This document shows, piece by piece, positions 1 to 64,000 of a stretch of DNA of 64,000 bases. Every line of letters starts with the position of its first letter. Position 1 is the stretch's first letter. The position numbers and the translations under genes were made by a program. This DNA is from an uncultured Candidatus Saccharibacteria bacterium (GTDB taxonomy: Bacteria; Patescibacteriota; Minisyncoccia; Phycocordibacterales; UBA9973): assembly GCA_964474435.1 (NCBI GenBank), contig CAYYSI010000001.1:62647-126646 (forward strand). Direction: 5' to 3'. The notes beneath the pieces were generated by a model. The model made no database searches. It saw only the letters and a program-made list of their open reading frames with translations, and was not told the origin of the DNA.

Positions 1-1
1 A

Positions 2-298
2 GACAAGTCTACATTTGGTGAATTCATCCCAGATGACAAGATCCTTCGTCCTGACCAAGAAGCGTCACGTCGCATGCTGCAAGACGCGATCCGTGCAGTG
101 CTCGATGAAATCTCTCCTAAAGAAAAGCGAATTTTGGAAATGCGCTACGGACTCATCGATGGCGTGCAGCACACACTCGAAGAAGTAGGGAAGGAGTTTG
201 GTGTCACTCGTGAACGTATTCGACAAATCGAAGCCAAAGTTCACGAAAAGCTTCGCCAGAACGACAAGATCCAAAGACTCCGAAACTATTTTGATTAG
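2..298 (+). CDS. rpoD: RNA polymerase sigma-70 factor, C-terminal part (region 4); 5' end lies upstream of the window
   Basis: The frame is open from base 2. The translation ...TFGEFIPDDKILRPDQEASRRMLQDAIRAVLDEISPKEKRILEMRYGL...TLEEVGKEFGVTRERIRQIEAKVHEKLR is a typical sigma-70 region 4 / HTH. Confidence 0.8.
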   Translation, partial: DKSTFGEFIPDDKILRPDQEASRRMLQDAIRAVLDEISPKEKRILEMRYGLIDGVQHTLEEVGKEFGVTRERIRQIEAKVHEKLRQNDKIQRLRNYFD

Positions 299-372
299 TC
301 CGCCGAAGCAAAAGCGGAGGAGGATTAAATGAATACCTGTAAAAAGCCTTTAGAAATAAGGGCTTTTTATAT

Positions 373-401
373 TTGACATCCAGTATATTTCATGATATAG
401 T
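373..401 (+). promoter_or_regulatory. sigma-70-like promoter (TTGACA-17-TATAGT) upstream of the lipoprotein gene
   Basis: TTGACA at 373-378, a 17-nt spacer, then TATAGT at 396-401; the ATG is at 417. Confidence 0.5.
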
Positions 402-416
402 ATAAAAAAATTAATC

Positions 417-791
417 ATGAAAAGAATGCTCATTAGTACACTCATATTACTTGTTATAACAAGTTGTGTACATAAATCTAATAAATTCAAAGACATTGCT
501 TCGGTAGTTTACGTTAAGGATTCCTTTGTTAAGAATGATGATCCACGAAATCGTGCAATACTAAGAATTACCGGAGTAGATTTTGATGATGATGGAGAAG
601 CAGATGCAACCGATTCATACTATGTAACAGGTATGTCTGAAACCATCAAAAGTATGGTTGCTGATGAATTTAAGATACTCCAATTAAGGGATTCGTCACA
701 TTTCAGTAAAATCTATGTCACAGTAGAGCCTACAAAGAATACCGATGTAGTTAGAATTACTGGTATTTATTACGTTCAAAGAAATTATTGA
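417..791 (+). CDS. hypothetical lipoprotein
   Basis: N-terminus MKRMLISTLILLVITSC has a lipobox-like LVITSC. The gene has its own promoter and a downstream terminator. Confidence 0.5.
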   Translation: MKRMLISTLILLVITSCVHKSNKFKDIASVVYVKDSFVKNDDPRNRAILRITGVDFDDDGEADATDSYYVTGMSETIKSMVADEFKILQLRDSSHFSKIYVTVEPTKNTDVVRITGIYYVQRNY

Positions 792-795
792 AATT

Positions 796-830
796 AAAAA
801 GCCCCGACAATAATCGGGGCTTTCGTATTT
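796..830. terminator. bidirectional rho-independent terminator (GCCCCGA-loop-TCGGGGC)
   Basis: A 7-bp GC stem at 801-807 / 814-820 has T-runs on both strands. It sits between convergent genes ending at 791 (+) and 845 (-). Confidence 0.7.
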
Positions 831-844
831 CTAATTTTCAGAAA

Positions 845-1624
845 CTATTTAAGAAGTGAATCAATATCAGCTTTCACATCGGCCAGTGGGTATGCACCTG
901 GGATGATGACTTGCTTGCCGGTCTTGAGGTTCACTGCGATAGAGAACGGTGTGCCTTGTGCGCCGATCTTGCCAGCTTCGGTGACGTCGGCTTTGACGCG
1001 GTCGCTTGCTGTGGTGCCTGCCATACATTTCTTGAATGCTGCACTGTCGATGCCTTGTGCCGTTGCAAAGGTTGTCAGTGTTTCGTTGCTTGTTGGGTCA
1101 GGATTCAATGTGACATTGATGATCTGGTCGAGGTATTTGTTAAACGCGTTGTTGCCACCGAGCTCTGCGACACATTCGAGTGCGACTGCTTCAGTTGTTG
1201 CATTTGGGTGGAGAGAGGCGAGTGGGAAGTAGCGGTAAATCCAAACTACTTTGCCTTTGTAGTCAGTCATGATCTGCTGCAGTGTTGGGTGGAACTTCAC
1301 GCAGAATGGACAGTCAGAGTCAGAGTATTCGATGATCGCAACTTGTGCGGTTGATACATCGCCACGGATGCGATCAGTCGGGCGGATGACTGCAACGTCA
1401 GCCGGGACACTGGTGATCTCTGCAGGTTGATCTCCTGTTGTGGGCTGAGTGTTAGTTGCAGCAGTCTTTGGTCCAAAGACAAAGATAAGAGCGAGAGCAA
1501 TGATAACTGCGGCACTAATGATCGCCGCCGGCAGGCTAATAGTATTCTTTTTTGTTGATGTGGTTGTGTTTTCTTGTTCCATAGACAACAGTATAGCGCA
1601 TGTATCCCAGGAATGAAAAAGCAT
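845..1624 (-). CDS. DsbA-family thiol:disulfide oxidoreductase, membrane-anchored
   Basis: An N-terminal TM helix and Pro/Thr linker are followed by a thioredoxin fold with a DCPFC (CxxC) active site. The context ...IIEYSDSDCPFCVKFHP... is DsbA/BdbD-like. Confidence 0.75.
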   Translation of the reverse strand: MLFHSWDTCAILLSMEQENTTTSTKKNTISLPAAIISAAVIIALALIFVFGPKTAATNTQPTTGDQPAEITSVPADVAVIRPTDRIRGDVSTAQVAIIEYSDSDCPFCVKFHPTLQQIMTDYKGKVVWIYRYFPLASLHPNATTEAVALECVAELGGNNAFNKYLDQIINVTLNPDPTSNETLTTFATAQGIDSAAFKKCMAGTTASDRVKADVTEAGKIGAQGTPFSIAVNLKTGKQVIIPGAYPLADVKADIDSLLK

Positions 1625-1643
1625 TGAAAAAAAGGTCGAAAAA

Positions 1644-1652
1644 TGCTATCGT
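1644..1652 (+). promoter_or_regulatory. extended -10-like element TGCTATCGT, 6 nt upstream of ATG (leaderless-type promoter)
   Basis: TGcTATCGT at 1644-1652 and ATG at 1659. The same TGCTAT(A/C)(C/G)T architecture recurs at 13978 and 15153. Confidence 0.4.
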
Positions 1653-1658
1653 GTCGGG

Positions 1659-2900
1659 ATGAATATCGCAGAAATAGCGACCTATGCTATCACCTTTTTA
1701 GCCCTGTATGTCCAGGTTTTTTTGTTTGTAACGTACCTCGAAAAGCGAAAGGCGCTCAAAAAAGAGGCGACTGACCCATTCATCCCAAGCCGGTACCCGA
1801 CCGTGGCTGTTGTGGTGCCATGTTGGAATGAAGGCACGACCGTGCATGGCACTATCGAGAGTCTCCTTGCGCTCGACTACCCAAAGGATAAGCTCCAGGT
1901 TATTGCTGTCGATGATGGAAGTACGGACAACACGTGGGATGAAATGCTCACCTACAAAGATCATCCGCAAGTCCAAATCCTCAAGAAAGAAAATGGCGGC
2001 AAGCACACCGCAGTAAACTACGGTATCGAAAATACGACGACTGAATTTGTCAGCTGTCTCGATGCTGACTCATTTGTCGCCCCGGACGCACTCAAACGTA
2101 TCATCACTATGTTTGAGAAAAATCCCGACATGATGGCAGTTGCACCATCGATCATTATCCATAGACCCAAGACCTTTATACAAAAAGTCCAAAAGGTCGA
2201 ATACAATATGGGTATCTATGTCAAAAAGATGCTTGCGTATCTCGGCGCGATTCACGTAACGCCTGGGCCATTTTCAGTATTTCGACGTGAAGTCTTTCAG
2301 AAGCTTGGAGGATTCCGCAAGGCGCACAATACCGAAGACATGGAGATCGCGTACCGCATGCAAGAAGCGCACATGCGCATCGGACATTGTCACACAGCGC
2401 ATATATTCACTGTTGCACCTTCGACTATTCCCAAACTTTTCAAGCAGCGCGTGCGATGGATTTATGGATTTATCCAAAATACACTCGACTACAAACGACT
2501 CGTCTTTCGTCGTTCATATGGCAATTTCTCCCTCTTTACACTGCCATCTGGTATCGTGTCGATCACTGCAACGGTTTATATTTTCTTTACCATTTTGTAC
2601 AACGTCATCGTCTGGATCGTCGAAAAGGTCGTGCAGTGGAGGACGGTTGGTTTGCATGGCAATGCCTTTGCTGTTAATCTAGATTGGTTCTATATCAATG
2701 TCCAAACGATTCTTTTTATCACCATTGCGCTCTACAGTATCATCGTCATCGCGACCATCCTTGGCAGCAAAATGGCGAAGGAAAACATGAATCCATTTTA
2801 TCTGGCGGCCTATGTAGTCACGTATAGTGTCATTGCGCCGTTTTGGCTCATGAAGGCAGTATGGAGCTCGCTCACGCGACACAAGCCAAGTTGGAGATAA
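1659..2900 (+). CDS. family-2 glycosyltransferase, processive (cellulose/chitin/PNAG-synthase-like), integral membrane
   Basis: GT2 motifs are present: VVVPCWNEG, DDGSTDNT, D-x-D (LDADS) and QRVRWIYG (the Q-x-x-RW motif of processive GT2s). It has N- and C-terminal TM helices. Confidence 0.8.
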   Translation: MNIAEIATYAITFLALYVQVFLFVTYLEKRKALKKEATDPFIPSRYPTVAVVVPCWNEGTTVHGTIESLLALDYPKDKLQVIAVDDGSTDNTWDEMLTYKDHPQVQILKKENGGKHTAVNYGIENTTTEFVSCLDADSFVAPDALKRIITMFEKNPDMMAVAPSIIIHRPKTFIQKVQKVEYNMGIYVKKMLAYLGAIHVTPGPFSVFRREVFQKLGGFRKAHNTEDMEIAYRMQEAHMRIGHCHTAHIFTVAPSTIPKLFKQRVRWIYGFIQNTLDYKRLVFRRSYGNFSLFTLPSGIVSITATVYIFFTILYNVIVWIVEKVVQWRTVGLHGNAFAVNLDWFYINVQTILFITIALYSIIVIATILGSKMAKENMNPFYLAAYVVTYSVIAPFWLMKAVWSSLTRHKPSWR

Positions 2901-2907
2901 ACTCAGT

Positions 2908-3552
2908 ATGAAACATTCCACCAAATACATTCTTGCACTCATTTGTACTCTCGCGATCTTTGTAGTTGCGTGGTATACAAGTGACGCGCTCAACAAGAAA
3001 AAGTTTGCCGACCTCAAAGCGGCCCAAGACAAAATCTCGATCGACATTCTTTCATCAGAAACAGAATTTGACCTCCTCAAAGAAAGCACGTGTGACAACA
3101 GCGCAGCTTCAGTCTTTTCGCATGACCTCGCAACACTTGCCGACAAGATCAGCTACAGCGAACAAAACGTTGCAACCCCCGAAGAAATCAACAGCCTCAA
3201 AAAACAATACACCCTCCTTGAAGTCCGAGACTTTTTATTGACCAAGCGTGTGAGTGAGCGATGCAACCAAACACCTGTGAGTATCTTTTATTTCTACGGT
3301 ACCCAAGTCGGCTGTGCGGACTGTGTCAAACAAGGCTACATCCTCGACGCACTTCGCCAGGCACATCCAGAGGTGCGCGTGTATGCATTCGACTACAACC
3401 TCGATCTCTCGACCATCAAGGCACTGCGATCTATTTATAAAATAAGTGACAAACTCCCCGCACTCGTCATCAACGGCACGACATACCAAGGATTCCAGAC
3501 ATTTGATCAGTTGGAGGCATTGATTCCAAAGCAGGGAACTAAAGGCAAATAA
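2908..3552 (+). CDS. membrane-anchored thioredoxin-fold protein with CxxC (CADC)
   Basis: An N-terminal TM helix is followed by a C-terminal region with CADC and ...PALVINGTTYQGF..., resembling a DsbA/thioredoxin-like fold. The function is inferred only. Confidence 0.45.
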   Translation: MKHSTKYILALICTLAIFVVAWYTSDALNKKKFADLKAAQDKISIDILSSETEFDLLKESTCDNSAASVFSHDLATLADKISYSEQNVATPEEINSLKKQYTLLEVRDFLLTKRVSERCNQTPVSIFYFYGTQVGCADCVKQGYILDALRQAHPEVRVYAFDYNLDLSTIKALRSIYKISDKLPALVINGTTYQGFQTFDQLEALIPKQGTKGK

Positions 3553-3694
3553 AAAAACCGTCTCCAAAAAAGGCGACGGCTCCGGAGGCCTTTCAATCAA
3601 CCGTAAACGATGTATTTAAAGGCCTCCTTAAAACCAAAACTTGCGTTCTCCTCACATCATACAAAACGTCCAAATACTGTCAAATAGGGGATAC

Positions 3695-3723
3695 TTGACA
3701 ATTTACTTTACATGTGCTAAAGT
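3695..3723 (+). promoter_or_regulatory. sigma-70-like promoter TTGACA-17-TAAAGT
   Basis: TTGACA at 3695-3700, a 17-nt spacer, then TAAAGT at 3718-3723. No long ORF follows before the terminator at 3865. Confidence 0.5.
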
Positions 3724-3894
3724 GTTATTGGTCTTGTTTGTGTCGGAAACCTCAAGAAAAAAACAGGCCCCCTTCACAATTTCTTAATTTGCCGTTATTA
3801 ACCTGGCAAAAACATCAATACCTATTAAATTCTGCGTTTTCACAGTTCCCCTCAACAAATTCTTCACCCCTGACTTGGTCAGGGGCTTTTTTAT
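3724..3894 (+). ncRNA. candidate ~165-nt sRNA or terminator-containing 5' leader upstream of the zinc-ribbon gene
   Basis: The region is bounded by the promoter at 3695-3723 and a strong intrinsic terminator at 3865-3894. It has no credible ORF and contains an internal hairpin, TTGCC-N10-GGCAA. Confidence 0.3.
3865..3894 (+). terminator. rho-independent terminator CCCCTGAC-ttg-GTCAGGGG followed by T6
   Basis: An 8-bp GC-rich stem is followed by CTTTTTTATT. It lies 34 nt upstream of the ATG at 3928. Confidence 0.8.
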
Positions 3895-3927
3895 TGCTAT
3901 TTCTGCCAAAAAGTATAGAGTTCGGGT

Positions 3928-4518
3928 ATGAAAAACTTTACCGGTGGTGATCGACGAGAAGGAGGGTTCCGAGGAGGTGATCGTGGTGGCAAACCGGGCT
4001 TCAAGAAGTCATGGGACAACAAAGGTGGCTTTGATCGCCCACAAGTGATGCACAAGGCAACCTGCAGTGAATGCGGCAAGCAGTGCGAAGTCCCATTTCG
4101 TCCGGACGGGTCCAAACCTATCTTTTGTAACGACTGCTTTAACAAAAAGCGCGACCCATCCGACACTCGCGGTTCTCGATCTGACTTTGCTCCCAAGCGA
4201 GACTTCAACGACCGTTTCGCTCCTCGTGCCGAATCTCGTGACTTCCGCTCCGATGCTCGCCCTGCATTCAAATCCACTCCCGACAACACCGGCAAACAAC
4301 TCTCCGAGATCTCAATGAAACTCGATCGACTTATTGCTGCAATGGAAAAGATGACCGCACCAGCATCTGCACCAAAGGCGGCAAAAGAAATCCCCGACCT
4401 GCCTGCGCAGCCAGGATCTGCGCTCATCAAAGTATCAAAGCCAAAGGCTGAGAAGAAAGCTGTTAAGAAAAAGGTGGTTGCGAAAAAGAAGAAATCGCTT
4501 TTAATAAGTAGTTCATGA
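3928..4518 (+). CDS. CxxC-x17-CxxC zinc-ribbon protein with RGG-rich N-terminus and Lys-rich C-terminal tail (putative nucleic-acid binding)
   Basis: CSEC-(17 residues)-CNDC fits the CxxC-x17-CxxC zinc-ribbon pattern exactly. The N-terminus has GGDRREGGFRGGDRGG repeats, and the C-terminus is KAEKKAVKKKVVAKKKK. Confidence 0.6.
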   Translation: MKNFTGGDRREGGFRGGDRGGKPGFKKSWDNKGGFDRPQVMHKATCSECGKQCEVPFRPDGSKPIFCNDCFNKKRDPSDTRGSRSDFAPKRDFNDRFAPRAESRDFRSDARPAFKSTPDNTGKQLSEISMKLDRLIAAMEKMTAPASAPKAAKEIPDLPAQPGSALIKVSKPKAEKKAVKKKVVAKKKKSLLISSS

Positions 4519-4546
4519 ATTAAATATTAAGTGATTAACTTTTAAT

Positions 4547-4575
4547 TTGACTTAAAATAATTATAGGTATATAGT
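4547..4575 (+). promoter_or_regulatory. promoter TTGACT-17-TATATAGT immediately upstream of the Fic / Type I R-M operon (leaderless-type)
   Basis: TTGACT at 4547-4552 and TATAGT at 4570-4575; ATG at 4582, leaving only 6 nt between the -10 and the start codon. Confidence 0.5.
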
Positions 4576-4581
4576 CTTTCT

Positions 4582-5715
4582 ATGGCTAAATACAAGTCAG
4601 GTATCTATAAGCAAAAGGAAGGTTATAAAAGCTTTTATCCATCCCAGGTAAATGGGGTATTTGAATGGACAGATAAGCGTATTGACGTGCTTCTTGCTGA
4701 TGCAATGCGATATCTTGGCGAGCTTAACGCATTTTCAAAATTGGTCCCTGATGTGGACTTTTTCATACAGATGCATATTGCAAAGGAAGCTACGACTTCG
4801 AGCAAGATAGAGGGCACGCAAACAAAACTTGATGAGGCACTTTTACCAGAGCTCGAAATTGACCCAGAAAAAAGAAATGACTGGGAAGAAGTTCAAAATT
4901 ATGTAAAAGCAATCAATTACTCCATTGCAGAGCTCAAAAAGCTTCCGCTCTCGATGCGGCTTGTAAAAGATACGCACAAAGTCCTCCTTTCAAGTGTGCG
5001 AGGATATACGAAACTACCCGGAGAGGTTCGCCGAAGTCAAAACTGGATTGGGGGCGCAACGCTCAGAGATGCAGTATTTATTCCTCCGCATCATGAAGAA
5101 GTGGCTGAGCTACTGAGTGATCTTGAGAAATTTTGGCACAATAAAGAAATTGATATTCCTGACTTGATCAAAATCGCGATTTCTCATTATCAATTTGAAA
5201 CGATCCACCCATTTCTCGATGGAAATGGCCGTATTGGTAGATTATTGATCACACTTCATCTCGTAAGTTTGGGAATTCTACAGAAACCTACACTCTATAT
5301 CTCTGACTTTTTTGAAAAACATCGCCCGCAATACTACGATGGTCTTTCGCGTGTCCGAGAAACAAATGATATCGAGCATTGGCTCCGTTTCTTTTTGACC
5401 GGAGTATTGGAAACTGCAAAAAATTCACGAGAAACATTGGAGAAAATCATCGACCTGCGCAAGAAATATGAAACTACTATCGAAAAAGGTATGGGTATCA
5501 AACGTCAAAAGCTGGGCAAAGAACTCTTGCGCCATCTTTTCTCCAAACCGATAGTGACGATCAGAGAAATAGAAGCAATGCTTTCTGTAACATTTCCCAC
5601 TGCCTCGGCAATCGCAAAAGACTTTGAAAGTTTGGGATTGTTTTCTGAAAAGACTGGGCTCAAAAAGGATCGAATCTTTTATTTAACAGACTATATCAAT
5701 CTCTTCAACAAATAA
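4582..5715 (+). CDS. Fic-family protein (AMPylator-type) with intact HPFx(D/E)GNGR motif and N-terminal inhibitory (S/T)xxxE(G/N) motif
   Basis: [12 protein letters not shown] is the canonical Fic active-site motif. TSSKIEGT fits the class-II inhibitory-helix motif. The gene is tightly linked to hsdM, with a 1-nt gap. Confidence 0.85.
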
Positions 5716-5716
5716 T

Positions 5717-7480
5717 ATGGAAAATTTAACTCAAAAAACTGCAATGGTCGCAATGATCTGGAACATAGCTGACATTCTCCGTGGAGGGTGGAAGCAGCAC
5801 GAGTACCAGGATGTCATACTTCCACTTGTTGTATTGAAGCGATTGGACGCTATTCTTGCCGATACAAAGGCAAATGTGTTGGAGAAAAATAATGAATATA
5901 AAGGAAAGATTAATGATCTTGATCCCATTCTCAAGAGAACAGCTAGGGCGCCTTTCTACAATACTTCGGAGTATGACTTCACAAACCTTTTGGGTGACCC
6001 GAAACATCTCGCAAAGAACTTCAAACGGTACATCAATGGATACAGCAAGAACATACAAGACATATTCGAAAAATTTGATTTCAATAAACAGCTCGAGCGT
6101 CTCGAAGGTGGTGATCTTTTGTTCTATGTTATCCAAGAGTTAAATAAAGTAGATCTGCACTCATCAAAGATAGACAATCATGAGATGGGACGCATATTCG
6201 AAGAACTTCTCCGTAAGTTTTCTGAAATGTCCAACGAAACTGCTGGAGAACACTACACGCCTCGCGATGTGATTAGTACGATGGTGGAGATCCTCCTTGC
6301 GCCTGATGCAAAGGATCTCAAGAAACCTCATGTTATCAAGAAAATATACGACCCTGCCTGTGGTACGGGTGGTATGCTTTCTGTTGCCAAAGATTACATT
6401 CTCGAACATATAAATCCAAAAGCAGATATCTTCCTCTATGGCCAAGAACTCAACTCGGTGACGTACGCGATGGCCAAGTCCGATATGTTGATCAAGGGGG
6501 ATGACCCTGACCTGATCCGCGGAGGAGAAAAAGACCATTCCAGGGCCAGTACGCTCGCTAATGATCAGTTTTTTGGGGAAGTATTCGACTACGGACTTTC
6601 AAACCCTCCATACGGTGTGGACTGGAAAAAAGACAAAGATGTGGTCGAACGTGAAGCGTCTCGCGGATACGCCGGGCGATTTGGTGCAGGTACCCCACGT
6701 ATCTCGGATGGACAACTGCTTTTCCTTCAGCATCTCGTCTCAAAAATGAAGCCAGAAGCCGATGGCGGCTCACGTCTTGCCATTGTCCACAACGGCTCAC
6801 CATTATTTACCGGCGATGCCGGGAGTGGTGAGAGTGAAATCCGTCGCTGGATCCTCGAGAAAGATCTGCTGGAGACGATTGTGGCATTACCTGACCAGCT
6901 CTTCTACAACACAGGGATCAACACCTATTTGTGGTACATCACCAACCGAAAGTCCAAAGAACGCAAAGGCAAGGTACAACTGATCGACGCGCGTGGATTC
7001 TTCAAGAAAACTCGCAAGAGTTTGGGTAGTAAACGTCAAGAAATCGACCCAGACTCAAAGAAAAAGATACGTGATCTCTATACCAACTTCGAAGAAAATG
7101 AACATTCAAAAATCTTTAAGACGACTGACTTTGCATACCGCCAGATTCAAGTCGAGCGTCCACTGATGGTAGATGGCAAAGTCTCAAAAAATAAAAAAGG
7201 AGAAATCGAGATAGATAAATCTCTTCGCGACTATGAAAACGTGCCATGGGGAACTGATGTCAATGAATACTTTGAGAAAGAAGTAAAACCCTATGTGCCT
7301 GATGCATGGATCAATACGTCAGTTGTCGATCACAAGGATGGTAAGGTAGGAGTGGTAGGATATGAAATTCCTTTTACTCGGTACTTCTACAAATACGAAG
7401 CACCGCGAAGTCTGGAGGCTATTGAGGGTAATATTGAAAAGGTTGAAAATGAATTATTGGAGCTTTTGAAGCAGTTGTAA
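5717..7480 (+). CDS. hsdM: Type I restriction-modification system, N6-adenine DNA methyltransferase subunit
   Basis: It carries the SAM motif DPACGTGGML and the catalytic LSNPPYG (NPPY). The 587-aa size is typical of HsdM. Confidence 0.9.
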   Translation: MENLTQKTAMVAMIWNIADILRGGWKQHEYQDVILPLVVLKRLDAILADTKANVLEKNNEYKGKINDLDPILKRTARAPFYNTSEYDFTNLLGDPKHLAKNFKRYINGYSKNIQDIFEKFDFNKQLERLEGGDLLFYVIQELNKVDLHSSKIDNHEMGRIFEELLRKFSEMSNETAGEHYTPRDVISTMVEILLAPDAKDLKKPHVIKKIYDPACGTGGMLSVAKDYILEHINPKADIFLYGQELNSVTYAMAKSDMLIKGDDPDLIRGGEKDHSRASTLANDQFFGEVFDYGLSNPPYGVDWKKDKDVVEREASRGYAGRFGAGTPRISDGQLLFLQHLVSKMKPEADGGSRLAIVHNGSPLFTGDAGSGESEIRRWILEKDLLETIVALPDQLFYNTGINTYLWYITNRKSKERKGKVQLIDARGFFKKTRKSLGSKRQEIDPDSKKKIRDLYTNFEENEHSKIFKTTDFAYRQIQVERPLMVDGKVSKNKKGEIEIDKSLRDYENVPWGTDVNEYFEKEVKPYVPDAWINTSVVDHKDGKVGVVGYEIPFTRYFYKYEAPRSLEAIEGNIEKVENELLELLKQL

Positions 7481-7484
7481 TCTT

Positions 7485-8189
7485 ATGTGCTACCATCATT
7501 TGCCCATAATTCTTATAGAAGGATCAGCAAGAGAGGGCTCACAATTTTGGGGTGCATTTTGGGGTGCGTTCTTAGCATTTATCTTTGGATTGATCGCTTA
7601 CCGGATTACTAAACGATGGGAGCGTTTCCTTCTTCATAAAAATTCATTGGCTAAAATGGAACGGGTTTTAAATAATCATTTGAATGAACTTGGTTTTATG
7701 GAATTTATTGTTAAGGATGCAAGAAAAAATTTAACAGAACGTAAGCTTACACCTGATAGAATATTGAAATTTGATATTCCGGAAGGGGTTGATATGGAAT
7801 TTGGTAGTCTGAGATTAGTAAATGATTTCATGGACTACAGAGCTACTGTTATTCGTTTTAACTATAACTCAAGATCACTAAATCATGTACTAGATCGATT
7901 TGATGAAATGTTACTAACAAACCCTACTCTTATTGCAGGTAATGCATCGTATGCAATAGAGATGCTTCAAAAATTTGAAGAAGACATACCAAAAGTTATT
8001 GAAAGCTTTAAGGAATTTCTAATGACTATTAGAATCTATATCCATAAAACCAGACAGGTAGAAAGCTTTTTCTATGGTGTTTCAAAAAATATATGGGAAT
8101 TTCAAATTACTGAAGAAGAATTAAAAAAGGAAAAGGAAAAATTTGAAACAGAAGTAAAAATGTTGCGCGAGAAAAGAGAGAAAAAATAA
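7485..8189 (+). CDS. hypothetical membrane-anchored protein embedded between hsdM and hsdS (orfX)
   Basis: ATG lies 5 nt after the hsdM stop, and the gene ends 2 nt before the hsdS start. One N-terminal TM helix (GAFWGAFLAFIFGLIAY) is followed by a predicted cytoplasmic region with a KE-rich coiled-coil tail. No motif was recognised. Confidence 0.5.
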   Translation: MCYHHLPIILIEGSAREGSQFWGAFWGAFLAFIFGLIAYRITKRWERFLLHKNSLAKMERVLNNHLNELGFMEFIVKDARKNLTERKLTPDRILKFDIPEGVDMEFGSLRLVNDFMDYRATVIRFNYNSRSLNHVLDRFDEMLLTNPTLIAGNASYAIEMLQKFEEDIPKVIESFKEFLMTIRIYIHKTRQVESFFYGVSKNIWEFQITEEELKKEKEKFETEVKMLREKREKK

Positions 8190-8190
8190 T

Positions 8191-9489
8191 ATGCAAACAC
8201 TCAGACTAACAAAAAAATACAAAACCTATCCTGAATATAAAGATTCTGGAGTTGAGTGGCTAGGAAAGATTCCTAAAGAGTGGGAATCTCAAAAAATTGT
8301 ATCTGTGTTTGATTTTCCAAATCAGAAAGTTACAGAAACAACTCATGAGCCACTATCTGTCACATATGACGGCATAAAAAGACAGATTGAAAACGCTGCA
8401 AAAGTTGCAGAAGGTAGTCTTAGAAAACATGTAGAAATAGGAGATATAGTCATCAACGGACGCTCTGATAGAAAAGGCGCAGTAGGTATGTCTGAATATG
8501 ATGGGGGCGTGTCTCTTGTATACAATGTACTAAGGAAACGAAACAAAGAATTTGATTCAAAGTATTTCCATTACCTTTTCAGAAGTAAACTATTCTCAGA
8601 GGAGTTTTATCGCTGGGGGCGAGGTATCGTTGATGATCTTTGGACTACTCGCGAAAGCGAAATGAAGAGAATTTTTATTACTGTCCCGGAAATGACAGAT
8701 CAAACAAAAATCGCAAAATATCTCGACGAAAAAACATCACTTATTGACCAAACCATCTCAAAAAAACAAAAACTGATCGAGCTGCTGCGCGAGAAGCGGA
8801 TGGCGGTAATTAATCAGGCAGTGACAGAAGGTTTAAATCCGGATACTGAGATGATGGAGAGTGGTGTAGAGTGGATTGAGAAGATTCCTAAGGTGTGGAA
8901 GGTTCTACCTTTGAAGTATAATATTGAAATTCAAGAAGGGCCTGGAATCATGGCTGAGGATTTTAAAGAAATTGGAGTTCCTTTATTGAGAATTAAAAAT
9001 CTTAAAAACGGTTTTGTTGACCTGGAAGGTTCTAATTTCCTTGATCCTAAAAAAGTTCAAAGTAAATGGAATCATTTTAAATTACAACAAGGCGATCTGC
9101 TGATCAGCGGAAGTGCGTCTTCCGGCATAGTATCTGAAGTTACAGAAGAAGCTGTTGGTGCGATTGCATATACTGGACTAATTAGAATTTCTTCAAAAAC
9201 TCTACACAAACAATTTTTAAAAAATCTTCTAGATTCAAAATACTTTAACGAGCAAGTTGAGATACAAAAAGCGGGAACTGCAATGCAGCATTATGGACCT
9301 ACTCACCTAAAGAAAGTTGTTATCACTATTCCCTCATATGATGAACAAAAGAAGATTGCTTATTATCTTGATAAAAAGGTATCAGTTTTTAATGAAACCA
9401 TAGAGGTAATTGAGCAATCTGTTGAGTTATTACAAGAATTTAAATCGTCGCTCATTTCGAATGTGGTGACGGGAAAGGTTAAGGCATGA
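8191..9489 (+). CDS. hsdS: Type I restriction-modification system, specificity subunit (two target-recognition domains)
   Basis: The conserved repeat helices are duplicated (LDEKTSLIDQTISKKQKLIELLREKRMAV... and LDKKVSVFNETIEVIEQSVELLQEFKSSLI...), consistent with a tandem TRD architecture of 432 aa. Confidence 0.85.
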   Translation: MQTLRLTKKYKTYPEYKDSGVEWLGKIPKEWESQKIVSVFDFPNQKVTETTHEPLSVTYDGIKRQIENAAKVAEGSLRKHVEIGDIVINGRSDRKGAVGMSEYDGGVSLVYNVLRKRNKEFDSKYFHYLFRSKLFSEEFYRWGRGIVDDLWTTRESEMKRIFITVPEMTDQTKIAKYLDEKTSLIDQTISKKQKLIELLREKRMAVINQAVTEGLNPDTEMMESGVEWIEKIPKVWKVLPLKYNIEIQEGPGIMAEDFKEIGVPLLRIKNLKNGFVDLEGSNFLDPKKVQSKWNHFKLQQGDLLISGSASSGIVSEVTEEAVGAIAYTGLIRISSKTLHKQFLKNLLDSKYFNEQVEIQKAGTAMQHYGPTHLKKVVITIPSYDEQKKIAYYLDKKVSVFNETIEVIEQSVELLQEFKSSLISNVVTGKVKA

Positions 9490-10052
9490 TTAAAGAAGAA
9501 TTAATAGAATATAAACTTGATAATCTTCCTTATAGCTTTAGAAAATGGAGATATCTTGCAACATATAGAAATCAATGGGATTTTTTACCAAAAACTCTTA
9601 AAGATAGAATCGCTGAGCAGTTAATGACTGCAGATTATATAGTTACGTTAGATGAATGGTTAAAACCTGCTATTACAATAAAAGAAAGGCAAAGAGTTTT
9701 ATTGTTACAGATACTTGCATCTATTTATGAAGGCGTTTTAACTTATTTGGTTTCGGAAAAAATTAAAATTGATATTTCGGATAATAAGGCATTGAAAACA
9801 ATTTATGATAAATCAACTTTTTATGGAGAAAAAAGAACATTTAGGCCAACTTTACAATTAGCTTTTGATATGGGATTGGTTAGTGAATCTTGGAATTCAA
9901 AACTAGATAAGGTAGTTGAAATAAGAAATTGGGTTCATTTGTCAAATTCAGAAAAACCAGATATTTTACATTGGATTATGAATCGTACTTGTGAAGAACA
10001 CAGAAAAGAATTAGATTTATTTCGAGAATATATAAAAATAAAATTCGATTAA
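9486..10052 (+). CDS. hypothetical protein embedded between hsdS and hsdR (orfY); possible HEPN/Abi-like accessory
   Basis: The start overlaps the hsdS stop as ATGA. It is 188 aa and very AT-rich, with no ATPase motif. It contains R-x3-H (EIRNWVHLS), which only loosely resembles a HEPN Rx4-6H motif. It occupies the slot where PrrC-like anticodon nucleases sit in other Type I loci. Confidence 0.45.
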   Translation: MIKEELIEYKLDNLPYSFRKWRYLATYRNQWDFLPKTLKDRIAEQLMTADYIVTLDEWLKPAITIKERQRVLLLQILASIYEGVLTYLVSEKIKIDISDNKALKTIYDKSTFYGEKRTFRPTLQLAFDMGLVSESWNSKLDKVVEIRNWVHLSNSEKPDILHWIMNRTCEEHRKELDLFREYIKIKFD

Positions 10053-10053
10053 T

Positions 10054-13017
10054 ATGACCACAAAAACTAACACAAAAGAATCAGGCTTTGAGGAATTCAT
10101 CGAGCAAGAGCTCGTGAGTCTCCATGGCTACCAGTCACGCCCGGCAAGTGTGTATGACAAGAAACTCTGTATGGATACTGAGCTGGTGTTGTCATTTGTG
10201 CGAAGTACTCAGCCAGATGTGTGGGCACAGCTCGAGGAGCAGCTCGGTGAAGAAACAGAGTCGAAGTTTTTGGCACGACTTGATGAAGAAATCACTTCAC
10301 GAGGGTTGCTGTCAGTGCTACGCGAAGGAATCACTGATCGTGGGGTGCGATTTCGGCTCGCCTTTTGGAAACCACAGAATGACATGAACCCAGAAACTAT
10401 TGCGGATTATGCGGGCAATATATTGAGTGTTATACGTCAGGTCAAATATAGTGAAAAGAATGAGAACTCCATTGATATGGTGCTCTTTGTGAATGGGCTG
10501 CCAATATTTACTGTCGAACTCAAAAATCAGTTTACAGGGCAAAACGTCATTAATGCCATCCAGCAGTACAAAACTGATCGCGATCAGAAGGAGAAGTTAT
10601 TGTCGTTCAAACGCTGCTTGACTCACTTTGCTGCAGATACAGACCAGGCGTATATGACGACCAGGTTGTCGGGGCTAACGACCTATTTCTTGCCATTCAA
10701 TAAGGGTGACAAAGGTTCTGCAGGTAATCCAGTAGCACCAAAAGGAAAGTATAAAACGTACTATCTCTGGGAAGAAGTATGGGCAAAGGATAGTATGTTT
10801 GATTTGCTTGGGAATTTCATACAGGAAGTTGTAGAAGAAAAAGAAGACAAAAACGGGCGACGTCGTCGTGATGAGAAGCTGATCTTCCCTCGGTATCATC
10901 AGCTCGATACGGTGCGACGAATTGTGCAGGACGCACGAGAATATGGATCGGGTAAAAATTATTTGATTCAGCATAGTGCAGGGTCTGGTAAAAGTAACAC
11001 GATCGCATGGGTAGCGCATCGGCTCGCAGAGCTGCACACTACACAAAACCACAATGTGTTTGATGGTGTCATCGTGATTACTGATCGACGCGTATTGGAT
11101 CGCCAATTGTCAGAGACGGTGAAGAGCTTCAGTCAGACGACGGGATTAGTAAAACATGTGGAATCATCCGCTGATTTGCGGGAAGCGCTGGAAGGTGGAG
11201 TAAAGATTATTACGAGTACGCTGCAAAAATTCCCAGTGATCGTGGAAACGATTGAAAAAACGGCAGGCAAGCGATTTGCAATTATCGTAGACGAAGCACA
11301 TTCATCACAGTCGGGTGAAAGTGCGGCTGATTTGCGACAGGCACTGACGTTGGATGAGGCAACACAACAAGAAGAAAAAGAAGAGAAGCTGTTCAAGACA
11401 GTAGAAGATCAGCTCATAGAACGCATGAAGGCGCGAAAGGTTTCGTCTCCAAACTTGAGCTTCTTCGCATTCACTGCAACACCAAAACAAAAGACACTTG
11501 AATTATTTGGAACAGAGGATCTGGTATCAGGGAAATTTAATCCGTTCTCACTATACTCAATGAAGCAGGCAATTGAAGAGAAATTCATTTTGGATGTATT
11601 GAAAAACTACACGATGTACGAGACGTATTTTGGCCTATTGAAAAAGGTAGAAGATGATCCAGAATTTGATAAGAAAAAGGCACAACGACTGATGGTGGGC
11701 TATGTAGAGCGACATGAGCATGTGATCGATAAAAAGGTCGCGATAATGGTCGAGCATTTTGAAGAAAAGATTGCACGGTTGATTGATGGAAAGGCGAAAG
11801 CTATAGTGGTCACCAAATCACGCCTCCATGCAGTACGGTACAAAATCGCATTTGACAAATATCTCAAAGAAAAGGGGTATAAGCACAAATCATTAGTGGC
11901 TTTTTCTGGCACCGTTAAAGATGGTGATACAGAAGTTACTGAGGGACAGATGAATAAAGTCCCAGAAAGTCAGACCGCAGAAGAGTTCAAGAAAGATGAC
12001 TATAAATTTCTCATTGTGGCTGAAAAGTTTCAAACAGGCTTTGATCAGCCGTTGTTGTCAGTCATGTATGTTGATAAAAAATTGGGAGGAGTAAATGCGG
12101 TACAGACCCTTTCACGATTGAATCGCACGACATATGACAAGGATGAAACATTTGTGCTCGATTTCGTCAACGAGACTGACGATATTAAGGAGGCATTTCA
12201 GCCCTACTATACAACGACGATTTTGTCAGAAGCGACCAACCCAAATATTTTGCATGATCTGGAGCGTGATGTGCGAAACTTTAAATTCTTTAGCGATTTT
12301 GAAATCAATGGATTTGTAGAGGAGTATTTTGGAGGTGCGACGCCTGATAAACTCAACCATATCATTGATGGAGTTGTTGCCCGTATTCAAAATGAAAATC
12401 TCACTCAAGAAGAGATAGAAGGATTTAAATCAACTGGAAGTGATTATCTGCGAAAATATTCATTTATATCTCAAATTGTAACATTCGAAGACCCACAGCT
12501 TGAAAAGTTATATATTTTCTTGAAATTCTTGATAAAGAAGTTACCCAAATACCCTGATCCGTTGCCGTACGAAGTATTGGAAGCAGTTGATATGGAAAGT
12601 TATAAAATTGAGAAAAAAGTTGAGACAAACATTGCACTTGAAAACAAAGATGGTGAAATCGATCCAATGAGTGGAAGTGGTGATCGCAAGGGTGGTAGTG
12701 AGGAAGAGCTCGATATGCTTTCAAAAATTATTAAGGAAATAAATGAGCGCTATGGCACCAATTTCTCCGATACAGATCGAGTTATCTTGAATGATTTGAG
12801 TTTGCGACTTCTCAAAAATGAAATCTTACAGGGTTCAGTCAAAAACAATAGTAAAGATGCTGCAAAATTGAAGTTTGATCAAATGTTCCAAGACGAGCTC
12901 GTCGGCGTACTTGATAATCATTTCAGTCTTTATCAGAAATTGGATCAGAGTCCAGAACTCAAGAAGTTTGTGCAAGAAAAAGTGTTTGAGTACGTTATAA
13001 GGAAAATGGATAAATAA
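10054..13017 (+). CDS. hsdR: Type I restriction enzyme, restriction (helicase-nuclease) subunit
   Basis: An N-terminal PD-(D/E)xK nuclease motif (DMVLFVNGLPIFTVELK) is followed by Walker A QHSAGSGKSNT and a DEAH box (IIVDEAHSS). The protein is 987 aa. Confidence 0.9.
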   Translation: MTTKTNTKESGFEEFIEQELVSLHGYQSRPASVYDKKLCMDTELVLSFVRSTQPDVWAQLEEQLGEETESKFLARLDEEITSRGLLSVLREGITDRGVRFRLAFWKPQNDMNPETIADYAGNILSVIRQVKYSEKNENSIDMVLFVNGLPIFTVELKNQFTGQNVINAIQQYKTDRDQKEKLLSFKRCLTHFAADTDQAYMTTRLSGLTTYFLPFNKGDKGSAGNPVAPKGKYKTYYLWEEVWAKDSMFDLLGNFIQEVVEEKEDKNGRRRRDEKLIFPRYHQLDTVRRIVQDAREYGSGKNYLIQHSAGSGKSNTIAWVAHRLAELHTTQNHNVFDGVIVITDRRVLDRQLSETVKSFSQTTGLVKHVESSADLREALEGGVKIITSTLQKFPVIVETIEKTAGKRFAIIVDEAHSSQSGESAADLRQALTLDEATQQEEKEEKLFKTVEDQLIERMKARKVSSPNLSFFAFTATPKQKTLELFGTEDLVSGKFNPFSLYSMKQAIEEKFILDVLKNYTMYETYFGLLKKVEDDPEFDKKKAQRLMVGYVERHEHVIDKKVAIMVEHFEEKIARLIDGKAKAIVVTKSRLHAVRYKIAFDKYLKEKGYKHKSLVAFSGTVKDGDTEVTEGQMNKVPESQTAEEFKKDDYKFLIVAEKFQTGFDQPLLSVMYVDKKLGGVNAVQTLSRLNRTTYDKDETFVLDFVNETDDIKEAFQPYYTTTILSEATNPNILHDLERDVRNFKFFSDFEINGFVEEYFGGATPDKLNHIIDGVVARIQNENLTQEEIEGFKSTGSDYLRKYSFISQIVTFEDPQLEKLYIFLKFLIKKLPKYPDPLPYEVLEAVDMESYKIEKKVETNIALENKDGEIDPMSGSGDRKGGSEEELDMLSKIIKEINERYGTNFSDTDRVILNDLSLRLLKNEILQGSVKNNSKDAAKLKFDQMFQDELVGVLDNHFSLYQKLDQSPELKKFVQEKVFEYVIRKMDK

Positions 13018-13469
13018 TGAAAAAAGAAAGAACGATTATAACCGAAGATTTTGTACAACGAAGCGTTATTAGGTATCTCGAAAAGAACGGCTGGAGCAAA
13101 TCATTGAAAAGTGCTGAACTGTGGGAACAGGGAGTAGATATTAAGGTTTGTAATAACAAGTTCTCACGATATTGGCTTATTGAAGCAAAAGCCGATCCTT
13201 CAATTACAGTAAAGAGTCCTACAGGCAGTATGAGTAGTAGTTTCAATTCTGCTTTGGGTCAAATAATAACGAGGATGCACACAAAAGGTGCTAGAGGATA
13301 TAAATATCGTTATAAATATGGCATAGCTTTCCCTGTGTCATTTAAGAAAATGGTTTTGAGAAAAATTCCGTATGACGTAATGGATAAACTGAATCTTTAT
13401 TTGTTTTTCGTTAATGAAATTGGGAATATTGAGGTGTATGATTGGCGTATTGTAAGAAAATTAAAATAA
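13017..13469 (+). CDS. stand-alone PD-(D/E)xK nuclease-fold protein (HsdR-N / Mrr-like), translationally coupled to hsdR (orfZ)
   Basis: The start overlaps the hsdR stop (TAATG). The motif GVDIKV...WLIEAKAD fits a D...(D/E)xK restriction-endonuclease-like core. The protein is 150 aa. Confidence 0.5.
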   Translation: MKKERTIITEDFVQRSVIRYLEKNGWSKSLKSAELWEQGVDIKVCNNKFSRYWLIEAKADPSITVKSPTGSMSSSFNSALGQIITRMHTKGARGYKYRYKYGIAFPVSFKKMVLRKIPYDVMDKLNLYLFFVNEIGNIEVYDWRIVRKLK

Positions 13470-13957
13470 TTATGCCCCTCCATCCCGAAACAACTATTGG
13501 ACACATTCATCTCACTGTCAGCGACCTTGAGCGAGCACTTGGATTTTATCGTGACTTGCTGGGGTTTGAAGTCACGGCGAAGTATGGAGATCATGCAGTA
13601 TTTCTTTCGGCGGGAGGGTACCATCACCACATAGGGCTCAATACATGGGCAGGGAAAGGGGTGACACCGCCACCAGAGGGGCACACGGGGCTGTATCATG
13701 CAGCAATATTGTTTCCGAGCCGCAAGGCATTGGCAACAGTGCTCAAGCATCTCATGGACAACGGATACCCAATCGATGGGGCGTCTGATCATGGAGTATC
13801 AGAGGCGATATATTTGCATGATCCAGACCGAAATGGTATCGAGCTCTACTGTGACCGCCCAAAGGAAACGTGGAAGGTAAATAATGACGGACTTGTTGAG
13901 ATGGATACCAAGCCGCTCGATATCGATGACTTGCTCGCCCAGGCAGATATAGACTGA
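13442..13957 (+). CDS. VOC-family protein (glyoxalase / bleomycin-resistance / extradiol-dioxygenase fold)
   Basis: IGHIHLTVSDLERALGFYRDLLGFEV...GYHHHIGLNTW is a typical VOC/glyoxalase-I-like signature. Confidence 0.75.
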   Translation: MAYCKKIKIIMPLHPETTIGHIHLTVSDLERALGFYRDLLGFEVTAKYGDHAVFLSAGGYHHHIGLNTWAGKGVTPPPEGHTGLYHAAILFPSRKALATVLKHLMDNGYPIDGASDHGVSEAIYLHDPDRNGIELYCDRPKETWKVNNDGLVEMDTKPLDIDDLLAQADID

Positions 13958-13977
13958 AAGAGGCGCCTGTAGCTTTC

Positions 13978-13986
13978 TGCTATACT
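13978..13986 (+). promoter_or_regulatory. extended -10 TGCTATACT 8 nt upstream of ATG (leaderless-type promoter for the MFS gene)
   Basis: TGcTATACT at 13978-13986 and ATG at 13995. No room for a Shine-Dalgarno sequence. Confidence 0.45.
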
Positions 13987-13994
13987 ACACCCCT

Positions 13995-15152
13995 ATGTCC
14001 AAAACGAAGGTATTGCTGCTCATAACGGTGTTTATCGACATCATCGGGCTCGGGGTGATCATCCCGGTATTGCCATTTTATGTCCAAGGATTTGGCGTAT
14101 CTGACGCAGTGGTGACGGTGCTGTTTGCGGTGTATGCGCTTCTCTCATTTCTCTCGGCACCATTTCTCGGGTCGCTGTCGGACAAGATCGGGCGACGGCC
14201 AGTGCTCGTCGTGAGTATCGCAAGTAGTGCGGTCGGGTGGCTCGTCTTTGCATCGGCGCACAGCATTTGGGTACTCTTTCTCGGTCGTATCATCGACGGA
14301 CTTGCTGCCGGCAACATCACGAGTGCACAGAGTGCGCTTGCCGATATTGCACGAGATGACAAGGAGCGCACGGTCAACATGGGACTCTTTGGTGCACTGT
14401 TTGGTGTTGGGTTTATCGTGGGGCCGGCGATCGGAGGACTGCTTGCGCATGTGGGGACGACGGCACCATTTTGGTTTGTGGGAATACTTGCATCCCTCAA
14501 TGCAGTCTTTGCGTATTTCATGTTGCCAGAGACACATCATGCCAAGGATCATCACAAGAAACTTTCGTACAATCCATTTATACCGATCCGCGACGGTTTT
14601 CGCAAACCAGAGATGCGCAAACTCTTTGCGACATGGACTGTGTTTGGGATCGCACTGTCGCTGCAGCAAAGTAGCTTTTCGCTCTACATGGCGCGCGTCT
14701 TTGGGGTTACGGCAACGACGATTGGGATTGTGTTTGGGTTGATCGGCGTACTCATTGTCATCAACCAGCTCGTGTTGCTCAAGCGGGTATGGTTTCGGTT
14801 TGGGTCGCAGATGCAGATCGCACAGATCATGGCAGTCGTCTTTGCGATCGGTATGTTGCTGCAGTCTGCGCCACTTGTCGTCATGCTCGTCATGGGGATT
14901 ATTGCAACGACGATCGGGCAAGGTACGCTGCGCGCAGTATATGGTGGACTGATCGCGAATGCGTCTGCGGCAAAACGAGGAGAGTACATTGGTATCTCTG
15001 CATCGCTCATGTCGCTCTCGATGGTGATTGGCCCGTTCATTGCAACATTTCTCGTTGCCAAGCATCCAGGAATACCTCTTGTGATTGCGGGATTTCTCGG
15101 GCTCGTCATGTATCTCATGAATGTCAGGTGGAAGAAGTACCAGCTCGCGTAG
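13995..15152 (+). CDS. MFS transporter, DHA1 / TetA-like drug:H+ antiporter family
   Basis: About 12 TM helices. The loop 2-3 motif LSDKIGRRPVL (G-x-L-x-D-R/K-x-G-R-R) is present. GC content is clearly higher than in neighbouring genes. Confidence 0.8.
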   Translation: MSKTKVLLLITVFIDIIGLGVIIPVLPFYVQGFGVSDAVVTVLFAVYALLSFLSAPFLGSLSDKIGRRPVLVVSIASSAVGWLVFASAHSIWVLFLGRIIDGLAAGNITSAQSALADIARDDKERTVNMGLFGALFGVGFIVGPAIGGLLAHVGTTAPFWFVGILASLNAVFAYFMLPETHHAKDHHKKLSYNPFIPIRDGFRKPEMRKLFATWTVFGIALSLQQSSFSLYMARVFGVTATTIGIVFGLIGVLIVINQLVLLKRVWFRFGSQMQIAQIMAVVFAIGMLLQSAPLVVMLVMGIIATTIGQGTLRAVYGGLIANASAAKRGEYIGISASLMSLSMVIGPFIATFLVAKHPGIPLVIAGFLGLVMYLMNVRWKKYQLA

Positions 15153-15161
15153 TGCTATACT
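15153..15161 (+). promoter_or_regulatory. extended -10 TGCTATACT 6 nt upstream of ATG (leaderless-type promoter for the cupin gene)
   Basis: A 9-mer identical to the one at 13978 (TGCTATACT); ATG at 15168. Confidence 0.45.
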
Positions 15162-15167
15162 CTACAT

Positions 15168-15566
15168 ATGAAAAAAGGATTTCACACACATATCGAAAAG
15201 CTTACCAACGACAACACGGCATTTCGTCACGTGTTGTATACAGGTGCGCATATGCAGCTCGTACTCATGACACTTGGCGTTGCAGAAGAGATTGGTGCAG
15301 AAGTCCATGCGGACAATGATCAGTTTTTTCGGTTTGAGTCAGGGTTGGGCACAGTGATCATCAATGATACCGAGTATCATGTCGGCGACGGAGATGCAGT
15401 GGTTGTCCCTGCGGGCGCACAGCACAACGTCATGAACACGGGGAGTGAGCCACTGAAATTTTATACGATCTATGCACCAGCGCATCACAAAGATGGCATC
15501 GTCCGTGCTACCAAGCAGGAAGCGATGGATACTGAAGCGGAGTTTGATGGTGTAACAACTGAGTAA
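15168..15566 (+). CDS. cupin-domain protein
   Basis: The protein is small (132 aa). The His/Glu-containing stretches (G.EVHADNDQFF..., ...AQHNVMNTG) are consistent with a cupin barrel. Assigned by inference. Confidence 0.55.
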   Translation: MKKGFHTHIEKLTNDNTAFRHVLYTGAHMQLVLMTLGVAEEIGAEVHADNDQFFRFESGLGTVIINDTEYHVGDGDAVVVPAGAQHNVMNTGSEPLKFYTIYAPAHHKDGIVRATKQEAMDTEAEFDGVTTE

Positions 15567-15576
15567 TACTTATTTT

Positions 15577-16068
15577 ATGAACAAAAAACTATTTTTTAGT
15601 ATTGCCGGCATCGTTATCATTGGAGCGATTTTTGTATGGTACAAGAAAGGCTTTGCGCCCGTTGTCACCGAGGTACCATTTGCCGAAAGCCGCGCATACT
15701 GTTTCGGACGGCTCCAAGAAGCCACAGAGGATGCGCCGTATCGCGTGGAGGAGCATATGAAGCTCACGCGGGTGCGAGGAATGATCGAGGGGACGAAGTC
15801 GGGGACACAGAGTGGGCCTGATATGACGAACGGATTTGAAGGAACGATGAAAGGCGAGGCAAAGGACGGATATCTCGAGTTTACCTACAGCTACACAATC
15901 GAAGGCTCAAAGCAAAAAGAATTTGAAGTGTACACGATCGACGGATCAGACTTGGTGAAGCAACGCTACACACTCGACATGGCAAAGAAAGATGGAGAAG
16001 ATATCCTCATCCCCAATCTCACATCAAAGGCGACCCAGCTCGTCTACACATCTGAGCCGTGCAAGTAA
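15577..16068 (+). CDS. hypothetical membrane-anchored protein
   Basis: An N-terminal TM helix (FFSIAGIVIIGAIFVWY) is followed by a soluble domain. No motif was recognised. Confidence 0.45.
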   Translation: MNKKLFFSIAGIVIIGAIFVWYKKGFAPVVTEVPFAESRAYCFGRLQEATEDAPYRVEEHMKLTRVRGMIEGTKSGTQSGPDMTNGFEGTMKGEAKDGYLEFTYSYTIEGSKQKEFEVYTIDGSDLVKQRYTLDMAKKDGEDILIPNLTSKATQLVYTSEPCK

Positions 16069-16127
16069 TTGGCGTATTGTTGGTATACTAGAGAGGTAGG
16101 CGTTATTAGGTTATCTATATACTATTT

Positions 16128-16460
16128 ATGACATTCATCATTGGAATTCTATTGGGAGGAGCAGCAGTTATTTTTGCATTACAAAATGTCGGGACGATCA
16201 TGGTGACGTTCCTCGGGTGGCAGTTTGAGGGATCGATCGCACTCATTGTGATCATCAGCTTGCTTGCAGGTATTGTTATCAGCCTGTTGTTTTCGCTCTC
16301 TGCATTTATCCAAGGCATGATCAGCGAGTCCAGACTCAAGCGACACAATGAAGCATTGCGCCGCGAACTCGATGACCACAAGGCAATGCTCGACGAAGCA
16401 AACAAAAGGCTTGCCGAAACTCCACCCGTCGTCGTGGTCAATACAACTGATACACAATAA
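16128..16460 (+). CDS. LapA-like (DUF1049-type) small inner-membrane protein
   Basis: Two TM helices are followed by a basic coiled-coil tail (SESRLKRHNEALRRELDDHKAMLDEANKRL), the architecture of LapA/YciS. A -10 TATACT lies 4 nt before the ATG. Confidence 0.5.
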   Translation: MTFIIGILLGGAAVIFALQNVGTIMVTFLGWQFEGSIALIVIISLLAGIVISLLFSLSAFIQGMISESRLKRHNEALRRELDDHKAMLDEANKRLAETPPVVVVNTTDTQ

Positions 16461-16490
16461 TAATACAAATGGCACCACGCAGGTGCCATT

Positions 16491-16499
16491 TGGTATACT
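16491..16499 (+). promoter_or_regulatory. extended -10 TGGTATACT 6 nt upstream of ATG 16506 (leaderless-type)
   Basis: TGgTATACT at 16491-16499, preceded by a terminator hairpin GGCACC-acgca-GGTGCC at 16471-16487. Confidence 0.45.
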
Positions 16500-16505
16500 G
16501 GGAAC

Positions 16506-17261
16506 ATGAATACAAAATTATGGGGAGGAATAGTGGTAACGATATTGGTTATTGGAGGCATCATATGGGCACACAATCAGGCACCAGTGGACATGAATGT
16601 GCCACAAGAGGTGAAAAATGATGTGGTCTTTTATGATCAGGCAACTGGGGAGGCGGTACCGGCATCATTTGGCGCAAGTAGTGTGACATTTACCGAGGAA
16701 TCATTGGGTACTATGACATTGCCACAGGCAATGTCTGCATCCGGTGCGCGCTATGCCAATGCTGATGAGAGTATTGTGTTCTGGAACAAGGGTGATTCAG
16801 TGTTTATTACACAAAATGGCACGATCATCTTTAATGGTTCTACTAGCACACCTGCAGTATCTACAGATACTCCCAAAGGTAAGCTTCCAGCGGGCTCAAA
16901 AGCTCCTGGAGATCCAAAAGCACTCATCGGGACATGGGTGTGGGACAGGACAGTGATGCGTGATGGTAGTGTGCTTATTCCTAATAAGTCAGGAGTAGTA
17001 TTCACACTTACTCTTACAACTGATGGCAAGGTCTCAGGTAAGACTGATTGTAATGGTTTTGGGGGTGAATATAAAATTGGAAGTGATGGATTCATATCAT
17101 TTGGTCCATTTGTGTCGACACAGATGTATTGTGAAGGCTCACAAGAGAGTATATACACCAATGCTCTTTTGAAGGCGACTCGGTATGCATTTGATGCACG
17201 ACTAAACTTGGTGATCAATATTGAAGGGGGTACCAGTACGATGATATTTACCAAGAAATAA
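16506..17261 (+). CDS. secreted two-domain protein: MliC-like (lysozyme-inhibitor fold) plus META/HslJ-like domain
   Basis: A signal peptide/TM is followed by ...SGARYANADESIVFWNKGDSVFITQNG... (MliC-like), then ...LIGTWVWDRTVMRDGS...YCEGS...YAFDARLNL... (META / DUF306-like). Confidence 0.6.
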   Translation: MNTKLWGGIVVTILVIGGIIWAHNQAPVDMNVPQEVKNDVVFYDQATGEAVPASFGASSVTFTEESLGTMTLPQAMSASGARYANADESIVFWNKGDSVFITQNGTIIFNGSTSTPAVSTDTPKGKLPAGSKAPGDPKALIGTWVWDRTVMRDGSVLIPNKSGVVFTLTLTTDGKVSGKTDCNGFGGEYKIGSDGFISFGPFVSTQMYCEGSQESIYTNALLKATRYAFDARLNLVINIEGGTSTMIFTKK

Positions 17262-17356
17262 TTGCTCATTCCATATCTGGTATGGGTATGGTATAATATA
17301 CGGGACGGCGGGGGACACCCCCACAACGCCTCAGTTTAGTAATAATCAATATCATT

Positions 17357-17623
17357 ATGCCAACAGCAGCACCAAAAGCGAACTCAGCGTTCATGAAGCC
17401 AATGAAACTTAGTCCAGAACTCGAAGCAGTGGTCGGAACAGGACCAATGCCACGAAGTGAAGTGGTTAAGGCTCTCTGGGTGTACATCAAGAAGCATGAC
17501 CTTCAGGACCCAGCAAACAAGCGCAACATCAACGCCGATGACAAGCTCAAGAAAGTATTCGACGGCAAGGCAACGGTGAACATGTTCGAAATGACAAAGC
17601 TCGTTTCAAAGCATCTCTCATAA
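17357..17623 (+). CDS. SWIB/MDM2-domain protein
   Basis: PSPELEAVVGTGPMPRSEVVKALWVYIKKHDLQDPANKRNINADDKLKKVFDG is a canonical SWIB domain. A terminator follows at 17632-17663. Confidence 0.75.
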   Translation: MPTAAPKANSAFMKPMKLSPELEAVVGTGPMPRSEVVKALWVYIKKHDLQDPANKRNINADDKLKKVFDGKATVNMFEMTKLVSKHLS

Positions 17624-17631
17624 CTCTCTCA

Positions 17632-17663
17632 ATAAAAACCTCTCCATGTTGGAGAGGTTTTTA
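17632..17663 (+). terminator. rho-independent terminator CCTCTCCA-tgt-TGGAGAGG followed by T5
   Basis: An 8-bp stem is followed by TTTTTAT, directly after the SWIB gene. Confidence 0.75.
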
Positions 17664-17683
17664 TATTGGCATATACTTCGTAC

Positions 17684-18871
17684 ATGGACGACGAACCAGA
17701 GCGACAGTCGCATCGACATCATTTTGTGTTTTTCTTTTTTATCCTCGCATTTATATTCTCGATCGGCACGATCGGTCCCGAAAAGGCATTTCATATGCCA
17801 CAGTCCGCCCCCAGTGTTGCAAGTACCGAAAGTACTGTTGACATCCCGCCAGCTGAGACCATTATCAGGTCAGAGATCTCGTCACCGCATCAAGAACAAC
17901 CATATCGACTCCATGGCATATACCTCACAGGATGGAAGGCTGGTACGACATCTGGTCTTGCACATGCGCACGAGCTGATCGAGGGAGGCATCGTCAACGC
18001 AGTCATCATCGATATCAAGGACTCAACAGGCAAACTCTCGTACGAGCCACTTGATCCGATCCTTGCTGCGACAGGGGTAGGGACGAAACGTATACGAGAT
18101 CTCGCTGGAGTGATCAAAACATTCCATGATCGCGGTGTCTATGTGATCGGGCGTGTCGCAGTATTCCAAGACCCATTTTACTCACATCTGCATCCAGAGG
18201 ACGCGCTGCATGATACGCGCACGGGTGGCGTATGGACTGATTACAAAAATATCGCATGGCTGCGACCCGACAGTGTTGCGGTCTGGGACTATACGGCAGC
18301 AATCGCGCACGATGCATATACCCAAGGCTTTGACGAGATCAATCTCGACTACGTCAGGTTTCCATCTGACGGCGAATTGAAATTCATCGATATGACGCAT
18401 ATGGCAAAAAATAAGGCAGAGACAATCCAAGATTTCTTTGCGGGGATGGATGAACGAGTGAGGGCAGAGGGGGTCGGGATGTCAGCAGACGTCTTTGGGC
18501 TCACGATGAGTGCGGGAGATGATGTCGGTATTGGACAAAAGGCAGTGCTCATCGCGCCGCATGTGGACGCACTTGCACCAATGATCTATCCATCACATTT
18601 CTGGAATGGAACGTATGGGATACCAGTGCCTGCCAAAGAACCATACAAAGTTATATTTAAATCACTCTCCGATGGTATCGCAAAGCTTGCAGCTGCAGGT
18701 ATAGAAAAGGAAAAGCTCCGTCCATGGCTACAGGACTTTGATCTGCTTGGTGTTGCGTATACACCCGACATGGTGCGTGCACAGATCGAAGCGGCGCGCG
18801 ATGTCGGTATAGAGAGCTGGATGCTCTGGGATCCAAGAAACAACTATACGAAGGAAGTACTAGGACTCTAA
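17684..18871 (+). CDS. membrane-anchored putative glycoside-hydrolase-like TIM-barrel protein (DUF4015/GHL-type)
   Basis: An N-terminal TM (FVFFFFILAFIFSIG) is followed by a ~330-aa domain (GIYLTGWKAGT...DIKDSTG...DYVRFPSDGEL...) resembling uncharacterised putative glycosyl hydrolases. ATG at 17684 follows a -10 TATACT. The annotated TTG at 17666 is possible but lies upstream of the -10. Confidence 0.45.
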   Translation: MDDEPERQSHRHHFVFFFFILAFIFSIGTIGPEKAFHMPQSAPSVASTESTVDIPPAETIIRSEISSPHQEQPYRLHGIYLTGWKAGTTSGLAHAHELIEGGIVNAVIIDIKDSTGKLSYEPLDPILAATGVGTKRIRDLAGVIKTFHDRGVYVIGRVAVFQDPFYSHLHPEDALHDTRTGGVWTDYKNIAWLRPDSVAVWDYTAAIAHDAYTQGFDEINLDYVRFPSDGELKFIDMTHMAKNKAETIQDFFAGMDERVRAEGVGMSADVFGLTMSAGDDVGIGQKAVLIAPHVDALAPMIYPSHFWNGTYGIPVPAKEPYKVIFKSLSDGIAKLAAAGIEKEKLRPWLQDFDLLGVAYTPDMVRAQIEAARDVGIESWMLWDPRNNYTKEVLGL

Positions 18872-18876
18872 AACTG

Positions 18877-18949
18877 AGCCAGAAGTCGGGCTCGAACCGA
18901 CGACCACCCGTTTACAAAACGGGAGCTCTACCAACTGAGCTATTCTGGC
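18877..18949 (-). tRNA. tRNA-Thr (anticodon UGU)
   Basis: The reverse complement GCCAGAATAGCTCAGTTGGTAGAGCTCCCGTTTTGTAAACGGGTGGTCGTCGGTTCGAGCCCGACTTCTGGCT folds as a cloverleaf. The anticodon loop is TTTGTAA and the T-loop is TTCGAGC. CCA is not encoded. Confidence 0.85.
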
Positions 18950-18986
18950 GTACTACCCAACAGGCGTTGAGTAATTGGTGATACGA

Positions 18987-19370
18987 CTATATCATTTTTT
19001 GAGTTTTGGGCAAGCGTTTGTTGCCGGTTTTGCGAGGAGTAGAGATGCTTTTGAGGAAGTATGAGGATGGTCCTTGGGATAGACCAGTCATTGCATCATG
19101 CTTTGTAAATGCGGGTGCAGATTTGGGGAATACTTTCATAAAGGTAGTGCCTGCGCGCTTGGTACTCCATGAGAATACCTTTTTGGCCTGCATACCTGCA
19201 CTGTACCATCCGCGTCGAGTGAGGCGCAGGATTTGTGCCCATCGTGTTGCAAATGGTGCAGCTTCGATGAGTACGGACGGTACGCCTTGCGCGACCTTCC
19301 ATGAGACGTACATGCTATATATCCATGTACCGAGGATGAGTGTGACGAGTATGATGATCAGTACTATCAT
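18987..19370 (-). CDS. hypothetical small membrane protein, translationally coupled (ATGA overlap) to tsf
   Basis: Its ATG (19370-19368) overlaps the tsf TGA stop (19369-19367). The N-terminus MIVLIIILVTLILGTWIYSMYV is a TM helix and the C-terminus is basic. Confidence 0.45.
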   Translation of the reverse strand: MIVLIIILVTLILGTWIYSMYVSWKVAQGVPSVLIEAAPFATRWAQILRLTRRGWYSAGMQAKKVFSWSTKRAGTTFMKVFPKSAPAFTKHDAMTGLSQGPSSYFLKSISTPRKTGNKRLPKTQKMI

Positions 19371-20152
19371 GCACCTACAGTATACATCACAAACTTCTCG
19401 ACAGTTGCGCCGTTTTCAGAGGCATACTGTGCGATTGTTTTTTCAGGAGCCTTGAAGAATGGCTGCTCATCGAGTGTCTGCTCTTTGAAGTATGCGGCGA
19501 TCTTGCCTTCCATGATTTTTGCTTTCATTTCTGCGGGCTTGTCGATTGCGTCCATTTCAGATTTCAATACGTCCATCACTTGCGCCTTGTCTGCATCATT
19601 GATTTCAGATGTGTGTACATACTTTGGTTTCATTGCCGCAGTGTGCATCGCAATATCCTTTGCAACTTCAGGAGTTCCTCCGCTGAGTACAACGACGGTC
19701 GCAGTCTTGCCAGTGTGGTGTGTGTATGCGCCAACCACAGCACCTGATACTTCGTTGATAGAACCAAGTTTGATGTTCTCTCCGATTTTCAATACAACAT
19801 CGTTGATGAGTGCAGGTGCTTGTTCGCGGGCTGCAGCTTCACCACTTTCCCAAGCGATATCTGCGAGTTTGTTTGCGAGGGTTACGAAGTCATCGTTCTT
19901 TGCGACGAAGTCAGTCTCACAGTTCATGGTGAGTGTGAGCGCGCGCTTGCCGTCAGTACGCACGATGACGAGGCCGTCTGATGCATTGCGGTCTGATTTC
20001 TTTTCAGCGATTTCAGAACCCTTTTTGCGAAGGATGATCATTGCCTTGTCCATGTCGCCGTCTGCTTCCTCGAGCGCTTTGCGACATTGCATGACAGAGA
20101 CACTGGTTGCATCTCGGAGCTGTTTTACTTGTTCGGTGGTGATTGTAGACAT
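19367..20152 (-). CDS. tsf: translation elongation factor Ts
   Basis: MSTITTEQVKQLRDATSVSVMQCRKALEEADGDMDKAMIILRKKG is the EF-Ts N-terminal UBA-like region. The start was chosen at ATG 20152; the track ORF extends to 20251. Confidence 0.9.
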   Translation of the reverse strand: MSTITTEQVKQLRDATSVSVMQCRKALEEADGDMDKAMIILRKKGSEIAEKKSDRNASDGLVIVRTDGKRALTLTMNCETDFVAKNDDFVTLANKLADIAWESGEAAAREQAPALINDVVLKIGENIKLGSINEVSGAVVGAYTHHTGKTATVVVLSGGTPEVAKDIAMHTAAMKPKYVHTSEINDADKAQVMDVLKSEMDAIDKPAEMKAKIMEGKIAAYFKEQTLDEQPFFKAPEKTIAQYASENGATVEKFVMYTVGA

Positions 20153-20166
20153 GGGTATTTTTACGT

Positions 20167-20283
20167 TTCGTCTCAACGGATTATTCCTCGAAAACCGCGC
20201 GTAATTTTCTGCTGAAAATTCGCTATGCTCGGGCCAGTCGCCCTTGCGCAATGCTTTTCTCGAAACAATCCGTTTCGACTCAC
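20167..20283. repeat. structured intergenic repeat element, copy A (between rpsB and tsf)
   Basis: Imperfect ~25-bp outer inverted repeats (20167-20194 / 20256-20283) enclose a conserved core: hairpin AATTTTC-tgctg-AAAATTC plus hairpin GGGC-cagtc-GCCC. It is homologous to the copies at 51562-51678 and 62765-62873. Confidence 0.55.
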
Positions 20284-20300
20284 TGAATTAAATAATAATT

Positions 20301-20981
20301 TTACTTGTTTCCTTCGAAAGCGGCTTTTAGTATAGCAAGGATTTCAGTAATACTCGATGCTGAAGAATCATTTGCAATGATAGGGTAGGTGATACCGCGG
20401 ATAGAACAGTCAGTGTTGCCGATGGCGATCACTGGGATGTTCATCTTGCGAGCTTCGAGCACTGCAATGTGCTCTTTCTTGCTATCAACGACGATCACGA
20501 CGTCAGGCATTTTTGTCATACCAATAAGGCCAGAGAAGTATTTGTTGAGTCGTTCCATTTCACGGTTGAGGAGGAGTTGTTCCTTTTTGGTGTACTTTGC
20601 GTATTCACCTGAAACGCGTGACTCTTTCATGTCTTCGAGTTTCTGGATACGTCGCTTGATCTCGCCAAAGTTGGTGAGGATGCCGCCGATCCATCGTTCA
20701 GTCACATATGGCTGATGAAGGCTTGATGCAACATCAATGATTGCAGCGCGAGCTTCTGGCTTCACACCCACAAAGAGTGCAACCTTGCCAGCAGCACCGA
20801 GCTCTCCGAGGAATGTCGAAGCCGTCTCGAGCTGAGGCATGATTTTGTCGATATCGATAATGTCCGCACCATTTTTGCTCCCATAGAGGTATGGGGTAAC
20901 GGTAGGGTGGCGGCGAGTACGTGAGTACCCATAGTGTGCGCCGGCCTCCATGAGGCTAGCTGAGGTGATTTCTTTTTTCAT
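20301..20981 (-). CDS. rpsB: 30S ribosomal protein S2
   Basis: MKKEITSASLMEAGAHYGYSRTRRHPTVTPYLYGSKNGADIIDIDK... is a canonical uS2 N-terminus. The start was chosen at ATG 20981. Confidence 0.9.
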   Translation of the reverse strand: MKKEITSASLMEAGAHYGYSRTRRHPTVTPYLYGSKNGADIIDIDKIMPQLETASTFLGELGAAGKVALFVGVKPEARAAIIDVASSLHQPYVTERWIGGILTNFGEIKRRIQKLEDMKESRVSGEYAKYTKKEQLLLNREMERLNKYFSGLIGMTKMPDVVIVVDSKKEHIAVLEARKMNIPVIAIGNTDCSIRGITYPIIANDSSASSITEILAILKAAFEGNK

Positions 20982-21139
20982 AACAATCTGTAGCAGGAAG
21001 GGAACTGAGCCCAACCTTATTTAACTGAATAATTTCATCGAGAAGATGAGCCAAAACAATAGCATTTAGAGAGGGATATTGCAAGAGGATATATTGACAT
21101 TTATATAATATATGTTAAATTCATTTTAAATTAAATAAA

Positions 21140-21307
21140 TATGACTTATACAGCAAAAAAAGTTTTTGAAGTCGAAGAAGGTACGGTAGATGGAGGATGG
21201 CATAAAATTACTGTAAGACTTAATGGTAAATTTATTGAAGAATTTCTTAAGCCAACACAGAGAGAGGCAAGACAGGATTTTGAAGCTGCAGGCTATAAGA
21301 GAATTTG
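21140..21307 (+). CDS. small ORF (55 aa), hypothetical, with own strong terminator, directly upstream of proS
   Basis: ATG at 21140 and TGA at 21305-21307. The protein is MTYTAKKVFEVEEGTVDGGWHKITVRLNGKFIEEFLKPTQREARQDFEAAGYKRI. A TTGACA-type promoter lies at 21094 and a terminator at 21319-21352. It is below the ORF-track length cutoff. Confidence 0.4.
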
Positions 21308-21318
21308 AAATAGAGGTT

Positions 21319-21352
21319 AAAAAGCAGGTGTCCTCCCACCTGCTTTTTTTAT
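21319..21352 (+). terminator. rho-independent terminator AAGCAGGTG-tcctccc-CACCTGCTT followed by T7
   Basis: A perfect 9-bp stem is followed by TTTTTTTATT. It lies 25 nt upstream of the proS ATG. Confidence 0.85.
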
Positions 21353-21377
21353 TACCCAAAATGTGCGATTATAGGGC

Positions 21378-22631
21378 ATGCGACAGAGTCAGCTATTTAC
21401 GAAAACACGCAAGGAAGCGCCTGCTGACGAGGTGTCTAAAAATGCCGAATTGCTCATTCGGGCAGGATACGTCTACAAGGTCATGGCTGGTGTCTATGTC
21501 TATACACCACTTGGACTGCGAGTACTAGAGAACATCAAGCGAATCGTTCGTGAAGAAATGAATGCGATTGGTGGACAAGAACTCATCATGAGCTCACTTC
21601 AAAAGAAAAGCACTTGGGAAGAAACAGGACGATGGGATGACAACGTGGTTGATATTTGGTTCAAGTCAAAACTCAAAGATGATACTGAGGTTGGATTTGG
21701 TTGGTCACACGAAGAAGCAATCATTGAATTGGTAAAACAATATTTATCAAGTTACAAAGATTTGCCGATCAATGTGTATCAATTCCAAACAAAAATGCGC
21801 AACGAGCTTCGTGCCAAAAGCGGGATTATGCGCGGACGAGAATTTGTCATGAAAGATATGTACTCATGTAGTATCGATGCAACACAACACGAGGACTTTT
21901 ATCAAGCGACGATCAAGGCATACGAGCGTGTCTACGATCGCATCGGAATTGGAGCTGATACCTATATGACATTTGCGTCAGGTGGAGCGTTTACAAAATT
22001 TAGCCATGAGTTCCAAACGATCTGTGATGCGGGCGAAGACGTTATTTATTTGCACCGAGGCAAAAATATTGCGATTAATGAAGAAGTATTGAATGAAGAA
22101 ACACTTACAGACCTTGGTATTACTCGTGACGAACTTGAACAAGTAAAAACTGCTGAAGTTGGAAATATCTTTAATTTTGGTACACAAAAAAGTGAAGAAA
22201 CTAATTTTACATTCACCAACGAAGCGGGTGAGAAACAACATGTACACCTTGGATCATACGGTATCGGTATTACTCGCGTCATGGGAGTCGTTGTAGAAAA
22301 GTTTGCCGATGACAAAGGCATCGTATGGCCAGCATCAATCGCGCCGTTTAAAGTCCATCTTTTAGTTTTGGGAACTGATACACAAACACACATCGCAGCT
22401 GAGGAAGTGTACGCGCAGCTTTTGGAGAAAAATATTGAAGTGTTATTTGATGACCGACAAGGTATTGCACCAGGAGAAAAATTTGCAGATGCAGACTTGC
22501 TCGGCATGCCAGTACGAGTTGTGGTCTCGGATCGAAGTTTGGAAAAAGGCGGTGTAGAAATCAAAGAACGCACGAGTAGCGACAGTCGAATCGTGAATAC
22601 TTCTGAACTTTTCGATGTGTTAAACGCTTAG
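21378..22631 (+). CDS. proS: prolyl-tRNA synthetase, short form without the bacterial INS editing domain
   Basis: MRQSQLFTKTRKEAPADEVSKNAELLIRAGYVYK... matches the ProRS N-terminus. Class II motifs and a C-terminal anticodon-binding domain are present. Its 417 aa is much shorter than typical bacterial ProRS (~570). Confidence 0.9.
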   Translation: MRQSQLFTKTRKEAPADEVSKNAELLIRAGYVYKVMAGVYVYTPLGLRVLENIKRIVREEMNAIGGQELIMSSLQKKSTWEETGRWDDNVVDIWFKSKLKDDTEVGFGWSHEEAIIELVKQYLSSYKDLPINVYQFQTKMRNELRAKSGIMRGREFVMKDMYSCSIDATQHEDFYQATIKAYERVYDRIGIGADTYMTFASGGAFTKFSHEFQTICDAGEDVIYLHRGKNIAINEEVLNEETLTDLGITRDELEQVKTAEVGNIFNFGTQKSEETNFTFTNEAGEKQHVHLGSYGIGITRVMGVVVEKFADDKGIVWPASIAPFKVHLLVLGTDTQTHIAAEEVYAQLLEKNIEVLFDDRQGIAPGEKFADADLLGMPVRVVVSDRSLEKGGVEIKERTSSDSRIVNTSELFDVLNA

Positions 22632-22635
22632 GTCA

Positions 22636-23679
22636 ATGGTCAAATCTCTCTACCGCAGATTTTCAAATGACATCGGTATCGATCTCGGTACTGCCAACAC
22701 GCTTGTATACCTCAAGGGTCACGGGGTTATCATCAACGAGCCATCAATCGTCGCCGTGAACCAAAAGACCGGACAGATCGTCGCCGTTGGTCACGAAGCC
22801 AAAAAGATGTGGGGGAAAACTCCGACTCATATTTCTATAGTGCGTCCACTCATCGAAGGAGTCGTATCGGACTTTGATATGACGGAGGAAATGCTGGCGT
22901 ATTTTATTCGCAAAGCCGAGAAGCTTTCCAAAAAATTCTTCAGACCCCGAGTCGTGATCGGAGTGCCAAGTGGTATCACCAACGTCGAAATGCGCGCAGT
23001 GTATGATGCGGCGATTGATGCAGGTGCGCGCGAAGTATTCCTTGTGGAGGAAGCGATGGCTGCGGCGATCGGTGTGCGACTGCCAGTGCTTGAGCCCAAG
23101 GCGACGTTTATCGTCGACATTGGAGGAGGTACAACTGATATAGCACTCATTGCATTGGGAGGCGTTGTACGGTCCCTCAATCTGCGTATTGCCGGAGATC
23201 ATTTTAATGCGCGCGTGATTGAGTATTTGCGCGATGAATTCAAACTCCTCGTTGGTGAACCAACGGCAGAGTCCGTGAAGCTTGCGCTCGGGTCTGCGAT
23301 CGAGACCGAATATCAAGAAATCGAAGTACGCGGGCGTGATCTCGTCACAGGGCTCCCACGCGCACTCATGGTCACTGATGGAGATATACGCGAGGCGCTG
23401 ACACAGCCAGTTGGATTTTTGGTGTCTGGTATGCGCGAAGTGCTCGAGACTGCACCACCAGAAATGATGAGTGATGTATTGCAAAGTGGGATTATACTTA
23501 CAGGAGGTGGTGCATTGCTTCCAGGACTTGCGGCATTGCTTGAGATTGAGTTGTCACTTCCGATCAAGATTGCTGCAGATCCACTCTCGGCAGTTGCGCG
23601 CGGCACCGGCATCATATTAGAAAATTTTGAACAGTACGAAAGTGTGCTGTTGCCGCTTGATGAACATGTCATCCTTTAA
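22636..23679 (+). CDS. mreB: rod-shape-determining protein MreB (actin homologue)
   Basis: IGIDLGTANTLVY...GVPSGITNVEMRAVYDAA...DIGGGTTDIA are actin-fold phosphate motifs. The protein is 347 aa. Confidence 0.9.
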   Translation: MVKSLYRRFSNDIGIDLGTANTLVYLKGHGVIINEPSIVAVNQKTGQIVAVGHEAKKMWGKTPTHISIVRPLIEGVVSDFDMTEEMLAYFIRKAEKLSKKFFRPRVVIGVPSGITNVEMRAVYDAAIDAGAREVFLVEEAMAAAIGVRLPVLEPKATFIVDIGGGTTDIALIALGGVVRSLNLRIAGDHFNARVIEYLRDEFKLLVGEPTAESVKLALGSAIETEYQEIEVRGRDLVTGLPRALMVTDGDIREALTQPVGFLVSGMREVLETAPPEMMSDVLQSGIILTGGGALLPGLAALLEIELSLPIKIAADPLSAVARGTGIILENFEQYESVLLPLDEHVIL

Positions 23680-24421
23680 TCAAACAAAACGAAGACGAAA
23701 TGGATCACAAACTATAGTGCGTGTAGCTATGGTCGTAGTTGGTGTTGTTGTACTGTGGTTTGTGATACGTATTGTTGATAGCAACACGAGTACACATATC
23801 GCCCCTATCTCTGCGCCGACCGTCATCAACACGATGCTTCCGAAAAGTACATTGGTCAAAAAGATAAACGAACTCCAAACAACGCTCGAGAGTTATGATG
23901 CAGAACGCATTGCAAACAAAGCAACGCTTGATGAAAATGATAAACTCAAAGCCGAGCTCGGACGTACTCCGCGACCCACAGGAACACTCGCACATGTGCT
24001 CACACTCCCAAACCGCAGCTTTTATGGCACGTTCATTATCGATGCAGGCGAGGCACAGGGTGTGTATGTTGGACAGACGATTTATGCATTTGGGACGATT
24101 GCACTCGGGACAGTCACTGCCGTTGAAAACACTACTGCAACTGTGACACTCTTTAGTGCATCGGGACAGACGACGTCGGGGACTGCAGTAGGAAGTGATG
24201 TCGCAGTGACATTGCTCGGACGAGGTGGAGGAGAATACGAAGTGCGGTTGCCACGTGACGTGCATTTCGAAGTGGGCGGACTCATCACGTATCAGTCAGT
24301 CGACACCGCAGTCCTTGCAGAGATCGAACGCATTGCTACTGACCCACGTGATCCATTCCAAAAGTTATATGCAAAAGCACCGGTCAATCTCCAGGCGCTG
24401 AAATGGGTGATCGTGCGATAG
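23660..24421 (+). CDS. mreC: rod-shape-determining protein MreC
   Basis: It is immediately downstream of mreB and overlaps it by ~20 nt. An N-terminal TM is followed by a coiled coil and a beta-rich domain (GQTIYAFGTIALGTVTAV...). The start is ambiguous (23660 or 23666). Confidence 0.7.
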   Translation: MNMSSFNQTKRRRNGSQTIVRVAMVVVGVVVLWFVIRIVDSNTSTHIAPISAPTVINTMLPKSTLVKKINELQTTLESYDAERIANKATLDENDKLKAELGRTPRPTGTLAHVLTLPNRSFYGTFIIDAGEAQGVYVGQTIYAFGTIALGTVTAVENTTATVTLFSASGQTTSGTAVGSDVAVTLLGRGGGEYEVRLPRDVHFEVGGLITYQSVDTAVLAEIERIATDPRDPFQKLYAKAPVNLQALKWVIVR

Positions 24422-24456
24422 ATTTTATAGAGGTTTTGATGGTAAAATAAGGGGCG

Positions 24457-27400
24457 ATGAAATTACTAAGAAAAGTAACAGCTTTTGTGATCCTTGCTGC
24501 GATCCTCATCTTTTCTCTTGCGCCCATTCTCAGGGTTGAGGCTATTACGAGTCTCCATCCGTTCATGGGGGCGGGACAATCTGACGGCGCAACACCGTAT
24601 GGCTCTTTGTTAGAAAGTAAAGATGTACTGTACGGTACAACCAAGGATGGTGGAGCAAATGATCTCGGAACGCTCTTTTCGTATAATCCAGATACTACTG
24701 ACTACCATCTACTCTATAGTTTCGATGGTACTACAGGGTCGCATCCTACAGGTTCTATTATTTTTAATGAGGGTGTGTTCTATGGCATGACGACGATGGG
24801 CGGGACCAATGATAAGGGAGTATTGTTTTCGTACGATGAGTTGGGAAACTATACAGTGCTTCTCGAATTTGGAATAACTGATGGTGCACATCCGCATGGG
24901 ACACCCTTCTTTCTCGATAATACGCTCTATGGCCTGACACGAGAAGGGGGAACGAACGACCTTGGTTCAATTTTTTCCTACAATCTCAATACTTCCGTCT
25001 ATACAAAAATCTTTAGTTTTGGTGACGTAGGGTCTGGGGTATATCCAGAAGGTGATTTATTGTTTGACCACACTGGTCATCTCTATGGTATGACGAGCGC
25101 AGGAGGGACGAATGGCAAGGGAACTTTATTTTCTCTCGAACTATTAGAGGGCGCTGTTACAAAGCTTATTGATTTTGGCGGAGGATCTGCTACTGGTGAA
25201 TACCCATACGGCTCGCTTATCATCAATGAGAATGGGCGATTACTCTACGGTATGACGAGTGCAGGGGGGACAAGCAACTACGGAACTATTTTTTCTGTTG
25301 ACCCCGACCATATCAACACCCTTCAGACACTTCATAGTTTTGATGGTGAGCATGGCAAATACCCATATGGATCTCTTTTTGTAGCAGATGATGGAAAGTA
25401 TTATGGTACGACCATGGCGGGCGGAACGAATGACCATGGAACGCTCTTTTCGTATGATATAAATGATCCATTTCAAATACCGTTTGAATTCATACAGTCA
25501 TTTGATCGCGTATCGCACGGCGCTGCACCTCGTGGATCTCTCATTCAAAAAGGAAAAAATGGAAGTAAAATTTTTTATGGACTTGCGAGCGATGGCGGAT
25601 CGCCCCCTGAACAAGAGAATGCTAGTTTTGGAACGATATTTTCCTTTCCTGTCCCAGACAAAGCTCCCGAGCCATTTTCATTCCCTCAGGTGACTGGTGC
25701 ACAACAAAACACAGAGATAACTTCGGAACAGATTACTATAACAGGGATCAATACGCCTTCTGCAATCGCTATAGATGGGTGCAATACAGTGTGTAGATAC
25801 AGTGGTGGTACTGATGGATATGCCAATGAAGGAGACACTCTCACTATCACTATAGTATCGGGGAATGGATGTGAGACTACCAAGGGTGCCAATTTGGTTG
25901 TTGGTTCAGTGAGTGCTCAGTTTCTTGTAACAACAGCATCGTGCAGCAGTGGGGGTGGACAGGATGTCACTCGCCCCCAAGTTTCTTTTTCGCTCCCAAA
26001 TACAGGGTCGTCACTTACGGTATCTCTCACATTTTCTGCAACAGACAACGTCGGTGTTACGGGATATAAACTAACTGAAACAAATACTGCGCCATCGGCA
26101 GGAGATAGCGGCTGGAGCGCAAGTGCTCCTACAGAGTACACCTTTTCTTCGTACGGCAGTCACACACTCTACGCTTGGGCAAAAGATGCCGCAGGTAATG
26201 TGTCAGCACAAAATTCTCAATCGATCACTCTCACAGAGCCTGCTCCTGCAGATCCAGCGCCGCAGGATCCTCCCGCTCAAAATCCTCCACGCAGTCACTC
26301 AAGCAATTCTGCAGTAGCCGGCATCGGAGCCCTCCTCACACAACCTATGGCGGAGCCTCGTCCAGAACCGGAGCCAGTGCCAGCACCCGAACCTGCTCCA
26401 GAACCAAAACCAGTCGAGCGTCCCAAAGTGACGACTCCTGCAGTCAGTATTGTCGTTCTTGATTCTCCAGTGAAGCAGTTGATCCGTGAAGAGTTCACAC
26501 CGCATCAGGTAGAGGTGATTGAAGTCAGTATCAAGGCAATCATTGCAACAGTGACAACGGTTGGCGCAATCCTTGTCTTGCTCTCAGTGTTGTTCCTCAA
26601 CCCACTTGCGCGCCCAGAATTTATTTTGATCCCGATCAGACTCTGGACACTGTTGCTCACCGCGCTCGGACTCCGCAAAAAGTCGACGCCGTGGGGAGTA
26701 GTATATGACTCTGTCACCAAGCAACCGATCGATCCGGTGCGTGTCTCGCTCGTAGATATGCAAGGTGCTGTGGTTGAGTCATCGATCACGGATGCATCTG
26801 GTCGATATGGATTTGCGGCGCCAGCGGGTATTTACAAGGTCGTCCTTTCCAAGACCAACTACCTCTTTCCATCCCACGTCATTGCACAAAATGATATGCG
26901 CGATGAATTCTATGACAAGCCATACTTTGGTGACTACTTGCCATACGATCCTGCGGCACCGATCATGAAGAATATTCCGATCGATCCACTCGACTTTGAT
27001 ACCGCAGCATTTGAACAAAAAAATGGCGATCTCTCGCTCCACTATTCCAAGCGCGAGCTCGTTGCTGATAGGATTTTCAATACATTGTTCCTCACGACAT
27101 TTTTGATTGTTGCAGTGAGTCTGATCATCTATCCAGAGATGTACAATGCGATTATCTTTGTGCTCTACATTGCCGCATTTATCATTCGTCGTCACACCAA
27201 GCGCCTCAAGCATATGGGTCGTATCTATGACCTATACGGCAAGCCACTTGCAAATGTCGTCATGAAGGTTTACTCCGCAGTCGACAATACACTCGTAAAG
27301 ACGACCAAGACTACCCGTGCTGGTCGCTACTATCTCCACGTACCAAAAGGGCTCTACCATATTCGCGTCGAACGCCAGACAACCGATGGCATGTATGTGC

Positions 27401-27474
27401 CGATCTATGATTCACCCGAGCTCCTCGTTCAACACGGCACCGTCAACAAAGTGTTCAACATTGCGTATTCGTAG
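24457..27474 (+). CDS. large secreted / membrane protein (1005 aa): signal peptide, ~8 tandem GGTNDxGTLFSY repeats (GloVer / beta-propeller-like), Ig-like domain, Pro-rich linker, then two carboxypeptidase-regulatory-like (Cna-B / prealbumin-fold) domains each followed by TM helices
   Basis: The repeats LYGTTKDGGANDLGTLFSYNPDTT..., FYGMTTMGGTNDKGVLFSYDELG... and similar recur every ~45 aa. DNVGVTGYKLTE is Ig-like. The linker is PAPADPAPQDPP...EPRPEPEPVPAPEP. GVVYDSVTKQPIDPVRVSLVDMQGAVVESSITDASGRYGF and GRIYDLYGKPLANVVMKVYSAVDNTLVKTTKTTRAGRYY resemble CarboxypepD_reg domains. Confidence 0.7.
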   Translation: MKLLRKVTAFVILAAILIFSLAPILRVEAITSLHPFMGAGQSDGATPYGSLLESKDVLYGTTKDGGANDLGTLFSYNPDTTDYHLLYSFDGTTGSHPTGSIIFNEGVFYGMTTMGGTNDKGVLFSYDELGNYTVLLEFGITDGAHPHGTPFFLDNTLYGLTREGGTNDLGSIFSYNLNTSVYTKIFSFGDVGSGVYPEGDLLFDHTGHLYGMTSAGGTNGKGTLFSLELLEGAVTKLIDFGGGSATGEYPYGSLIINENGRLLYGMTSAGGTSNYGTIFSVDPDHINTLQTLHSFDGEHGKYPYGSLFVADDGKYYGTTMAGGTNDHGTLFSYDINDPFQIPFEFIQSFDRVSHGAAPRGSLIQKGKNGSKIFYGLASDGGSPPEQENASFGTIFSFPVPDKAPEPFSFPQVTGAQQNTEITSEQITITGINTPSAIAIDGCNTVCRYSGGTDGYANEGDTLTITIVSGNGCETTKGANLVVGSVSAQFLVTTASCSSGGGQDVTRPQVSFSLPNTGSSLTVSLTFSATDNVGVTGYKLTETNTAPSAGDSGWSASAPTEYTFSSYGSHTLYAWAKDAAGNVSAQNSQSITLTEPAPADPAPQDPPAQNPPRSHSSNSAVAGIGALLTQPMAEPRPEPEPVPAPEPAPEPKPVERPKVTTPAVSIVVLDSPVKQLIREEFTPHQVEVIEVSIKAIIATVTTVGAILVLLSVLFLNPLARPEFILIPIRLWTLLLTALGLRKKSTPWGVVYDSVTKQPIDPVRVSLVDMQGAVVESSITDASGRYGFAAPAGIYKVVLSKTNYLFPSHVIAQNDMRDEFYDKPYFGDYLPYDPAAPIMKNIPIDPLDFDTAAFEQKNGDLSLHYSKRELVADRIFNTLFLTTFLIVAVSLIIYPEMYNAIIFVLYIAAFIIRRHTKRLKHMGRIYDLYGKPLANVVMKVYSAVDNTLVKTTKTTRAGRYYLHVPKGLYHIRVERQTTDGMYVPIYDSPELLVQHGTVNKVFNIAYS

Positions 27475-27494
27475 ATAGGTGATACAACTAAGGT

Positions 27495-28676
27495 GTGAAA
27501 TTTACTATTGAGAAAAAATTAGACGGCACACTCGCTCGCGCAGGTGAGATCGTGACTCCAAACGGTGTGATCAAAACACCGGCATTTGTCGTGGTTGGAA
27601 CCAAGGCTACCGTGAAGTCTTTGACCGCAGAACAGATCCGCAGCCTCAATGCGCAAGTTGTATTGGCAAATACCTATCACCTCTACTTGCAGCCGGGCAC
27701 AGATATCGTGGAGAAAGCTGGAGGGTTTGGGAAGTTTATGGATTGGCATGGGCCGACGATGACTGATAGTGGAGGATTTCAGGCATTCTCACTTGGTGCG
27801 GCATTTGGTAACAATGTTTCCAAAGTTGCGACCGGTAAAGAAGTGTCTGACATTTCTGCGACCAAAGGGCAGCTCGCGATTGTGACTGACGAAGGTGTGA
27901 CATTCAAGTCCCATCTCAATGGTGATAAGCATCTCTTTACTCCAGAGTCATCAATGCTCGCACAGTGGAAGATCGGTGCAGATATGATATTTGCATTTGA
28001 TGAATGCACGAGTCCGAGTGCGCCGTATGAATACCAACAAAAATCTCTCGCTCGTACCTATGAATGGGCGAAGCGCTCGCTCGATGCACACGAAGCATTG
28101 GACACAGAAAAGAAACAAGCACTTTTTGGGGTGATCCAAGGAGGGCGGTTTCAAGATTTGCGCGAGCAGGCTGCGCGAGACCTCGGTGCACTGCCGTTTG
28201 ATGGCTACGGCATCGGAGGGTCATTTACCAAAGAAGACATTGGTACTGCAGTCGGATGGGTGAATGCAATACTTCCAGAAAATAAACCTCGTCACTTGCT
28301 CGGCATCGGAGAACCAATCGATCTGTTTGAGGGAGTACTTGCGGGGTGTGATCTCTTTGACTGTGTGCTGCCGACACGCATTGGGCGACATGGGACACTC
28401 TTTACTCATGAGGGCAAGATGCACATCAAGAACGCGCAATATGTCGATGACTTTGGGCCACTTGAGGATGGTTGTACATGCTACACCTGTACACACCATA
28501 CTCGCGCATATATCGCGCATCTCTTCCGAGCAGACGAGATGACTGCAGGAACGCTTGCAAGTATTCATAACATTCACTTCCTCTTGCGATTGGTAGAAAA
28601 GATCAGAGAGAGTATTTTGAACGATACATTTTTTGAATATAAAAAGGAGTTTGTTGGGAGGTATTATAAAAAATAA
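27495..28676 (+). CDS. tgt: queuine tRNA-ribosyltransferase (tRNA-guanine transglycosylase)
   Basis: LANTYHLYLQPG, the catalytic Asp regions, and the zinc site CTCYTCTHHTRAYIAHL are present. The start codon is GTG. Confidence 0.9.
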   Translation: MKFTIEKKLDGTLARAGEIVTPNGVIKTPAFVVVGTKATVKSLTAEQIRSLNAQVVLANTYHLYLQPGTDIVEKAGGFGKFMDWHGPTMTDSGGFQAFSLGAAFGNNVSKVATGKEVSDISATKGQLAIVTDEGVTFKSHLNGDKHLFTPESSMLAQWKIGADMIFAFDECTSPSAPYEYQQKSLARTYEWAKRSLDAHEALDTEKKQALFGVIQGGRFQDLREQAARDLGALPFDGYGIGGSFTKEDIGTAVGWVNAILPENKPRHLLGIGEPIDLFEGVLAGCDLFDCVLPTRIGRHGTLFTHEGKMHIKNAQYVDDFGPLEDGCTCYTCTHHTRAYIAHLFRADEMTAGTLASIHNIHFLLRLVEKIRESILNDTFFEYKKEFVGRYYKK

Positions 28677-29153
28677 AACTGCCTCATAAAATTGAGGCAG
28701 CTCGTCTGATTGTTCCAATTGGTGTTGATAGAAAAATATTTTAACCTTTCCTTTAGTTATTATTTTCCATTTTTTTGGCAAGTCACCTTTTTTAAATGAT
28801 GCATCCCACCACCCTTGAGGATTCTTTTCTACACAAATAACTCCCTGTAACGTAACAATAAAATTACACCCGTCTTCAATGAGGTCAAACTCATTTGAAT
28901 AATGGATCATTCTATTGAGCAATGCGAGACCATCATCCAATCTCATCACATTCATTTTTCGCTCAGGATCTGAAAGGGAATATTCCATGGTAAGAATCTT
29001 TCGATCGAGTTGCGCAATGCTATCAGTGAGAGCTTTGCGTTTGAGAGATAAGGAATGAAGATTTGGTTCCAGAACAATTACTTTGATGGGGTATTGCGCA
29101 CAAAGTGTGTAGTACCCAAGGATAGAAACAACACACATACATATTTTTTTCAT
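28221..29153 (-). CDS. hypothetical ORF with signal-peptide-like N-terminus; its 3' 455 nt is antisense to tgt (questionable)
   Basis: The N-terminal ~150 aa (MKKICMCVVSILGYYTLCAQ...) lies in an otherwise gene-free AT-rich region (28677-29153) and looks protein-like. The frame only terminates deep inside tgt on the opposite strand, and it reads through the tgt terminator hairpin. Confidence 0.25.
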   Translation of the reverse strand: MKKICMCVVSILGYYTLCAQYPIKVIVLEPNLHSLSLKRKALTDSIAQLDRKILTMEYSLSDPERKMNVMRLDDGLALLNRMIHYSNEFDLIEDGCNFIVTLQGVICVEKNPQGWWDASFKKGDLPKKWKIITKGKVKIFFYQHQLEQSDELPQFYEAVLFFIIPPNKLLFIFKKCIVQNTLSDLFYQSQEEVNVMNTCKRSCSHLVCSEEMRDICASMVCTGVACTTILKWPKVIDILRVLDVHLALMSKECPMSPNACRQHTVKEITPRKYSLKQIDWFSDAEQVTRFIFWKYCIHPSDCSTNVFFGK

Positions 29154-29462
29154 ACATTACTTTTTCAATACTATATATAAAAATATGTATTTGTCAAATA
29201 AGGTGAATTATAAAAATAAAAATCCCCTGTTTAAGGGGATTTTACACTCAAGTCCGTTTTTATTTGCGGACAAGCTCCAAACTGTCGTACTTATCGTACT
29301 CACATGGCAAACCGGGAGATCGTTTGACCAAGGTAACTGTCAAATCATCACAAAGAACTTTTTCACTCGAATCCGTTAATCGACTCTTATTTATACATTA
29401 GCATCTTATATCAAATCTGTCAAGTATCTCCAAAACCCTTATTTTTCCTATATAATCAATCT

Positions 29463-31589
29463 ATGCAATTCAAACTCTCTGGAGAATACCAACCCGCAGG
29501 GGACCAGCCCAAGGCTATCGAGAAGCTCGTGAAGGGTCTCAAAGACGGCAAGCAGATGCAGACACTGCTGGGTGCGACTGCAACTGGGAAAACATTCACG
29601 ATGGCCAATATCATAGAGACTGTTCAAAAGCCGACGCTCGTGATCGCCCACAACAAAACGCTTGCGGCTCAGCTTGCACAAGAGTTCAAGAGTTATTTCC
29701 CAGACAACGTCGTGCACTACTTCGTGTCCTACTACGACTACTACCAGCCAGAGGCGTACATGCCGATCACAGATACGTTTATTGAAAAAGATGCCCAGAT
29801 CAACAAAGAAATTGATCGTCTCCGTCATGCGACCACTCAAGCATTGCTCACGCGCAAGGATGTGATCATTGTCGCATCGGTCTCGTGTATCTACGGTCTC
29901 GGATCTCCTGTCGAGTATGAAAAGACGAATTTCAAAATTGAAAAAGGCATGAAGCTCTCGCGTACCCAAGCAATGGAGCGACTCATCTCCATTCACTTTT
30001 CTCGTACAACTGCCGACCTCTCGAGTGGGACATTTCGTGCATTGGGAAATAAAATCGACATTATGCCGGTCTCTGACACGATCATGTATCAGATCGACTT
30101 CACTGGCAACGTCGTACAAAGCATCACCAAGATCGATCCAGTGTCTTCCAAGATTTTGAACGACGAAGAATTCGTCTATATCTTCCCGGCGAAACACTTC
30201 ATCACTAATGGCGAAGAAAAGGATCGTGCAGTGCGCGACATCCAACACGAGCTCGATCAGCAGCTCAAACATTTCGAAGTAGAAGGCAAGCTCCTCGAGG
30301 CAGAACGCATCAAACGTCGTACCAACTACGACCTCGCGATGATCAAAGAAATGGGGTACTGCTCCGGTATCGAAAACTACTCTCGGCATATGTCTGGCAA
30401 AGCTGTTGGCGAACCACCAGAAACACTGCTTTCATATTTCCCACACAAAGCTGATGGGAGCGCGGACTTTATGTTATTTATTGATGAGTCACACGTAACG
30501 ATCCCACAGTTGGGAGGAATGTATGCAGGAGACGCATCACGCAAACAGACACTTGTAGAGTTTGGATTCCGTTTGCCAAGTGCCAAAGACAACCGCCCGT
30601 TGAAGTTTGAGGAATTTAAAGAACGCATTGGACAAACAATATTTGTCTCTGCAACACCGGGTGCATATGAAAAGGAACATTCAGAACAAATCGTCGAGCA
30701 GATCATTCGCCCGACTGGACTTGTGGATCCACTCGTAGAAGTGCGGCCAATTCTCGAGGGAAGTCCAATCGCATTTCATTCTGGTGAGACTGAACAGGCC
30801 TATGACAAATCTGATGCACAGGCACGCAGTGACTATCCTGGCCAAGTCCAAGACTTCATCAACGAAGCTGAAAAGGAAATCAAGAGTGGCGGACGCGTCC
30901 TTGCAACGACACTTACAAAAAAAATGGCAGAAGACTTATCTGCGTATCTCAAAGAAAGAAAAATAAAATCCGAATATCTCCACTCCGATATCAAGACGAT
31001 TGAGCGCATTCAGATCATCACAAAGTTCCGAAAAGGGGAGTTTGATATTTTGGTCGGAGTGAACTTGCTTCGAGAAGGTCTTGATATGCCAGAAGTATCA
31101 CTCATCGGTATTTTGGACGCAGACAAGGAGGGATTCTTGCGTAGCGAAGTGTCATTGATCCAGACGATCGGGCGAGCCGCACGTAATGCAAATGGTCGCG
31201 TGATCCTGTATGCCGACAACATGACTGGCTCAATGGAGCGCGCGATAGGTGAGACCAGACGACGTCGTGATGTACAGCTTGCCTACAATGCCGAGCATGG
31301 CATCACGCCAAAAACTATCTCTAAGGTTATTCGCGATATCACCGAAGGCATGGAGACTGAGCATTCCAAGGCAGTGAATGCTGAGCTCGCACTCGATCTC
31401 GAACTCTTTGCGCAGATCGAAAAGGATCAAAAGGGAAGAAAGACGAAAGGTAAAAATCCAATCGAAAAGTTAATCAAGATCAAAGAAGTTGAAATGAAAG
31501 AAGCGGTGAAGCTCCTCGACTTCGAAACAGCGGCAATATTGCGTGATGAGATTGGCGTGTTGAGAGAAAAGACGTATATAAATCCTTAA
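29463..31589 (+). CDS. uvrB: excinuclease ABC subunit B
   Basis: MQFKLSGEYQPAGDQPKAIEKLVKGL...ATGKTFTMANII is the canonical UvrB N-terminus with a helicase Walker A motif. A C-terminal UVR domain is present. A TATAAT lies 7 nt before the ATG. Confidence 0.95.
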   Translation: MQFKLSGEYQPAGDQPKAIEKLVKGLKDGKQMQTLLGATATGKTFTMANIIETVQKPTLVIAHNKTLAAQLAQEFKSYFPDNVVHYFVSYYDYYQPEAYMPITDTFIEKDAQINKEIDRLRHATTQALLTRKDVIIVASVSCIYGLGSPVEYEKTNFKIEKGMKLSRTQAMERLISIHFSRTTADLSSGTFRALGNKIDIMPVSDTIMYQIDFTGNVVQSITKIDPVSSKILNDEEFVYIFPAKHFITNGEEKDRAVRDIQHELDQQLKHFEVEGKLLEAERIKRRTNYDLAMIKEMGYCSGIENYSRHMSGKAVGEPPETLLSYFPHKADGSADFMLFIDESHVTIPQLGGMYAGDASRKQTLVEFGFRLPSAKDNRPLKFEEFKERIGQTIFVSATPGAYEKEHSEQIVEQIIRPTGLVDPLVEVRPILEGSPIAFHSGETEQAYDKSDAQARSDYPGQVQDFINEAEKEIKSGGRVLATTLTKKMAEDLSAYLKERKIKSEYLHSDIKTIERIQIITKFRKGEFDILVGVNLLREGLDMPEVSLIGILDADKEGFLRSEVSLIQTIGRAARNANGRVILYADNMTGSMERAIGETRRRRDVQLAYNAEHGITPKTISKVIRDITEGMETEHSKAVNAELALDLELFAQIEKDQKGRKTKGKNPIEKLIKIKEVEMKEAVKLLDFETAAILRDEIGVLREKTYINP

Positions 31590-32062
31590 ACCTTCCTCGG
31601 CAATGGATGCAAATGCGCAGCGATACCGATCGCAGCTGCGATGATGACGAGGTTTTTGATGATGTATTGGCCTTCGAGAGTTGGCACAAATGGGCGACTG
31701 AATGTTTCGTGTGGTAGGAAAAAGAGCGGGAGGAATGTTGTCATCATATGAAAGAGGAGAAGTGGGAGCATGATGCGCTCGGCACCCGGTATCAAAAAGA
31801 GTATTCCGATCAAACATTCAAAGAGTGCAAAGCCTATATAGAATGCATGGAATGGTACGAGCCCGAGAAGTGTTTGGTCAAAGAGTGAGTGGACGAGCGA
31901 TCCTGCAGGCGAGAGTCCGATCACTTTGAGTATGCCAAACCAGAAAAATATAACAAAGAGCGCGATGCGTGCCGCGGGCAAACTAATGCGGCGCAAAAAG
32001 TGAATGATACGCGCGTCAGTTTCTGGGATGGTTTCCATGTCATTAAGTATATCAGGTACCAC
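31586..32062 (-). CDS. DoxX-family membrane protein
   Basis: It has four TM helices with a DoxX-like pattern (ARIALFVIFFWFGILK...). It is convergent with uvrB, overlapping it by 4 nt. Confidence 0.5.
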   Translation of the reverse strand: MVPDILNDMETIPETDARIIHFLRRISLPAARIALFVIFFWFGILKVIGLSPAGSLVHSLFDQTLLGLVPFHAFYIGFALFECLIGILFLIPGAERIMLPLLLFHMMTTFLPLFFLPHETFSRPFVPTLEGQYIIKNLVIIAAAIGIAAHLHPLPRKV

Positions 32063-32265
32063 TCGTCAGTAGAAGATAGTTTCTTTCCGCAAACTCGGTG
32101 CTGCGCCCTCAAACAGTGCTACAAGAAACCATCTTCTACTGCCTCGCTCAGTGCTAGTATACGGAGCTCGCTGGAGATTGCACAGCGTGCTATAATGGTA
32201 CTGCAAAATATGATACATACCCCTATACGCGCAAGCGGAGGGGATTTGCCGCTACATACAAACAT

Positions 32266-34989
32266 ATGAAAAAGACCACAGAAAACAACAGAACAACAGA
32301 GCAACCAGGCACATCGATCGTTGTGAAGGGTGCACGCACGCACAATCTCAAAAACGTGTCAGTTGAAATGCCGCGCAATGCAATGATTGCGATCACGGGC
32401 CTTTCGGGGTCGGGCAAAAGCTCGCTTGCATTTGATACGATCTTTGCCGAAGGGCAGCGTCGATATGTCGAGAGTCTGTCGTCATATGCGCGACAGTTCT
32501 TGAACCAAATGCCAAAGCCTGATGTAGACGAGATCACCGGACTTTCGCCAGCGATCTCTATCGATCAGAAATCTCGCTCCAACAACCCACGCTCAACCGT
32601 TGCAACGATCACCGAGATCTACGACTACCTCCGCGTCCTCTATGCCCGCATCGGCAAGGCGTACTGTCCTGTGTGCGGCACACTTATCACCAAACTCTCA
32701 CCCGAAGAAATCAATGCATTCATCCTCGCCAAGATTAAAGAAGTAGGGAAGACCAATACCAAGAAGGTAATGGATGTCGGATTTAATGATACGCGTATTC
32801 AGATATTTGCGCCTATTGTTCGCGGTCGCAAAGGTGAGTACTACCAGCTGCTCTACGATCTCTTGGGTAAAGGATTCTCGACTATCCGTGTCGATGGTCA
32901 GATCAAACAACTGCGCGAGCGTATCGAACTCAAGAAAAATGACAAACACACGATTGAAGTATTGGTTGACGAGCTTGCCGTACATGAATTCAAGGATAAC
33001 CCACGTGACGCAGAGCTCCGACTCTTTGAAGCGGTAGAACGCGCGTTACTTGAGGCAGATGGGTTGGTGCAAGTTGTCATTGGCAACTCAGCAGATTTTG
33101 AAATGCAGACTGAGCCGATCCAAGAATTCCTCTTGTCAGCAAAGTTTTCATGTCCGAATGATGGATATAGTTTCCCCGAAATTGAGCCGCGACTCTTTTC
33201 ATTCAACTCGCCATATGGGGCATGTCCTGAGTGTAATGGTATCGGTACCAAGTTTTTTGGCGGCACGGAGCCGTGTCCTGTGTGTGAAGGCAAGCGTTTG
33301 CGGCCTGAAGCTTTGAATGTGTTCTTAGAAGCGGCAGTCTCCGGAAAGCAATTTCCTCGGTCCTCGGGTCGCAGTACTGCGTCTGCTCAACCAGACACTC
33401 AGAAATCACTTTCCGGATCCGCCGCTAAAATTAATATTGTGGATTTAACTTCTTTCTCTGTCGAAGAAGCATTTGATTTCTTTGGAGGACTCAAACTCTC
33501 TGCCAAGGATCGCGAGATCGGCAAGGCCATCATGAAAGAAATCGAAGATCGCCTCACCTTCCTTTTAAATGTTGGTTTGGAATACCTCGCCCTTTCGCGT
33601 ACTGCCAATACCCTCTCTGGAGGTGAAGCGCAACGCATCCGCCTAGCTTCCCAACTTGGGTCACGTCTTGTGGGCGCACTCTATGTGCTCGACGAGCCAA
33701 CGATTGGTCTGCACCAGCGCGACAACGAACGCTTGATCAAAACTCTGGAGGACTTGCGTGATCTCGGCAACACGATCATTGTCGTTGAGCATGACGAAGA
33801 CACGATCCTCGCATCCAACTATATGGTTGAGATCGGTCCGGGTGCCGGTATTCATGGAGGGAACGTCGTCGTCGCAGACAACCTTGCGAAGCTTTTGAGT
33901 GCAAAGAAAAATGATAGTGGAAGTCGCACGCTCGCATATCTGCGCAAAGAAGAAGCAATCGAAGTCCCCGAAAAGCGACGCGATACAGACAAAGGCATGC
34001 TCAAAATCGTCGGTGCAAATCTCCACAACCTCCATAACCAAAACATCGATGTACCACTCGGCAAAATGGTTGCGATCACTGGAGTTTCAGGTTCTGGAAA
34101 GAGTACGTTCCTCTACGACGTCTTGTACAAAAACTTGCAGGCAAAATTTGAGCGCAAATCCCGCAGTGCACAAATCTACAACTGCGCATCATTTACGGGT
34201 AGCGAATACCTCGCGCGCGTCATCATGATCGACCAGTCACCAATCGGTCGTACACCACGATCAAACATCGCGACATACACTGGGGCATTCACCCACATCC
34301 GAGAAATATTTGCTGCAACAGAGGAAGCACGCCTGCGTGGCTGGAAGCTCAATCGATTTTCATTCAATGTCAAAGGTGGCCGTTGCGAAGCCTGCGAAGG
34401 AAATGGTGAGATCGCAGTTGAAATGCACTTCTTGCCGACGGTGTATGTGACGTGTGATGTGTGTAATGGAAAAAGATTTGACAAGGAAACACTCACGGTG
34501 AAATACAAGCGCAAGAGTATTTATGATGTGCTCCAGCTCTCAGTTGAGGAAGCACTTGAATTCTTCCAGGATATCCCGGCGATCAGTGATCGACTCAAAA
34601 CATTGAACGACGTGGGGCTGGGGTATGTGAAGCTCGGACAAAGTGCAACCACACTTTCTGGTGGGGAAGCACAACGTGTAAAGATCGCATCAGAGCTCTA
34701 TCGTCCATATCTTGAAAAGACCATCTACCTGCTCGATGAACCCACTGTCGGACTCCACTATGACGATGTCAAAAATCTCATCGGTGTATTAAATAGACTT
34801 GTTGCAAAAGGAAATACCGTCGTCGTTATCGAACACAACCTCGACCTGATCAAATGTGCCGACTACCTTATCGACTTTGGTCCCGAAGGCGGTGTTGCCG
34901 GCGGCAAGATCATTGCAAAAGGAACCCCCGAGGACGTGGCGAACAATAAACATAGCTTCACGGGTCAATACCTCAAGAAAATTTTGTAA
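32266..34989 (+). CDS. uvrA: excinuclease ABC subunit A
   Basis: It has two ABC ATPase modules (GLSGSGKSSLAFDTIFAEGQRRYVESLS..., GVSGSGKSTF...), ABC signatures LSGGEAQR twice, and zinc fingers CPVC...CPEC and CEAC...CDVC. Confidence 0.95.
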   Translation: MKKTTENNRTTEQPGTSIVVKGARTHNLKNVSVEMPRNAMIAITGLSGSGKSSLAFDTIFAEGQRRYVESLSSYARQFLNQMPKPDVDEITGLSPAISIDQKSRSNNPRSTVATITEIYDYLRVLYARIGKAYCPVCGTLITKLSPEEINAFILAKIKEVGKTNTKKVMDVGFNDTRIQIFAPIVRGRKGEYYQLLYDLLGKGFSTIRVDGQIKQLRERIELKKNDKHTIEVLVDELAVHEFKDNPRDAELRLFEAVERALLEADGLVQVVIGNSADFEMQTEPIQEFLLSAKFSCPNDGYSFPEIEPRLFSFNSPYGACPECNGIGTKFFGGTEPCPVCEGKRLRPEALNVFLEAAVSGKQFPRSSGRSTASAQPDTQKSLSGSAAKINIVDLTSFSVEEAFDFFGGLKLSAKDREIGKAIMKEIEDRLTFLLNVGLEYLALSRTANTLSGGEAQRIRLASQLGSRLVGALYVLDEPTIGLHQRDNERLIKTLEDLRDLGNTIIVVEHDEDTILASNYMVEIGPGAGIHGGNVVVADNLAKLLSAKKNDSGSRTLAYLRKEEAIEVPEKRRDTDKGMLKIVGANLHNLHNQNIDVPLGKMVAITGVSGSGKSTFLYDVLYKNLQAKFERKSRSAQIYNCASFTGSEYLARVIMIDQSPIGRTPRSNIATYTGAFTHIREIFAATEEARLRGWKLNRFSFNVKGGRCEACEGNGEIAVEMHFLPTVYVTCDVCNGKRFDKETLTVKYKRKSIYDVLQLSVEEALEFFQDIPAISDRLKTLNDVGLGYVKLGQSATTLSGGEAQRVKIASELYRPYLEKTIYLLDEPTVGLHYDDVKNLIGVLNRLVAKGNTVVVIEHNLDLIKCADYLIDFGPEGGVAGGKIIAKGTPEDVANNKHSFTGQYLKKIL

Positions 34990-35040
34990 TAAAAAAGATC
35001 ACATGTTACATGTGATCTTTTGCAATTTTTCAGGAATCAA

Positions 35041-36033
35041 TTAAGACGTAGATTCATCTGATTGAGGAATTGGAGTATCGTCTTCAACTTCATCAGCGCT
35101 TTGAATGAGTTCCATCTGTATTGCTTTGTTAATAATCCTTTTCTTCTTTTCTTCCGGAGTGTCAAAATACTTGTAGCCTGTAATCTTTGTTTGTTTTGCA
35201 AGCTCACTTAGTTTTTTCTTTTCTGAAGTAGTGGTAGTAGTATTTACTGCACCACTTTTTTCTTCCTCAGGAATTGTCTTTTCAACTGCCGGCGTTAAAG
35301 TGATGGTTTGAATCGCATACCCTTCAGTTTTTAGAGTTCTCGAAAAATAGTAAATATCATTTTTGCTAAAAATCGAAGTATTCACTACTAAAAGTTTCAA
35401 GTCAGAATCTTTCATTGCCTTCGCCAATTCTATATCCATAGTATTGACGTTGTCACCAGTAATGATTTTCGTGCCCGGCTTCTCCTTAGTGATTACCTTG
35501 GCGCACTCATCAGCATCTTTTCCGGAAACAAAAAATACCACCTTTTGGTTCTCATCTGTTACCTCAGTAAACTGAGAAGATTCTATTGTAATAGAAGAGT
35601 ATCCATATCGAGGGGCATATTCAATTATGAACGTTTCCTCAACATCTTTTAAATCTTCCGCAGATAATGAGTTTTTTGCTAAAACCATTAACTCTGTCGG
35701 TTTGGCGAGTGCTGCATGAACGGCTACTAAAAGTTTTTTTGATTTTGCGTTTTCAAACCTGGGCCGATCAAAATCAGGGCTTAGGTTTTCTTTCTTTTCA
35801 TCGAGGAATTCAACTGCCCATTTTCCTCTCTGGATAATTTCCTTAAGTTCCGGGTTCATAGTTTCTCCTGGTTTTGGATAGTCCATAGCAGAAGGAGTAA
35901 TGCTTATAAATTTCCCTTCACCTAGATCTAGTGAGAGATATTTGTTTAAAATCTCTATTCCATCAGGAGTAGTAATGAGTAGTCTTGACATATATATTTT
36001 TTTAAAATGTGAAAGTAAAATTTTTCTTGACAC
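35041..36033 (-). CDS. hypothetical protein (330 aa) with acidic C-terminal tail
   Basis: GTG start with a GAGGTG Shine-Dalgarno 10 nt upstream; no motif recognised. The C-terminus is ...EVEDDTPIPQSDESTS. Confidence 0.45.
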   Translation of the reverse strand: MSRKILLSHFKKIYMSRLLITTPDGIEILNKYLSLDLGEGKFISITPSAMDYPKPGETMNPELKEIIQRGKWAVEFLDEKKENLSPDFDRPRFENAKSKKLLVAVHAALAKPTELMVLAKNSLSAEDLKDVEETFIIEYAPRYGYSSITIESSQFTEVTDENQKVVFFVSGKDADECAKVITKEKPGTKIITGDNVNTMDIELAKAMKDSDLKLLVVNTSIFSKNDIYYFSRTLKTEGYAIQTITLTPAVEKTIPEEEKSGAVNTTTTTSEKKKLSELAKQTKITGYKYFDTPEEKKKRIINKAIQMELIQSADEVEDDTPIPQSDESTS

Positions 36034-36059
36034 TACTATAAAACACCTCTTTTGTCAAT

Positions 36060-36090
36060 AAATAAAGAACCTTCTTATGGGGAAGGTTCT
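36060..36090 (-). terminator. rho-independent terminator GAACCTTC-loop-GAAGGTTC (stop codon of the 36075 gene lies in the loop)
   Basis: A perfect 8-bp stem at 36067-36074 / 36082-36089 is followed on the minus strand by a T-rich tract. Confidence 0.6.
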
Positions 36091-36365
36091 GACCAGGCAA
36101 TGGTGCCAAAAAGGAAGATGGTGAACGATACATGGAGCATAATCGCAGAAATACCGACTCCGGGAACTGCGACCCAATAGAGCCATACACAAAACAGAGT
36201 TCCAATAAGGAGAAAGATGGTACTACTGGTATTGCGGTCTTTGTTTGGATATCGCAGGGCAAACAGAATGGCAATACAACTGATCCCGATACATATACCA
36301 AAGAGAATTTGAGGATCAATTGGTCTAGCCAACAAATCCTCGCGAGGCGTGAATTTGTGGGGCAT
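36075..36365 (-). CDS. hypothetical small membrane protein (2 TM)
   Basis: Two clear hydrophobic helices (ILFGICIGISCIAILFAL and IFLLIGTLFCVWLYWVAVPGVGISAIMLHV). Confidence 0.45.
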   Translation of the reverse strand: MPHKFTPREDLLARPIDPQILFGICIGISCIAILFALRYPNKDRNTSSTIFLLIGTLFCVWLYWVAVPGVGISAIMLHVSFTIFLFGTIAWSEPSP

Positions 36366-36438
36366 AGTATTTTTCTTTCATCCTACGTGATGGAAAGTTT
36401 CTGTCAATTTTATACCCCCGCACATGGCGGGGGTTTTA

Positions 36439-36666
36439 TTATTTGATGTATTTGTTTTTGAAATATTCCTCAAGAGTGATACGGTCTCGGGTGCCTTTAT
36501 TTGTAAAGGTGACAATCATATCAGAGGAATGGTCTGGATAAAGCCGCACAGTTGGGTGCGCAGGCAATACTTTTGATGTTTGTTCTGGAGGTACCAGAAG
36601 CGCTGCAAGGAAACCGAATACAATTACCGAGCAGCAGATGACAGATAGTGCTTGGAGTTTTTTCAT
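36439..36666 (-). CDS. hypothetical small secreted / membrane-anchored protein (75 aa)
   Basis: It has an N-terminal signal/TM (LSVICCSVIVFGFLAALLV) and is divergent from the nth-like gene. Confidence 0.4.
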   Translation of the reverse strand: MKKLQALSVICCSVIVFGFLAALLVPPEQTSKVLPAHPTVRLYPDHSSDMIVTFTNKGTRDRITLEEYFKNKYIK

Positions 36667-36700
36667 GTTTCGGGGTTTTCTTATATGATACTCTTCTTAT

Positions 36701-37348
36701 ATGACGAGTCAACAATTGGCAAAATCCAAGGATATCTGGCAGAAAATTGGACCCACGCTCCTCAAGCAGTATCGCCGCGACGAGACCTTTTTGGACTACC
36801 AGAATCCATGGCAGCTCACCGTGGCCGTGACACTCTCTGCGCAAACTACTGATATCGGAGTAAACAAAGTCACACCATTATTGTTCAAGACATTTCCAAC
36901 TCCTGAATCATTGGCCAAAGCTCCGCTTCCAAAGATTGAGAAAATCATCGGCAGTCTTGGCTTTTATCGATCCAAGGCAAAGTATATAAAAGCTGCGGCA
37001 GATGTTGTGGTAAAGGAATTCAAAGGCGTGATACCCCATGATCCAGAACTCATTCAAAAGATGCCGGGCATTGGCCGCAAGGGTGCGATCGCAGTCATAT
37101 CGAATGCATATCCCAAATACGCCAACATCGGCATCCCAGTCGACACACATGTGATCAGATTTGTAAAAAGATTTAAGCTAACCAATGCAACTGATCCATC
37201 CAAGATAGAGCAAGATTTGCTCCAGATTATTCCGCAAAAGGATTGGAAACGCGCCGGCTATGCCATCAAAGAATACGGCCGCAAAGAAGGGAAGGCGAGA
37301 GGGTATAAGCAAGAGGAAGATCCGTTGGTACAAATTTTGAAGAAATAA
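36701..37348 (+). CDS. HhH-GPD DNA glycosylase, endonuclease III-like, but lacking the C-terminal [4Fe-4S] cysteine cluster
   Basis: The HhH-GPD core is present: QLTVAVTLSAQTTDIGVNKVT..., the hairpin PGIGRKGAIAVISNAY, and the catalytic VDTHVIR. There are no cysteines in the C-terminal 40 aa. Confidence 0.7.
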   Translation: MTSQQLAKSKDIWQKIGPTLLKQYRRDETFLDYQNPWQLTVAVTLSAQTTDIGVNKVTPLLFKTFPTPESLAKAPLPKIEKIIGSLGFYRSKAKYIKAAADVVVKEFKGVIPHDPELIQKMPGIGRKGAIAVISNAYPKYANIGIPVDTHVIRFVKRFKLTNATDPSKIEQDLLQIIPQKDWKRAGYAIKEYGRKEGKARGYKQEEDPLVQILKK

Positions 37349-37354
37349 AACACA

Positions 37355-37609
37355 CTATAAAAGTGTGTCATCATCCGTACGTTTCCATCTGCTCGTTATT
37401 ATGCAAACCCATATCAGCAACCAGAGATAAGTTACGAAGATACTGGCGCCTGCGACTATTAAGATCGGGTAATGTACTGTGTTGAAATTTATTACATAGA
37501 GTACAACAAAACTCAAAGCTAACTTTTTCAGAGTACTACCTGGGGCATAATATATTGCTGATCCGGCAACAGTTAATATAAAGAGCGTGTGCATTAAAAA
37601 ACTTTTCAT
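37355..37609 (-). CDS. hypothetical small membrane protein (84 aa, 3 TM)
   Basis: Strongly hydrophobic, with W/R flanking residues; no motif. Confidence 0.4.
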   Translation of the reverse strand: MKSFLMHTLFILTVAGSAIYYAPGSTLKKLALSFVVLYVINFNTVHYPILIVAGASIFVTYLWLLIWVCIITSRWKRTDDDTLL

Positions 37610-37644
37610 ATTCTTAATTTTTATGTTACATTAGAACATATTTT

Positions 37645-38892
37645 ATGATTCGTCAAGATTTAGACCAATTTGAATTGCCGGGGGAGCCGGGTGTGTATTT
37701 CTTCCGCGATAACGCGGGCAAGATTTTGTATATTGGCAAGGCGACAAGTCTGCGCGATCGCGTGCGCTCATACTTTGGTGCGGACTTGATCAAGACACGC
37801 GGCCCGAGACTTGTTGATATGGTATTCAAGGCAACGGCTGTCACCTGGCAACAAACGCCGAGTGTCCTCGAAGCATTGATCCTCGAAGCAAACCTAATCA
37901 AGAAATATCAGCCGCACTACAACCGCCAAGAAAAAGACGACAAGTCCTTTAACTGCGTCGTGATCACCAAAGAAGAATTCCCACGAATACTTCTCGCGCG
38001 CCAAAAGGATATCGATACCCGCGAAAAGCTCCTGACTCTACCCAAGCAAAAAGGCACCAAAGTAAAGTACGATGCGGTCTTTGGTCCGTATCCATCTGGT
38101 GCCTCCCTTCGCGAAGCACTTGCGATCATCAGACGCATTTTCCCATACCGCGATCGTGTGAGTGCGATGAAGGACAAAGAAGCATTCTATCGACAGATCC
38201 ATCTCTCACCCGACGTGACAAATGCCGAGGCGGCAAAAGTCTATCGCAAAAACATCGGCCATATCAAAAAGATTTTCCAAGGCAAACTGCAGACATTGAT
38301 CAACGAACTCAAAGTAGATATGAACAAAGCCGCCGCTGCTATGAAGTTCGAAGAGGCGAATGAGCTCAAACACAAGGTCTTTGCGCTCGAGCATGTGCAG
38401 GATGTGTCACTCATCAAACGCGACCTGATCCAGTCACGCGACGAGACGACGATCAGATTTGAGGCGTATGACATTGCGCATCTGTCGGGGACACAGATGG
38501 TGGGTGTCATGACAGTTGTCGAAAACAGTGCCGTACAAAAAGACGACTATCGCAAGTTCATCATCAGAGGATTCGACAAGGCAAATGATGCAGGTGCGCT
38601 GCGTGAAGTGCTCGTTCGCAGACTTGCACATACTGAATGGCCGTATCCAACAGCGATCGTTGTGGACGGCAATGCGATCCAAGTCAACGCCGCAAACAAA
38701 GTCTTGCGCGATCTCGACCTCTCGATCCCCATCATTGCAGTCACCAAAGACGAACGACACAAACCCAAGTCTATCTCAGGTCCAACTGAGCTCATTGACG
38801 CACACAAATTTGCGATATTGCTCGCAAATAATGAAGCACATCGCTACGCAATTGCATTCCACAAAGACAGAAGGAGAAAGGTGATGATTTGA
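37645..38892 (+). CDS. uvrC: excinuclease ABC subunit C, short form (GIY-YIG plus RNase-H-like endonuclease domain, no C-terminal HhH2)
   Basis: GIY-YIG: GVYFFRDNAGKILYIGKATSLRDRVRSYF...EALILEANLIKKYQPHYN. C-terminal half: FEAYDIAHLSGTQMVGVMTVV...DDYRKF...DGNAIQVNAA is the UvrC endonuclease V-like domain. It ends at 415 aa without HhH. Confidence 0.75.
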   Translation: MIRQDLDQFELPGEPGVYFFRDNAGKILYIGKATSLRDRVRSYFGADLIKTRGPRLVDMVFKATAVTWQQTPSVLEALILEANLIKKYQPHYNRQEKDDKSFNCVVITKEEFPRILLARQKDIDTREKLLTLPKQKGTKVKYDAVFGPYPSGASLREALAIIRRIFPYRDRVSAMKDKEAFYRQIHLSPDVTNAEAAKVYRKNIGHIKKIFQGKLQTLINELKVDMNKAAAAMKFEEANELKHKVFALEHVQDVSLIKRDLIQSRDETTIRFEAYDIAHLSGTQMVGVMTVVENSAVQKDDYRKFIIRGFDKANDAGALREVLVRRLAHTEWPYPTAIVVDGNAIQVNAANKVLRDLDLSIPIIAVTKDERHKPKSISGPTELIDAHKFAILLANNEAHRYAIAFHKDRRRKVMI

Positions 38893-38933
38893 CAAAATTA
38901 TACAATAAAGTATAATATAGAAAACTTAAAACA

Positions 38934-39212
38934 ATGTACGAAATTTATGTTTGGCTCAATGCGGTACCCGCAGTATTTGCCTGTATAGCTTTTGCAGCAA
39001 ATTGTGAATATTCAGAACAAAGTAAATTCGCTCCATTTAATTGGGAATACAAAAAGCCATTAAAAAGTTTTTGGGTTGGAATAATAGGTGTGCTATCTAT
39101 TACCCTCATTAGTTTTTTAATGGTGTTCTTCTGGCTATGGTTTCTTGAAACCGGGTTGAAGAAAAATAATGTATTCACGAGAAAATACTTTTTTCTGTAT
39201 GGATCAAAATAA
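38934..39212 (+). CDS. hypothetical small membrane protein (92 aa)
   Basis: It has two hydrophobic segments and is AT-rich. Weak call. Confidence 0.3.
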   Translation: MYEIYVWLNAVPAVFACIAFAANCEYSEQSKFAPFNWEYKKPLKSFWVGIIGVLSITLISFLMVFFWLWFLETGLKKNNVFTRKYFFLYGSK

Positions 39213-39266
39213 TGTATTAATTACTTCCTATTACTTTAATAGGAAGTTTTTTGTTATAATTTCTCT

Positions 39267-40220
39267 ATGCAAAAAATCGGAGTACTCCGCGGGGGTCCTG
39301 GAGACGAATATCATTTGTCGCTTGAAAGTGGCGCGCGCATTTCTGCCGCACTTCGTGCCGAAGGCTATGACGTACTCGACATGCTCGTCGATCGCGAGGG
39401 CATTCTCCATATCAAAGGTATCCCGGCAGCTATCGAGGAGATCCCTCAACACGTCGACATGGTGTGGAATGCGCTGCATGGTGCCGGTGGCGAAGACGGC
39501 GTGATACAGCGCATGCTCGAAGAAATCGGTATACCATACAGTGGCTCTGGCATCGATGCCTCTGAAGCAACGATCAACAAACTCACTGCCAAAGAACGTG
39601 CAAAAGAATTGGGACTTAAAACTCCCGAGTCCATACTTGTCATGCCCGAAGGAGGCGAGTCCGTATCAGAGATCACCCAAAATATTTATAAGCGCATGTC
39701 ACCACCGTGGGTACTCAAGCCATTGACGGGTGGCGCATCAATCAATACCTACTTTGCATTCACGCCGCTCGAACTCGCGCACTTTGTCGAAGAAAGCGTT
39801 TCGAACGGACAGCCATTCATTGTCGAGCAATACATATACGGCAGGGAAGCATCAGTCGGTGTGATCGATAACTTTCGTGGACAGGACAAATATGTGCTGC
39901 CAGTGGTTGAGCTCAAGTCCACAAATCGCGGCGTACTCACACACGACGCCCGCAAAGGAGACGAGCATGCAGTTGTGGGTGGATCATTCCGAAGTGATGA
40001 ACGAGAAATGCTCTCCAAGCTCGGGCGAGATTTGCACGAACACCTCGGTGCGAATGATTATTCTCAAAGTGAGTTCATCGTCGATAAGTATGGCAAAATT
40101 TGGTATATCGAAACTGACACCTCGCCACACATGGGTGAGCACAATGCATTTGCAAAGGCACTCAAGCATGTTGGGTCGTCATTGGGAGAATTCGTAAAGT
40201 CAGTAATCGGCAGGAAATAA
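39267..40220 (+). CDS. ddl: D-alanine--D-alanine ligase (ATP-grasp)
   Basis: The N-terminus MQKIGVLRGGPGDEYHLSLESGARISAALRAEGYDV is Ddl-like. An ATP-grasp central domain and a C-terminal ...EFIVD...YIETDTSPHMGEHNAF are present. Confidence 0.7.
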   Translation: MQKIGVLRGGPGDEYHLSLESGARISAALRAEGYDVLDMLVDREGILHIKGIPAAIEEIPQHVDMVWNALHGAGGEDGVIQRMLEEIGIPYSGSGIDASEATINKLTAKERAKELGLKTPESILVMPEGGESVSEITQNIYKRMSPPWVLKPLTGGASINTYFAFTPLELAHFVEESVSNGQPFIVEQYIYGREASVGVIDNFRGQDKYVLPVVELKSTNRGVLTHDARKGDEHAVVGGSFRSDEREMLSKLGRDLHEHLGANDYSQSEFIVDKYGKIWYIETDTSPHMGEHNAFAKALKHVGSSLGEFVKSVIGRK

Positions 40221-40250
40221 AAAACCACTCAGATGAGTGGTTTTTTATTT
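40219..40250. terminator. bidirectional rho-independent terminator AACCACTC-agat-GAGTGGTT flanked by A5 / T6
   Basis: A perfect 8-bp stem with A-run and T-run flanks lies between convergent genes ending at 40220 (+) and 40258 (-). Confidence 0.8.
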
Positions 40251-40257
40251 AGAAATA

Positions 40258-40518
40258 TTATTCGTCAGTGTCTACTTTGTCATGCTCCACTGTTTCTTTG
40301 ACGACGTCAGAGAAATGTTCTTCTTGAGCCTCGACAACTTTTTCGAGAGCTTCTGTTGTATCTCCGCCATTTTCTTTGGCTTCCGCATAAGCTTCTTTGG
40401 CCTCATCTACTTTTTGTGCTGAATCGTCAGCATTAGACGAGTCTCCAAGGGCATCCGCAATCAATCCATCAAAGAATCGAAATACTGCCTCGAATGGGTT
40501 TTGTAACGCTATTGCATA
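40258..40518 (-). CDS. hypothetical small acidic protein (86 aa)
   Basis: The start was chosen at ATG 40518 (MYAIALQNPFEAVFRFFDGL...). The longer track ORF would overlap the divergent gene at 40574. The C-terminal half is acidic and Ala/Glu-rich. Confidence 0.3.
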   Translation of the reverse strand, partial: YAIALQNPFEAVFRFFDGLIADALGDSSNADDSAQKVDEAKEAYAEAKENGGDTTEALEKVVEAQEEHFSDVVKETVEHDKVDTDE

Positions 40519-40573
40519 CATAGATATATCCTCGTTTGGCTTATAAGGGACCTGTATATAGTATACTCCTAGT

Positions 40574-41578
40574 ATGGAACAAAAAAAAATCACACCATTA
40601 TTCTTCTTTTTGTCATTAGGAACCGTCGTGACGCTGATCGCAAGCGTGTCGGCATTTTTAAACCTTATATTTGAAACACTCAATCATGCATTGCCCGACG
40701 TGCTGACCGATGCGTATACCTATGGATACGCAAACTATAGTTATGAAAACGTTCGTAGTGCACTCGCGCTTCTCATCATCATATTCCCAGTATTCTTGGT
40801 GCTCGAACATTTCTGGTCAAAGCAGGCGCGTGCATCAGACCTCTCGTCATGGAATGCAACACTTCGCAAATGGGCAATCTATCTCATTTTGTTCCTCGCA
40901 AGTATCACGATCATCACTGACCTCGTCATACTCGTGCGGTATTTTGTTTCTGGTGAAATAACCACACGCTTTATTTTGAAAATCGCGCTCACGCTCCTCG
41001 TCGCAGGCAAGGTCGGGTATTACTACATCCGCAAACTCCTCAACAAGACTTCTCGCACATGGAGCAATCTCTATCTCGGTGGCAGTATCCTCCTTGTACT
41101 CGCAGGCATCATCTGGAGCTTCTCGGTGATCGGCTCACCTATGAATCAACGCAAACTCCGCATGGATGATCGTCGCATCAATGATCTGCAGTCCATCCAG
41201 TGGCAGGTGATCAGTTATTGGCAGCAAAAGGAGAAATTGCCAGCAACACTCACCGAGCTATCAAACCCAATCTCGAGCTACATGGTGCCGACTGATCCAG
41301 AATTCCAAAAAGGAAAGATGTATGAATATGCAAAAACAGGGGACAAATCATTTGAACTCTGTGCAACATTCGACCTGCCTATGCCCAAAGGCTGGGTCCC
41401 AGGTACAGGAGGCGGTATTGCGTACCCAATGACGGCTACACGTGACGCTGCGGTCTCGATGCCATATCCTGGCGCAATAGGGAGCGATAGTTGGGATCAC
41501 GAAGGCGGCCGCGCATGCTTCACTCGCACCATTGATCCAGATCTGTATCCTCCGTATCCAAAGCCAGTGAAAGGGTAA
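40574..41578 (+). CDS. hypothetical polytopic membrane protein with C-terminal extracytoplasmic domain
   Basis: About 5 TM helices in the N-terminal 200 aa are followed by a ~130-aa domain (…QWQVISYWQQKEKLPATLTELSNP…). No motif recognised. Confidence 0.45.
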   Translation: MEQKKITPLFFFLSLGTVVTLIASVSAFLNLIFETLNHALPDVLTDAYTYGYANYSYENVRSALALLIIIFPVFLVLEHFWSKQARASDLSSWNATLRKWAIYLILFLASITIITDLVILVRYFVSGEITTRFILKIALTLLVAGKVGYYYIRKLLNKTSRTWSNLYLGGSILLVLAGIIWSFSVIGSPMNQRKLRMDDRRINDLQSIQWQVISYWQQKEKLPATLTELSNPISSYMVPTDPEFQKGKMYEYAKTGDKSFELCATFDLPMPKGWVPGTGGGIAYPMTATRDAAVSMPYPGAIGSDSWDHEGGRACFTRTIDPDLYPPYPKPVKG

Positions 41579-41624
41579 TTGCGTTTCTGGTACTAAATTA
41601 GTATTATGATGCAAATTATTATTT

Positions 41625-41783
41625 ATGGCAGTAGCAACTTCGGAAGAAATGATACAAAGTGCTAGTATCGTTAATTATGATATGGAAGCTTATGAAATAA
41701 AAATGAGGAAACTTGGGTACTCATTTGAATCAGAAGAAGAGGGTAAATCTTCTTCTGCGGTAGAAGAAAGCACTAAAGATTAA
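41625..41783 (+). CDS. small acidic ORF (52 aa) with own terminator, directly upstream of leuS
   Basis: MAVATSEEMIQSASIVNYDMEAYEIKMRKLGYSFESEEEGKSSSAVEESTKD, with a terminator at 41798-41830. It is below the ORF-track cutoff. Confidence 0.35.
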   Translation: MAVATSEEMIQSASIVNYDMEAYEIKMRKLGYSFESEEEGKSSSAVEESTKD

Positions 41784-41797
41784 TAGGAAATAACCCA

Positions 41798-41830
41798 GAC
41801 TCCCAGTGTTACCACTGGGAGTTTTCATTT
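41798..41830 (+). terminator. rho-independent terminator CTCCCAGTG-ttac-CACTGGGAG followed by T4
   Basis: A perfect 9-bp stem is followed by TTTTCATTT. It lies 36 nt upstream of the leuS ATG (41866). Confidence 0.8.
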
Positions 41831-41865
41831 GCTAAATACCCCATTTTGTGGAAAAATCGTTATAC

Positions 41866-44385
41866 ATGAAAGCCTACGACCACAAGGATATTGAAGCAAA
41901 ATGGCAGAAAGAGTGGGAAAGTGCTGCAACCTACAAAACGACAGAAGATAGTACGAAGCCGAAGCAATATGTCTTGGATATGTTTCCGTATCCTTCCGGA
42001 GAAGGACTCCATGTAGGACATCCTCGGGGATACATCGCAACCGACGTCTACAGTCGTAAAAAAAGAATGGAAGGATTTAACGTGCTGCATCCAATGGGAT
42101 GGGATGCATTTGGATTGCCAGCAGAAAACTATGCCATCAAAAACCAGGTACATCCGCGTGTTGCAGTAGAAAAAAATGTCGCACGATTTAAAGAGCAGCT
42201 CTCATTGATCGGACTCGACTATGATTGGTCACGCGAGATCAATACGACTGATCCGGCGTTTTACAAATGGACGCAATGGATATTTTTGCAGATGCTCAAA
42301 AAAGGTCTTGCCTATGAATCAAATGAGCCAGTGAACTGGTGTCCCACTGACAAGACTGTGCTTGCAAACGAAGATGTTGAGCCAGATGGTACCTGCGAAC
42401 GTTGCGGTACTAAGGTCGAAAAGAAGGCAATGCGACAGTGGGTGCTCAAGATCACTGACTATGCAGATCGCATGCTCGAAGATTTAGACAAGCTTCCAAA
42501 ATGGCCAGAAGGTGTAAAGGAAGCACAACGCAACTGGATTGGACGAAATGAAGGAAGTGAAATTGATTTCCCAATAGAAGGACAACCAGAGCATCCGATC
42601 AAGGTATTTACGACACGTGCTGACACATTGTTCGGTGTGACGTTTATTGCTGTCTCTGCAGGCCTTGCAAAGAAGTGGATTGATATGGGATGGAAAGCAT
42701 CGCCAGATGTTCAAGTCTATATTGAACAGGCGCTTGCACAAGAATCAGTTCGTGATTTCAAAGAAAAAGAAAAGACTGGTATCCCGGCTGGCTTTGATGC
42801 CATCAATCCTGGTACCAAAGAAAAAGTTCCTATCTGGATCACGAACTATGTCATGAGTGATGTCGGCACTGGCGCGATCATGGGTGTACCCGCGCATGAT
42901 GAGAGAGATTTTGAATTTGCACTTAAATACAATCTGAAAATAATAGATGTTGTGGATCCTAATCCTAAACTCATTGATGAATACTACAAAAAGATTGGGT
43001 ACGACAAAAGATGTTACACAGGTTCTGGAGTTTTAATTAATTCCAATCAATTCAACGGTCTCACCTCAGAAGAAGCTCGCACAAAAATCACTGAATTTGT
43101 TGGAGGAAAAATGATAAGTACCTATCGCATCAAGGATTGGGTGTTTTCTCGGCAGAGATATTGGGGAGAACCAATCCCAGTTATTCACTGTGAAAAATGC
43201 GGAGTAGTACCGGTACCCGAGGATCAACTGCCCGTGCTTTTGCCGGAGGTTACCAAATATGAACCAACTGGCAGAGGAGAAAGCCCGCTTGCAGATATTG
43301 CAGAATGGGTGAACACACCATGTCCGACGTGTGGAGGTGCCGCAAAACGCGAGACAAACACCATGCCGCAATGGGCAGGATCATCTTGGTATTATTTGCG
43401 CTATATTGATCCGAACAATGGTGAGGCGCTTATTAATCCAACCAAAGAAAAGCAGTGGATGCCAGTCGATGTCTATGTCGGCGGGGATCATGCAACACGG
43501 CACCTTATATATGCACGTTTTTGGCATAAGTTTCTCTTTGATATTGGAGTGGTAACAACCGAAGAACCATTTCCTCGTCTTGAATTTCTCGGATTTATTT
43601 TGGCAGAAGATGGCCGCAAAATGTCCAAGCGCTGGGGAAATATCGTCAATCCTGATGACGTCATAAAGCAATTTGGAGCAGATGCATTTCGACTCTATGA
43701 AATGTTTATTGGTCCATTTGAAGGGACTGTTCCCTGGAGCACCAATGGACTCGTCGGCACGCGTCGCTTTGTTGAAAAAGTATGGCGTTATGTAAAAGAT
43801 AAAACAGTAGAAAGGTTTATTGAAGATGGAGGTAAAGAGAGATTAGATGGTTATAGAAATGGAGACGTAATGTCTTCATATAATGATAAAAGATTACAAA
43901 TAAAAATTCATAAATGTATAAAAAAAGTTAGTGAAGATATCGAATCATTTAAGTTTAATACAGCAATATCAGAATTAATGATTATTTTCAATGAACTTTT
44001 ACAAGAAAGTAAATCTGGGTATATGTCAGAAAGTTTAACCACTGGAATTCCTTATAAAGACCTCTCTAGTTTATTGAGAATTCTCGCCCCATTTGCCCCT
44101 CACATGACCGAAGAGTTGTGGCATGAGCTTGGAGAGACATCTTCTATTCACTTGAGTGAATGGCCAAAGGCAGATGAAGCGTTGCTTGTGGATGATACAG
44201 TCACGATCGGGGTACAGATCAATGGCAAGGTTCGTGATGAGCTCACGATTGCAGTATCTGCAACTAAACAAGAAATAGAACATGCGGCGCGCGAGCTCCC
44301 TCGTATCAAAGAATATACAGAAGGGAAGTCGATCAAAAACGTCATCGTTGTTCCAGGCCGCATTATCAACATCCTCACCGAGTAG
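41866..44385 (+). CDS. leuS: leucyl-tRNA synthetase
   Basis: HIGH motif HVGHPRGY, the editing CP1 domain and KMSKRWGN (KMSKS) are present. The N-terminus MKAYDHKDIEAKWQKEW is typical. The track ORF starts at GTG 41848. Confidence 0.95.
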   Translation: MKAYDHKDIEAKWQKEWESAATYKTTEDSTKPKQYVLDMFPYPSGEGLHVGHPRGYIATDVYSRKKRMEGFNVLHPMGWDAFGLPAENYAIKNQVHPRVAVEKNVARFKEQLSLIGLDYDWSREINTTDPAFYKWTQWIFLQMLKKGLAYESNEPVNWCPTDKTVLANEDVEPDGTCERCGTKVEKKAMRQWVLKITDYADRMLEDLDKLPKWPEGVKEAQRNWIGRNEGSEIDFPIEGQPEHPIKVFTTRADTLFGVTFIAVSAGLAKKWIDMGWKASPDVQVYIEQALAQESVRDFKEKEKTGIPAGFDAINPGTKEKVPIWITNYVMSDVGTGAIMGVPAHDERDFEFALKYNLKIIDVVDPNPKLIDEYYKKIGYDKRCYTGSGVLINSNQFNGLTSEEARTKITEFVGGKMISTYRIKDWVFSRQRYWGEPIPVIHCEKCGVVPVPEDQLPVLLPEVTKYEPTGRGESPLADIAEWVNTPCPTCGGAAKRETNTMPQWAGSSWYYLRYIDPNNGEALINPTKEKQWMPVDVYVGGDHATRHLIYARFWHKFLFDIGVVTTEEPFPRLEFLGFILAEDGRKMSKRWGNIVNPDDVIKQFGADAFRLYEMFIGPFEGTVPWSTNGLVGTRRFVEKVWRYVKDKTVERFIEDGGKERLDGYRNGDVMSSYNDKRLQIKIHKCIKKVSEDIESFKFNTAISELMIIFNELLQESKSGYMSESLTTGIPYKDLSSLLRILAPFAPHMTEELWHELGETSSIHLSEWPKADEALLVDDTVTIGVQINGKVRDELTIAVSATKQEIEHAARELPRIKEYTEGKSIKNVIVVPGRIINILTE

Positions 44386-44400
44386 CCACCGAGGCTACAT

Positions 44401-46713
44401 GTGCGCTATTATATAGACATTATGTACCAAACATTCATCAAAAAGTTCAGCAATATTTCGTTTACCATTCTCATGATCGTCTGTGCACTCCTGCCAGTCT
44501 TTTTCTTGCCGGCGACGTGGGGTGGGATCGGGGCAGTCAAAGGGGTCATTTTGTATATTGGTGTCTTTTTGGCATTTTCGTTTTGGCTCTTGGCGCAGTT
44601 TGTCGAAGGTACGCTGCACATCCCAAAGCACAAGGCATTTCTTGCACTTGCGGCATGGGTCGTCTTTGCACTCGTCAGTGCACTGACATCCAAGAATGTT
44701 GCAGTATCACTCTGGGGCCGAGGATTTGTGATTGATTCTTTTGCGACCGTACTCGTCATCGCACTTCTCACATTTCTCGTTGCGACATTTGCGCGTGAGC
44801 AAAAGCGACTCGTGAAGCTGTTCTTGGCGACATTTGTCGGGTCAGTTGCAACAGTGTTGCTCCAAGTCATCCTCTATGTCTCTCAAAAGATTCCGTTTGT
44901 CGCAAATCATCTCGCACATGTTGCAAACCAAGGAACACTCGTCGGGACATGGGTCGACTTTGCACACTTTGTGACGTTTACATTCCTGCTCTCACTTCTC
45001 ATGTACGAAGTATTGATGCCAAAAGGCTTTTTCAAGAAGCTTTCACTGTTTGCCATGATCCTTTCGATCATCGTCCTCATATTCCTCAACTTCAAAGTTG
45101 CATGGATCGTGACGATCATCTCTGCCCTTCTGGTATTCGTCTACAAATCATCAGTTGAGCGATCAGTTGCCAAGTTTTTCCCATACCAATCAGTCGACAT
45201 CGATACTGATCCAGCCGAAGCTGCTAAAGAACTCACACCCAAGTTTCCTATCATGTCATTTGGGGCACTCCTCATTGGACTCTTCTTTTTCCTTAGTAGT
45301 GGATCGATCGGGGCACAGCTCTCGGCACGTGCAGGCATTGCATTCAATGACATCAGACCGTCATTTAGTGCAACGACGCATGTGATGCGGGCAACACTCA
45401 TTCATGACCCAGTCTTTGGAGCAGGTGCGGGACGATTTGGAGACGTATGGAATCTCTATCATCCACTCTCGATCAATCAGACACAGTTTTGGAATACGAC
45501 ATTTGACGGAGGATTTAGCATGTTTGAAACGATCATCACAACCAACGGTATTCTTGCAGCGATCGCACTCATCGCACTCCTTGCGTTTTCAATGATTCAC
45601 GGATTCCGACTCTTCAATTATCAATTCCCAGATCGGTTTAGCCGGTTCATCGCAGTGGCATCGCTCATCATGTTCATCGCCTTTGTGTCACTCTTCCTCT
45701 TTTCTTCACCTGGTATCGTACTCGTCGTCTTTGGGTTTATGTACCTCGCGCTCTTGCTCGGCGTATCAAGTATGGTTGGGCGAATACCTGTGATGGAGAT
45801 CAACTATTTGCGTGATCCACGACTTTCGTTCTTTGCGATCCTCATCCTCGTGCTCGCAACAATGGCAGGATTTACCTCTGCATATTTCTCCGGCAATCGT
45901 TTTGCAAGTATCCGCATGTACAATCGCGCACTCACAGCCCCTGACATTGCAACGGCATCAACACGTCTCGATCGCGCACTCTCTCTTTCACAAAATGATA
46001 TTTATTGGAGAACGCGTGCGGCACTGTATAGTCGCCAATTTACGGATACTGCAGCAGCCCAGAATCCTGACAAGACAGTGCTCCAAGGATACTTCACCCA
46101 AGCAGAGCAGAGCGCACGTGCCGCAGTCGCATGGGATACAACGAGTACGAGCAACTGGCTCGGGCTCAGTCAGATCTATCAGCTCCTCGCAGGCAGCAAT
46201 GCAGAAGACGCATATGCCAATGCAAAGCAAGCCGCAGACGAAGCGCAAACACGCAGTCCGATCAACCCTATCCTTCTCCTCAACCAAGCACAACTTGCGC
46301 TTACTAAACAAGACACCACTACTGCACTCGACTATATCAAACAAGCCCTCGTGCTCAAGGCAGACTATCTCGATGCATTTGTATTGCGTGCTCAGATCCG
46401 CAGCGCACAAGGTGACACGAGTGCGCCCAAGGATGAGCTGATCAAATATCTCTCAGTCGCGCCCTACGATACCCAAGGCTACATGTTGCTGGGGCAGGCA
46501 AATCTGGCGATCAAGGACTATCAAGAAGCGCTCGCAGCATATGCCACAGCAGCCAAACTAAATCCAAATGATCCAAATGCACCACTTGCAACGATCAACA
46601 CACTCATTGCCATGGGTCAGAAAGACAAGGCAATCGAAGCATTGCGCGCATTCAAAACATCGTTCCCTGGTGTTAGTGGTGTCGATGAAAAAATCAACGA
46701 GCTTCAGTATTAA
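44401..46713 (+). CDS. large polytopic membrane protein (about 12 TM, Wzy/O-antigen-ligase-like) with C-terminal TPR repeats
   Basis: The N-terminal 500 aa are highly hydrophobic with a large extracytoplasmic loop. The C-terminal 250 aa have TPR-like helices (…AYANAKQAADEAQ…LALTKQDTTTALDYIKQALVLKADYLDAFVLRAQI…). Confidence 0.55.
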   Translation: MRYYIDIMYQTFIKKFSNISFTILMIVCALLPVFFLPATWGGIGAVKGVILYIGVFLAFSFWLLAQFVEGTLHIPKHKAFLALAAWVVFALVSALTSKNVAVSLWGRGFVIDSFATVLVIALLTFLVATFAREQKRLVKLFLATFVGSVATVLLQVILYVSQKIPFVANHLAHVANQGTLVGTWVDFAHFVTFTFLLSLLMYEVLMPKGFFKKLSLFAMILSIIVLIFLNFKVAWIVTIISALLVFVYKSSVERSVAKFFPYQSVDIDTDPAEAAKELTPKFPIMSFGALLIGLFFFLSSGSIGAQLSARAGIAFNDIRPSFSATTHVMRATLIHDPVFGAGAGRFGDVWNLYHPLSINQTQFWNTTFDGGFSMFETIITTNGILAAIALIALLAFSMIHGFRLFNYQFPDRFSRFIAVASLIMFIAFVSLFLFSSPGIVLVVFGFMYLALLLGVSSMVGRIPVMEINYLRDPRLSFFAILILVLATMAGFTSAYFSGNRFASIRMYNRALTAPDIATASTRLDRALSLSQNDIYWRTRAALYSRQFTDTAAAQNPDKTVLQGYFTQAEQSARAAVAWDTTSTSNWLGLSQIYQLLAGSNAEDAYANAKQAADEAQTRSPINPILLLNQAQLALTKQDTTTALDYIKQALVLKADYLDAFVLRAQIRSAQGDTSAPKDELIKYLSVAPYDTQGYMLLGQANLAIKDYQEALAAYATAAKLNPNDPNAPLATINTLIAMGQKDKAIEALRAFKTSFPGVSGVDEKINELQY

Positions 46714-46768
46714 GTGTTAGTGCATGGTCCCTCGATTCCTCAAATTCCTCAACCGCGACGTGGCGACC

Positions 46769-48424
46769 ATGAACCAGGCAGCGCTTGTGCTTGCAGTGTT
46801 CTCGATCGGCTCACAACTCTTTGGGCTGGTGCGCGACCGCATGCTTGCGTCTCTTGTGGGACCATCGACCGCGCTCGATGTGTACTATGCAGCGTTTCGT
46901 ATTCCTGACTTTATCTACAACTCGTTTGGCGTACTCTTTTCTCTCACGGTTCTGATTCCATTTATCACGCAGTACCTCGAAGAAGAAAAGGCAGGCAAGA
47001 CACTTGCACTCAAACGATTCCTCAACAGTGTCTTTACGGTCTTTGCGATTGGGATCATCTTTGTCTGCGTCATCGTTGTGATCCTCATGCCGTGGCTCAC
47101 CCATATCACAGCTCCCGGCTTTGATGCAGTCGCGCGTGCAGATCTCATACTGTATTCACGTATCATGCTCGTCTCGCCCATACTGTTTGGGGTGTCGAGC
47201 CTGCTTTCATCATTTGCACAAGTTCAAAAGAAATTCTTTTCATTTGCGATTGCACCACTCCTCTACAACATCGGCATCTTGCTCGGCATCGTACTGTTGC
47301 GGCCGATGTGGGGTATGCTTGGAGTTGTGTTTGGGGTTGTCATCGGTGCGCTCTTGTATTTCTTGATCCAGATCCCCACACTTGTCGCACTCAAGCGCAT
47401 ACCCCAGTTTGATCTCGACATTGACTGGACACTCATCAAGCGTGTCATGACACTCTCGCTCCCGCGCACACTTGGCTCGTCACTGACCAATCTTACATTC
47501 ATCGCCATGAGCGCTATCGCATCGCTGTTGGCAGTGGGATCTATCTCTATATTTCAGCTCTCATACAATATCGAAAACACGCCACTCCTGATCATCGGAG
47601 TGTCGTACGCAGTTGCTGCATTCCCAACGATGAGCAGACTCTTTAGTGAAGGCAATCCCAAAGAGCTCCTCGCAGTGCTCTATAGTGCGGCGCGCAACAT
47701 GTTTTTCCTTGCGATTCCGGCGTCACTGCTGATCATTATATTGCGGGCGCATGTGGTGCGTGTACTGCTCGGAGCAGGAGCATTTTCGTGGAATGACACA
47801 CGACTTGTGGCTGCAGCAGTTGCGCTGTTTTCAGTATCAGTTGCCGCACAGTGCATGGTACTGCTCTTGGTTCGGGCATTTTATGCAATAGGGAACACTA
47901 GGACCGCGCTTCGTATCAATATCATCGCTACTATCATCACTATTGCTTCAAGTGTTGGACTACTTGTGTTGTACCGAGATGTCATATTCTTTAGACATTT
48001 CATGGACAGCTTGCTGCGTATCGATGGGGTAGAAGGTGCAACGGTCATCATGTTGCCCCTCGGATTTTCGATCGGGCAGATCGCAAACGCACTCATGCTT
48101 TGGCACACATTCCACAAGACTCTCCATGGCACCAAGGCCGAGAACCGCAGCCTCGCTCGGACGATCTCGCATATGCTCGCAGCTGGGATTATTGCCGCAG
48201 CATCAGCATATGCAACACTCGCGGTCCTGGGTACAAGCGTCGACCAAAGCCGGTTTTGGGGCATACTCGCACAGGCGGGGATTGCAGGCATCATTGGCCT
48301 CGTCATGTACGCAGTAGTGCTCAGGGCACTGGGGAACGAAGACATCAGTCTGTTCATCACAACACTGCGATCCAAGTTCTGGAAAGCCCGCCCAACTGTC
48401 GTCCCTCAGCAGCCTGATCTCTAA
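46769..48424 (+). CDS. murJ: lipid II flippase MurJ (MviN)
   Basis: MNQAALVLAVFSIGSQLFGLVRDRMLASLVGPSTALDVYYAAFRIPDFIYN is a canonical MurJ N-terminus. It has 14 TM helices. The start was chosen at ATG 46769. Confidence 0.8.
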   Translation: MNQAALVLAVFSIGSQLFGLVRDRMLASLVGPSTALDVYYAAFRIPDFIYNSFGVLFSLTVLIPFITQYLEEEKAGKTLALKRFLNSVFTVFAIGIIFVCVIVVILMPWLTHITAPGFDAVARADLILYSRIMLVSPILFGVSSLLSSFAQVQKKFFSFAIAPLLYNIGILLGIVLLRPMWGMLGVVFGVVIGALLYFLIQIPTLVALKRIPQFDLDIDWTLIKRVMTLSLPRTLGSSLTNLTFIAMSAIASLLAVGSISIFQLSYNIENTPLLIIGVSYAVAAFPTMSRLFSEGNPKELLAVLYSAARNMFFLAIPASLLIIILRAHVVRVLLGAGAFSWNDTRLVAAAVALFSVSVAAQCMVLLLVRAFYAIGNTRTALRINIIATIITIASSVGLLVLYRDVIFFRHFMDSLLRIDGVEGATVIMLPLGFSIGQIANALMLWHTFHKTLHGTKAENRSLARTISHMLAAGIIAAASAYATLAVLGTSVDQSRFWGILAQAGIAGIIGLVMYAVVLRALGNEDISLFITTLRSKFWKARPTVVPQQPDL

Positions 48425-48475
48425 TATATTGACAATTTCATAAAATTACAGTATTTTTTAGAAAAATCACTGTAT

Positions 48476-48868
48476 ATGAAAGAATATAAAAAATATGAAT
48501 TACTCGTTAGGGTGTTACGAGAAATAATAGATGAGTATAAATCTTCTTTTAAAACCCAACTCGAAGTATCAGATGAAATACTTACATCTTTTTCTAAAGA
48601 CTATGAAAAGTACATGGTAGTTTGTAATACAAATCAAATAAGTATATATTCAGAAATCGTTAAAGAAACTTTTCCCTATAACGAAGGAACTCCTGAAATA
48701 TATGAAGAACTTATTATGTGTATGAACGAACTAACGTACTTTCGAATCGATATTGCTGATGTTTTTTTAATTATGTCGATAGGTCTTGAAAAAAATTTAG
48801 AATTGCTTAGTCCGGCAACTGTACAGATTGCAAAAGGAGTGAGAGAAAGATTTAACAGAGTAAAATGA
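48476..48868 (+). CDS. hypothetical protein (130 aa)
   Basis: AT-rich, soluble, no motif. Confidence 0.35.
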   Translation: MKEYKKYELLVRVLREIIDEYKSSFKTQLEVSDEILTSFSKDYEKYMVVCNTNQISIYSEIVKETFPYNEGTPEIYEELIMCMNELTYFRIDIADVFLIMSIGLEKNLELLSPATVQIAKGVRERFNRVK

Positions 48869-48980
48869 AAATTATGAAGAGGTCTAATAATTATGACCTC
48901 TTTTTCTTTTCCCAAAAACGGGTTTTTCTGGTATAGTTTTCGCACCCTCCTCCGCTGAAGCTTCGGCGGGCAAAGCATCT

Positions 48981-50774
48981 ATGGACCAGAAAAACATCCG
49001 CAATTTCAGCATTATCGCCCATATCGACCACGGCAAATCTACCCTTGCCGACCGCATGCTTGAAGTCACCGGTACTATCGAAGCACGCAAAATGCGCGAG
49101 CAGGTGCTCGACTCCATGGAGCTTGAACGCGAGCGCGGCATCACGATCAAAATGCAGCCGGTCAGGATGAAGTACAAGCACGGTGGCAATGACTACATGC
49201 TCAACCTCATTGACACCCCAGGCCACATCGACTTTTCATACGAAGTATCACGGGCGCTCAAAGCTGTCGAAGGCTCACTGCTCCTGGTCGACGCAACACA
49301 AGGTGTCCAGGCGCAAACACTCACGACACTCGAAATGGCACGCGAAAGTGGACTCGTCATCATCCCAGTCATCACCAAAGTCGACTCACAACTTGCTCGT
49401 CCTGACGATATCAAGCTCGAGCTCGCAGAACTCCTCGACTGTGACCCATCGACCGTGATCGCAGTATCGGGCCGCACAGGAGATGGCGTTGCAGAGCTCC
49501 TTGCTGCCATCATCGAACGCATCCCGCCGCCAACTATCACCACTGATGCCGAGACTCCACAAGGACTTATATTCGACTTTTCATACAGCAACCACAAAGG
49601 TGTGATTATTTTTACTCGTCTCTATCAGGGCATGGTCAAGAAAGGTGACGAGCTCATCTTTGCTGCATCGAAACAAAAGTTCACCGCACTCGAAGTTGGC
49701 GTATTCACACCAGAAGCAACTCCAACCGATACACTCACTGCAGGCTCAATCGGGTACATCGTGACGGGTATCAAACAGCCTGGTATTGCAGCAGTCGGGG
49801 ACACGATTACGAGCTTCAAGAATCCACTCCCTGCACTTGGTGGCTACGAACAACCACGACCAGTGGTATGGGCATCGATCTATCCAGAAAGTCAGGATGA
49901 CTTTGATGAGCTCAAACTCGCACTTGGCAAGCTACGCCTTTCTGACTCATCATTTTCATACGAAGAAGAAGTCTCTGGTGCACTCGGACGTGGGTACCGC
50001 TGTGGATTCCTCGGCATGCTGCACCTCGAGATTATTACGGAGCGTTTGCGACGTGAGTTTAACCTCGAGCTCATTGTGACGATCCCGTCGACGACATACA
50101 TGGTGACCGTACGAGGTGGCAAAGAAATCACGGTCTACTCACCACACCTCTTTCCAGATGATGGGACTGTGCAGTCAGTGCGTGAGCCATGGGTTCGCGC
50201 ACAGGTCATTGTGCCACTTACCCAAGTTGGGGCGATCATGCCATTCCTCTATGAGCACGAAGCAGAAGTGAATGATGTATCAAACTTTGCACACGATCGA
50301 TCAAACGTCACCTGTCTCATGCCGTTGCGTGAGATGATGCGAAATTTCTTTGACGATCTCAAAAGTATTACGAGTGGTTACGGATCAGTCTCATACGAGA
50401 TCGTCGAGTATCGCGATGCAGATGTGACGCGTATGGATATGATTATTGGCGACGAAGTACAGCCGGCATTTACACGTATCATTTCTCGTCGACGTGTTGA
50501 AGAAGATGCAAATACATTTGTTGATAAATTGGAAAAGCTCATGCCGCGTCAGCAAGTCGTGATGAAGATTCAAGCAAAGGCATTTGGGCGCATTATAGCG
50601 AGTCGCACGATGAAGGCATTCCGCAAGGACGTGACGGGGCACCTCTACGGTGGGGACGTCAGCCGCAAAAATAAACTCCTGGATAAGCAAAAGAAAGGTA
50701 AGAAAAAGATGCGCGAGCACGCAACGGTCAACATCCCGCACGACGTCTTTATCAACGTCATGAAGGAAAAATAG
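48981..50774 (+). CDS. lepA: translation elongation factor 4 (LepA)
   Basis: IRNFSIIAHIDHGKSTLADRML...DTPGHIDF... (GTPase G1-G3 motifs) and a LepA-specific C-terminal domain; 597 aa. Confidence 0.95.
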   Translation: MDQKNIRNFSIIAHIDHGKSTLADRMLEVTGTIEARKMREQVLDSMELERERGITIKMQPVRMKYKHGGNDYMLNLIDTPGHIDFSYEVSRALKAVEGSLLLVDATQGVQAQTLTTLEMARESGLVIIPVITKVDSQLARPDDIKLELAELLDCDPSTVIAVSGRTGDGVAELLAAIIERIPPPTITTDAETPQGLIFDFSYSNHKGVIIFTRLYQGMVKKGDELIFAASKQKFTALEVGVFTPEATPTDTLTAGSIGYIVTGIKQPGIAAVGDTITSFKNPLPALGGYEQPRPVVWASIYPESQDDFDELKLALGKLRLSDSSFSYEEEVSGALGRGYRCGFLGMLHLEIITERLRREFNLELIVTIPSTTYMVTVRGGKEITVYSPHLFPDDGTVQSVREPWVRAQVIVPLTQVGAIMPFLYEHEAEVNDVSNFAHDRSNVTCLMPLREMMRNFFDDLKSITSGYGSVSYEIVEYRDADVTRMDMIIGDEVQPAFTRIISRRRVEEDANTFVDKLEKLMPRQQVVMKIQAKAFGRIIASRTMKAFRKDVTGHLYGGDVSRKNKLLDKQKKGKKKMREHATVNIPHDVFINVMKEK

Positions 50775-50904
50775 AAACTAGTTGAGGAGTGGGGCGAGAG
50801 TGAAAATAAGCATGCTCAAAATGACGAAAATCCCAAAGACTTTGAGCCACATGTTTGCTCGTTTTCTGTTATGATTAAATAGCATAGCTACATCCTAGCA
50901 AAGT

Positions 50905-51303
50905 ATGGCAAAAACGCAATTTACTGAAAAAAAGCAGCGACTCTCGTACAAGCGCCTCCTTGGTGCACTCATTGCCCTCGTGCTTGCGTTCCTCCTCCTC
51001 ACATCAGTAGTCTCGGTTGCGAGCAAATATTTCGCGATCAAGCGTCATATCAAGGAGCTCAACCAAGAACAAGCAACCCTTGCTGCCAAACATGAATCAT
51101 TGGAGAAAAAAAATGCATACCTCGCAACTCCCGCCGGCCAAGAACAGGCGCTCCGTGACAAATACAACGTCGTGAAGCCTGGTGAGGGTATGATCGTCAT
51201 TGTGCCGCCAGATGTCAGCAGGGAACCCGAGGACAAACCTTCGGCAGTATCGAGGTGGTGGAGTGCCATAATTGCAGGTTTGGGCATCGGCCGTGACAAG
51301 TGA
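50905..51303 (+). CDS. septum-formation initiator family protein (FtsB / DivIC-like)
   Basis: A single TM (LLGALIALVLAFLLLTSVV) is followed by a coiled coil (IKELNQEQATLAAKHESLEKKNAYL), typical of FtsB/DivIC. Confidence 0.55.
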   Translation: MAKTQFTEKKQRLSYKRLLGALIALVLAFLLLTSVVSVASKYFAIKRHIKELNQEQATLAAKHESLEKKNAYLATPAGQEQALRDKYNVVKPGEGMIVIVPPDVSREPEDKPSAVSRWWSAIIAGLGIGRDK

Positions 51304-51317
51304 TATACTGAGCCTAT

Positions 51318-51554
51318 ATGAAGGAAATCACGATCTACAGCACACCCGTATGTCATTATTGCAACCTTGCCAAGGAATTCTTCAAGGCCAATAATATTGC
51401 GTATACCGAATACAACGTTGCGGCTGATGCGGACAAGCGTGCAGAAATGATTGATCTGACCGGACAGCTCGGAGTGCCAGTCATCAGAGTAGGAGACGAC
51501 GTTATGGTAGGGTTCCAAGAGTCTCATATGAGGCAGGTCTTGGGCATGGCGTAG
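51318..51554 (+). CDS. glutaredoxin-like protein (NrdH/YruB-type, CxxC)
   Basis: MKEITIYSTPVCHYCNLAKEFF...VPVIRVGD... has a glutaredoxin fold with a CHYC active site. Confidence 0.75.
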   Translation: MKEITIYSTPVCHYCNLAKEFFKANNIAYTEYNVAADADKRAEMIDLTGQLGVPVIRVGDDVMVGFQESHMRQVLGMA

Positions 51555-51561
51555 TATTTTT

Positions 51562-51678
51562 CTCGCAGGCAAAAGTACATTTCTCGAAATACACGAAAAT
51601 ATTCTGCTGAATATTTTCTCCTTCCGGCGCCAGTCGCGCCTCCAGAGGCATTTCTCAAAAAATACTTTTGCCTGCTCG
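51562..51678. repeat. structured intergenic repeat element, copy C (between the glutaredoxin-like gene and tRNA-Arg)
   Basis: A 13-bp outer stem GCAGGCAAAAGTA / TACTTTTGCCTGC encloses hairpin GAAAATATTC-tgct-GAATATTTTC plus hairpin GGCGC-cagtc-GCGCC, the same architecture as copies A and B. Confidence 0.55.
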
Positions 51679-51686
51679 AAGTGTAT

Positions 51687-51758
51687 GCCCTCATAGTTTA
51701 ATGGATAGAACAGTCCCGTCCTAAGGGATTGATGTGCGTTCGATTCGTGCTGAGGGCA
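51687..51758 (+). tRNA. tRNA-Arg (anticodon CCU)
   Basis: GCCCTCATAGTTTAATGGATAGAACAGTCCCGTCCTAAGGGATTGATGTGCGTTCGATTCGTGCTGAGGGCA has a 7-bp acceptor stem, anticodon loop GTCCTAA, and T-loop TTCGATT. The isotype is less certain than the tRNA call itself. Confidence 0.7.
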
Positions 51759-51778
51759 CTTTTTGGTATACTTAGTGT

Positions 51779-52036
51779 ATGGAACAAGAACTCGATACAC
51801 GCCTCAAAGCGATGGAAAAGAAAATCGATGACATGAACAATGTCGTCTCAAAAATGCATCGTTCACAGCGCAACGCCCGCAATCGCAAGATGCTGTATTG
51901 GGCAGTCATTATTGTGCTCTCTATCATCTCGTACTACTCGATCAAGCCGTATCTGACAGAACTCAAAAATGCGTATGGAGTAGGCGAGGAATCAACCTCA
52001 AACTATGCTGATTTGCTGAAATCGATCAACGAATAA
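51779..52036 (+). CDS. hypothetical small protein with C-terminal TM helix
   Basis: An N-terminal coiled coil is followed by a TM (MLYWAVIIVLSIISYY). Confidence 0.4.
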   Translation: MEQELDTRLKAMEKKIDDMNNVVSKMHRSQRNARNRKMLYWAVIIVLSIISYYSIKPYLTELKNAYGVGEESTSNYADLLKSINE

Positions 52037-52080
52037 GGTTGCCGAAACGCCGTTTTTCGGGTATAACATATGCACCAAAT

Positions 52081-52153
52081 GCTCAGGTAGCTCAGTTGGT
52101 AGAGCGCTCCCCTGAAGAGGGAGATGTCACCAGTTCAAGTCTGGTCCTGAGCA
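52081..52153 (+). tRNA. tRNA-Phe (anticodon GAA)
   Basis: GCTCAGGTAGCTCAGTTGGTAGAGCGCTCCCCTGAAGAGGGAGATGTCACCAGTTCAAGTCTGGTCCTGAGCA; anticodon loop CTGAAGA; canonical D and T arms. Confidence 0.9.
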
Positions 52154-52160
52154 CAAATAA

Positions 52161-52197
52161 CAAAAATACCACCTCGATATAAGGTGGTATTTTTGTA
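52161..52197. terminator. bidirectional rho-independent terminator ATACCACCT-cgatata-AGGTGGTAT
   Basis: A perfect 9-bp stem has A5 upstream and T4 downstream. It sits between tRNA-Phe (+) and the hsp20 stop (-). Confidence 0.8.
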
Positions 52198-52713
52198 TTA
52201 GATCGATTTAATCTTGAGATGTGCCCGGCGACGTTTGTCGACTTTTGGCATTTTGATGATGAGCATGCCGTGTCGCTCGATGGCCTCAGCGGCGTCGATC
52301 TCGACTTCTTCGGGGAGGTTCACCACGCGCTCAAATGATCCCCAGTAGAGCTCGCGGATGTGATATGCGTCGTTGGGAATACCTTTGCTTTCTTCGCGCT
52401 TACCAGAGATCTTGACCACGTCACGAGTGATGTCGATCGAGAGGTGTTCGGGCATGACGCCTGCGATGAGTGTCTGAATGATGAGTTCGTTGGGAGTTTC
52501 GTACACGTCGACAGGGAGCTCGCCGACTTCTTCGGGAGCTGTTGGGACAACTGAATGTTCAGCGTCTTTGTTGATCGGGACGTCGCGTCGTTCAGTGTGA
52601 GATGAACGCTTGTCGTCTTTCTTTACCTCGTGCTCTTTGAGCTCGATTTCTTCATCGGTATCGTCAAAGCGCAGGTTGCCTGCTAAACGTTCAAAAAATG
52701 AGGGCTTTTTCAT
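52198..52713 (-). CDS. Hsp20 / alpha-crystallin family small heat-shock protein
   Basis: The alpha-crystallin domain is ...VDVYETPNELIIQTLIAGVMPEHLSIDITRDVVKISGKRE...RSFRL-like. The start was chosen at ATG 52713, abutting the stop of the upstream gene. Confidence 0.8.
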   Translation of the reverse strand: MKKPSFFERLAGNLRFDDTDEEIELKEHEVKKDDKRSSHTERRDVPINKDAEHSVVPTAPEEVGELPVDVYETPNELIIQTLIAGVMPEHLSIDITRDVVKISGKREESKGIPNDAYHIRELYWGSFERVVNLPEEVEIDAAEAIERHGMLIIKMPKVDKRRRAHLKIKSI

Positions 52714-53408
52714 AATGGGGCCAACGTCCTGGGAGGGATGCGTCGGAATTTTTCGAGAATGACGTGACTGATAATCGCAACGATCCACAAGTAGCCGTAT
52801 ATCTGAAGGAAGCTTGCGGTGTCGTTCTTTAGTATAAAAAAGTTAAACGTACTATGCAAGAAAATAGCACCCGCAATGCCGATCACGATGCCCATACTGC
52901 GTATCGCACGAGGGGTGAGCGTGATCACAATACCGATGAAACATGATGCGATCGCATGCAGCAGTGTGGATCCAAAGAATCGGAGGCCACCAGTGAGCAA
53001 GCTTGCGGTGATATTGAAACTCAGTCCAGGCTTGAGGATATAAAAGATATTTTCAAGGGCAGCAAAGCCGAGTGCAACGGCGATCAAGTACATTGCCGGG
53101 TCGAGCGCGTCATCATCGTACGTGCTTTTGTACGCAACGATATAAAAGACTACGAATTTCAGGGTTTCTTCGATGCCTGCCCACACTGCAATGCGGGTCG
53201 TAGGGTCAGTGACCATATCTTTGAATCCTTGTTGGAGGAATGTGGCAAGGAAGACACTTGCAGCACCGAGGAGGAAACAGAGTAATACAAGCCCCATTGG
53301 TTCACGGCCACGCTTCACCAAATGTCTCCAGAAGACCAACCACAACAGTGATGGAGAAAGTCCTATGATAACTGCCCAGGCAGTAGGAGAGATTACGATG
53401 TTGGCCAT
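52710..53408 (-). CDS. PrsW / CPBP-family intramembrane metalloprotease
   Basis: A polytopic membrane protein with GIEETLKF (EExxK), FGSTLLHAIAS (FxxxH) and FLHSTFNF (HxxxN) motifs. It is in an operon with hsp20. Confidence 0.6.
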   Translation of the reverse strand: MANIVISPTAWAVIIGLSPSLLWLVFWRHLVKRGREPMGLVLLCFLLGAASVFLATFLQQGFKDMVTDPTTRIAVWAGIEETLKFVVFYIVAYKSTYDDDALDPAMYLIAVALGFAALENIFYILKPGLSFNITASLLTGGLRFFGSTLLHAIASCFIGIVITLTPRAIRSMGIVIGIAGAIFLHSTFNFFILKNDTASFLQIYGYLWIVAIISHVILEKFRRIPPRTLAPL

Positions 53409-55576
53409 GGTGTGATCATGAGGAGGTCTTTGTCAGTATCGGGCAAGAGTTCCCAGATTGCTTCGGTGACAAATGGCATGAATGGGTGCAGTGTCGTGAT
53501 AGTTTCTCTGAGAAGGTGATTGAGGAGTTTCTGGCGAGAATGTTTTGTTGCTGCATCTTCACTTGCAAGGAGAGGCTTACTTTCTTCGATAATCTTGTCT
53601 GCAAATACAGTCCAAATGTATTGGTAGATTTTTTCTGCGGCCAAGTGCAAACGATAGGTGTCGATATCGGTTGTAATGCTACTCAATTCATTTCTCCACG
53701 CCTCATACACAACGCTATCTTCTTCGGAGAGGTCGGCATCGAGTGGCATGTCACTAACGCTTGTTAGTACAAACCGTGCGATATTCCAAAGTTTATTTGC
53801 AAAAAGTTTCTGACCTTTGATCTTGTCTTCGGAAAGCTTCATGTCTGTCCCTGGGGCCGTTCCAAATATAAGTGCCATTCGTCCCGCATCTGAACCAAAC
53901 TTTGCTGCAACATCAAGTGGGTCGATCCCGTTACCAAGCGATTTTGAGAACTTGCGTCCCTGGTTGTCGCGAACAATACCCGTGAGAAATACGTTTTCAA
54001 ACGGAATAGTGCCAAGTGTGTATTCTGTCATGAGGATCATTCGCGCGATCCAGTGAAAAAGGATTTCGTATGCGGGCACAATAACTGAGGTTGGGTGATA
54101 GGTGGCGAGGTCTTGCGTTTGTTTTGGCCAGCCAAGGGTCGAGAATGACCACAGGCCTGATGAGAACCATGTGTCGAGAGTATCAGGATCTTGTTCCCAG
54201 TCATCTCCCTCAGGTGCCTCTATACCACAATATACTTCGTCACCTTTGTACCACACAGGGATGCGATGTCCGTACCAGATCTGTCGAGAGATGCACCAGT
54301 CCCTCAAGTTGTCGATCCAATGGAAATACGTCTTGCCAAAATAATCCGGGTGGATCGAAATACTTCCATCTGCAACTGGTTCGCGCATGAGTTCCTTCAA
54401 TGTTTTGTCATTACGTATCGCGACAGATTTATTGACGTTAATAAACCACTGCAGTTTGGGTAAGGGTTCGATAATACCACTCGTGCGTTCAGCCATTGAA
54501 ACATTTTGATCAATCATTTCTTCTTTCTCCAAAAGATTTTCTTCTCGCAACCACGCAACTATTACCTCCCGTGCATCTGTCGTCTTTTTATTCAAAATTC
54601 GCTCGTCACCAATAGTCATCTTGGCATATTCATTGATTACTTGCGGGCGAGGTAGGTCATGACGATCGGCGATCTCCCAGTCAGTCATACTATGTGCCGG
54701 AGTCACACCCAGTGCGCCCGTACCAAAGTCTTTGTCGACTTCTTTGTCCGCAATGACTTTGATATGAAGAGGTACTCCACAAAATTCTAGGTCATATTCT
54801 TTGCCCACAAATCCTGCATAGCGAGTATCCTCTGGATGTACGGCAACAGCAACGTCGCCAACTTTGGTTTCGGGGCGAGTGGTAGAGATCGCGATAGGGA
54901 AGTCTTTACTATATTTGAAAGTATACATCGTCGCCTTGCGGGCTTCGTGTACAACTTCATCATCAGAGACTGTAGTCTGACCTTTGGGATCCCAGTTGAC
55001 GATACGATGTCCACGATAGATGAGTCCGTCGTCATACATTGATTTAAAAATAGTACGAACTGCAAAGTTGCGCTCTTGGTCGAGTGTAAATGCTTCTCGA
55101 CTCCAATCACATGAAAACCCAAGTGCCTTGATCTGGCTCACCATCGTGTCATGGCTGTTTTGCGCAAATGCATCAACGCGCTTGAGCATTTCTTCACGTC
55201 CCAAATCGTGACGAGAAAGACCTTCTTCCTTTTTAATAATTCCTTCAACTTTGGATTGTGTTGCTATCGCTGCGTGATCTGTGCCCGGGATCCATAGTGT
55301 ACGAAATCCTTGCATGCGCTTGTATCGAATCAAAATATCTTGAACTGTGCCGCCGAGCGCATGCCCCATGTGGAGTGTGCCAGTGACGTTGGGTGGGGGA
55401 AGGACGATAGTAAATGGTTTGGCATCAGGTGCAGTGTGCCCATCCTTGATCATGTTTTCAGGATTGAAATAGCCAGAGTCTTCCCATTTCTTGTACAGGC
55501 GAGATTCTTCGTCCACAGGGTTGTACGGCTTCAAAAGCTTCTCGGGGATCGAGGGAGTAGAGGATTCCATAGGCAA
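53393..55576 (-). CDS. valS: valyl-tRNA synthetase (short form, 727 aa)
   Basis: PPPNVTGTLHMGHA (the ValRS HIGH region) and KFSKSLGNGIDP (KMSKS) are present. The editing domain region is present but the C-terminal coiled coil is absent. Confidence 0.9.
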   Translation of the reverse strand: MPMESSTPSIPEKLLKPYNPVDEESRLYKKWEDSGYFNPENMIKDGHTAPDAKPFTIVLPPPNVTGTLHMGHALGGTVQDILIRYKRMQGFRTLWIPGTDHAAIATQSKVEGIIKKEEGLSRHDLGREEMLKRVDAFAQNSHDTMVSQIKALGFSCDWSREAFTLDQERNFAVRTIFKSMYDDGLIYRGHRIVNWDPKGQTTVSDDEVVHEARKATMYTFKYSKDFPIAISTTRPETKVGDVAVAVHPEDTRYAGFVGKEYDLEFCGVPLHIKVIADKEVDKDFGTGALGVTPAHSMTDWEIADRHDLPRPQVINEYAKMTIGDERILNKKTTDAREVIVAWLREENLLEKEEMIDQNVSMAERTSGIIEPLPKLQWFINVNKSVAIRNDKTLKELMREPVADGSISIHPDYFGKTYFHWIDNLRDWCISRQIWYGHRIPVWYKGDEVYCGIEAPEGDDWEQDPDTLDTWFSSGLWSFSTLGWPKQTQDLATYHPTSVIVPAYEILFHWIARMILMTEYTLGTIPFENVFLTGIVRDNQGRKFSKSLGNGIDPLDVAAKFGSDAGRMALIFGTAPGTDMKLSEDKIKGQKLFANKLWNIARFVLTSVSDMPLDADLSEEDSVVYEAWRNELSSITTDIDTYRLHLAAEKIYQYIWTVFADKIIEESKPLLASEDAATKHSRQKLLNHLLRETITTLHPFMPFVTEAIWELLPDTDKDLLMITPWPTS

Positions 55577-55659
55577 ATAATAGCAATTTTAAGGCGTTTT
55601 GGGGAGAGGGGTTGACAATATATAAATTCTATCTTATTATATTTAAAAATTAAAAAATC

Positions 55660-55968
55660 ATGTTTACAAATACTGATAAAGAAATCTATTACACTGAAAA
55701 AGTAACTGAACAGGAATGGATAGAAATTGCTTCAGAAACAAATGGAAACAAGAGAATTGCTAAAGCTATTGAGTCTTACCTCAATATGCAAATAGAAAAA
55801 ATTCCGCAACCAGCGAGCGCGGGACAAATTAAGGAAATTCTTATGCGAAAATTTGAAGAGCTTGCATATCCAAATAAGGATATAATTTTATCTGTTGAAA
55901 TCCTCGGTTATCCTATCATCAGTGGAATTGTAAAAAACCCCATTGATAATTCAGAAATTTCTTTCTAA
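55660..55968 (+). CDS. hypothetical protein (102 aa)
   Basis: AT-rich, soluble, no motif. Confidence 0.35.
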   Translation: MFTNTDKEIYYTEKVTEQEWIEIASETNGNKRIAKAIESYLNMQIEKIPQPASAGQIKEILMRKFEELAYPNKDIILSVEILGYPIISGIVKNPIDNSEISF

Positions 55969-55970
55969 TT

Positions 55971-57146
55971 TTACAAACTTAAATTACCGTCAGCTTTCAG
56001 GTCACCTGGGTCGGCGGTTTTTATTTGCCCGCTTATTACTTGGAGCATTGCTGCCAACCCAATCATGACAGCATTGTCAGTGGCAAGCCATTGTTCGGGG
56101 AATAGTACGATGGTGTCGGGAAGTTTCTTTGAGACGGCTTTGGTGAGTTGTGCGCGGAGGTATGTATTGCCGGCAACACCGCCACCGACGATGATGGTCG
56201 GAGTATTGTGTTCAGTTGCTGCATCAATTGTCTTTTTTATAAGTACTTCTATTGCGGCGTCTTCGAATGCGCATGCGAGTGCCATTTTTTCATCATCAGT
56301 GAGTTCGCGCGTATTGCCTTGGGTCAGATCACGGATCGCATAGAGTGTCGCAGTTTTGATACCAGAAAATGAAAAGTCATAGTCGCCAGAGTGAAGCATG
56401 GGACGAGGGAGTACGAATTGGTTCACGATATTGGTTTCTCTGAACTGTGCGGCGAGTTTGGACACTGCAGGTCCGCCTGGGTATGGGAGCCCGAGCATGC
56501 GAGCGACTTTGTCAAAGGCTTCACCAACTGCATCGTCGCGTGTCTGACCGAGCTTTTCATACTCACTAAATGCGCGCGCAATGACGAGTTCGGTGTGACC
56601 ACCAGAGACGAGGAGTGAGAGGACGGGGAATGCGAGGTTGCTAAATGTGTATTCTTGCTCAGCGACTTTTTCGATCGCTGCAGTGACGATGTGGCCTTCC
56701 ATGTGATTGATCGGGATGATCGGGATGTCCCATGCGACAGAGAGTGCACGAGCGGCGTTGATACCCACCCAGAGTGCTGGCTCAAGTCCTGGGCCGACAG
56801 TGACTGCGATGTAGTCGATATCTGGCTTTTGATAAAAGGCGAGGAATGGCGCAAGGTGTTCTTTGAGGGTGGTTTCTTTGTCATCGAGAAATGAGAGATC
56901 GGGCAGGGGTTGTTCTGCATCGACGGCATCGAGCATGTAGGCTTCATCGAGGGCGGTTTGGACCAACAGTGTGATTTTCTCGGCATGGGCACGTTTGGCC
57001 ATGGCAGGGAATACCCCACCGTACTGCGCATGGAGCTCGATCTGGGACGCGAGGGCATTCCCGAGGAGGCGAATGGTGTCGCCATCGCGCTCGAGCACGC
57101 AAATGCCCGTTTCGTCGCAGCTGGTCTCGATAGACAGGATTTTCAT
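55971..57146 (-). CDS. tsaD: tRNA N6-adenosine threonylcarbamoyltransferase TsaD (Kae1/Gcp family)
   Basis: MKILSIETSCDETGICVLE...HMEGH...GGGVAGN are the canonical TsaD metal-binding and ASKHA motifs. Confidence 0.85.
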   Translation of the reverse strand: MKILSIETSCDETGICVLERDGDTIRLLGNALASQIELHAQYGGVFPAMAKRAHAEKITLLVQTALDEAYMLDAVDAEQPLPDLSFLDDKETTLKEHLAPFLAFYQKPDIDYIAVTVGPGLEPALWVGINAARALSVAWDIPIIPINHMEGHIVTAAIEKVAEQEYTFSNLAFPVLSLLVSGGHTELVIARAFSEYEKLGQTRDDAVGEAFDKVARMLGLPYPGGPAVSKLAAQFRETNIVNQFVLPRPMLHSGDYDFSFSGIKTATLYAIRDLTQGNTRELTDDEKMALACAFEDAAIEVLIKKTIDAATEHNTPTIIVGGGVAGNTYLRAQLTKAVSKKLPDTIVLFPEQWLATDNAVMIGLAAMLQVISGQIKTADPGDLKADGNLSL

Positions 57147-57214
57147 ACCCGACACTATACCAATAGATTGTGTTTTCTGGAAGGTGTGGTAAGGTTTAGC
57201 AAAACTTTTAACTC

Positions 57215-57532
57215 ATGTACAATTTTGAAATTCACTACACGTTAAACTTTCCCGGTATAGAAAAGATTTCTCATTATGATGATAAGGCTGAAACTATCGG
57301 TACTACAACTGCCGTTAAAATAGGTAAAGCTTTATGGAAAAAATTTTCTTCTAACCAAAAGAAAATATTGCCTACCTTAGTGGTATCAAATGAGGATATT
57401 AAAAGTGTTTCCGAAATTTCAATACGAAAGAATAAAGAGACATTTTTGGATACGCAGAATACTGATCCACTTTCATGGGAAATAGCAAACTATCTTTTTG
57501 AAGAAATTAAAAAACCCATAAAATCCCCTTAG
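57215..57532 (+). CDS. hypothetical protein (105 aa)
   Basis: No motif; AT-rich. Confidence 0.35.
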   Translation: MYNFEIHYTLNFPGIEKISHYDDKAETIGTTTAVKIGKALWKKFSSNQKKILPTLVVSNEDIKSVSEISIRKNKETFLDTQNTDPLSWEIANYLFEEIKKPIKSP

Positions 57533-57557
57533 GGATTTTTTTTGTTACAATATATTC

Positions 57558-57797
57558 ATGCAAACCTCATGGCAAGAAAAAAATAACACACTCATTCGAG
57601 AGTTCACCTTCCCGACATTTGTAGACACGATCGCATTTATCAACAAAGTTGCAGGAGTTGCCGCAGAGCTTAATCATCATCCAGAAATTTGGAATGTATA
57701 CAATAAAGTAACACTCACTCTTTCGACACATGATGCGGGGGACATAGTGACTGACAAAGATCGAGAGCTCGCCGAAAAAATAGATATGCTACTATAG
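57558..57797 (+). CDS. pterin-4a-carbinolamine dehydratase (PCD/DCoH)
   Basis: ...FVDTIAFINKVAGVAAELNHHPEIWNVYNKVTLTLSTHDAGDIVTDKDRELAEKID is a PCD fold with the E-x-HHP motif. Confidence 0.8.
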   Translation: MQTSWQEKNNTLIREFTFPTFVDTIAFINKVAGVAAELNHHPEIWNVYNKVTLTLSTHDAGDIVTDKDRELAEKIDMLL

Positions 57798-57804
57798 GGG
57801 TACT

Positions 57805-58422
57805 ATGGACGCCATCGTGCAAACCATCATTCCGTTTGTCCTCATGTACAAATACTGGGCGCTCTTTTTGATTACATTTCTGACTGCGATGGCGCTCCCG
57901 ATCCCGCCAGGGACACTTATCATGGTATCGTCTGCATTTGCGTACAAAGGATATTTCGTCTTTGGGTTCGTGCTCATGGCGGCAATTGCAGGAAACATCC
58001 TGGGGGACACGGCGTCGTATTGGATTGCGCGTCATTATGGTGCGCGTATTCTCAACAAGATCGGTTTTGGCAAGCTTATGCATTCTCGCCGGTACAAGAT
58101 CGTTGAACGAGCGATCAGGAAACGCCCCGGACTCATTATCTTTGTTAGTCGGTTTGAAGTTGTGACGAACCTCTCGGTCAATCTCATCTCAGGGCTCAGC
58201 AGACTCCCGTATGGCAAATATTTGCTCTATAGCGGCATCGGCGAAATATTCCAAGTGACCCTCTACAGTACGATCGGCTATGTCTTTGCCAATAGCTGGA
58301 GTCAGGTGAACTCACTCATCGGCAAGATCCTCTTCCTTGTTGCAGTTGTTGCCGTATTGATCGTCGCGTTGTTTTGGAAGAAAATCAAAGCCAATATGGC
58401 CGAGGATATTGCAGCGTCATGA
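57805..58422 (+). CDS. DedA-family (VTT-domain) membrane protein
   Basis: The DedA signature GTLIMVSSAFAYKGYFVFGFVLMAAIAGNILGDTASYWIARHYG is present. Confidence 0.75.
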   Translation: MDAIVQTIIPFVLMYKYWALFLITFLTAMALPIPPGTLIMVSSAFAYKGYFVFGFVLMAAIAGNILGDTASYWIARHYGARILNKIGFGKLMHSRRYKIVERAIRKRPGLIIFVSRFEVVTNLSVNLISGLSRLPYGKYLLYSGIGEIFQVTLYSTIGYVFANSWSQVNSLIGKILFLVAVVAVLIVALFWKKIKANMAEDIAAS

Positions 58423-59135
58423 GTAGTGCTATACTTCCAAGAAAAATTATGAAACCAAAGAACATACTCATTACCGGTGCTACCGGAGATATCGGAACAG
58501 CCCTTATAAAACAGCTCGCACATACTGACCACCAGATCTATGCACCTGTCAGGAATGCTCAGAAAGCACAGGAACGTTTTGGTACACAAACCAACATTCA
58601 TGCCCAAGAATGTATTCTCGAAGACTACAAGTCTATGCTCGACTATAGTACAAAGCTTGCAAACGAGGGTATTGGTTTTGATATCGTGATTTTGCTCGCA
58701 GGTATCTTTAAACTCGACAAAACATTTCTCGGAGATACTTCTATAGAAAAAGAAAAAACATCTATTGAAGCTCATATGCGATCGAATGTCCTCACAGCTG
58801 AAACAACTGTGGAAGGGCTCATCAAGGCATATGGTGAGCGTTTGGAACACACAATACTTGTACCCGTCGCAACACATGCGGTAGATTTTCCAGTAGGGCA
58901 TAGTTTTCGGATTAATGAAGAAGGATATGTTCAATCAAAAATCTGCCTTGTAGAACGTGCGGGCGAATGGGACATGCTTGGCACTTTTGGTAAGGTTATA
59001 GTTGAAAAACCCGGATTGATCGATAGTGAAATGACACGGGAGACTATTCCGGAAGTCCTGGCAGACCCAAGTGTTCCTCGAATCACACCTGACCAATATG
59101 CTTCTGATTTGATCCAACGATTAGGTCTTTTATAA
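58419..59135 (+). CDS. SDR-family NAD(P)-dependent oxidoreductase
   Basis: The Rossmann motif ILITGATGDIGTALIKQLA is present. The start was chosen at ATG 58419, an ATGA overlap with the dedA stop. Confidence 0.65.
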   Translation: MSSAILPRKIMKPKNILITGATGDIGTALIKQLAHTDHQIYAPVRNAQKAQERFGTQTNIHAQECILEDYKSMLDYSTKLANEGIGFDIVILLAGIFKLDKTFLGDTSIEKEKTSIEAHMRSNVLTAETTVEGLIKAYGERLEHTILVPVATHAVDFPVGHSFRINEEGYVQSKICLVERAGEWDMLGTFGKVIVEKPGLIDSEMTRETIPEVLADPSVPRITPDQYASDLIQRLGLL

Positions 59136-59144
59136 GAAGAAATC

Positions 59145-59168
59145 ACGAGCCAATTGGCTCGTTTTTTA
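59145..59168 (+). terminator. rho-independent terminator ACGAGCC-aatt-GGCTCGT followed by T6
   Basis: A perfect 7-bp stem is followed by TTTTTTAGT. It follows the SDR gene. Confidence 0.75.
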
Positions 59169-59249
59169 GTGGAAAAGGGGTAGTATTGACAAAAAATGAT
59201 AATGCTGTAATATAAGGAAAAATCTTTTTATACTAAATAATAATCGAAT

Positions 59250-59675
59250 ATGCAAAAAACAGAACTACAAGCTTCTGCTCCTACTCCCGCAAAAACATTG
59301 AAGAAAAAGCATTTTTTCTATAAACAATGCCTCACTTTTGGATATCTCGTATTCTTTTTTCTTGTCGAATGGTATTTATTCAAAGACGCTTCTTTGTGGG
59401 TACAAAACTCTTTGTACTTCATAACATTTGGTATCTTTTGTATTCGGATAAAGGGTATACGCCATGATCAATGGAAATACCTCAATCCCGGACACTTTGA
59501 AAAAGTCCAATCAAAGACCATGCAAGGGACTCTCCAATATCTTGCAATGAAAGAACAACAAGACAAACAAAAAGCAGAAGAAGAAATGCGAAAGGCACAG
59601 ACAAAAAAAGTAGCAGTAGAAATGCCCGCCGAGCCAGAACTTGCTGAAGTAAATTCAGCCGCTCTCCTTAACTAA
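59250..59675 (+). CDS. hypothetical membrane protein (141 aa)
   Basis: Promoter TTGACA-N17-TAATAT at 59187-59215. Two TM helices and a KQ-rich C-terminus. Confidence 0.4.
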   Translation: MQKTELQASAPTPAKTLKKKHFFYKQCLTFGYLVFFFLVEWYLFKDASLWVQNSLYFITFGIFCIRIKGIRHDQWKYLNPGHFEKVQSKTMQGTLQYLAMKEQQDKQKAEEEMRKAQTKKVAVEMPAEPELAEVNSAALLN

Positions 59676-59736
59676 AATATTCATCATTAGAGCCGCGCTA
59701 TCCAATAGTGCGGTTTTCATTTGCTACAATAACCCT

Positions 59737-59982
59737 ATGCACCAAAAACTATGGTTCAAGAGGAAGTCATATGGATGGGGATGGGTACCTGTAACATGGC
59801 AGGGGTGGATAGCTACAGCAGTTTATATTGCTGGAGTATTACTTTTCGCATTTGGAAGAGGAGAAGATAGCAATCTGCTTATATTTGCAGTCCCCACGAT
59901 CATGTGGACCGCGCTCCTGATCTATATTTGTTACAAGAAAGGTGAGAAGCCGAGGTGGCAGTGGGTGAGGGATCGTGAGTAA
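59737..59982 (+). CDS. hypothetical small membrane protein (81 aa), Trp-rich
   Basis: GWGWVPVTWQGW, with two TM helices. Confidence 0.4.
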   Translation: MHQKLWFKRKSYGWGWVPVTWQGWIATAVYIAGVLLFAFGRGEDSNLLIFAVPTIMWTALLIYICYKKGEKPRWQWVRDRE

Positions 59983-60055
59983 GTTTTGACAATTTGGGTA
60001 TTGATGCTATAGTTGTAAGGAATCCTCTTTTACTCACCTCCAAAAACTGTGTACC

Positions 60056-60388
60056 ATGACAAAGACTGTATTATTTCTACTCGGCTCAAATCTAAACCTC
60101 ATTCGGTATCAAAAAATCTCAGAGAAACTTAAAAGAAAAGATATTGTAGTTTCTACTGAAATTATCGAAAAAAGCTCTGAAGATGCTGTAGAAAATGAAC
60201 GTCACTATGTTGGAAATAGCCTTATGCGTCCAAATCAAATCATTTTTTACGAGCAGGGCTATAGATGGTTTGGTCTTGAAAATTCACATTGCGGCATGCA
60301 CACCCTTAGCAAGAAAACATCAGCTGGTTTTATCATTACTAAAACAAATATGATACCACAAAAGACAGCTGAAGCTTCTGCCGCTTAA
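60056..60388 (+). CDS. hypothetical protein (110 aa)
   Basis: No motif. Confidence 0.35.
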   Translation: MTKTVLFLLGSNLNLIRYQKISEKLKRKDIVVSTEIIEKSSEDAVENERHYVGNSLMRPNQIIFYEQGYRWFGLENSHCGMHTLSKKTSAGFIITKTNMIPQKTAEASAA

Positions 60389-60434
60389 ACAACGGTTAAA
60401 ACCCTATTCTTTATACAGAGAATAGGGTTTTTAT

Positions 60435-60566
60435 GTGCACGGTAGAGGGATCTCCCGCGACTCTCAGACGTTGTCTTCGGTCTGGGCACCGCCTCGCGGC
60501 CTGCGGCAACGCTCCGGCGTTCTCTCCCTCACGCATGCAAAGCAGTTTGCATGCTTACCGTGCACC
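60435..60566. other. GC-rich, highly structured ~130-nt element adjacent to tRNA-Val. It begins with an 18-nt direct repeat of the tRNA-Val 3' end and is closed by a 10-bp inverted repeat.
   Basis: GTGCACGGTAGAGGGATC at 60436-60453 equals 60608-60625, the 3' part of tRNA-Val. TGTGCACGGTA at 60435-60445 pairs with TACCGTGCAC at 60555-60564. Internal hairpins include GCATGCAAA-gcag-TTTGCATGC (a perfect 9-bp stem at 60532-60553), AACGC-cggag-GCGTT and CCGC-ctc-GCGG. Confidence 0.4.
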
Positions 60567-60608
60567 CAATAAAAATGGCCTGTATGAACAGGCTCGTTTT
60601 TAAAGGGG

Positions 60609-60682
60609 TGCACGGTAGAGGGATCGAACCTCTCACCTCAGCAATGTCAATGCTGCGCTCTAACCATATGAGCTAACCGCGC
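60609..60682 (-). tRNA. tRNA-Val (anticodon GAC)
   Basis: The reverse complement GCGCGGTTAGCTCATATGGTTAGAGCGCAGCATTGACATTGCTGAGGTGAGAGGTTCGATCCCTCTACCGTGCA folds as a cloverleaf with anticodon loop TTGACAT. Confidence 0.8.
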
Positions 60683-60800
60683 GGGTTTTGTAGGGGAAAT
60701 ATAACATATTGTGGTGTAATTGGCGAAGATGGTTGCTTTTTTATAGGAATATGGTATAAATATAGAAACTAATTCATTAACTTCAAAAATTACTTTTATC

Positions 60801-61274
60801 ATGAACTACAAGCAAGCGTCTGTTGTTATTTTTACAATCCCTACAGTGGTACAGATATTTACAAAAGATTTGTTCGGAGGGTGGACATTCATTCCTCTTT
60901 GGGTGTTGAAACAGGTAAAACTTTTTTTAAAAAAAGTACCTATTCATATTAAGCAACTACAAACCGGCACTGATGGAGAAAGTATCAATGTTGAAAGAGA
61001 AGTCATAGTGTTACCATACTTCAATGGATATTATGAAGATATGATGGGGGAAAAGTTCAAATGGAAAGACCCTATTCATCTTTTTGTAAATGATGTTGAT
61101 CAGGAAATATTGCAAAAAACAGATGCTGTGGTATGGGTTTTTACCAGCCAGAAAAACGCCAAGCATATGCTGGAGTTTTTCCAAAGCATAACAACTGAAG
61201 TTTGCATATATAATGACATCGGTGAACATGACACTCACGCAGTCATCAGTCTTCCTATGGAGATTGCAGTGTAA
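60801..61274 (+). CDS. hypothetical protein (157 aa)
   Basis: An N-terminal hydrophobic segment; no motif. It lies between tRNA-Val and tRNA-Glu. Confidence 0.4.
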   Translation: MNYKQASVVIFTIPTVVQIFTKDLFGGWTFIPLWVLKQVKLFLKKVPIHIKQLQTGTDGESINVEREVIVLPYFNGYYEDMMGEKFKWKDPIHLFVNDVDQEILQKTDAVVWVFTSQKNAKHMLEFFQSITTEVCIYNDIGEHDTHAVISLPMEIAV

Positions 61275-61350
61275 GCATTTTTTAATGAGCCAAACCTAAA
61301 AGTTGGCTCATTTGATTTTTATACGAAAATTTGTACAATAGTACGCACAT

Positions 61351-61425
61351 GGCCCTATCGTCTAACGGTTAGGACGCCGGCTTTTCAAGCCGTTAATCGG
61401 GGTTCGATTCCCCGTAGGGTCACCA
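61351..61425 (+). tRNA. tRNA-Glu (anticodon UUC), CCA encoded
   Basis: GGCCCTATCGTCTAACGGTTAGGACGCCGGCTTTTCAAGCCGTTAATCGGGGTTCGATTCCCCGTAGGGTCACCA; anticodon loop TTTTCAA; T-loop TTCGATT. Confidence 0.9.
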
Positions 61426-61429
61426 CGAC

Positions 61430-61460
61430 AAAACATCCCCATCTGCATGGGGTGTTTTGC
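61430..61460. terminator. hairpin CCCCAT-ctgc-ATGGGG with flanking A/T runs (bidirectional terminator after tRNA-Glu)
   Basis: AAAACATCCCCATCTGCATGGGGTGTTTTGC. Confidence 0.6.
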
Positions 61461-61617
61461 TACGTGGTGAAGGCGTAAGCGATGTCGAAGACAAGCGCGC
61501 CGGGGTCGCGAGTACTTAGTCCACGCAGTGCACGAAGTGCATGAGTAGACTTAGTAACTCGTGACACAAACAAATCGCAGTCCCTGGAAGGGGGTCACAA
61601 ATACAAATAAAAAAACC
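61461..61617. ncRNA. candidate structured ncRNA: GC-rich ~155-nt non-coding island bounded by terminator-like hairpins
   Basis: It has no ORF and its GC content is well above that of the flanks. Local hairpins include TGCAC-gaa-GTGCA and CACGCAGTG, a closing pairing CGCGAGT...ACTCGTG, and a CCCTGGAAGGGGG hairpin. Strand and identity are unknown. Confidence 0.25.
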
Positions 61618-61682
61618 TTAGAAAATATCTAAGGTTTCAAAGGTGTGTCGTCCTGTAAAAATACTATTAAATAAAAAACTAA

Positions 61683-61750
61683 AAAGGGTGCCCTAATGCA
61701 TATGAGTCCCTTGCCTTCATATCCTTAGAAGGAACACCCTTTCTTTTATC
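61683..61750 (-). terminator. trxB terminator: long hairpin AAAGGGTG...CACCCTTT with internal CCTTC/GAAGG helix, followed by a T-run on the minus strand
   Basis: On the minus strand, the 8-bp closing stem plus inner stem is followed by TTTTTAGTTTTTTATTT. Confidence 0.5.
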
Positions 61751-61797
61751 CTGTATAAACCTAATGACACTTTAGCACCCTTTACAAATTTGTCAAA

Positions 61798-62739
61798 CTA
61801 TTTACCAGTTTTTAACCAAACGTACAAGTCCTCGATAGCTTTGACAGCATCACCAGCTGCGATGTTGTTTTGGTGGTAGAGACCATTGGTGCAATCACCA
61901 GCTGCCCAGATGCCGAGTTGTTTGGTGCGTTGGTTTATTGGGTCGACGAATATTTTGCCGTCTTGGGTGGGTGGCACGAGGTCTTTGACGAATGCAGTGG
62001 CAGGGATCTGGCCGATCTCGACAAAGAGTCCACTGATAGGGAGCTCTGTTGGTTCTGCAGCGTCTTTTTCGCGGTATACGACAGACGAGACAAATTTGTC
62101 ACCTTTGATTTCCATAAGCTCGATATTTTTCAAAAGGGTGACATTTGGAAGTTTGGAGACATTGTCGACTGTGATTTGGTCAGCACGATATGAGTCGCTG
62201 CGATGGAGGAGAGTGACGTGTGAGGCATACTGTGAGAGCTGCAAAACTGCCTCAAGCGCCGCGTTTCCGCCTCCTGCTACAGCAACGGGCATGCCGCTAA
62301 AGAGTGGGCCGTCACAGGTCGCACAGTACATGATGCCTTTGTGATCAAATTTGTCTGCGCCCAGGACTTCGAGTTTGCGGTGACTTGAGCCAGTAGCTAT
62401 GAGGACACTCTTTGAAGTGATCGTCTCTGTTTCGCCATCGATCGTTGTGACAAATGCATCAGTTACATCTTTGGTAATATTTGAAACTCGTTTGCCAAGC
62501 TTGAGTGTGAGTGTGTGTTCAGGCTTTGCGTATTCTTCGATATGAGTTTTCAGGTTCTTTGCGAGGTCAGAGCCGCTGATTGATGGAGTACCGATCCAGT
62601 TGAAAATAGTGTCAGAGACTGATGACTGACCACCAACTTCTTCTGCGATGAGAAGGGTAGTGATGCGCTTGCGTGCGGCATAGACTGCCGCCGCACATGC
62701 TGCTGGGCCTCCACCGATGATGACGAGTTCGTATTGCAT
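61798..62739 (-). CDS. trxB: thioredoxin-disulfide reductase
   Basis: FAD motif IIGGGPAACAAAVYAAR, redox-active CATCDG and the NADPH motif GGGNAALEAV are present. Confidence 0.9.
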   Translation of the reverse strand: MQYELVIIGGGPAACAAAVYAARKRITTLLIAEEVGGQSSVSDTIFNWIGTPSISGSDLAKNLKTHIEEYAKPEHTLTLKLGKRVSNITKDVTDAFVTTIDGETETITSKSVLIATGSSHRKLEVLGADKFDHKGIMYCATCDGPLFSGMPVAVAGGGNAALEAVLQLSQYASHVTLLHRSDSYRADQITVDNVSKLPNVTLLKNIELMEIKGDKFVSSVVYREKDAAEPTELPISGLFVEIGQIPATAFVKDLVPPTQDGKIFVDPINQRTKQLGIWAAGDCTNGLYHQNNIAAGDAVKAIEDLYVWLKTGK

Positions 62740-62764
62740 AGGACTGCATTATACAGGAGCCTCA

Positions 62765-62873
62765 CAAAAAAGAAAAAGAGGTATTTGCCGTCGCGTAATT
62801 TCCTGCTGGAAATTCGCTGATACTCGGACCAGGTCGTCCTGCGTAACACGGCAAATACCTCTTTTTCTTTTTG
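62765..62873. repeat. structured intergenic repeat element, copy B (between ftsZ and trxB); best-preserved copy
   Basis: An outer inverted repeat of ~24 bp (AAAGAAAAAGAGGTATTTGCCG / CGGCAAATACCTCTTTTTCTTT) encloses hairpin GCGTAATTTCC-tgct-GGAAATTCGC plus hairpin GGAC-caggtc-GTCC. Confidence 0.6.
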
Positions 62874-62886
62874 TTTGCTTCAGAGA

Positions 62887-64000
62887 CTACTTCTTATTTC
62901 TTCGGAGAAAGGCAGGGATTGCGCCAAAGTTGTCGAGGTCGTCTTCGACGCCTTCGGTATCGGCAAGCTCTGCATCTGCTGGCTTGATCTCAGGCTTCTG
63001 GACCATTGGACGAACTTCTTGGTCAGCTTGCTGGGCTGCGAGTTCTTGTCGGTTAAAGAGGTCGCGACCACTTGGACTAAAGAGTGTGCCTTTCTTGCCG
63101 CTCTCACTTGGGAAGCCTGTCGCGATGACGGTGATCTTCATTTCGCCTTTTTTGATGCGTTCGTCGAGGATGGTACCGATGATGACACGTGCATCTTTAT
63201 CAATTGATTCGGTGATGACCTTTGCAGCGTCTTGGAACTCTGCCATCGTGAGGTCATCGTTACTAGAGATTGCAAACAACACCCCTTTTGCACCGTTGAT
63301 AGAAATGTCGAGGAGTGGAGAGTTGATCGCCTGGATCGCAGCCTTTTCTGCACGGCCGTCGCCACTTGCAAAGCCAACACCCATGAGTGCAGTACCAGCG
63401 TCTGTGAGGACTGATTTCATATCGGCGAAGTCGACGTTGATGATACCAGGAGAGGCGATGAGCTCGGATATTCCTTCAACCGCTTGTCGGAGAACTTCAT
63501 CACATTTTGCAAATGCGTCTTTGAATGTCGTGTCCTTGCCAGCGATTGCGAGGAGTCGATCGTTAGGAATGACGATAATTGCATCAACTTCCTTTTCGAG
63601 CTCTGCAATACCTTGTTCTGCAATGCGCATGCGCTGATTGCCTTCAAAGAAGAATGGCTTGGTGACGACGGCAACGGTGAGGATGCCTTGTTCTTTTGCA
63701 GCACGAGCAACAACTGCAGCAGCGCCTGTTCCAGTTCCGCCTCCCATTCCACACGCGATAAAGACCATGTCCGCACCTTTGACTGCATCCTGGATCTCAG
63801 CTTTTGTTTCTTCTGCAGCGCGAGCACCGAGCTCTGGGTTCATGCCGGCTCCGAGACCTTTGGTCAAGTTTTTGCCGAGGTGGATTTTCTTTTCGGCGAG
63901 AGAGTTGTGCAGATCCTGGACATCGGTGTTCATGGCAACGAATTCAACCGCACGGACTTTGTTTTCCATCATGTGGTTCAAGGCGTTTTTACCAGACCCA
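62887..64000 (-). CDS. ftsZ: cell-division GTPase FtsZ; the N-terminus continues beyond the window end
   Basis: GGGTGTGAAAVVA is the tubulin signature. ...NALNHMMENKVRAVEFVAMNTD aligns with FtsZ GGGGNAVNRMIE...VEFIAANTD. The reading frame is open to base 64000. Confidence 0.9.
   Translation of the reverse strand, partial: GSGKNALNHMMENKVRAVEFVAMNTDVQDLHNSLAEKKIHLGKNLTKGLGAGMNPELGARAAEETKAEIQDAVKGADMVFIACGMGGGTGTGAAAVVARAAKEQGILTVAVVTKPFFFEGNQRMRIAEQGIAELEKEVDAIIVIPNDRLLAIAGKDTTFKDAFAKCDEVLRQAVEGISELIASPGIINVDFADMKSVLTDAGTALMGVGFASGDGRAEKAAIQAINSPLLDISINGAKGVLFAISSNDDLTMAEFQDAAKVITESIDKDARVIIGTILDERIKKGEMKITVIATGFPSESGKKGTLFSPSGRDLFNRQELAAQQADQEVRPMVQKPEIKPADAELADTEGVEDDLDNFGAIPAFLRRNKK

Follow-up and report, generated by a model that had tools for sequence, protein, structure and literature searches.

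Why should the 3' end of a tRNA gene be present twice, with a GC-rich segment of 155 bp and no coding capacity between the two copies? The question is raised by the window, the whole 64,000-nucleotide stretch of DNA analysed here, in which an exact 18-mer (GTGCACGGTAGAGGGATC) occurs on the plus strand at 60435-60452 and again at 60608-60625. The initial annotation took this repeat to be a duplicated 3' portion of tRNA-Val, and the identification is confirmed: the copy at 60608-60625 (X1) lies within an intact tRNA-Val(GAC) gene without an encoded CCA at 60607-60682 on the minus strand, called by ARAGORN and by the Rfam tRNA model (60.5 bits). With two mismatches tolerated, there is no third copy in the window, and the repeat appeared in 0 of 100 dinucleotide-preserving shuffles. 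The strand implied for tRNA-Val in that annotation was wrong, since the gene runs from 60682 to 60607. The plus-strand 18-mer is accordingly the reverse complement of tRNA-Val nt 57-74. Read on the tRNA strand (GATCCCTCTACCGTGCAC), it extends from G57 to C74 and covers the 3' part of the T loop, the 3' strands of the T stem and the acceptor stem, the discriminator and the +1 trailer base. The second copy (X2) lies downstream of tRNA-Val on the tRNA's own (minus) strand.

The description of the interval as GC-rich, folded and closed by a stem of duplicated tRNA sequence also holds. G+C content is 0.64 at 60450-60549 against 0.24-0.45 around it, and the predicted fold has an energy of -63.2 kcal/mol (z = -3.7) on the minus strand and of -62.5 kcal/mol (z = -4.9) on the plus strand. 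The 10-bp closing stem is present (GTGCACGGTA / TACCGTGCAC). An independent assembly from Logan (SRR26856460; L212) is 100% identical across 1687 nt including the element, so that an assembly artefact is not the explanation.

Along the tRNA strand, the order is tRNA-Val (X1), a hairpin, an inverted tail copy (X'), a GC-rich core with a three-way junction, and X2. The tail of tRNA-Val is thus found in three copies, direct within the tRNA (X1), inverted (X') and direct again (X2), with the junction between X' and X2; the complementary arm X' was absent from the initial annotation. All of the following parts are on the minus strand. The trailer of the tRNA (60568-60606) contains a terminator-like hairpin (stem-loop 60578-60595, with an A-run before and a T-run after it), the stem of which retains its pairing through compensatory changes relative to a related locus, L001. 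The element starts 40 nt past tRNA-Val with X'acc (GGGTGCACGGTA, 60556-60567), the exact reverse complement of the acceptor 3' strand, the discriminator and the first trailer bases, CCC (TACCGTGCACCC). X'acc fits X1 and its CCC trailer better than X2, which is followed by ATA, and trailer, X1 and X'acc together make one long near-palindrome (TACCGTGCACCC ... GGGTGCACGGTA). X' is split into an acceptor and a T part by P0 (60532-60555), a hairpin (AGCATGCAAACTGCTTTGCATGCG) with a CUGC loop that shows compensatory changes relative to L001 and is an optional module in the family introduced below, present in about 25% of copies. The T part together with junction nucleotides, X'T (TGAGGGAGAGAA, 60520-60531), comprises GAGGGA, which pairs with TCCCTC of X2, and GAGAA, a degenerate complement of the T loop.

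Within the core, P2 (60489-60519) has the form CGCC-GGAG-(variable hairpin)-CGAG-GGCG (CGCCGGAG...CGAGGCGG) and is the stem found throughout the family; its internal loop, a tandem G.A, is conserved. A K-turn was considered for this loop and rejected: G.A/A.G pairs are present, but the bulge has 1 nt instead of 3. The next helix, P3' (60453-60488), consists of GCCCAGAC, a variable hairpin and GTCGCGGG(AG); it characterizes a subtype that we call A2, is common to the loci L001, L200, L186 and L155, and includes a compensatory change between A-U and C-G among members. X2 (60435-60452; tRNA nt 57-74) forms the 3' strand of the closing helix P1, and is probably the original tRNA tail displaced by insertion. 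A bidirectional terminator-like hairpin at 60394-60432 ends both the element on the minus strand and an ORF (60056-60388) on the plus strand.

The initial annotation had allowed that an annotated RNA gene might account for the match, and Rfam finds none for the element. In the window and 24 related loci, nothing but tRNAs, tmRNAs and one group I intron reached the gathering scores of Rfam 15, and the window element and six strong family members gave no match at E <= 1-10. The tRNA model (RF00005) called no tRNA or pseudogene at 60435-60570 even at E <= 10, only the gene at 60607-60682. A tmRNA, a permuted tmRNA or an intron-bearing tRNA was rejected on the grounds that ARAGORN calls nothing in the interval. 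A small protein was rejected as well, because the 56-amino-acid ORF at 60433-60603 (plus strand) is not conserved as a protein; its sole apparent homologue is a nucleotide-level match in L001, where hairpin lengths differ. It could still be argued that the interval holds nothing functional, only a chance repeat, a fragment of a tRNA-Val pseudogene or this ORF, which does span the interval next to a far end that is tRNA-derived. The repeat is absent from shuffles, however, no tRNA is called in the interval by ARAGORN or Rfam, the ORF has no homologue beyond the nucleotide-level match, and there is family-wide evidence from the copies found with one covariance model (R1), their covariation and the non-seed matches of another (R2); we give this explanation next to no weight.

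The window element is one copy of a large family whose members immediately follow tRNA genes of nearly every specificity, and tmRNA genes, in Patescibacteria, the very small bacteria of the candidate phyla radiation; the genome of the window is itself Paceibacteria/Nomurabacteria-like. At least about 150 copies, of 100-190 nt each, were found in Patescibacteria genomes and metagenomes. A first set comprised 80 loci anchored on the neighbouring thioredoxin reductase (TrxB) gene, in which GC-rich blocks follow tRNA-Ser(CGA), tRNA-Glu(TTC) or tRNA-Val(GAC) and share the motifs GAAAG-NCGGAG...CGAG-NCGGGGTCGCG...YGTGAC, succeeded by a copy of the host tRNA tail. Model R1 (precursor A1), built from seven copies, identified 26 copies in the window and the TrxB-anchored loci. 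A pattern scan of JGI/ENA metagenome contigs gave at least 120 loci, and R1 located 123 copies in 100 of them. Among the matches listed, 88 of the 123 (72%) are located no more than 120 nt 3' of a tRNA on the same strand, compared with 3.6% expected by chance; some 35 anticodons and 18 amino acids are represented among the hosts. At least four copies are behind tmRNA genes (three by ARAGORN, plus L170 by Rfam), five are behind another copy, and five are cut by contig ends. Tandem units are present in L081, L090, L042 and L095, and a further core type, B, has the same frame. A search for more copies of the 18-mer, as had been proposed, covered the window and gave the two already known; what recurs elsewhere are related cores, each with its own tRNA tail. 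Judged by Rfam 15 and the searchable literature, the family is apparently undescribed: a full-text literature search found no published description of such tRNA-tail elements.

Two side observations concern the hosts. Among the matches listed, one copy stands behind a tRNA containing a group I intron. Orphan copies in L134, L183, L165 and L107 have a conserved upstream sequence that matches no identified RNA, and no tRNA resulted when these copies were spliced in silico to X2.

The core of the element is a strongly covarying, conserved RNA-like fold. In the 123-sequence alignment, 93% of cells make standard pairs, and this fraction drops to 32-39% if the partners are shifted by 1-3 columns. 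Both partners vary in 26 of 29 pairs (831 cells), and 0 of 500 shuffles attain the observed values; fitting the alignment to the model inflates such counts, and the margin is nonetheless large. The tips of P2 and P3 vary among copies in both length and sequence. The closing helix has a median of 15 bp, and covariation in this helix (P1) is not independent evidence because both of its strands are copied from the tRNA. P3 has a conserved G.U pair (116 of 122 sequences); since the opposite strand would have an A.C mismatch in its place, the fold is assigned to the tRNA strand. Such strand-specific G.U pairs and the high G+C content are indirect signs of a candidate stable RNA. Modules of the form GA-stem-GACG-stem-GA recur in the core and look like candidate protein-binding sites.

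The same fold could conceivably serve as single-stranded DNA, as a recombination site comparable to an integron attC or a CTX-phage attP hairpin, with the element as a DNA cassette. Hairpin tips that conserve structure more than sequence would suit such a role, DNA hairpins tolerate G.T wobble, and the two palindromes X1-hairpin-X' and X'-core-X2 might form a dumbbell in a single-stranded circle, from which rolling-circle copying would produce tandem arrays. Yet no recombinase or HUH (rolling-circle endonuclease) gene is associated with the element, and features such as G+C-rich sequence in an AT-rich genome, tandem G.A loops and GNRA-like tips are those usually seen in RNA. Moreover, the elements invariably lie on the strand that is transcribed, immediately after a gene with strong expression. 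A DNA cassette is, in our estimate, very improbable.

The window copy itself scores only 19.3 bits (E = 0.018) with the main model R1. It lacks the canonical P3 (GGGGUCGCG ... YGUGAC) and has GCCCAGAC...GUCGCGGG in its stead, and it is thus a subtype and not the canonical form. Its placement, X2, X', P2 with the GGAG/CGAG loop and junction topology are those of the family. The P3' consensus of subtype A2 is GGUGCCCAGNC-(hairpin)-GNCGNGGG(A/C)G directly before X2, and the P3' of the window (GGUGCCCAGAC...GUCGCGGGAG) is seen again in L200, after tRNA-Arg(TCT). When the window copy is aligned with L001 and L200, all three have the same three-way junction, with eight pairs changed on both sides. 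Model R2, seeded with these three, matched non-seed copies in L186 (tRNA-Ser, 84 bits), L155 (tRNA-Glu, 84 bits) and L120 (76.7 bits); the P3' motif is the same in L186 and L155, and L120 is a more divergent variant. The hosts within A2 are tRNA-Arg, -Glu, -Ser and -Val. The window copy is not a decayed element but part of a divergent subtype to which at least five others belong.

A second family member, also absent from the initial annotation, is located in the window 800 bp from the first and has the same layout. It is canonical, occupies 61426-61598 on the plus strand (R1, 58 bits, E = 7e-14), and follows tRNA-Glu(TTC) at 61351-61425 on the same strand. Its parts are a hairpin (61428-61460), a short X' (CGTGGTGA, 61463-61470) that is the complement of TCACCACG at the end of tRNA-Glu, P2 (61471-61501), P3 (61502-61565) and, at the far end, a T-arm-like remnant with a terminal GGGTCAC (61573-61598). 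The tRNA-Glu copy is kept, with compensatory changes, in genomes in which TrxB is only 53-72% identical. This retention may be counted, from sequence comparison, as evidence of purifying selection or long residence. Two of the five tRNAs in the window bear an element; elsewhere, one 5.6-kb tRNA cluster bears five.

The flanks of the elements are matched to their hosts. Starting from C56, X2 has a median exact run of 15 nt with its own tRNA and of 5 nt with the tRNAs of other copies (n = 93). Identity often extends into the non-functional trailer, up to 29 nt, which indicates that the duplication was made at the DNA level. The length of the duplication varies from 6 to 30 nt. Canonical copies have its junction at tRNA nt 55/56, the subtype of the window at 56/57, and X2 of the window copy is the same as tRNA-Val nt 57-74 at 18 of 18 positions. 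X1 and X2 are identical over 19 nt in 31 of 59 copies. Of the 28 copies with differing X1 and X2, 22 have an X' for which the tRNA's own tail is the better pairing partner and 4 one for which X2 is, a preference indicating that X2 decays and X' stays complementary to the real tRNA; it was also seen with trailers included. In these 28 copies, the median pairing energy of X' is -23.7 kcal/mol with the tRNA tail and -15.5 kcal/mol with X2.

Comparison of tRNA-Val loci among relatives, which had been suggested as a check, revealed both empty and occupied sites. The orthologous site is empty, with a plain terminator, in L210/L211, L004, L009 and L021. L210/L211 share 72% nucleotide identity with the window at this locus; the L210 trailer resembles the window sequence after X2, and the hairpin at 60394-60432 is like the trailer/terminator of the empty L210 site. 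The L001 element belongs to the window's subtype; P0 and the first hairpin show compensatory changes, and a third, partial tail copy is present. In L002 and L019, tRNA-Val is followed by a different core (type C) and then CGATCCCTCTACCGTGCAC, and in L003 by a 28-nt remnant and a tail copy. With relatives' sites either empty or otherwise occupied, the repeat can be regarded, as originally proposed, as a duplicated tRNA 3' segment that flanks inserted DNA. Empty sites, alternative occupants, remnants, tandem arrays and duplicated trailer bases together argue for insertion with copying of the target.

The timing of such insertions is less directly visible. The median similarity of copies is 0.40 both within one contig and between contigs; recent transposition was rejected since copies within a contig are not more similar than copies between contigs. 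These values give no hint of recent bursts and would fit long-term residence just as well. Compact 64-nt cores with 88-92% identity occur behind different tRNAs in unrelated contexts, with host-matched flanks. Cores do not cluster by host tRNA, which is weak evidence for movement given that the compact cores are short and strongly constrained.

These data bear on whether the element is mobile at all. It might instead be a resident module of the tRNA gene, a cis-acting structure of the 3' trailer (a processing stem, a fail-safe terminator or insulator, or a stabiliser) that arose by local duplication and inversion through template switching and is inherited vertically. The X1-X'-X2 order would correspond to the duplication/inverted-triplication pattern of template switching, copies within a contig are as diverged as copies between contigs, and the tRNA-Glu copy has stayed at the same tRNA even in distant relatives; X' keeps in step with the tail and trailer of its tRNA, and compensatory changes keep the hairpin stems. 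Vertical inheritance alone is difficult to reconcile, however, with 64-nt cores that are 88-92% identical behind different tRNAs and have flanks matched to each host, as independent local duplications could not create the same core hundreds of times. Nor does it fit the patchy distribution among close relatives, the different cores at one site, the remnants and the tandem arrays. We therefore think a resident module rather unlikely, while taking it seriously.

The initial annotation had seen the locus as the remnant of an integrase-mediated island or as an att site left by excision. An extended version of this reading takes the repeats as attL and attR of tyrosine-integrase elements at the T loop, and the interval as a decayed island or a CIME-like miniature mobilised in trans. 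The direct repeat does begin in the T loop and pass the end of the tRNA, tmRNA genes are used too, and several unrelated inserts occur at the same site. Serial occupancy and tandem arrays are also reminiscent of the Dehalococcoides ssrA islands, for which serial direct repeats are described (PMC3146451). That no integrase is nearby was correctly stated in the annotation: neighbouring genes encode TsaD, a pterin dehydratase, a VTT-domain protein, a short-chain dehydrogenase, TrxB and four small hypothetical proteins, and their Pfam domains include no integrase, other mobility protein or partner protein in the window neighbourhood. No integrase was present in the inspected loci either. The small ORFs at 59250-60388, earlier suggested as cargo remnants, lie outside the repeat-bounded segment, and the four small hypotheticals have neither a Pfam domain nor homologues in the related loci, so that nothing marks them as cargo.

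Further points count against an integrase. The inserts are just 100-190 bp long, their conserved core covaries with strand-specific G.U pairs, and at least about 150 copies share this one core. The host-matched inverted X' has no role in integrase recombination, and retargeting to about 35 tRNA species and tmRNA would not be expected of one integrase family. Only one of nine pattern matches in 2.9 million viral contigs was true, on a contig with bacterial housekeeping genes, and blastn against 50,697 phage records gave no match; a phage or plasmid origin was accordingly rejected. We consider the integrase reading quite improbable. A MITE or another transposase-derived miniature was likewise rejected, since the ends differ with the host, the duplication has no fixed length (6-30 nt), and 212 loci contained no autonomous copy of the element.

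On balance, we favour the view that the element originated as an insertion at the T loop or the 3' end of the tRNA by a copy-based process, as the arrangement of tail copies suggests. Such a process would keep the tRNA intact (X1) and make an inverted copy of its tail (X'), and the original tail and trailer would end up on the far side (X2). More speculatively, template switching at the palindromes of the terminator hairpin and the T arm, or hairpin-primed synthesis, might yield the X1-X'-X2 order. Taken as a whole, the proposal that the element is an insertion-derived, structured RNA of the tRNA strand with a tRNA-specific antisense arm seems to us evenly poised.

What might such an RNA do? 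We tentatively suggest, at somewhat less than even confidence, that RNA produced by read-through of the tRNA acts on its own (pre-)tRNA, in processing, in quality control or as a decoy. The element would be transcribed by read-through from the tRNA. Among the matches listed, a hairpin with a T-run precedes the core in only 38 of 88 copies (43%), the window copy included, and the spacer can be 0-9 nt; where this terminator-like hairpin stands before X', read-through would be limited. With X' held complementary to the tRNA's own tail, the precursor would have two alternative pairings: X' could clamp the tRNA tail and trailer in a long duplex, or it could pair with X2 and close the junction. The tandem-G.A junction could be a protein platform. 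A stronger version, which we regard as unlikely, makes the element a programmable guide RNA for its own tRNA, with X' as a guide of ~20 nt to the tRNA 3' half and trailer and the junction as a protein scaffold. The resulting RNP might act on the pre-tRNA, in RNA-guided 3'-end processing, quality control or sequestration. Alternatively, it might act on the tRNA gene, as a homing element directed to T loops, and X2 would then be the displaced target.

If the preferred reading of an insertion-derived RNA with an antisense arm is true, Patescibacteria, whose genomes rank with the smallest and most streamlined of those known, hide abundant structured RNA elements behind many tRNA and tmRNA genes, each individually matched to its tRNA through the antisense arm. 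The RNA would have a new structure combining a three-way junction, tandem G.A modules and a minihelix mimic, and would provide a natural case of tRNA-specific antisense pairing within the tRNA's own transcript. A fixed junction at nt 55/56, inverted and direct target copies and ~35 tRNA species would together point to an insertion or guiding mechanism unlike that of any described element, and the guide reading, if true, would add a new class of RNA-guided system in minimal-genome bacteria. For annotation, the GC-rich blocks are at present unannotated, and an annotator may take duplicated tRNA tails for genomic-island att sites.

Several known systems share some of these features. A class of tyrosine integrases directed to the T loop reportedly uses tRNA and tmRNA genes as sites. 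Islands of T-loop integrases resemble the present elements in having a direct repeat from the T loop to past the 3' end, an intact tRNA, use of tmRNA, and serial or tandem occupancy. By contrast, the elements described here have no integrase, an insert of 100-190 bp, a covarying core, an extra inverted tail and about 35 tRNA species as hosts. Structured miniature repeats such as Correia/CREE, REP/BIME, ERIC, RPE and RUP are bounded by fixed terminal inverted repeats, make short target duplications of fixed length, and occupy many kinds of site. They are similar in being small, non-coding, numerous per genome, foldable as RNA when co-transcribed, and patchy among relatives. They differ in that the ends of our elements are copies of the host tRNA, the duplication of 6-30 nt starts from one fixed tRNA position, and the sites are only tRNA/tmRNA 3' ends.

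TIGR-Tas systems, common among Patescibacteria and phages of these bacteria, have arrays of 36-nt units, an adjacent Tas gene and box C/D-like G.A motifs (PMC12045711). Both tigRNAs and IS110 bridge RNAs are short structured RNAs that guide to the two DNA strands, with target-matched segments in a conserved scaffold (PMC12045711), as proposed for the present elements, in which, however, there is no Tas/Nop or IS110 gene and no 36-nt array. Identity with either system was rejected, as no Tas or DEDD recombinase gene is adjacent and the architecture is unlike that described (PMC12045711). Here, X' and X2 complement each other and not neighbouring segments of a target, and the conserved loop is GGAG/CGAG and not box C/D.

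Dicistronic tRNA-snoRNA genes and the 3' external spacers of tRNAs are cases in which a second structured RNA derives from a tRNA 3' trailer. As in these cases and in tRNA-scaffold RNAs, the RNA of our elements could be freed by tRNA-processing enzymes, and its closing helix imitates an acceptor/T-arm minihelix; tRNA-snoRNA genes and 3' spacers differ in having no antisense tRNA copy and no tail duplication. To our knowledge, genes of the tRNA-snoRNA type are not known as a multi-copy family in bacteria. Finally, tRNA-like RNAs, among them YrlA/Y RNA, the tRNA-like domain of tmRNA and viral examples, similarly have 5' and 3' ends that form a stem like that of the acceptor plus T arm. The present elements depart from them in having no T loop and matching no Rfam model, and in that their mimic copies the adjacent tRNA, including bases of its trailer.

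The window carries a second member of this family of structured elements found 3′ of tRNA and tmRNA genes, a canonical copy lying directly 3′ of tRNA-Glu(TTC) (61426-61598, +) and scoring 58 bits with R1, the main covariance model. This copy is kept at the same tRNA in seven related loci (L014, L021, L039, L055, L056, L080 and L210); its 3′ end consists of a T-arm-like hairpin followed by GGGTCAC, with a compensatory change relative to L210. Relatives possess a Ser-Glu-Val tRNA cluster in which tRNA-Ser(CGA) adjoins the thioredoxin reductase gene (window 61600-61800 compared with L001 7071-7158); the entire 64-kb window contains the Glu and Val genes and no tRNA-Ser(CGA). The DNA past the tRNA-Val tail varies among relatives. 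Three small ORFs of 141, 81 and 110 amino acids adjoin the tRNA-Val element (59250-60388, +). No Pfam domain was found in any of them, and a homologue search of the related loci compared gave only one 41-amino acid match of the 81-amino acid ORF in L095.

Five family copies, each behind a different tRNA, occur in a single 5.6-kb tRNA cluster (L189 1-5628), which suggests that in some genomes such elements occupy a large fraction of tRNA genes. In one host tRNA gene (L171 986-1221, -), Rfam identifies an interrupting group I intron, at 79.6 bits. Copies also stand behind tmRNA (ssrA) genes (L141 1385-1513, L148 867-999, L170 475-601, and in L161 and L208), and here X′, the inverted copy of the host tail, matches the tmRNA 3′ end, and X2, the direct copy, is only about 8 nt long. 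Several further copies have no preceding tRNA (L134 504-760, -; L183 170-367; L165 5650-5848; L107 2127-2330, -) and are all preceded by a common conserved sequence, ...CACGCACGCGGAGCGTGCGAATCAGTCCGGTT...AGGTTCGAGC, that has no match in Rfam. Joining this sequence to X2 in silico gives no tRNA.

The X′...X2 frame behind tRNAs is used by at least two further core types, B and C, in some cases in tandem with the main type. Such cores occur at tRNA-Val sites (L002 7166-7290, L019 9490-9650, L003 7150-7180) and elsewhere (L042 9635-9900, L070 7900-8039, L049 11290-11460, L095 100-320). Type B comprises GTACTG and a CCTGTAAGG hairpin, and type C comprises GAACCGTAGGTGCC...AGGAGCGAGAGCGACT.

About 25% of copies, against 5% in controls, have the optional hairpin P0, which carries a CUGC loop (consensus ..AACUGCUU..) and lies at 60532-60555 in the tRNA-Val copy. 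Its usual position is between the acceptor and T parts of X′; in other copies the motif forms a hairpin directly 3′ of the tRNA. Family-wide, core stem P2 and the tips of long P3 stems contain a recurring module, GA-[2-4 bp stem]-GACG loop-[stem]-GA, in which the loop can also be GAA; it consists of tandem sheared G·A pairs on either side of a short capped stem (for example in L107, L128, L148 and window 60489-60519). This module is similar to a K-loop, but its bulge in P2 is only 1 nt.

Follow-up and report, generated by a model that had tools for sequence, protein, structure and literature searches.

The window analysed here, a stretch of 64 kb (64,000 nucleotides) from an uncultured bacterium labelled Candidatus Saccharibacteria, carries three elements that fold alike in short gaps between genes, and the question they raise is what kind of sequence they are. 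The Patescibacteria (CPR), which account for much of bacterial diversity, have tiny genomes with few known regulators; to our knowledge, almost nothing is known of their non-coding sequence. Judged by FtsZ, the relatives of the window are Candidatus Paceibacterota and Nomurabacteria-like Patescibacteria, and several of the 'Saccharibacteria' labels on TPA MAGs may be imprecise. The results of the current study indicate that the three window copies are members of a new, Patescibacteria-wide family of non-coding hairpin elements.

The hairpin-1 pattern, AATWTYCTGCTGRAWATT, matches the window six times, at three sites on both strands, against 0.09 matches expected, and this count was reached in none of 100 shuffles. 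Every copy folds into an outer stem enclosing two inner hairpins, with z-scores against shuffled controls of -2.5, -6.5 and -8.8 on the plus strand and of -6.3, -8.1 and -9.3 on the minus strand. A scan of the window with a covariance model of the family found exactly three copies (60.8-79.1 bits), all in a single common orientation on the minus strand, the next match scoring 13 bits. An earlier note on this DNA had described three copies with a common core at these sites, which sequence, folding and covariance model all bear out, and had named the flanking genes correctly as rpsB/tsf, glutaredoxin/tRNA-Arg and ftsZ/trxB, the tRNA being tRNA-Arg(CCT). It had also placed the elements correctly, while underestimating their extent, as they are somewhat longer than the bounds it gave. 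The whole elements, about 110-120 nt in the window, and their inner hairpins, P2 and P3, are as follows.

20170-20279, minus strand: copy 1, whole hairpin, in the rpsB-tsf spacer, both genes being on the minus strand; model match 20183-20267, 70.0 bits
20199-20223, minus strand: copy 1, hairpin P2, GCG-AAUUUUC-AGCA-GAAAAUU-A-CGC
20227-20247, minus strand: copy 1, hairpin P3, GGGC/GCCC with loop GACUG
51560-51680, minus strand: copy 2, whole hairpin, between glutaredoxin (51318-51554, plus) and tRNA-Arg (51687-51759, plus); model match 51578-51661, 60.8 bits
51595-51618, minus strand: copy 2, hairpin P2, 10 bp with loop AGCA
51620-51648, minus strand: copy 2, hairpin P3, GGCGC/GCGCC with loop GACUG, plus outer P3a pairs
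62765-62875, minus strand: copy 3, whole hairpin, between the ftsZ stop (62887) and the trxB promoter and start (62739); model match 62777-62861, 79.1 bits
62793-62817, minus strand: copy 3, hairpin P2, GCG-AAUUUCC-AGCA-GGAAAUU-A(bulge)-CGC
62821-62845, minus strand: copy 3, hairpin P3, UAC-GCA-GGAC-GACCUG-GUCC-GA-GUA, that is, P3a, a GNA/GA internal loop and P3b; P3a and P3b covary

The outer stem of copy 3 pairs 62767-62791 with 62848-62872 (25 bp, 100% complementary) and that of copy 2 pairs 51560-51590 with 51650-51680 (31 nt, 77% complementary, including a perfect 13-bp part). The stem of copy 1 is interrupted (20170-20279), its arms carrying tandem G.A loops (CGAG/CGAG and GA/GA). Copy 2, which belongs to a subtype with no bulge in P2, is antisense to both of its plus-strand neighbours.

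Species-representative genomes were scanned with a pattern spanning both inner hairpins, and 116 stretches matched, mainly in Patescibacteria MAGs (Nomura-, Paceibacterota, Uhr-, Taylor- and Nealsonbacteria, Minisyncoccia and others), with a minority of obvious chance matches in other phyla. The covariance model (R1), trained on 88 copies, detected 111 copies in the genome loci examined, at 37-97 bits, including variants missed by the pattern. The scan of relatives for the core motif, together with the covariance model, thus establishes with more than 110 copies the genuine conserved structured family that had been suspected from the window alone, and conservation of its core spans several CPR classes. 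The density of the element is low, about one per 20-60 kb, the window having three copies and some close relatives lacking it over 21 kb. A comparison with Rfam, likewise suggested earlier, returned nothing for the element at three sensitivities: the whole window at the gathering threshold of Rfam 15 gave five tRNAs only, copy 3 at E<=10 was matched by nothing but generic miRNA models of long hairpins, with scores far under the threshold, and in eight copy-bearing loci at E<=5 no family fell on the element. A search of the literature for a CPR repeat or RNA of this kind found no description. In viral contigs the full two-hairpin pattern had zero matches, and the hairpin-1 pattern alone had 117 chance matches. 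One true copy comes from a contig of 4.7 kb that is labelled 'uncultured Gammaproteobacteria' (L171, CAYHRN010000055.1) and is probably mis-binned CPR sequence.

Several loci carry more than one copy. Paired complete elements stand head to head (5' ends facing, ~50-100 nt) at L196:878-1112, L141:172-375, L215:5606-5863 and L243:3761-3976, the last pair consisting of two different subtypes, and six of the seven opposite-orientation pairs in the genome loci are divergent. Two near-identical copies, alike even in their arms, lie either side of a peptide-chain release-factor gene (L213:6218-6301 and 7292-7375), and two divergent copies lie either side of a DivIC-like gene (L198:4830-4914 and 5466-5549); in the window, a DivIC-like ORF (50905-51303) is two genes away from copy 2.

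The conserved part of the element is a self-folding, Y-shaped module of about 60 nt that stands atop a long locus-specific hairpin, the whole hairpins in the family measuring 87-195 nt (median 120). Read from base to tip on the minus strand, a short basal stem is followed by an internal loop rich in purines, frequently the tandem G.A motif CGAG/CGAG, and by a long copy-specific stem; above this come, often, a second GA/GA loop, then a 6-bp closing stem (P1a) and a three-way junction. P2 has the family consensus GCR-AAUUUUC-AGCA-GAAAAUU-A-YGC with a bulged A, and P3 consists of outer pairs (P3a), a GNA/GA loop, an inner stem (P3b) and a variable loop of 4-6 nt. The unpaired nucleotides, the bulged A and the AGYA tetraloop are conserved. 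Two tertiary readings of this layout were considered and rejected. A kissing loop between the CAG of the P2 loop and a CUG of the P3 loop is contradicted by P3 loops that vary (GACUG, GACG, GGCG, GGGUA, UCG) over a constant P2, and a k-turn in the P3 loop does not fit the order of the bulge and the G.A pairs.

Pairing covaries strongly, and on this point the earlier note is supported. On the model-based alignment, with which a MAFFT alignment agrees, 89.9% of cells are paired against 65.5% in the shuffled control and 37-55% in slid-register controls, changes on both sides occur in 830 cells against 250 in the control, and 29 of the 30 pairs show compensatory change. Cores of 58 nt are 96-100% identical across loci and genomes, yet the arms beneath them are at background identity (0.50 +/- 0.09). 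The P2 stem is AT-rich and mostly invariant, with GC-rich compensatory replacements in a few copies, which indicates that the hairpin itself is the kept feature, rather than a duplex operator. The half-sites of P2, AATTTTC/GAAAATT (for example at 20203-20220), are those of the Firmicutes CodY box; the spacer of that box is 1 nt as against 4 nt in P2, and the GC-rich compensatory variants argue that the likeness is a coincidence.

The common orientation of the three copies, also reported earlier, stands, whereas the plus strand that had been named as the relevant one does not: purine-rich loops, an excess of wobble pairs and folding energies all favour the minus strand. In 83 of 89 copies, whatever the direction of the neighbouring genes, this strand gives the more stable fold, the mean difference being 6.7 kcal/mol. 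On it, G.U pairs number 109 against 53 A.C pairs. Much of this energy asymmetry reflects a shared purine-rich loop composition, not independent events, and in the arms alone the wobble test is weak (90 vs 67), so that the strand call rests mainly on loop composition and core pairs. We therefore assign the sense strand, with moderate confidence, to the minus strand of the window. Cumulative GC skew climbs along the plus strand (total +0.65), which is probably the leading strand, and the sense strand of all three window copies is on the opposite, C-richer strand. Across the family the sense strand shows a weak bias to the C-rich strand (58 vs 31 copies, n=89). Replication direction was considered as the determinant of orientation and rejected, as this bias is weak and neighbouring copies are opposite in 7 of 12 pairs.

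The copies keep no fixed relation to the genes around them, which are assorted housekeeping genes, and the host hairpins stand at the ends of core genes such as ftsZ, rpsB-tsf, a release-factor gene and DivIC. Flanking genes are arranged around the element in every way (<< 27, >> 23, >< 11, <> 7), seven copies lying between genes that appear divergent by crude ORF calling. Copies sense and antisense to their neighbours are equally well kept, with core identities of 0.84 and 0.86 and 0.94 of pairs formed in both. Transcription signals were sought on either strand: there is no sigma-70-like promoter within 400-nt windows around the three copies, matches to a -10 or -35/-10 consensus are equally frequent upstream of the sense and antisense strands of 88 copies, a simple terminator scan found no terminator at copies 1-3, and the 88 copies have no U-tail specific to either strand, the T-content after the hairpin being low. 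Copies 1 and 2 have no U-tract. The family alignments contain no conserved flanking motif and the element contains no ORF. Among the top families of 133 neighbouring genes there is no transposase, reverse transcriptase, RAYT or other recurrent partner, and the copies show no association with tRNA genes.

Beside copy 3, the trxB start at 62739 has an extended -10 box, TGTATAAT (62748-62755, minus strand), kept as TGTATACT in relatives. Because this box lies only 8 nt before the ATG, the trxB mRNA is probably leaderless, and ftsZ and trxB probably form separate transcription units.

The arms are unique to each locus, and in about half of the copies they resemble bidirectional intrinsic terminators. 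They are A-rich on the 5' side and T-rich on the 3' side in 36 copies, against three with the reverse, a pattern which holds on both strands. The arms of copy 3 are of this terminator-like A-tract/T-tract kind, between the ftsZ stop and the extended -10 promoter of trxB, and those of copies 1 and 2 have no A/T tracts. Ordinary bidirectional intrinsic terminators, composed like the arms of copy 3 of an A-tract, a short GC-containing stem and a T-tract, are common in the window.

40215-40250, 17632-17664, 52160-52196, 790-831, 60398-60431, 340-369 and 34993-35021: ordinary bidirectional terminators

The earlier description of a covarying outer stem therefore holds for its complementarity and mostly fails as the compensatory evolution of one RNA helix, since the arms are locus-specific and terminator-like and plain terminators stand in relatives. 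That the copies are not decaying MITEs, as was also argued then, agrees with our tests. The copies have no terminal inverted repeats in common. Direct repeats across the base of the hairpin are about as long as in a shuffled-partner control (mean of the longest, 4.49 against 4.37), and those of at least 6 nt are found in 11% of cases against 13% in the control. Comparison of the arms with the adjacent flank, as inverted copies of it, and with other sequence, as guides to it, gave no matches beyond chance.

Orthologous spacers reveal presence, absence, exchange and inversion of the module at the same sites. In the rpsB-tsf spacer, the closest relative (Tsf 90% identical) and 11 others have 30-45 nt with no element and no hairpin, three relatives have the element in the orientation of the window, four have it in the opposite orientation, and in one a pair of copies, each of its own subtype, stands head to head. 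The arms have no significant similarity to the empty spacer of the closest relative, 110 of 500 shuffles scoring as well. The ftsZ-trxB spacer is occupied as follows.

Window and L322: element sense to ftsZ
L317: the 59-nt core of L322 as its exact reverse complement, on the same A-tract/T-tract arms
L318 and L319: same kind of arms, different purine-rich apex
L323, L325 and L326: plain canonical terminator
L324: a different long hairpin
L320 and L321: no hairpin

The sister loci L317 and L322 are 91% identical in ftsZ at the nucleotide level, and their cores, once one is reverse-complemented, agree at all 59 nt, so that the core has been cleanly flipped in situ. The window and L322 share an orientation, and their cores are distinguished by double changes in P3b and P2 that compensate each other. 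The arms of L317 are similar to the plain terminator found in L326, AAAAAACACCATATT-loop-AATATGGTGTTTTTT.

A second hairpin family was noticed, with a purine-rich apex (the B apex) that reads GAUUUCUGAGUGUCUGG...CCGAGGACCGAGGAAAU on the minus strand.

33335-33422 of the window, minus-strand apex: B-apex hairpin, in frame inside uvrA (ORF 32266-34989, about aa 357-385)
L318:11171-11290: B-apex hairpin, the ftsZ-trxB hairpin of a close relative

The site in uvrA is where the UvrA of the window has about 36 residues that are absent from solved UvrA structures, and from its sequence this hairpin looks like an insertion into the gene of the kind known as Rickettsia palindromic elements. Just upstream of uvrA, at 32067-32141, is another long hairpin with 19-nt arms (95% complementary) and a 37-nt apex, which is purine-rich on the minus strand and loosely like the B apex; the covariance model of the Y module gives it only 9 bits.

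We tentatively propose, as the best-supported reading but one to which we give somewhat less than an even chance, that the Y module is a self-folding module, mobile and invertible at the DNA level, which resides in the tips of terminator-type hairpins. The module would be gained, lost and exchanged for other types of apex, and inverted-repeat arms on either side would allow it to be flipped in place. Its own helices would keep the host hairpin closed in either orientation, and this would account for the orientation-blind Watson-Crick compensatory pairing. The invariant unpaired nucleotides and P2 would probably form the surface that is read in the folded single-stranded form; they imply recognition by a putative trans-acting factor, which may propagate a selfish module or use the module for the host. 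Many of the host hairpins would be bidirectional stems of the intrinsic-terminator type downstream of a gene. We infer mobility at the DNA level, residence in terminator tips as a general rule and the recognition factor; the B-apex hairpin in frame inside uvrA does indicate that hairpin elements of such a kind insert. Set against this proposal, the analysis identified neither a transposase nor a recombinase or other partner, and it found no insertion event that could be resolved to the nucleotide. Insertion into terminator loops would not be the whole story either, since the empty rpsB-tsf sites are free of hairpins and the arms of copies 1 and 2 lack A/T tracts, and a terminator is not expected at the seven copies between apparently divergent genes (again by crude ORF calling). 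Purine-rich tandem G.A loops and a wobble excess on one strand, as in a functional RNA of fixed polarity, also weaken it, and so does the conservation of a 58-nt core at class level, which selfish repeats such as REPs do not usually show and which fits a host function better.

We consider it possible, if somewhat doubtful, that the element encodes a structured non-coding RNA. The minus-strand transcript would then fold as a rod carrying tandem G.A loops and a conserved three-way junction, to which a conserved protein or RNA would bind, and it may work in trans or serve as a module for the 3' end or for processing. The very strong covariation in all helices, the conserved tetraloop, bulged A and other unpaired nucleotides, the purine-rich internal loops typical of RNA motifs, the better folding and G.U excess of the sense strand, the conservation across CPR classes and a core unchanged over 59 nt in sister genomes whose ftsZ differs by 9% of nucleotides would all be expected of such an RNA. 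However, neither strand has a promoter or a terminator tail, the flanks are not conserved, orientation is random with respect to the genes that would supply transcription, antisense copies are conserved as well as sense copies, both core orientations are tolerated at one site in sister genomes, copies are missing from the closest relatives, and the energy asymmetry is largely that of shared loop composition. The earlier note had favoured a small ncRNA family or a REP-like mRNA element; a conventional small-RNA gene and an mRNA element tied to one orientation are argued against by an orientation and a conservation independent of the host gene, by the lack of a promoter and by the in situ flip of the core. 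Orientation independence would be readily understood if the element were a DNA-structure site of the host, a branched cruciform or folded single strand bound at gene ends by a housekeeping DNA protein, for which topoisomerase or gyrase, a replication-restart protein or a nucleoid protein would be candidates; enterobacterial REP/BIME sequences bind gyrase, IHF and Pol I. The location at the ends of housekeeping genes, the AT-rich perfect palindrome of P2, the deep conservation of the core and the weak sense bias to the C-rich strand are in agreement with such a site. We nevertheless consider it quite unlikely, given the low and variable density of the element, the frequently opposite orientation of neighbouring copies and the lack of a known binding protein, and because an excess of wobble pairs on one strand is not expected of a cruciform that uses both.

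Two further explanations fare worse. A classical MITE, a deleted insertion sequence mobilised by a transposase through its terminal inverted repeats, would be multi-copy, intergenic, hairpin-forming and polymorphic in presence, as the element is; but its termini are not conserved, the arms being at background identity, target-site duplications are no more frequent than chance, the conserved part is central and not terminal, and the neighbouring genes include no transposase, so that this reading is largely refuted and very improbable. Ordinary intrinsic terminators, similar by chance or composition, would explain the terminator-like arms of about half of the copies and the position of copy 3 directly after ftsZ and before the trxB promoter. 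They leave unexplained a 58-nt core in more than 110 copies from many genomes at 37-97 bits, where chance would give about 0.09 per window, and copies 1 and 2 without a U-tract; refuted by the family-wide conservation, this explanation is scarcely credible. We also considered a bolder extension of the mobile-module proposal, which we hold to be unlikely, in which the Y module homes into the apical loops of terminator hairpins and a recombinase-independent flip-flop toggles the binding of a CPR protein and the fate of the transcript. Each flip would swap the purine-loop apex for its complement in the 3' hairpin of the transcript, and the toggled binding of a conserved CPR protein would alter 3'-end stability, processing or read-through for essential genes, ftsZ and rpsB-tsf among them. 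If true, phase variation at hairpin tips would operate throughout a phylum whose regulatory repertoires are minimal.

What is new is a 60-nt module, found across several CPR classes, whose fold is kept by compensatory changes, which stands on hairpins at the ends of core genes and which flips between sister genomes. With its conserved tip and free arms, it would represent a new type among small genomic elements. The covariance model is ready for use in the annotation of CPR genomes, the element is a natural marker of strain-level genome dynamics, and the invariant P2 hairpin and the G.A loops offer a handle for finding the protein that recognises it. If the flip alters the fate of a transcript, a new regulatory principle would be involved; if the module is purely selfish, mobile DNA would survive in extremely compact genomes by hiding in terminator loops.

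Among known systems, the Y-module family works most like REP/BIME/REPIN sequences and Rickettsia palindromic elements, as small palindromes at gene ends with neither terminal inverted repeats nor target-site duplications. Rickettsia palindromic elements (RPEs), reportedly described by Ogata et al. in 2000, are about 100-150 bp long, occur in the reduced genomes of host-dependent bacteria, have no known mechanism of mobility and are not known to flip. Their hallmark, in-frame insertion into genes, is shared here by the B-apex hairpin in uvrA and by no verified Y-module copy, and their copies share the whole sequence, whereas Y-module copies share the apex only. The T/Y-shaped hairpin of the AAV inverted terminal repeat (ITR) also has a three-way junction, with an asymmetric tip that occurs in two orientations (flip/flop), and such repeats are the ends of linear single-stranded DNA genomes processed by Rep. 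Invertons, segments between inverted repeats that occur in both orientations, carry promoters and need invertases. The likeness to these lies in the 59-nt cores of L317 and L322, which are exact reverse complements at the same site on the same kind of arms, and in the two orientations of the element at the rpsB-tsf spacer; in contrast to both, the Y-module element is chromosomal and internal, with no promoter in or near the window copies and no recombinase found. With intrinsic terminators it shares arms with a 5' A-tract and a 3' T-tract directly after stop codons, plain terminators standing at the orthologous site, but a terminator has a small loop where the element has a conserved, branched module of 60 nt, and copies 1 and 2 are without a U-tract. 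Integron attC sites are recognised by structure, one strand folding into an imperfect hairpin with extrahelical bases. They have conserved R and L boxes at the base, a variable tip and a place in cassette arrays beside the integrase gene intI, whereas the Y-module element has a conserved tip and a variable base and is dispersed among housekeeping genes with no integrase nearby.

ERIC/IRU and other bacterial MITEs are imperfect palindromes of about 120 bp that occur in transcribed intergenic regions in both orientations and form RNA hairpins affecting the fate of mRNA (PMC3184786, PMC10969869). Conserved terminal inverted repeats and target duplications characterise MITEs; the Y-module family was tested for both and has neither. 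REP/BIME/REPIN sequences are short, non-coding, extragenic palindromes at gene ends, in either orientation and with neither terminal inverted repeats nor target-site duplications, which can act as transcript hairpins and probably move in folded, single-stranded form (PMC2817692, PMC3116915, PMC3733652). REPs differ in being 20-40 nt long with a GTAG/CGTC head and conserved arms, usually in more than 100 copies per genome, species-specific and associated with RAYT transposases, while the Y-module family has a branched conserved apex of 60 nt, locus-unique arms, a low density and a core shared across CPR classes. No conserved head tetranucleotide of the GTAG/CGTC type is present in the Y-module alignments, in which the centre is conserved and the ends vary. 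The architecture of the element, a conserved branched tip on free arms, is therefore the inverse of that of REPINs and attC sites.
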